A stretch of 20,000 nt of DNA. Source: Chiloscyllium plagiosum (Eukaryota). Each line of letters starts with the position of its first letter. Position 1 is the stretch's first letter. Positions 1-20,000 of this stretch are shown in pieces. The stretch spans positions 103,727,360 to 103,747,359 of the forward strand of contig NC_057717.1 in the NCBI RefSeq assembly GCF_004010195.1, given 5' to 3'. The position numbers were made by a program, and so were the translations under genes. The notes below the pieces were generated by a model. That model made no database searches and had not been told where the DNA came from. It saw nothing but the letters and a program-made list of their open reading frames with translations.

Positions 1-575
1 CGTGGCAGATTGAGTTTAATTTGGATAAACGCGAGGTATTGCATTTGGTAAAAACATACCAGGGCAGGAGTTACACAATCGGTGCTAAGGTCCGGGTAGT
101 GCTGTAAAACAGAGAGACCTCAGGAACATAATTCTTTGAAGTTTGCGTCACAGGTACGCAGGGTGGTTAAGAAGGCGTTTAGCGCTTAGCCTTCATTGCT
201 CAGATTTTTGAGTGTAGGAGTTGGGACATCAAGTTGAGGACATGAGTGAGGCCTCTTCTGGAGCACTGTGTACAGGAAGGATATCATTAAATTAGAGAGG
301 GTTCAGAAAAGATTTACCAGGATGGAGGGTTTGACGTATGCAAATAATCTGGAAAGGCCTGGTCCTGTTTCCAGGAGCTGAGGAGGTTAAATTGTGAACT
401 CACTGAGGTTTATAAAATCATGAGGGGCACAGAGAAGGTGAATGACAGAGGTCTTTTCCCTAATGTGTGGGAGTTCAAAACCAGGGGGCATTATTTTTAA
501 GATGAGGGGGAGAAAGATTTAAAAAGGATATGAGGGCCGACTTTGTTTACATAGAGAGTGGTTTGTATGTGGAAT
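1..575 (+). mobile_element. Degenerate CR1-clade LINE, 3' part of ORF2 (RT C-terminal region)
   Basis: Frameshifted remnants of CR1 motifs (WQ.EFNLDK.EVLHFG, KLERVQKRFTRM, EVYKIMRG, RVV..WN) that parallel the better-preserved copies at 7172-7635 and 19574-20000. Confidence 0.85.
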
Positions 576-809
576 TAAATTGAATTAGCTTTATCTTCAC
601 TCATAGTCGTGTGTGTACAGTGAAATGTTTATCAGTGACCACTTACAGCACCATCTTATGTACAGAGTACTAGGTATAATCCTTAGTTACAGAATAGAGG
701 ATTTAGGAAAATGGTTACAGCACAGCTATACACAGTATGATCAGAGGTCAGAAACACAAGAAGCAAAGTTAAAAAGACAAAGCATCACGTTCTCTCTGCA
801 GCAGACCAA

Positions 810-1060
810 CACAGCGGGCCTCCTGACTGCTGTTACACTGGGCCACAGTCCAGGTTCGATCCAACCCTCGGGTGTCTGTGTGGGGTTTGCACATTCGCCC
901 CGTGGGTTTCCTCCCACAGTCCAAAGATGTGCAGCTTAGGTGGATTGGCCGTGCTACATTATGCCGTAGTGTCCAGCCTATTAACACAGGAAATGCAGAG
1001 TGGGTCTAGGTCGGTGTGGACTAGATGGGCCGAATGGCCTGCTTCCACACTACAGGGATC
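810..1060 (+). mobile_element. HE1-like V-SINE (tRNA-derived), diverged
   Basis: B-box GGTTCGATCC, V-domain core GTTTGCACATT...GGGTTTCCTCCCACAGTCCAAAGATGTGCAG, LINE-like tail GGGCCGAATGGCCTGCTTCC. Confidence 0.85.
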
Positions 1061-1134
1061 GAAGGCTGGAATCGAACCCGGGTACCCAGCGCCGTGAGGG
1101 AGCAGTGCTAGCCACTGAGCCACCGCATCGCCCC
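1061..1134 (-). mobile_element. HE1-like SINE 5' tRNA-like head fragment
   Basis: Reverse complement reads GGTGGCTCAGTGGCTAGCACTGCT...GGGTTCGATTCCAGCC (A and B boxes), the same head as the other copies. Confidence 0.8.
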
Positions 1135-1368
1135 CTTGGTGAGTGCCTTGTGCAGAAGTGAAGAGATTGTGAGGGAATTCCAGATGTGGAGTGGTGGGCG
1201 GTTATGTCCCAGCAGCTATCCAAGTCCTGCAGCTCATACGCGGCACATCCAGCCCGACAGCCTCACCTTGGTGAAGTGGGAACTGTGCCCGTGATTGTCT
1301 GACTCCGGCCAGGTGATGCCCTGACACGTCCCTGGTTGCCCTTTAAGAATGGCTTGCCTCACCCCTGC

Positions 1369-1821
1369 GTGACTCAGCAGAAAAAGCAAAACCGTTGCGA
1401 GGGGGAATGACGGCCCGTAAAACGAGCAGGCTGTGCCTCCAGAACCCTCCTTACCTCTGTCTCCCTGAGCGATCGCTCCCGATGACTGAGTGTAGAGAGT
1501 AGGGCAGCCTGCAGACAATGGAGTAAATGGTCAGGCAATAGCTGGAACTCCATGGGTCCTGGGTGCCACTCCCTGGGCTAAGGCACTACAGTGACTCAGC
1601 ATTCCTCTTCGCCCCGAAGGGATTCTGCACTGTCACGGGCTCGTTCATTGTCCCCGAACACAACAGTGACTCAGCATTCCTCACGCATTGTCACTTGGAC
1701 ACGAATGAAAAGGCAGGAATTCTGCACTGTCATGGTTAGTTCATTCACTCGGTGCCCAGTAATGAGTCAACTAACTGATTGTGACAGATTTCCCTCCCGG
1801 GCTAGAGGCACATGACAGTGC
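1369..1821. promoter_or_regulatory. Cluster of antioxidant response elements (NRF2/sMAF ARE, RTGACnnnGC)
   Basis: + strand GTGACTCAGCA at 1369-1379, 1591-1601 and 1666-1676, ATGACAGTGC at 1812-1821; - strand GTGACAGTGCA (1626-1636), GTGACAATGCG (1684-1694), ATGACAGTGCA (1723-1733); AP-1 TGAGTCA at 1763-1769. Lies upstream of a GCLM-like gene, a known NRF2 target class. Confidence 0.75.
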
Positions 1822-1994
1822 TGGCTATCGGTTGCACGCTCAGTTCATTGACTGAGTGCCCAGCAGTGAGTCCCACCCACTGGAGCGGACTGTTCAGTCC
1901 TTAAACTCTGTGCTTTCTTCTGGCTGGTTCCTCGCCTGTATTTCCCCTGACGTGGGTGTGCCTCAGTGATGCCTTAGAGCAGGAATTCCCTGTT

Positions 1995-2000
1995 TATAAA
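1995..2000 (+). promoter_or_regulatory. Putative TATA box of the GCLM-like gene
   Basis: TATAAA between the ARE cluster and the candidate start codon, about 135 bp upstream of ATG 2133. Confidence 0.5.
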
Positions 2001-2132
2001 CCGATTAGAGGAGAGGAATTACTTGTGGCTCTACTAGTGTTTGAGGAACTCTGTTAGAATCAACACAGCTGAACTCACTCAGATAAAAGCCAGCACCTCC
2101 AGCACTTTCCAGAAAGCACCTTGCCGGCAAAC

Positions 2133-2163
2133 ATGACTGAAGACAAGAACGAAATCTTTAATC
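2133..2163 (+). CDS. GCLM: Probable start of GCLM-like coding exon 1 (MTEDKNEIFN...), truncated by assembly gap
   Basis: ATG in good context (GCAAACATGA, A at -3) downstream of TATA and AREs and upstream of exon 2. The conserved exon-1 motif (TGNL..W..L.KKCP) is not found in the sequenced bases, so it is inferred to lie in the gap. Confidence 0.5.
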
Positions 2164-2663
2164 NNNNNNNNNNNNNNNNNNNNNNNNNNNNNNNNNNNNN
2201 NNNNNNNNNNNNNNNNNNNNNNNNNNNNNNNNNNNNNNNNNNNNNNNNNNNNNNNNNNNNNNNNNNNNNNNNNNNNNNNNNNNNNNNNNNNNNNNNNNNN
2301 NNNNNNNNNNNNNNNNNNNNNNNNNNNNNNNNNNNNNNNNNNNNNNNNNNNNNNNNNNNNNNNNNNNNNNNNNNNNNNNNNNNNNNNNNNNNNNNNNNNN
2401 NNNNNNNNNNNNNNNNNNNNNNNNNNNNNNNNNNNNNNNNNNNNNNNNNNNNNNNNNNNNNNNNNNNNNNNNNNNNNNNNNNNNNNNNNNNNNNNNNNNN
2501 NNNNNNNNNNNNNNNNNNNNNNNNNNNNNNNNNNNNNNNNNNNNNNNNNNNNNNNNNNNNNNNNNNNNNNNNNNNNNNNNNNNNNNNNNNNNNNNNNNNN
2601 NNNNNNNNNNNNNNNNNNNNNNNNNNNNNNNNNNNNNNNNNNNNNNNNNNNNNNNNNNNNNNN
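2164..2663. other. Assembly gap (500 N)
   Basis: Run of N. Confidence 1.
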
Positions 2664-2934
2664 GTCTATCACACCAGGTTTGTGTTATTGACAGAGCTCT
2701 GGGCTCCACTTCCTAATTCACTCTATCTCTTTCTCCTTACTTACTTGCCCTCCTATTGACCAAGATTCCAATTATATGTCCCCATATCTCGCAAAGGGTC
2801 TCCACAAGCCAGCGGTGCTTGATAATGCCTCCTGGGACACTGAACATGCTATATAAATGCAGGTTGATGTTGTTACTCTGGGGTGGCCCATCTCTCCACC
2901 TTTCGCTACCAAGCCCCTCTGATCTCTTTTCCAG

Positions 2935-3006
2935 GTCCTGGATTGTCTCAAGGCTGCTTTGTGTGACTGGGGTTCAAAGTGCAACTCTGATCGACCGGAA
3001 GGGAAG
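2935..3006 (+). CDS. GCLM: GCLM-like coding exon 2 (VLDCLKAALCDWGSKCNSDRPEGK)
   Basis: Acceptor ctcttttccag, donor AAG|gtgagt, phase 0/0, 72 bp; aligns to vertebrate GCLM LHDCIQKTLNEWSSQINPD. Confidence 0.85.
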
Positions 3007-3130
3007 GTGAGTCTTCATCCTTGGCTACCATGCATCCCAGGCTCTGCTCAGAACTGCAGTGACCTCTCGGGACGCTGTGTTCCGATAAGACGCAATGTCA
3101 ACTTAGGAGAAATCAATCTGCCCTCGCATT

Positions 3131-3438
3131 TTAGATTAGATTAGATTCCCTACAGTGTGGAAACAGGCCCTTCGGCCCAATAAGTCCACACCGACCCTCT
3201 GAAGACTAACCCACCCAGACCCATTTCCCTCTGACTAATGCATCTAACAGTACGGGCAATTTAGCATGGCCACTTCACCTGACCTACACATCATTGGATT
3301 GTGGGAGGAAACCGGAGCATCCGGAGGAAACCCACGCAGACACGGGGAGAATGTGCAAACTCCACGCAGACAGTCCCCCAAGGCTGGAATTGAACCTGGG
3401 TCCCTGGTGCTGTGAGACAGCAGTGCTAACCACTGACC
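3131..3438 (-). mobile_element. HE1-like V-SINE, near full length with (TCTAA)n tail
   Basis: tRNA-like head, V-core GTGTCTGCGTGGGTTTCCTCCGGATGCTCCGGTTTCCTCCCACA on the - strand, ttaga repeats at 3131-3145. Confidence 0.9.
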
Positions 3439-3744
3439 TTCCCACCTCAACACCATAATCGCTGCCCCCACTTTAGTGTCATTGCCAATTGTTTATTGAC
3501 CCTCATTGGGATGGGTCATTATTGGCAAAGCTAACGTTAGTAATCCTTCCTTCCTGCGATTCACACCTCATCGTTTACTCCCTTACTTGGACAAATAAGC
3601 TGGAGCCTCTGGCTGGGAATATCTCAGGCTTTGTACCTGAGAGATCTTCATCTTTTGGGTCCCCCCCCATATCTGAGGAAGGATGTTCTGGCAAAGGAGG
3701 GAGTGCAGAGAAGGTTAACCAGACTGGATTCCTGGGATCAGGAT

Positions 3745-3833
3745 TAGAGTGGTGCTGGAAAAGCTCAGCAGGTGAGGCAGCATCCGGGGAGCAGGAAAAT
3801 CGACGTTTCGGGCATAAGCCCTTCATCAGGAAT
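3745..3833 (-). mobile_element. Penelope-like element terminal-repeat fragment
   Basis: GCTGGAAAAGCTCAGCAGGTGAGGCAGCATC...CGACGTTTCGGG...CCCTTCATCAGG is homologous to 16540-16620, which lies 3' of a GIY-YIG C-terminus. Confidence 0.75.
3798..3833 (-). ncRNA. Minimal type I hammerhead ribozyme motif
   Basis: - strand RNA: auuc CUGAUGA a GGGC-uuau-GCCC GAAAC GUC gauu; both conserved core boxes, a perfect 4-bp helix II and a GUC cleavage triplet; helix I is short and imperfect. Confidence 0.65.
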
Positions 3834-3844
3834 GGGATGGCAGG

Positions 3845-4265
3845 ACTGACATAAGAAAACAGACTGGATCAGTTTAGGATTCTATTTGCCGGAGTCTTGA
3901 AGATTGAGGTGGGGGTGATCTCATAGAAACCTGTGAAATGCTAACAGGCCAAGACAGGGGGAACATGGGAAGGATGTTCCCAATGACCATGTAGAGTCAA
4001 GAACCAGCAGGTCATGGTCTGAGGATACAGGGTAGGCCATTTGGGACTGAGCTGAGAACTGTCTTCGCCCAGCGAGAGGGGGGAGGGGGGGGTGGTCTGA
4101 GGCTTTCTCTGCTACAGGAAGCAATTGAAATCAAAGCACTGAAGATTTGTGAGAAGGAGTTAGATATAGTTCTGAGGGCTAAAGGAAGAAAGGAGAACAG
4201 GGGACTGAGTTGGATGGTTAGCCATGATCCTGATGAATGGCACACCAGGTTTGAAGGGCCGGTTC
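3845..4265 (+). mobile_element. Degenerate CR1-clade LINE 3' end
   Basis: Remnants of GDLIET.., RMFP, ESRT.GH.L.I.GRPF.TE.R and a 3' UTR ending GAAGGGCC, similar to 19800-20000. Confidence 0.8.
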
Positions 4266-4819
4266 TTGTTTTCAGTGTTTAATCTCTCCCGATCATAGAT
4301 CTCCTCTGTTTCCCCAGTGGATCGCTGCCAGTCTCAGGCCCACAGCTGGGAAAATTGAATCAGCCACGATCCTATTGTATGCCTGGGAGGGCTTACCACA
4401 ACTAGACACAGGAGGGGTGGACCTGAGAGAAGTCATTTCCCCTTGACCCTTGACCCTGCCTTCTCCACCCTCTGATCATCAGCTCTCACGCTGATTGGTG
4501 GAGCAATCGATCACTGAGCATCCCTTGACGACATTTCATTGGCTCACCCCTAGCCAGCATTGAGGGTCCACCAGCCTTCCCTGATTGGATAGTGGACCTG
4601 TTCCCTGGCCTTGGATTGACTGAGATGTTGTAAAGAGACCAGAGGCACCTGCAGTATTTGGCTTTCACTCCCACCCCTCTGGGGCTCACGTTCCACCTCT
4701 CCATGGCGTTGGCTGTTTCTTGGGTATATTTTTAATCTCTAAGCCACCTCATCCTCCCACCCGGTTTAATGCCGTCTGCAAGCTCAGATAGCTGGGCTCC
4801 AAGCACTGAGCGCTGTGCT

Positions 4820-5020
4820 AAGATCACCAAAGTCCCACTCCCTCATTAGAGAGAGGGGTAACTGTTTAAACCTGGGGCTCACCACACCTTAGGGAAGGGG
4901 TGAGGTTGAGATGACAGGATGTTCACAGCCACCCCAGCAGACATGGGCATTGAACCTATGCTGTCAGAGTCACTTTGACCATCACAATCCAGTCATCCAG
5001 CCAACTGAGCTAACCGATCA
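4820..5020 (-). mobile_element. tRNA-derived SINE, second family (copy 1)
   Basis: - strand head GGTTAGCTCAGTTGGCTGGATG...GGTTCAATGCC; homologous to 15993-16197, 18222-18385 and 19133-19330. Confidence 0.75.
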
Positions 5021-5234
5021 ATCACTGCCCATCGCTCACAAAAAGGCCTGTTTATTTCTAAGCCTCGTTTCCTTGTCTATCTCTAACCATGAGTAAGAGA
5101 AAGACTAAAGATAAGAATTCAAAAGCATTCGATCTCTTTATTTGGTTGGTTGTTATTCTGTTTAACATCGGTTTAGTTATTAACACTGCCTTTTTATTTA
5201 TCTCCCGCGTCTCTCTACTGACCAGTTTCACCAG

Positions 5235-5319
5235 GCGTTACCCGAGCACCTGGTCTGTAACCTGATTCAACCGACAGAGAGGATTGACCCTGATGAGAGA
5301 GAGGATATCCGGATATCAG
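5235..5319 (+). CDS. GCLM: GCLM-like coding exon 3 (ALPEHLVCNLIQPTERIDPDEREDIRIS)
   Basis: Acceptor tttcaccag, donor CAG|gtaggt, 85 bp, phase 0/1; matches GCLM EKINPDEREEMKVS. Confidence 0.92.
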
Positions 5320-5489
5320 GTAGGTGCTCCATCAGGGAGAGGCACTGTCCGCCTAGTTACAGAGCTCGCGAATCAAGGGCTGCTATTGACAGGGACAAGA
5401 GGCATTCCATCCACTGAGCTAACCATTAACACTGGGCAAAGGTGAAACACATCAGTCCTCCATCTTCAGGAGGAGTGGCACAGTTACCA

Positions 5490-5755
5490 TCAGAAATGGG
5501 AACAGGATGAGGCCATTCAGCCCCTCAGGCCTGCTCTGCCATTCAATAGGATCACCGCTGATCGTGCCCTTTCCCTGGAACCCTGGATTCCCTGAATGGT
5601 CAGGAATCTATCTCATCCTTAAATATACAGAAGGGCTCTGCCCCCACCGCTCCCTGTGGCAAGGTGTTCCAAAGTCTCCCAGCCCTCAGAGAGAAGATGT
5701 TCCTCCTCAGCTCAGGCTTACATTGGTGCCCCGTGATTCTGAGACTGTGCCCCAA
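5490..5755 (-). mobile_element. Degenerate CR1-clade LINE 3' end
   Basis: AGGCCATTCAGCCCCTC..GCCTGCTCTGCCATTCAAT..GATC, typical reverse-orientation CR1 3' UTR, followed by the RT tail. Confidence 0.7.
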
Positions 5756-5765
5756 TCCGTGACTC

Positions 5766-6380
5766 TCCCTATCACTGTCACCTCCTCCAGCCCCTACATC
5801 CCCTCCCTATCTCTGTAAACCTCCTCCAGCCTCTACACCCCCTCCCTATCTCTGTAACCTTCCCCAGCACCTACACCCCCTCCCTATCTCTGTAACCTTC
5901 CCCAGCACCTACACCCCCTCCCTATCTCTGTAACCTTCCCCAGCACCTACACCCCCTCCCTATCTCTGTAACCTTCCCCAGCACCTACACCCCCTCCCTA
6001 TCTCTGTAACCTTCCCCAGCACCTACACCCCCTCCCTATCTCTGTAACCTTCCCCAGCACCTACACCCCCTCCCTATCTCTGTAACCTTCCCCAGCACCT
6101 ACACCCCCTCCCTATCTCTGTAACCTTCCCCAGCACCTACACCCCCTCCCTATCTCTGTAACCTTCCCCAGCACCTACACCCCCTCCCTATCTCTGTAAC
6201 CTTCCCCAGCACCTACACCCCCTCCCTATCTCTGTAACCTTCCCCAGCACCTACACCCCCTCCCTATCTCTGTAACCTTCCCCAGCACCTACACCCCCTC
6301 CCTATCTCTGTAATCTCCTCCAGCCCCTACACCTCCTCCCTATCTCTGTCACCTCCTCCAGCCCCTACACCCCCTCCCTA
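5766..6380. repeat. 38-bp minisatellite, about 16 copies, running into a gap
   Basis: Unit TCCCTATCTCTGTAACCTTCCCCAGCACCTACACCCCC (e.g. starts at 5881 and 5919); identical in the centre, diverged at the edges. Confidence 0.97.
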
Positions 6381-7171
6381 NNNNNNNNNNNNNNNNNNNN
6401 NNNNNNNNNNNNNNNNNNNNNNNNNNNNNNNNNNNNNNNNNNNNNNNNNNNNNNNNNNNNNNNNNNNNNNNNNNNNNNNNNNNNNNNNNNNNNNNNNNNN
6501 NNNNNNNNNNNNNNNNNNNNNNNNNNNNNNNNNNNNNNNNNNNNNNNNNNNNNNNNNNNNNNNNNNNNNNNNNNNNNNNNNNNNNNNNNNNNNNNNNNNN
6601 NNNNNNNNNNNNNNNNNNNNNNNNNNNNNNNNNNNNNNNNNNNNNNNNNNNNNNNNNNNNNNNNNNNNNNNNNNNNNNNNNNNNNNNNNNNNNNNNNNNN
6701 NNNNNNNNNNNNNNNNNNNNNNNNNNNNNNNNNNNNNNNNNNNNNNNNNNNNNNNNNNNNNNNNNNNNNNNNNNNNNNNNNNNNNNNNNNNNNNNNNNNN
6801 NNNNNNNNNNNNNNNNNNNNNNNNNNNNNNNNNNNNNNNNNNNNNNNNNNNNNNNNNNNNNNNNNNNNNNNNNNNNNNNNNNNNNNNNNNNNNNNNNNNN
6901 NNNNNNNNNNNNNNNNNNNNNNNNNNNNNNNNNNNNNNNNNNNNNNNNNNNNNNNNNNNNNNNNNNNNNNNNNNNNNNNNNNNNNNNNNNNNNNNNNNNN
7001 NNNNNNNNNNNNNNNNNNNNNNNNNNNNNNNNNNNNNNNNNNNNNNNNNNNNNNNNNNNNNNNNNNNNNNNNNNNNNNNNNNNNNNNNNNNNNNNNNNNN
7101 NNNNNNNNNNNNNNNNNNNNNNNNNNNNNNNNNNNNNNNNNNNNNNNNNNNNNNNNNNNNNNNNNNNNNNN
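6381..7171. other. Assembly gap (791 N)
   Basis: Run of N. Confidence 1.
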
Positions 7172-7635
7172 CTCATAATTTTGTAAACCTCTATAAGGTC
7201 ACCCCTCAGCCTCCGACGCTCCAGGGAAAACAGCCCCAGCCTGTCCAGCCTCTCCCTATAGCTCAAACCCTCCAACCCTGGCAACATCCTTGTAAATCTT
7301 TTCTGAACCCTTTCAAGTTTCACAGCATCTTTCCGATAGGAAGGAGACCAGAATTGCACGCAATATTCCAATAGTGGCCTAACCAATGTCCTGTACAGCC
7401 ACAACATGACCTCCCAATTCCTGTGCTCAATACTCTGACCAATAAAGGAAAGCATACCAAACGCCTTCTTCACTATCCTATCTACCTGCGACTCCACTGC
7501 CTGCACTCCAAGGTCTCTTTGTTCAGCAACACTCCCTAGGACTTTACCATTAAGTGTATAAGTCCTGCTCAGATTTGCCTTTCCACAATGGAGCACCTTC
7601 CAATTTTCTAAATTAAACTCCATCTGGCACTCCTC
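7172..7635 (-). mobile_element. 5'-truncated CR1-clade LINE ORF2 fragment, open frame
   Basis: MEFNLENWKVLH...LYRTLVRPLLEYCVQFWSP...LERVQKRFTRMLPGL...RRRLRGDLIEVYKIM. Confidence 0.95.
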
Positions 7636-7637
7636 AA

Positions 7638-7720
7638 AGATAGGGAGGGGGTGTAGGGCCTGGAGGAGGTTACAGAGATAGAGAGGAGTGCAGGGCTGGA
7701 GGGGTTGACTGAGATAGGAA
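7638..7720 (-). repeat. About two diverged units of the 38-bp minisatellite in inverted orientation
   Basis: AGATAGGGAGGGGGTGTAGGGCCTGGAGGAGGTTACAGAGATAG is the reverse complement of the edge-type unit. Confidence 0.9.
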
Positions 7721-7774
7721 TCTGTTTACTTTAATTGCTTGTACTTCCTGACCTCATATTTCTCCTTCCCACAG

Positions 7775-7831
7775 CCAAACTGTTCATCTGTCAATCTGAC
7801 TTAAGGACTGTTAAGGAGGCGGTGATGTGTG
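7775..7831 (+). CDS. GCLM: GCLM-like coding exon 4 ((A)KLFICQSDLRTVKEAVMC)
   Basis: Acceptor tttctccttcccacag, donor G|gtaagt, 57 bp, phase 1/1; AKLFI...AV motif of GCLM. Confidence 0.92.
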
Positions 7832-8765
7832 GTAAGTGAGATTGCCAGTTGGGAGAACCATAAGAGAGGGGTCTGTCCTCTGTCTGTTTTGTGTGTCTGG
7901 GACTGTCAGAGACATTGACATTACAACTGAGCTCTTTACTATGAATTTCCCAGAATCTGCAGGATTTGCCTGAGATTTCTCTTTGAGATGCTGTTGATAA
8001 CGGTGTACATGGTCAAGACAATGTCTCTTCAGCCTTCCCTCCAGAGTTGAGCACAGGGTTTAACCTCCCTGTCCAGTGCACTGCTGGGAGAGGGCTACAT
8101 TGCAGCTGGTGCTGGGAAATTATACCAAGGTGTTCACCCACAGCTCCCATCCAACTGCTCCTGGATAACAGGCAGCAGAGTCACCATCTCAATGTGAACC
8201 CAGAACTCGCTTTTACCCCTGGGCCGCATTCATGACCTGACACCTCTTCACACCGGGCCCTTTGCTGTGTCTGGGATCCTGCTGTGCACAGGCGGGCTAC
8301 TGTGGTTGCCTGGGAAAACGCAGAGAAAAGGTCGTGGATATGGCATAAAGTTCTGCTGTGCAACCTCTCTTGTCCGGTGACCGTTACCTTCAACGGGCTG
8401 AATGGCCTCCGTCGGGCCAATCATGACTCCTTGAGGGTCCCTCAGCACATGTCCCAGATCCTCGCTGAAGGTTAGAAATGGTTCTCCTGTTCCAGCACCT
8501 TATTGGGCCAGCAGTGTTCCCTCCAACCTCAGCCTCCATGAGCATCCTCCTCAGCTGTGGGTGCTCCGACCCCAGAGGAATCCGCTGCCACTCACCTTAG
8601 CAATCACCCTGTGTTGTGCGGTTGCCAGCAAGTCCTTGGAAATCTCCTCCTAAATGTATCAAGAATGGTGGGGGGAGGGGTTCAGTTACAGATTCTCCCC
8701 CTCAGCATGGACCCCCTCCAAATGTAATTCTGGTGGGTCCTAAACTCTGGTGTTCACTGTCAAAA

Positions 8766-8842
8766 TATGTGGTGCTGGAAAAACACAGCAGGTCAGGCAG
8801 CATCCGCAGAGCAGGAGAGTCAATGTTTTAAGCATAAGCCCT
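8766..8842 (-). mobile_element. Penelope-like terminal-repeat fragment, degenerate
   Basis: GTGGTGCTGGAAAAACACAGCAGGTCAGGCAGCATCC...GCATAAGCCC, homologous to 3745-3833; hammerhead core lost. Confidence 0.7.
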
Positions 8843-8899
8843 GTTCACCATCCACCAACGTGCAACTTCCCTTAATCTCAGGGGTCTGTTCACCATCAT

Positions 8900-9220
8900 C
8901 ATAGAATCCCTACAGTGTGCAAACAGGCCCTTTAGCCCAACGGGTCCACACCGACCCTCCAAAGAGTAACCCAGCCATTCCCCTACCCTTACCCCTGACT
9001 AATGCACCGAACCTGAACACAATGGGCAATTTAGCATGGCCAATTCACCTGACCTGCACATCTTTGGATTGTGGGAGGAAACCGGAGCACCCGGAGGAAA
9101 CCCACGCAGACACGGGGAGAATGTGCAAACTCCACACAGACAGTCGCCCGAGACTGGAATCGAACCCAGGTTCCTGGTGCTGTGAGACAGCAGTGCTAAC
9201 CACTGAGCCACCATGCCGCA
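8900..9220 (-). mobile_element. HE1-like V-SINE, full length
   Basis: Head, V-core and tail highly similar to 3131-3438. Confidence 0.92.
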
Positions 9221-9311
9221 CAGGTTGGGCAACTAAAGATCCAACTGACTTGTCATTCCGAATTCAGGAAGCATGGAATTACAGAGGGCCTTTTTCCCTT
9301 TCCAATTACAG

Positions 9312-9514
9312 CCTGCTCGGAGCTCGGGGTCAGTCAGCTGGATTCGGTCATTCTCTCAGTTGTGGCCCTGTCGGAGGAGAACCGGCCAACTCTGGAGGAC
9401 CTGATGCCTTACTGGAAGGAACTGGAGGTCTTGGTCCAAGGGCAGAAGGTTGCATCCATCGGAGTCTCAGACTTGGACCGGGAAGTGCTGGAGGCCTTGT
9501 GCCAACACGCTCAG
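9312..9514 (+). CDS. GCLM: GCLM-like coding exon 5 ((A)CSELGVSQLDSVILSVVALSEENRPTLEDLMPYWKELEVLVQGQKVASIGVSDLDREVLEALCQHAQ)
   Basis: Acceptor tttccaattacag, donor CAG|gtatgc, 203 bp, phase 1/0; QLDSVI, PYW.ELE.LVQ and IG.SDLD motifs of GCLM (aldo-keto reductase-like fold). Confidence 0.97.
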
Positions 9515-9699
9515 GTATGCTCCCCACCCCTACACCCCACACACACCCCTCCCCACTCACCCCGGTTTCTCTTCCGTCACCATTCTCCCGAAGCCTTGTT
9601 GCATTTACAGCTCCCCAATTCCTTACCTAGGTGGATATACTCCATCACCGGTGAGGACTTCAGTCAAAGCTCAGCATGTGTCCCTTTCCAGAGTGTAAA

Positions 9700-9915
9700 C
9701 TCTCGCCTGAGCATCCCCTGCATTACTGAGGGACTGCTGCACTGCCAGATATGCTGGGTTTCTGATGAGGTGTGAAATCCAGGACCTCCTTGGCCTGAGT
9801 AATGATGCCACTGGGAGATGAACAGCCACATTCACCTTGACCAGTGTTTGTTCCTCTCTCAACATCGCCAACAGAGTGAGTGATCACATCACCGTCTGCT
9901 GCTGCACTGTCCCTT
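9700..9915 (+). mobile_element. Old DeuSINE (SacSINE1/AmnSINE-like) remnant
   Basis: TGCATTACTGAGGGACTGCTGCACTG....GATGAG..GT.AAA.C resembles the recalled SacSINE1/AmnSINE body. Confidence 0.55.
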
Positions 9916-10048
9916 CATTAAACATCGAGGATTCCAGAATGACAGACAGAGCCACCCACGTCAGGCTGACTCCAGGTTCAATCCCTGATCTGACCGCACT
10001 GTTCATCAGGTGCAATGGCAGCCGCAGAACCAAAACAGCTTAAAATCG

Positions 10049-11040
10049 TTGTGTCTCTGTGTGTGAGTGAGTGTATGAATGTGTGTGACTGTCTGTGTGA
10101 GAGAGTGTGTGTGCGCACATGTGTGAGTGTATGTATGTGTATGCATGTGTGCCTCACTGTACATATACGTGTCTATGTGGGCAAGTGTGTGTACGTGTGT
10201 ATGTATGTGTGTCTGTGCATTCCTGTATGTACATGCAGATGCATATGTGTCCATGTGTATGTATCAGTGAGTCTTGTGCATGCATGTGTGTCTGTGCATG
10301 CATATATGTGTGTGCAAGTGTGTAGAGTGTTGTGTTTGGGAGTGTACAGACAGTGGTGTGTGATTGTATAGTGGGTGTGCACATGTATGTGAATGTGTGT
10401 CAGCAAGTGTGTAAAGTGTTGTGTAAGTGTTGGTGTGTGTGGGTGCATGTGTATGCATGCCTGTGTGAGTGATTGTGTGCTTGTGCGTGAGAGTGCGTGT
10501 GTGTCTGTGTGTATGAGTGTGGATGTGTGAGAGAGTGTGCATGCATCTGTGTGTGTGAGGACTGTTTGTGTGTTTGCACGAGTGTGTGTGTATATTTGTA
10601 TATGTGTGTGTATATGCATGTGTGTCTGACTATGCATATGCCTGTCTATGTGGGTATGTGTGTGCACATATGCGTGTGTGTCTGTGCATGCATTTGTATA
10701 TGTTCGTGTGTATGTGTCGACGAGTCTGTGTGCATGTATGTGTGTCTGTGTATGCATATATGTATGTGCGTTTATGTAGTGTGCATACAAGTGTGTGTGT
10801 GCAAGTGTGCAGAGTGTGTTGTGTGTGGGAATGTGTAGTGTGTGTGTGAACAAGTGGGGTGAGAATGTGTAGTGCTTGTGCACATGTATATGAGTGTGTG
10901 TGTGTGTATGTGACCAAGTATGTAAAGCTTGTGTGAGTGTCTGTGTTTGTGTGAGCGTGTGACAGAGAGAGGGTGTGTGTGTGTGTGTGAGAAAGAGAGA
11001 GAGAGAGTGTGTGTGTATGTATGTGTGTGAGTATGTAGTG
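10049..11040. repeat. Degenerate (TG)n/(CA)n-type low-complexity tract, about 1 kb, with (GA)n patches
   Basis: Mostly alternating purine-pyrimidine TG/TA/CA runs; source of the many H/T- and C/V-rich spurious ORFs. Confidence 0.97.
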
Positions 11041-11274
11041 TTGATGTGGACTGAGATTCAGTGTAACACATGTTGTAATTGAATAAGCCTGCATATTCTC
11101 TCTTATCAAGTCCCCACTCGGAGCAGGAAATATTGAATCCATCCACACCCTCTGTCAACAGGAAGGGTGTGAAGGCAATCAGAGAGGAGCAGATAAATAT
11201 GAGAGAAATAAATCCGCAGAGAGAGAGAGAGAGGATAGAGACTGAGTTAACATTCCTCACGGAAAAATTCTTGA

Positions 11275-11370
11275 AATATTACCTCTCTTCCTCCACCCAC
11301 AGAGACTACTGCTGAGCTTCTCCAGCACTTTTGATTTCTCTTTCAGATCTCCAGCGTCCACAGTATTGTA
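11275..11370 (+). mobile_element. Degenerate Penelope-like terminal-repeat fragment
   Basis: CTGCTGAGCTTCTCCAGCACTTTT...AGATCTCCAGC is reverse-complement-similar to 12716-12790. Confidence 0.55.
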
Positions 11371-11439
11371 GCTTTATCAGTCACATCGAATCCCAATGTT
11401 TTCAGCTGCCTGATCTAACCCGGATATTTTTACTCCCAG

Positions 11440-11554
11440 GTACAACCCAGCAGTAATCAGGTGAACCTGGCCTCTTGCTGTGTAATACCACCTGACCTGG
11501 CTGCCTTCGCCAAAGACAATAATATCCAACTGCTGACCCATAATGACCCCGCAG
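11440..11554 (+). CDS. GCLM: GCLM-like coding exon 6 (VQPSSNQVNLASCCVIPPDLAAFAKDNNIQLLTHNDPA)
   Basis: Acceptor tttttactcccag, donor CAG|gtaagc, 115 bp, phase 0/1; signature SNQVNLASCCV.PPDL.AFAK...IQLLTHNDP. Confidence 0.98.
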
Positions 11555-11976
11555 GTAAGCTATCGGTTTGTTCAGGGCTTTCTCCAGGCAGTTTCTACAA
11601 TGATCTGAACAATATTCCAGGCCGTTGGCTCGATGGATTGACTGTTAGAGGTGGAAATTCCTGCTCTGGTTCTGATAGCCATCAACATGTGTCCCCCTTG
11701 ACAGAGTGGCTCGGGTTCAAATCCTACTTGAGTGATCCAGCCCCCGACAACTCGGGGAGAGAATTCTACAGACCCAATTGAGAGGGAAAGATAGTACTCC
11801 ATATTAAATATGGACCCCCCGGTTTTTAAACAACCTCTCCAAGTCTTAGCCTCCCTTAGAAGGTGAAACAGTTCAGAAAATGGTTCCGGGGGAGCAGAGA
11901 GGGGGAGGAACTTAGATATCAAGGACTTGAAACACCATAGTGTCCAAGCTGCAGGCTGAGTAGGAGAGGGGGGGGG

Positions 11977-12312
11977 TTAGAATAGAATCTTTACAGGGCA
12001 GAAAGCAGTCACTTGGCCCATTGAGTCTGCACTGACCCTCCAAAGAGCATCTCAACCAGTCTCACACCCCCAACATAGCCCTGCATGGCTTTTATTTTAA
12101 CTATTGCTAACCCATATATTACAGGGCAGTTTAGCACGGCCAGTCCACCTAGATTGTACATCTTTGGACTGTGGAAGGAAACTGGAGCACTCAGAGGAAA
12201 CCCACACAGACACGGGGAGAATGTGCAAACTCCACACAGACAGTTGCCTGAGGCTGGAATCGAACCTGGGTCCCTGGTGCTGTGAGGCAGCAGTGCTAAC
12301 CACTGTGCCACC
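11977..12312 (-). mobile_element. HE1-like V-SINE
   Basis: Head, V-core and tail as in the other copies. Confidence 0.9.
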
Positions 12313-12519
12313 TTGTGGCCATTTACCCAGTTGGGAAATGAGTGTAGGGAGGTGGGCACAGTGAGGGTGGGCAGCTTGGACAGCGGTAGTGGGAGTGTTG
12401 GGGTGCGGCCAGGAGAGACAGAATTGGAAGCCTGAGGTAGATCCTCCAGAGAGGTGGTGGGACTGGGTTGAGGGGGAGGGGGTGCTGGGTCCTGCTGGGA
12501 CAGACAGCAATCTCCAATC

Positions 12520-13020
12520 AGTGGGCAGGAATCTGCTCACATGATCAGCATTTATAACCCATCCCCCACTGCCCACGACTGTGTTCTGGGGCCGTGAAGT
12601 GTCCACCCCATTTCCTGCGGGTCTGGAGTTACATGTAGGCCAGGACAGATTAGGGAGGCCAAGATTTCCTTCCCCATTAGTGAACCCAGGTGAGCATTTA
12701 CAACATAATAATAAAACAGGGAACAGCTGGAGATCCAAAACAGAAACAGAAATTGCTGGCGAAACTCAGCAGGTCTGGCAGCATCCGTGGATAGAAAGCA
12801 GAATTAATGCTTTAAGTCTGTTGACTCTTCATCAGAACTAAGCAGTTGCAACAATGGGTTTGCTTTTAATTGCAAATTTATTAATTGAATTTAACTCAAC
12901 ATTTATGAATGAAATCTAAAGCTTAGCAGTCCCCTGGGCGGGATTCGAAACGATGCCCCACAGAATGTTAAGCTAAAAATCACTGACTTTGTGCCATTGC
13001 CAGTACATCACCATCGTCCC
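12520..13020 (-). mobile_element. Third tRNA-headed SINE-like repeat, interrupted by a Penelope-like fragment
   Basis: GGGTCTGGAGTTACATGTAGGCCAG...GATTTCCTTCCC..ATTAGTGAACC and a reverse B-box GCGGGATTCGAA near 12938-12949; a recalled shark repeat, with a related piece at 15860-15980. Confidence 0.55.
12716..12842 (-). mobile_element. Penelope-like terminal-repeat fragment with decayed hammerhead
   Basis: TGCTGGCGAAACTCAGCAGGTCTGGCAGCATC; - strand CTGATGA a GAGTC-aaca-GACTT, with the GAAAC box mutated. Confidence 0.65.
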
Positions 13021-13074
13021 TGGTGTTGTCTGAGAGATGGCTAATTGGCTGCTGTTTGCCCTGGGATACTGTGC

Positions 13075-13215
13075 AGCTTTGAAGGCAGTTCAGAGAAGGT
13101 TCACTCGACTGGTTCCTCAGGGATTAGTTTGGTAGGAAAGGGTTGGTTCTGTAGTCATTGGAGTGTCGGGGGTATCTTAGTGAAACCTGGAGGACGCTGA
13201 GTGGGCATGACAGGC
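13075..13215 (+). mobile_element. Short degenerate CR1 fragment
   Basis: Reads LKAVQRRFTRLVP, followed by a G.L.ETW remnant. Confidence 0.6.
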
Positions 13216-13309
13216 TAAAAGACAGAGTCAGAGAGTTTCTACAGCATGGAAAGTGGCCCTTTGGCCCATCACCTCTGTGCCAGCTGTTAAAATCCATTTG
13301 TTGCAATCT

Positions 13310-13567
13310 GGGCGACTTTGGGTGGCTCCGTGGTTAGCCCTGCTGCCTCACAGGACCACAGACCCAGGTTCGATTCCACCCTCTGGCAACTGTCTGTACA
13401 TCCTCCTTGTGGGTTTCCTCCCACAGTCCAAAGATGTGCAGGTTAGGGTGGATTGGCCATGGGGAATACAGGGATAGGGTAGGTCTGGGTGGGATGCTCT
13501 TCAGAGGGCCGGTGTGAACTCGATGGGCTGAAAGGCCTGCTTCCATCCTGCCGGGATTCGATGATTT
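13310..13567 (+). mobile_element. HE1-like V-SINE with internal deletions
   Basis: GGTGGCTCCGTGGTTAGC...GGTTCGATTCC head, CCCACAGTCCAAAGATGTGCAGGTTAGG core, GGGCTGAAAGGCCTG tail. Confidence 0.88.
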
Positions 13568-13699
13568 GACAGCCCAAAGCCAATCATCCCTCCCCCAGCC
13601 CAAGGACTACAGTCAGTATCTGCACAATAAAATCAATAGCTTTTTGCTTTAATTTAAGAGGAACTCAAATCTTTAATTGCCTCAAATCGAAGCCAAACA

Positions 13700-13812
13700 C
13701 AGCATAAACAGAACTCCGAAACAGACACTGGAGAAACTCAGCAGGTTTGGCAGAACCTGTGCAACGAGAGGGGCAGAGTTCAAATTCCGAGTTGTGTACA
13801 ACTCATCACCTG
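13700..13812 (-). mobile_element. Degenerate Penelope-like terminal-repeat fragment
   Basis: CTGGAGAAACTCAGCAGGTTTGGCAG homologous to 12756-12783; residual hairpin GAGTTG-tgta-CAACTC at the helix II position. Confidence 0.55.
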
Positions 13813-14102
13813 CGCATTGTTGTTTTCCCCCTGGTTATTGCTGTTGTCAATGGAGATGATCCTCCTATTCCTGGAGACTTCCTGGTCAGTCCCAGAAAGT
13901 TCCCAATCAATAGGAATCCTCCTTTAGAAATGACAGTCACATCACATGTCAGAAAATCAATGGGATCAAACTTCCCCAGAAGAATGCAAGAAACGCCACC
14001 CTACAGTGGGGTGGGGGGGTGGGGGGAGAGCTGGGGAAATGCTACAAACAGTGAATCTTTCATCGAGAATGCAGATTTACAAAAGTGGTCTCATCCGTCT
14101 AG

Positions 14103-14281
14103 ATATCCTCCCAGTGGGATCTTTCCAGCAAGCCCTGCGTACCAGTCTGCAGGACCCTCGTGCTGATGAGTGGGTACCACATTGGATCCTTCGATACTCA
14201 GCGGTCATTAAGGAGAGAGGAATCATCAAGTCAAAGGGTTACATGGTCCATGCTGAGAAACCAGCAGCAAGACACCAATGA
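14103..14281 (+). CDS. GCLM: GCLM-like last coding exon ((D)ILPVGSFQQALRTSLQDPRADEWVPHWILRYSAVIKERGIIKSKGYMVHAEKPAARHQ*)
   Basis: Acceptor catccgtctag, phase 1, 179 bp, TGA stop at 14279-14281; EWVP.W.LRYS...K.RGIIKSKGY is the GCLM C-terminal signature. Confidence 0.97.
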
Positions 14282-14884
14282 AGTTGCCTTAAGGGCAGTT
14301 GGATTTGACGCTGCCCCAGTCTGGTTCTGACTCACTCACATTCGGAAAGCTTGGTGCACAGGAAGACACAAGCTAGAATCAGCCCTGAGAAAGGACATTT
14401 GTGAGAAATGTCATTCTCCCCTCTCTTTCTTTAAGACTTGGCCCTTATGTTTTCTTTCTATGACCATTTACAGTTACCGAAACTGCATCTCAAATTGTTT
14501 ATCGCAATGGACGCATCCACCGAAAGCTGGTTGCTACAACTCCAATCGAGTGTTATGTTGTTAATCAGACTCACTAGGTTGCCACGTTATGGGATATTAA
14601 AGCAATTCTTACATTTCTATAGCAGCTTTCACGAACTCCAAGATGACTCCACGCAATGATTTGCAGCCAATGTTGTACCTGGAAACTCTGGGCAAAGTTG
14701 TGCATAAATTAAGACATCCAGAAACAGCCATGTGACAAATTGGCCAGCAAACTCAGTTGAGGGATTGTGAAACAAGGGAGTTAAAGCGAATTCAATTCCA
14801 GAAACACAAATAAAGAGAAGGAAAATGAATGAGTAGAGAGAAATAAGAGACAGAACGTAAAAGTAACAAAATAATCAAAGTATT

Positions 14885-15188
14885 TTAGTTAGAATCCCTA
14901 CAGTGTGGAAACAGGGGCCCAACAAGTCCACACCAACCCTTCAAAGAGTCACCCACCCAGACCCATTTCCCTCTGACTAATGCACCTATCACTATGGGCT
15001 ATTTAGCATGGCCAAGCCATCTAACCTGCACATCTTTGGACTGTGGGAGGAAACTGGAGCAAACCCACACAGACACGGGGGGAATGTATAAACTTCACAC
15101 AGACAGGTGCCCTAGGGTGGAATCGAACCTGGGGCCCTGATGCTGAGCAGCAGCAGCAGTGCTAGCCACTGAGCCACCATGCCACCCC
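14885..15188 (-). mobile_element. HE1-like V-SINE
   Basis: Head, V-core and tail as in the other copies. Confidence 0.9.
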
Positions 15189-15569
15189 AAATTTAAAATT
15201 GTAATTTTTTTTTAACGAGGAAAAGTTGACTAGCTGAGGTAATGAGATTGATCAGGTTAAATTGTTCCCTCTACGTACCAATTAGTTTGAGTGGTTTTGC
15301 ATTAAATTATCATATCATGAATAGGATATCAATACTATTTAGTATGAGCCCTAACATACTCAAGGGAATTTCTACAATTAATGCTGAAATTATTTAAAAA
15401 TAACAGGTGCTTTACCACAAAAGATGGTGGCAAGCCAAGTGTGGAGCATTGTAAAATCGAGAAGCTATTTCTGCAGATTTGCAATGCAACCTGGCCCCCT
15501 GAGTTTCCTCATTTGTACGTTTACCAACAGCATGCAGTGTTAACTGTGATTTTATCCCCATCTCACAGA

Positions 15570-15740
15570 AAAACAAGAGAATGGGTGTCATGGTCAATAT
15601 TTATCGTCTAGTCCACACTCAGCAAACTGGTCACTATCAGTGTGTGAGAGCTGGCTGTGAGGAAATTGGCTGCAGCGTTTCCTATATTACAGCACTCTAA
15701 CCGTGACACTGAATTGGCTGTAAGGCATTTTGTAAAGCAA
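15570..15740 (+). mobile_element. DeuSINE-like remnant (Deu core and 3' part)
   Basis: GGTGTCATGGTCAATATTT...GCTGTGAGGAAATTGGCTGCAGCGTTTCCTATATTACA...ATTGGCTGTAAGGCATTTTG resembles the recalled SacSINE1/AmnSINE1 sequence. Confidence 0.65.
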
Positions 15741-15992
15741 TAAAACTTTACAAACCGTAGTTGCATTTCCACAGCCAACGGACTGCAGGAGCTGAAGAAA
15801 GCAGTTCATCATTTACTTCTGAAGAGCAATGAGAAGCAGCCGTGCCCACATCCCTTTCTATTTCCTTTCAAGGGATGTGGGGGCCACTGGTTAGACAAAC
15901 AGTCATTGCCCGTCTATCATTGTCCTTGCACTGAATGGCTTGGTGAACCATTTCAGAGAGTAGTTAAACTCCACAGCTGGGTGCAATTCCCG

Positions 15993-16197
15993 CAGTTAAC
16001 TCAGCTGGCTGGTTTGTGATGCACAGTGATGCTAACGGTGTGGGTTCAGTTCCCACACCGGCTGAGGTCACCATGAAAAACTCTCCTTCTCTGCCTGAGG
16101 CATGGTGACCCTCAGGTTAAACCACCACCAGTCACCTCTCTCTCTCTCTCTAATGAGAGAGCAGTGCTATGGTCTGATGGGACCATAGTGATTTTAT
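15993..16197 (+). mobile_element. tRNA-derived SINE, second family (copy 2)
   Basis: GTTAACTCAGCTGGCTGG...GTGGGTTCAGTTCCC..CCGGCTGAGGTCACCATGAA...TAATGAGAGAGCAG. Confidence 0.75.
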
Positions 16198-16420
16198 CCA
16201 ATATACGGCCATTACACTGACGGGCCTGTGCTGATAAGCTACTGATTACAACCAAGCAGCATGCCATGCTTCAGGTCATCAGAGTTAAGATGGAGTACAG
16301 ATTGTATCTTGCTACTCTGAGTCCTTTTTGTCAGGTAAAGGCCTAGTCCCAAAGCTACAGGGTCGGGAGATCCTTTGACATCTAGGTCCCATGATATGAT
16401 GCAGTGTGCAACATCACGAG

Positions 16421-16534
16421 CATGCCTCTTAAAGGTATACACCATACTGTGCTCCAGACTATGTCTCTTAAAGTTAAAATGACATACTGTGTTTCTTAAA
16501 GATATACCAATAGACTGTGTCACTTAAAGATATC
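16421..16534. repeat. Degenerate ~28-bp tandem repeat (approximately TATACCAACATACTGTGTCTCTTAAAG)
   Basis: Four recurrences of the CTTAAAG core with flanking ACTGTG/ACTATG and ATA motifs. Confidence 0.65.
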
Positions 16535-16856
16535 CAGGCAGGAGGCTGGAAGAACACAGCAAGCCAGGCAGCATCAGGAGGGGCAGAAGTCGACATTTCG
16601 GGTATAACCCTTCTTCGGCACTGGGGGGTGGGTGTGTGGGGAGCTGCAGATAAAGGGGGTGGCGGGGGCAGGGTGGTGAGTTGGGGATAGGTTGAAGACA
16701 GGTAGAGGGTACGACCTGGTTGGTCAATGGGAGGAATGAATCCGGTTGGTAGCAGGGAGCAGTGGAAGGAGGGAGGGGCTGTGAAGGGAATCGGGGGATG
16801 GGGAGAGAGGTTATTTGAAATTGGAGAACTCAATGTTGAGTCCTCCGGGCTGTAGG
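16535..16856 (-). mobile_element. Penelope-like element 3' end (GIY-YIG C-terminus, 3' UTR, terminal repeat)
   Basis: - strand encodes LQPGGLNIEFSNFK*, followed by a C-rich UTR and the hammerhead-like CCGAAGA a GGGT-tat-ACCC GAAATGTC. Confidence 0.8.
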
Positions 16857-17144
16857 ATTCGACAGAGCAGGCAACAGAAATGAATGAAGGTGGTTTTTAA
16901 ACCAGGAACTTATTAAACAGGGTGATTTAGTCCATGTTCAACAGGCACTGGAAGGACAGGGCTGTCCAGTTTGTGCCGCTCAGTGACCACATTTTCTACA
17001 CTATCGCATGGGCCAGAAATGGAGTTCAAACTCATTCACGCTACATCTGGTTTCGATACCACAGCCTGTACAGGGTCACTCAGTGTCAGTCCAGAACTCT
17101 CAGTCAGTTGTTTCACTAGTAACCGACTGTGAGCACTTTAAAAA

Positions 17145-17325
17145 GGTCTGAGGTTAGAAACAGTCAAGGAGAAGTCACCATGCTGGGAGTTTTCTATGGG
17201 CCTCCAAATAGTTCCAGAGATGGAGAGGAAAGGATAGCAAAGATGATTCTTGATAGGAGTGAGAGAGACAGGGTAGTTGTCATGGGAGACTTCAACTATC
17301 CAAATATTGACTGGGAACACTATAG
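17145..17325 (+). mobile_element. CR1-clade LINE ORF2 AP-endonuclease fragment
   Basis: EVRNSQGEVTMLGVFYGPPNS...RVVVMGDFNYPNIDW (YRPP-like and GDFN motifs); runs into the gap. Confidence 0.9.
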
Positions 17326-17469
17326 NNNNNNNNNNNNNNNNNNNNNNNNNNNNNNNNNNNNNNNNNNNNNNNNNNNNNNNNNNNNNNNNNNNNNNNNNNN
17401 NNNNNNNNNNNNNNNNNNNNNNNNNNNNNNNNNNNNNNNNNNNNNNNNNNNNNNNNNNNNNNNNNNNNN
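17326..17469. other. Assembly gap (144 N)
   Basis: Run of N. Confidence 1.
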
Positions 17470-17817
17470 GGTACGACCTGGTTGGTCAATGGGAGGAATG
17501 AATCCGGTTGGTGGCGGGAGCAGTGGAAGGAGGAGGGAGGGGCTGGGAAAGGAGTCGGGGGATGGGGAGGGAGGTTATTTGAAATTGGAGAACTCAATGT
17601 TGAGTCCTCCAGACTGTTTGGTGCCCAGGTGGAAGATAAGGTGTTGTTCCTTCAATAGGAGCTGTGGTTTGTTATGGTGTTGGAGGAGGCCAAGGATGGT
17701 CATTCAGGAAGGGAGTGGGAAGGGGAATTGAAATGGGCCTTGAGTGGGAGGTCCAGTTGGCCCCTGCAGACTTGGCTGTGATGCTTGGTGAGCCATTCCC
17801 TGAATTAACATTTGGGT
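17470..17817 (-). mobile_element. Penelope-like element GIY-YIG endonuclease C-terminal fragment (pseudogenised)
   Basis: - strand reads FREWLTKH...AHFNSPSHS / MTILGLLQH...KEQHLIFHLGTKQSGGLNIEFSNFK* with a stop and a frameshift; 17470-17610 duplicates 16708-16845. Confidence 0.85.
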
Positions 17818-17836
17818 ATACCAACATACTACACAT

Positions 17837-18154
17837 GGGGTAGCACGGTAGCTCATGGCGCTAGGGATCTGGGTTCGATTCCAGCCTCAGGCGACTGTCG
17901 GTGTAGAGTTTGCACATTCTTCCTGTGCCTGTATGGGTTTCCTCCCACAGTTTAAAGGTGTGCGGGTCGGGTAGATTGGCCTTGCTGAGTTGCCCCGTAG
18001 TACCCAGGGATGTGTAGGCTAGGTGGGTTAGCCATGGGAAATGCAGGGTCACAGGGTTAAGGTGTAGGTCCAGGTGGGATGCTCTTCAGAGTGTTGGTGT
18101 GGGCTTGATGGGCCGAATGACCTGCTTTCACTCTGTAGGGATTCTATTCTATTT
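17837..18154 (+). mobile_element. HE1-like V-SINE
   Basis: GGGTTCGATTCCAGCC B-box, GAGTTTGCACATTCT core, GGGCCGAATGACCTG...GGGATTCTATTCTATT tail. Confidence 0.88.
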
Positions 18155-18221
18155 TTAAAGGTGTACTACATATTTGTGTCACATTAAGTTGTATAGACCT
18201 TGGGGGGGAAGGGGGATGGGG

Positions 18222-18385
18222 GTCAGGTTCACTCAGTTGGCTGGACAGCTGGTATATGGTGCAGAGTGATGTGTGGGTTCGATTCCCATCACCAGCTGAG
18301 GTTACCCTGAAGGACTCTCCTTCTCAACTTCTCCCCTATCCTGAGGCCTGATGGTCTGGTGGGACTATAATGACTGTTCACTTTA
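18222..18385 (+). mobile_element. tRNA-derived SINE, second family (copy 3)
   Basis: GGTTCACTCAGTTGGCTGGACAGCTGG...GTGGGTTCGATTCCC...GCTGAGGTTACC. Confidence 0.75.
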
Positions 18386-19132
18386 TATCGACATACAGTG
18401 TGTCTTAAAGGTACATTAATCCTGAGCTGCAGTACACAGTCCCTGATGGTTTTCCCTCATCGGGAATGTCCAGGGGATTACCCTTCAATCCCAGAGACTC
18501 GGATACAGTGTTAACTGGTGGCCTTTCTCCTTGGTGGTGCTCTGGGTCGGCAATGATGTGGAGAAGGGGTTGGTTCATTTCCAAATCACGGGGCAGTGCT
18601 ATTAATAAAATTATTGAGGTTTCTCGAACCTGAGTGTCGCCAGCAAAGCAGAACCGCAGCGAGCAGATTTCACAAGTCAAAAGGATCTGTCTCTAAGCAA
18701 CAAGAACATAGACCACAGTTTTACTCATGCCGATTAGACATCTCAGTCTCTGAAGCCTCCCCATAAACCTGTATCCTGCTGAAGGAGCAGGGTAAAATGC
18801 ATAAATCAGCAGAGACTGGTTTACCCGCTGCCTGCAGAGCATCACAAGAAGGATGTTCTCAATCTTTCTATCACTTCGATTAGATAAGGAACGTACAGGA
18901 GAGACACAGTAGATGCTATCTCTGACCATAACTTGTACATTGCGCTTGGAAAGAACAACAGCAAACTTATCTCTAAACTGTGCTTCTTTGAGAAAGTAAA
19001 TAACAAAAACCATTCTTGGCTACTTAAAGTTTCATCAGTTTTGGATTCATTTAGCAATGCTTCCTGGAATAGAGCTGAGACAGCAAACATTCTGGGTTCC
19101 CCCAGACCTCAGACAATACTCCAGGGACAGGG

Positions 19133-19330
19133 TAAAGTCACCACACAGTTCTCCCTATCAGGCCATAGGGCACGCTCTCATCAGAGAGAGAGACAGACAG
19201 CTGAAGGAGAGTTTAACCTTAGGGGAGAGGTTGAGATGGAGAGTCATTCGTTGTAACCTCAGCCCCGTGCAGGAACTGAACCCACACTGTTGCCATCACA
19301 CAGCAGATGTCCAGCCAACTGAGCTAACCA
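19133..19330 (-). mobile_element. tRNA-derived SINE, second family (copy 4)
   Basis: Ends in TCCAGCCAACTGAGCTAACC, identical to the head of copy 1. Confidence 0.75.
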
Positions 19331-19573
19331 ATACCTCAGGTACAGACAAGCCAGCTGCCAAAAGAAAAGGCCTTTGTTTGATCCTTCAATACCACATCCA
19401 GTTTCGGAGGTTGTGAGCTGTAATATAGACCTTGCCACATCAGAGGAATGCTGCTGGAGGCAAAACTACATCAGGGTAACCTGATCAAAACAATGTCCAT
19501 ATTCAAACAGCAGGGATGGGATGGGGAAAATAGGTTCAGAGGGATAGGGTGTTTGGTGGTGGGAGTGGACTCT

Positions 19574-20000
19574 CGGATTGAGTATAGAAGCAAAGAGGTG
19601 CTTCTGCAGCTGTACAGGGCCCTGGTGCGACCACACCTGGAGTACTGTGTGCAGTTCTGGTCTCCAAATTTGAGGAAAGACATTCTGGCTATTGAGGGAG
19701 TGCAGCGTAGGTTCACGAGGTCAATTCCTGGAATGGCGGGATTACCTTACACTGAAAGACTGGAGTGACTGGGCTTGTATACCTTTGAGTTTAGAAGACT
19801 GAGAGGGGATCTGATTGAGACCTATAAGATTATTAACGGATTGGACACTCTGGAGGCAGGAAACATGTTTCCGCTGATGGGTGAGTGCCGAACCAGAGGA
19901 CACAGCTTAAAAATACGGGGTAGACCATTTAGGACAGAGATGAGGAGAAACTTCTTCACCCAGAGAGTGGTGACTGTGTGGAATGCTCTGCCCCAGAGAC
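19574..20000 (+). mobile_element. Young 5'-truncated CR1-clade LINE ORF2 fragment with one premature stop
   Basis: IEYRSKEVLLQLYRALVRPHLEYCVQFWSP...ERLE*LGLYTFEFRRLRGDLIETYKI...RRNFFTQRVVTVWNALP; in-frame TGA at 19766-19768 (likely CGA>TGA). Confidence 0.95.

Follow-up and report, generated by a model that had tools for sequence, protein, structure and literature searches.

Seven candidate antioxidant response elements upstream of a second GCLM gene in the shark Chiloscyllium plagiosum

Background

GCLM is described as a classic NRF2 target with antioxidant response elements (AREs) close to its transcription start site (TSS) (excerpts of PMC6128101 and PMC5762830), and the mammalian promoter carries a TSS-proximal, NRF2-bound ARE (PMC6128101, in excerpt), which in Gclm is listed at −312 (PMC6007815, in excerpt). 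The optimal site, RTGACTCAGCA, is shared by dimers of small Maf (sMaf) proteins with NRF2, BACH1 or p45 NF-E2 (same excerpt), its 5′ purine being read by NRF2 and its GC box by sMaf (PMC9756947, in excerpt), and loss of BACH1 modestly raises glutathione genes (PMC12561426, in excerpt). Clusters of AREs are found in the E1 and E2 enhancers of HMOX1, which hold two and four elements common to NRF2-sMaf and BACH1-sMaf; as excerpted, the source (PMC9287733) regards cooperativity among them as possible rather than assured, and treats the effect of ARE number on the steepness of induction as open.

The locus described here lies in a 20,000-nt stretch of Chiloscyllium plagiosum DNA (the window, to which all coordinates refer), where seven ARE cores precede a GCLM-family gene by a few hundred bases, a placement similar to that of the mammalian element. 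Against the single element listed for Gclm in the excerpt of PMC6007815, the shark gene has seven cores, derived in part from tandem units, and the gene is not an ortholog but a paralog, ~52% identical to the canonical GCLM of both mammals and sharks; it can be aligned over its full length with canonical vertebrate GCLM (PF00248 fold), but falls in a separate clade with 100/100 support. Compared with HMOX1, the shark locus packs seven predicted sites, some on each strand, into a single ATG-proximal block of 453 bp. Clustered AREs are already known, and the element is therefore not a new kind of system.

The downstream gene

A sequence-only reading of the window had placed a GCLM-like gene downstream of the motifs and compared it with mammalian GCLM. 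An intact, spliced gene of the GCLM family is present, but it is a second paralog and not the mammalian ortholog; the same species has a separate canonical GCLM, so that the comparison with mammals crosses paralogs. The coding exons are as follows.

2133 to 2163, + strand: start codon and first ten codons, coding exon 1 (the remaining ~92 nt lie in an N gap)
2935 to 3006, + strand: exon 2
5226 (or 5235) to 5319, + strand: exon 3 (RNA contigs use the 5226 acceptor)
7775 to 7831, + strand: exon 4
9312 to 9514, + strand: exon 5
11440 to 11554, + strand: exon 6
14103 to 14281, + strand: exon 7

Joined at GT-AG ends, six exons yield an open frame, and the N gap between exons 1 and 2 is bridged by RNA contigs from runs X1 and X19, the gene being spliced in RNA from two organisms. 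The predicted protein is 100% identical over 236 aligned amino acids to a C. plagiosum GCLM-like entry (P0123), 94–95% identical to entries from C. punctatum and Hemiscyllium, and 52–54% identical to canonical GCLM of sharks, lungfish, gar and bat. It retains the C-terminal blocks of the family and a Cys-Cys pair, and in the full-length GCLM alignment, whose 18 rows range from amphioxus to bat, 44 columns are invariant. The aldo-keto reductase family PF00248 is precomputed for the closest full-length relatives of the paralog (exon 5 alone gives E 0.13), and a search of the PDB returned aldo-keto reductases only, with GCLM structures absent. The paralog may still modulate GCLC.

Several minor features of the gene were recorded. 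The two exon 3 acceptors lie 9 nt apart (5226/5235), and RNA of both organisms uses the upstream one. The break of the X1 contigs right after exon 1 (~2255, in the N gap) points to a second path, for example a retained intron or an alternative exon within the gap. Intron 3 holds a 38-bp minisatellite (5765–6380, 16 copies, 96% matches) which runs into an assembly gap, whilst intron 5 has ~1 kb of degenerate GT-rich low-complexity sequence (10050–11040). Downstream of the stop codon, polyA-signal hexamers occur at 14596, 14809, 15301 and 15739, with a short interspersed repeat near 14890–15190.

Seven ARE motifs and their excess over chance

Each of the seven RTGACnnnGC motifs, like the AP-1 site, was found again at the position given in the sequence-only reading.

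1369 to 1379, + strand: ARE/CsMBE 1, GTGACTCAGCA, AP-1 embedded; not part of the tandem array described below
1591 to 1601, + strand: ARE/CsMBE 2, GTGACTCAGCA, in array unit A; duplicate pair with site 4
1626 to 1636, − strand: ARE 3, GTGACAGTGCA, at the head of unit B; duplicate pair with site 6
1666 to 1676, + strand: ARE/CsMBE 4, GTGACTCAGCA, in unit B
1684 to 1694, − strand: ARE 5, GTGACAATGCG, at the tail of unit B; the other units have no intact copy
1723 to 1738 (core 1723 to 1733), − strand: ARE 6, the only match in the window to the extended TMAnnRTGAYnnnGCR
1812 to 1821, + strand: ARE 7, ATGACAGTGC, followed by T and hence without an 11th purine
1763 to 1769, no strand assigned: AP-1/TRE TGAGTCA, without a GC box; its slot in unit C corresponds by homology to that of sites 2 and 4

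The cluster lies 321–764 bp upstream of the ATG (2133), and between 1369 and 1821 it holds seven of the 11 RTGACnnnGC matches in the window and all three window copies of TGACTCAGC. How many sites qualify depends on the definition: all seven match the 10-mer RTGACnnnGC, six the 11-mer RTGACnnnGCR, three the optimal RTGACTCAGCA with a TRE centre (one of which ends in G in a second organism, B), and one the extended TMAnnRTGAYnnnGCR, for which the background is 0.009 per kb; the extended consensus is that of PMC6007815, in excerpt, and ARE classes without TMA also exist. Every site has the 5′ purine, and the TCA centre is absent from four of the seven. NRF2-MAFG binding was ~68-fold weaker for one tested variant altered at this centre (PMC13763455, in excerpt), and by analogy the four sites without it may be bound more weakly. 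By eye, 16 of 28 bases in the 3′ flanks of the sites are A/T, which is not persuasive as an A/T-rich flank.

Counts of the motif on shuffled backgrounds bear out the clustering: none of 3000 dinucleotide shuffles of the kilobase upstream of the ATG contained seven motifs (mean 0.33, maximum 4), nor did any of 300 whole-window shuffles give seven within any 453 bp (maximum 4), and a second-order Markov simulation of 3 Mb produced no cluster of even three. Amongst 8192 motifs of the same shape scored on 1–2163, the ARE was the sole one to reach seven, followed by one at five and five at four. Not all seven sites arose separately. After removing copies, four to five independent origins are left (lineages counted by eye), for which Poisson expectations per kb are 1–3e-5 (four) and 2–9e-7 (five) for a 453-bp cluster. 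A cluster of four origins is rare for one promoter, yet some tens per gigabase would occur by chance. The ARE cluster is real and non-random.

Other response elements were sought in 1200–2163: XRE, NF-kB, TonE, AARE and GC box gave no match, whilst one MRE-like and two half-CRE matches are at background level.

A degenerate tandem array

Six of the seven AREs sit inside a degenerate array, the features of which are listed here.

1545 to 1905, no strand assigned: degenerate tandem array of about four units of 75–104 bp
1545 to 1617, no strand assigned: unit A (limits approximate)
1615 to 1712, no strand assigned: unit B (limits approximate)
1712 to 1812, no strand assigned: unit C (limits approximate)
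1815 to 1905, no strand assigned: unit D (limits approximate)
1643, 1739 and 1843 (1643 to 1849), + strand: GTTCATT, in three array units, three of the four copies in the window

Whole units share 42–62% pairwise identity, within which shorter blocks are far better preserved. A 24-nt block (1584–1607/1659–1682, 96% identical) holds sites 1591 and 1666, a 32-nt block (1618–1649/1715–1745, 84%) holds sites 1627 and 1724, and a third pair (1738–1768/1842–1872) shares 84% identity. Two pairs of AREs are thus copies (1591/1666 and 1627/1724), the slot of the first pair being filled by the AP-1 site at 1763 in unit C and by a decayed copy at 1866 in unit D, whilst ARE 7 at 1812 repeats 1724–1734 exactly, over 11 nt, in inverted orientation. 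Tandem Repeats Finder did not report the array, because it is too decayed. The cluster is likely, on the pattern of these blocks, to have grown partly by local tandem duplication.

This changes how the layout is read. The sequence-only reading had stressed a dense, convergent plus/minus arrangement; that arrangement exists, but it is partly a product of tandem duplication, so the seven sites are not independent. Much of its convergence is explained by the unit itself, which has its minus-strand site at the head and its plus-strand site towards the tail.

The GTTCATT copies show no listed difference in runs X1 or X13. Two of them read AGTTCA, which we take to be a nuclear-receptor-like half site; no partner half site was evident by eye.

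Copy number and conservation

Four of the 24 sequencing runs listed were aligned to 1130–3110. Whole-genome run X13 (organism B) gave one contig with a flat depth of 10.3 covering 1131–2157, with 37 differences and an 11-nt insertion (~96% identity); short repeats nearby drew extra X13 contigs. The single contig of flat depth indicates that the promoter region is single-copy in this organism at ≥85% likeness, and at that likeness it answers the concern, raised with the sequence-only reading, that the region might be a common interspersed repeat. Such a repeat does adjoin it.

827 to 1124, no strand assigned: interspersed short repeat at the edge of the unique promoter region, found many times over in the rest of the window

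This repeat is presumably SINE-like. From 1125 to 2163, no further copy was found within the window except one 13-nt match (E 0.75). The CpG observed/expected ratio is 0.5–0.6 across 800–1900 compared with 0.30 for the window, a mild elevation that comes partly from the repeat.

Conservation of the cores was compared with one 96%-identical relative, and none of the 36 differences listed for organism B falls in the 70 ARE core bases (2.45 expected, P 0.075); a post hoc count that also takes in the AP-1 site and the alleles of X1 gives P 0.04. The core of ARE 1 is the same in X1 and X13, with a change in its flank at 1381 in X1, whilst 1601 A>G in organism B leaves ARE 2 an RTGACnnnGCR site and removes the perfect 11-mer through its 11th A. 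The array overall diverges from organism B at the background rate of 3.5%. At 96% identity, motif conservation is not significant and is only suggestive of constraint.

These comparisons bear on whether slippage multiplied one or two functional AREs, leaving the additional copies as neutral passengers in a minisatellite that is decaying. Tandem units are plainly present, in units C and D the homologous ARE slot is decayed already, and both the background divergence of the array and the non-significant core conservation are what such copying would leave. Against it, ARE copies have stayed intact in units that share only 42–62% identity, neither site 1 nor site 5 has a second copy, and four to five independent origins still have an expectation of about 1e-5 per kb or below. 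Duplication should raise other words too, yet among the 8192 motifs of this shape none gained as many copies as the ARE, the only one to reach seven; this counts for a functional cluster. We consider neutral copying improbable.

Transcription across the cluster

The sequence-only reading had expected transcription to start near 2025–2030. RNA was found upstream of 2025 in all three RNA runs aligned, which leaves a start at that position unsupported.

1995 to 2000, + strand: TATAAA, crossed by RNA reads and contigs
1130 to 2163, no strand assigned: unbroken X1 RNA contig joined to exon 1, covering the whole cluster and extending 217 nt further upstream

A start 30 nt from the TATA box is at most one of several. 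Run X1 behaves as RNA, with a spliced contig of exons 1-2-3 and no cover on the visible introns, and its contig over the cluster has a mean depth of 37.6, compared with 33 for the coding contig. Neither the strand nor the start can be read from contigs, and low upstream cover could be hidden in a flat mean depth: by simple arithmetic, ~2 would remain upstream if exon 1 had a depth of 150. A spliced RNA contig from X19 begins at 1936, and in raw run X21, of which 2% was read with five reads aligned, two reads oriented like the spliced read begin at ~1998 and ~2012. Transcription probably does not begin only at TATA+30 but at sites dispersed within the cluster or farther upstream, and the RNA across the cluster would represent long-leader or divergent promoter transcripts. 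A sense transcript across the cluster would carry at least 14 upstream ATGs; if the RNA is sense, such a leader is odd for a simple inducible promoter.

The same RNA could mean that the true promoter lies upstream of 913, or that the RNA is antisense, the cluster being internal to an exon or driving a divergent RNA and not the GCLM paralog. The X1 contig with its 217-nt extension, at a depth like that of the coding contig, is what this would produce, and about two single-cell reads of X21 at ~1185–1353 (from depth bins, probably one molecule) run opposite to the spliced read; five small runs (X10–X12, X17–X18) also contain large shares of the stretch, as a lead only. However, the X1 depth is a flat mean under which upstream cover could be ~2, the X19 contig extends no further than 1936, and the single X21 molecule may be a library artefact. 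No polyA signal pattern was found near the antisense reads at ~1185–1353. We judge a separate upstream or antisense unit quite improbable, a shade more so than neutral copying.

Other roles for the transcribed region were considered and set aside. Folding z scores of −2.3 and −2.9 for the two strands are those expected from inverted motif copies, and a search of Rfam with 800–2163 gave no match at E ≤ 1. A hidden coding sequence in the cluster was rejected, as no overlapping stop-to-stop frame exceeds 98 amino acids and there is no long upstream open-reading frame.

Candidate regulation by CNC-small-Maf factors

On balance, we lean towards reading the cluster as a functional NRF2/BACH1-type (CNC-small-Maf) stress element, forming a multi-site platform at the 5′ end of the second GCLM gene of sharks and rays. 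When oxidants or heme cause stress, BACH1-small Maf would give way on the AREs to dimers of small Maf with NRF2 (or NRF1), and this displacement would raise the output of the paralog and likely glutathione synthesis. The ATG-proximal position counts for the stress-cluster reading, as does the membership of the gene in a family that is a classic NRF2 target; the non-significant core conservation, the sites lacking TCA and the position of the cluster inside the X1 transcript count against it. Factor binding, induction, any cooperativity and the order of the duplications are what we infer from these data.

NRF2, NF-E2 and BACH proteins are indistinguishable from sequence, and the sites may instead be read mainly by erythroid p45 NF-E2, with BACH1 as the heme sensor, together with GATA1/TAL1, which would make this a red-cell-biased copy of GCLM. 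A further predicted feature bears on this.

2066 to 2086, + strand: CAGCTG-N9-AGATAA, E-box-GATA composite of GATA1/TAL1 type, predicted

The element fits the definition of the erythroid composite, CANNTG[N6-14]AGATAA (PMC10587717, in excerpt), as one predicted copy in the 5′ leader; no other CANNTG-N6-14-AGATAA occurs in the window (background 0.027 per kb), and none of the differences listed for organism B touches it. There are also CACCC-type sites at 1872 and 1954, and RTGACTCAGCA is bound by p45-sMaf too (PMC6007815, in excerpt). The composite was, however, found post hoc, the CACCC pattern is common (0.85 per kb), and searches of open-licence literature for Gclm with p45 NF-E2 in erythrocytes returned only unrelated papers. 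Erythroid control is unlikely as the main function, though the least unlikely of the alternatives to the stress-cluster reading.

If the cluster does act as a stress element, tandem duplication would appear to have built a stress-response enhancer here, in which intact copies still stand next to decayed ones, and the array would offer a natural allelic series on whether ARE number steepens induction.

A second GCLM of sharks and rays

Both forms of GCLM occur in Heptranchias, Pristiophorus, Hemitrygon and Narcine, with a mutual identity of 50–57% within each, and separate canonical entries exist for Chiloscyllium, Hemiscyllium, Rhincodon, Stegostoma, Heterodontus, Pristis, Mobula and skates. 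The paralog is annotated in databases solely as '-like', and in the open-licence PMC and bioRxiv literature we found no description of a shark or ray GCLM paralog.

Three trees were built, of 42, 29 and 26 rows chosen from 127–320 proteins; from the smallest, a tick, one amphioxus, two sharks and two fragments were omitted, while two rows for C. plagiosum and a more complete sequence of the hagfish cluster were brought in. In all three, the '-like' form is a 100/100 clade of sharks and rays on longer branches. With amphioxus and crinoid as outgroup, this clade is sister to all canonical jawed-vertebrate GCLM plus hagfish, and a duplication confined to chondrichthyans is rejected by the AU test (p 0.032 and 0.039); the support for the canonical-gnathostome branch is 84/68 and 88/88, and the outgroups are long. 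The trees give marginal support to a split of the two GCLM forms that predates the divergence of sharks and bony fish.

A profile of nine '-like' proteins ranked 14 clade members first, followed by a drop to canonical scores; these comprise 12 entries with elasmobranch names and two that group with skates. Among the best 120 of 465 profile hits (8000 candidates scored), no '-like' member from a chimaera or bony vertebrate appeared. Likewise, the protein collections searched yielded no '-like' entry for Scyliorhinus, Mustelus, Carcharodon, Cetorhinus or chimaera, whilst canonical entries were found for the first four; the form missing from carcharhiniform and lamniform sharks may reflect loss in a common ancestor or an annotation gap. 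The '-like' genes are mostly on contigs of 12–33 Mb (exceptions of 65, 94, 108 and 376 Mb), and elasmobranch canonical GCLM is on contigs of 61–323 Mb. These sizes presumably fit an ohnolog on a small chromosome.

Taken further, a second GCLM may have been kept from an early vertebrate duplication and lost by bony vertebrates, with tandem multiplication of AREs in bamboo-shark relatives turning it into a dedicated booster of glutathione that is steeply inducible or specific to red cells; we offer this as a speculative and rather unlikely scenario. Were it true, housekeeping and stress roles would be split between two GCLM genes, and the paralog would possibly serve hypoxia/reoxygenation tolerance. 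Epaulette and bamboo sharks are tolerant of hypoxia. A second, apparently ancient GCLM makes a division of labour in vertebrate glutathione synthesis testable.

The '-like' proteins vary in their N-terminal and exon structure. The 5226 acceptor of exon 3 adds three residues that are missing from the whale shark and other entries, a whale shark isoform (P0002) is without the exon-2 segment, and several batoid and sawshark paralogs (P0007, P0009, P0011 and P0014) carry an N-terminal extension of 5–9 residues ahead of the methionine used here.
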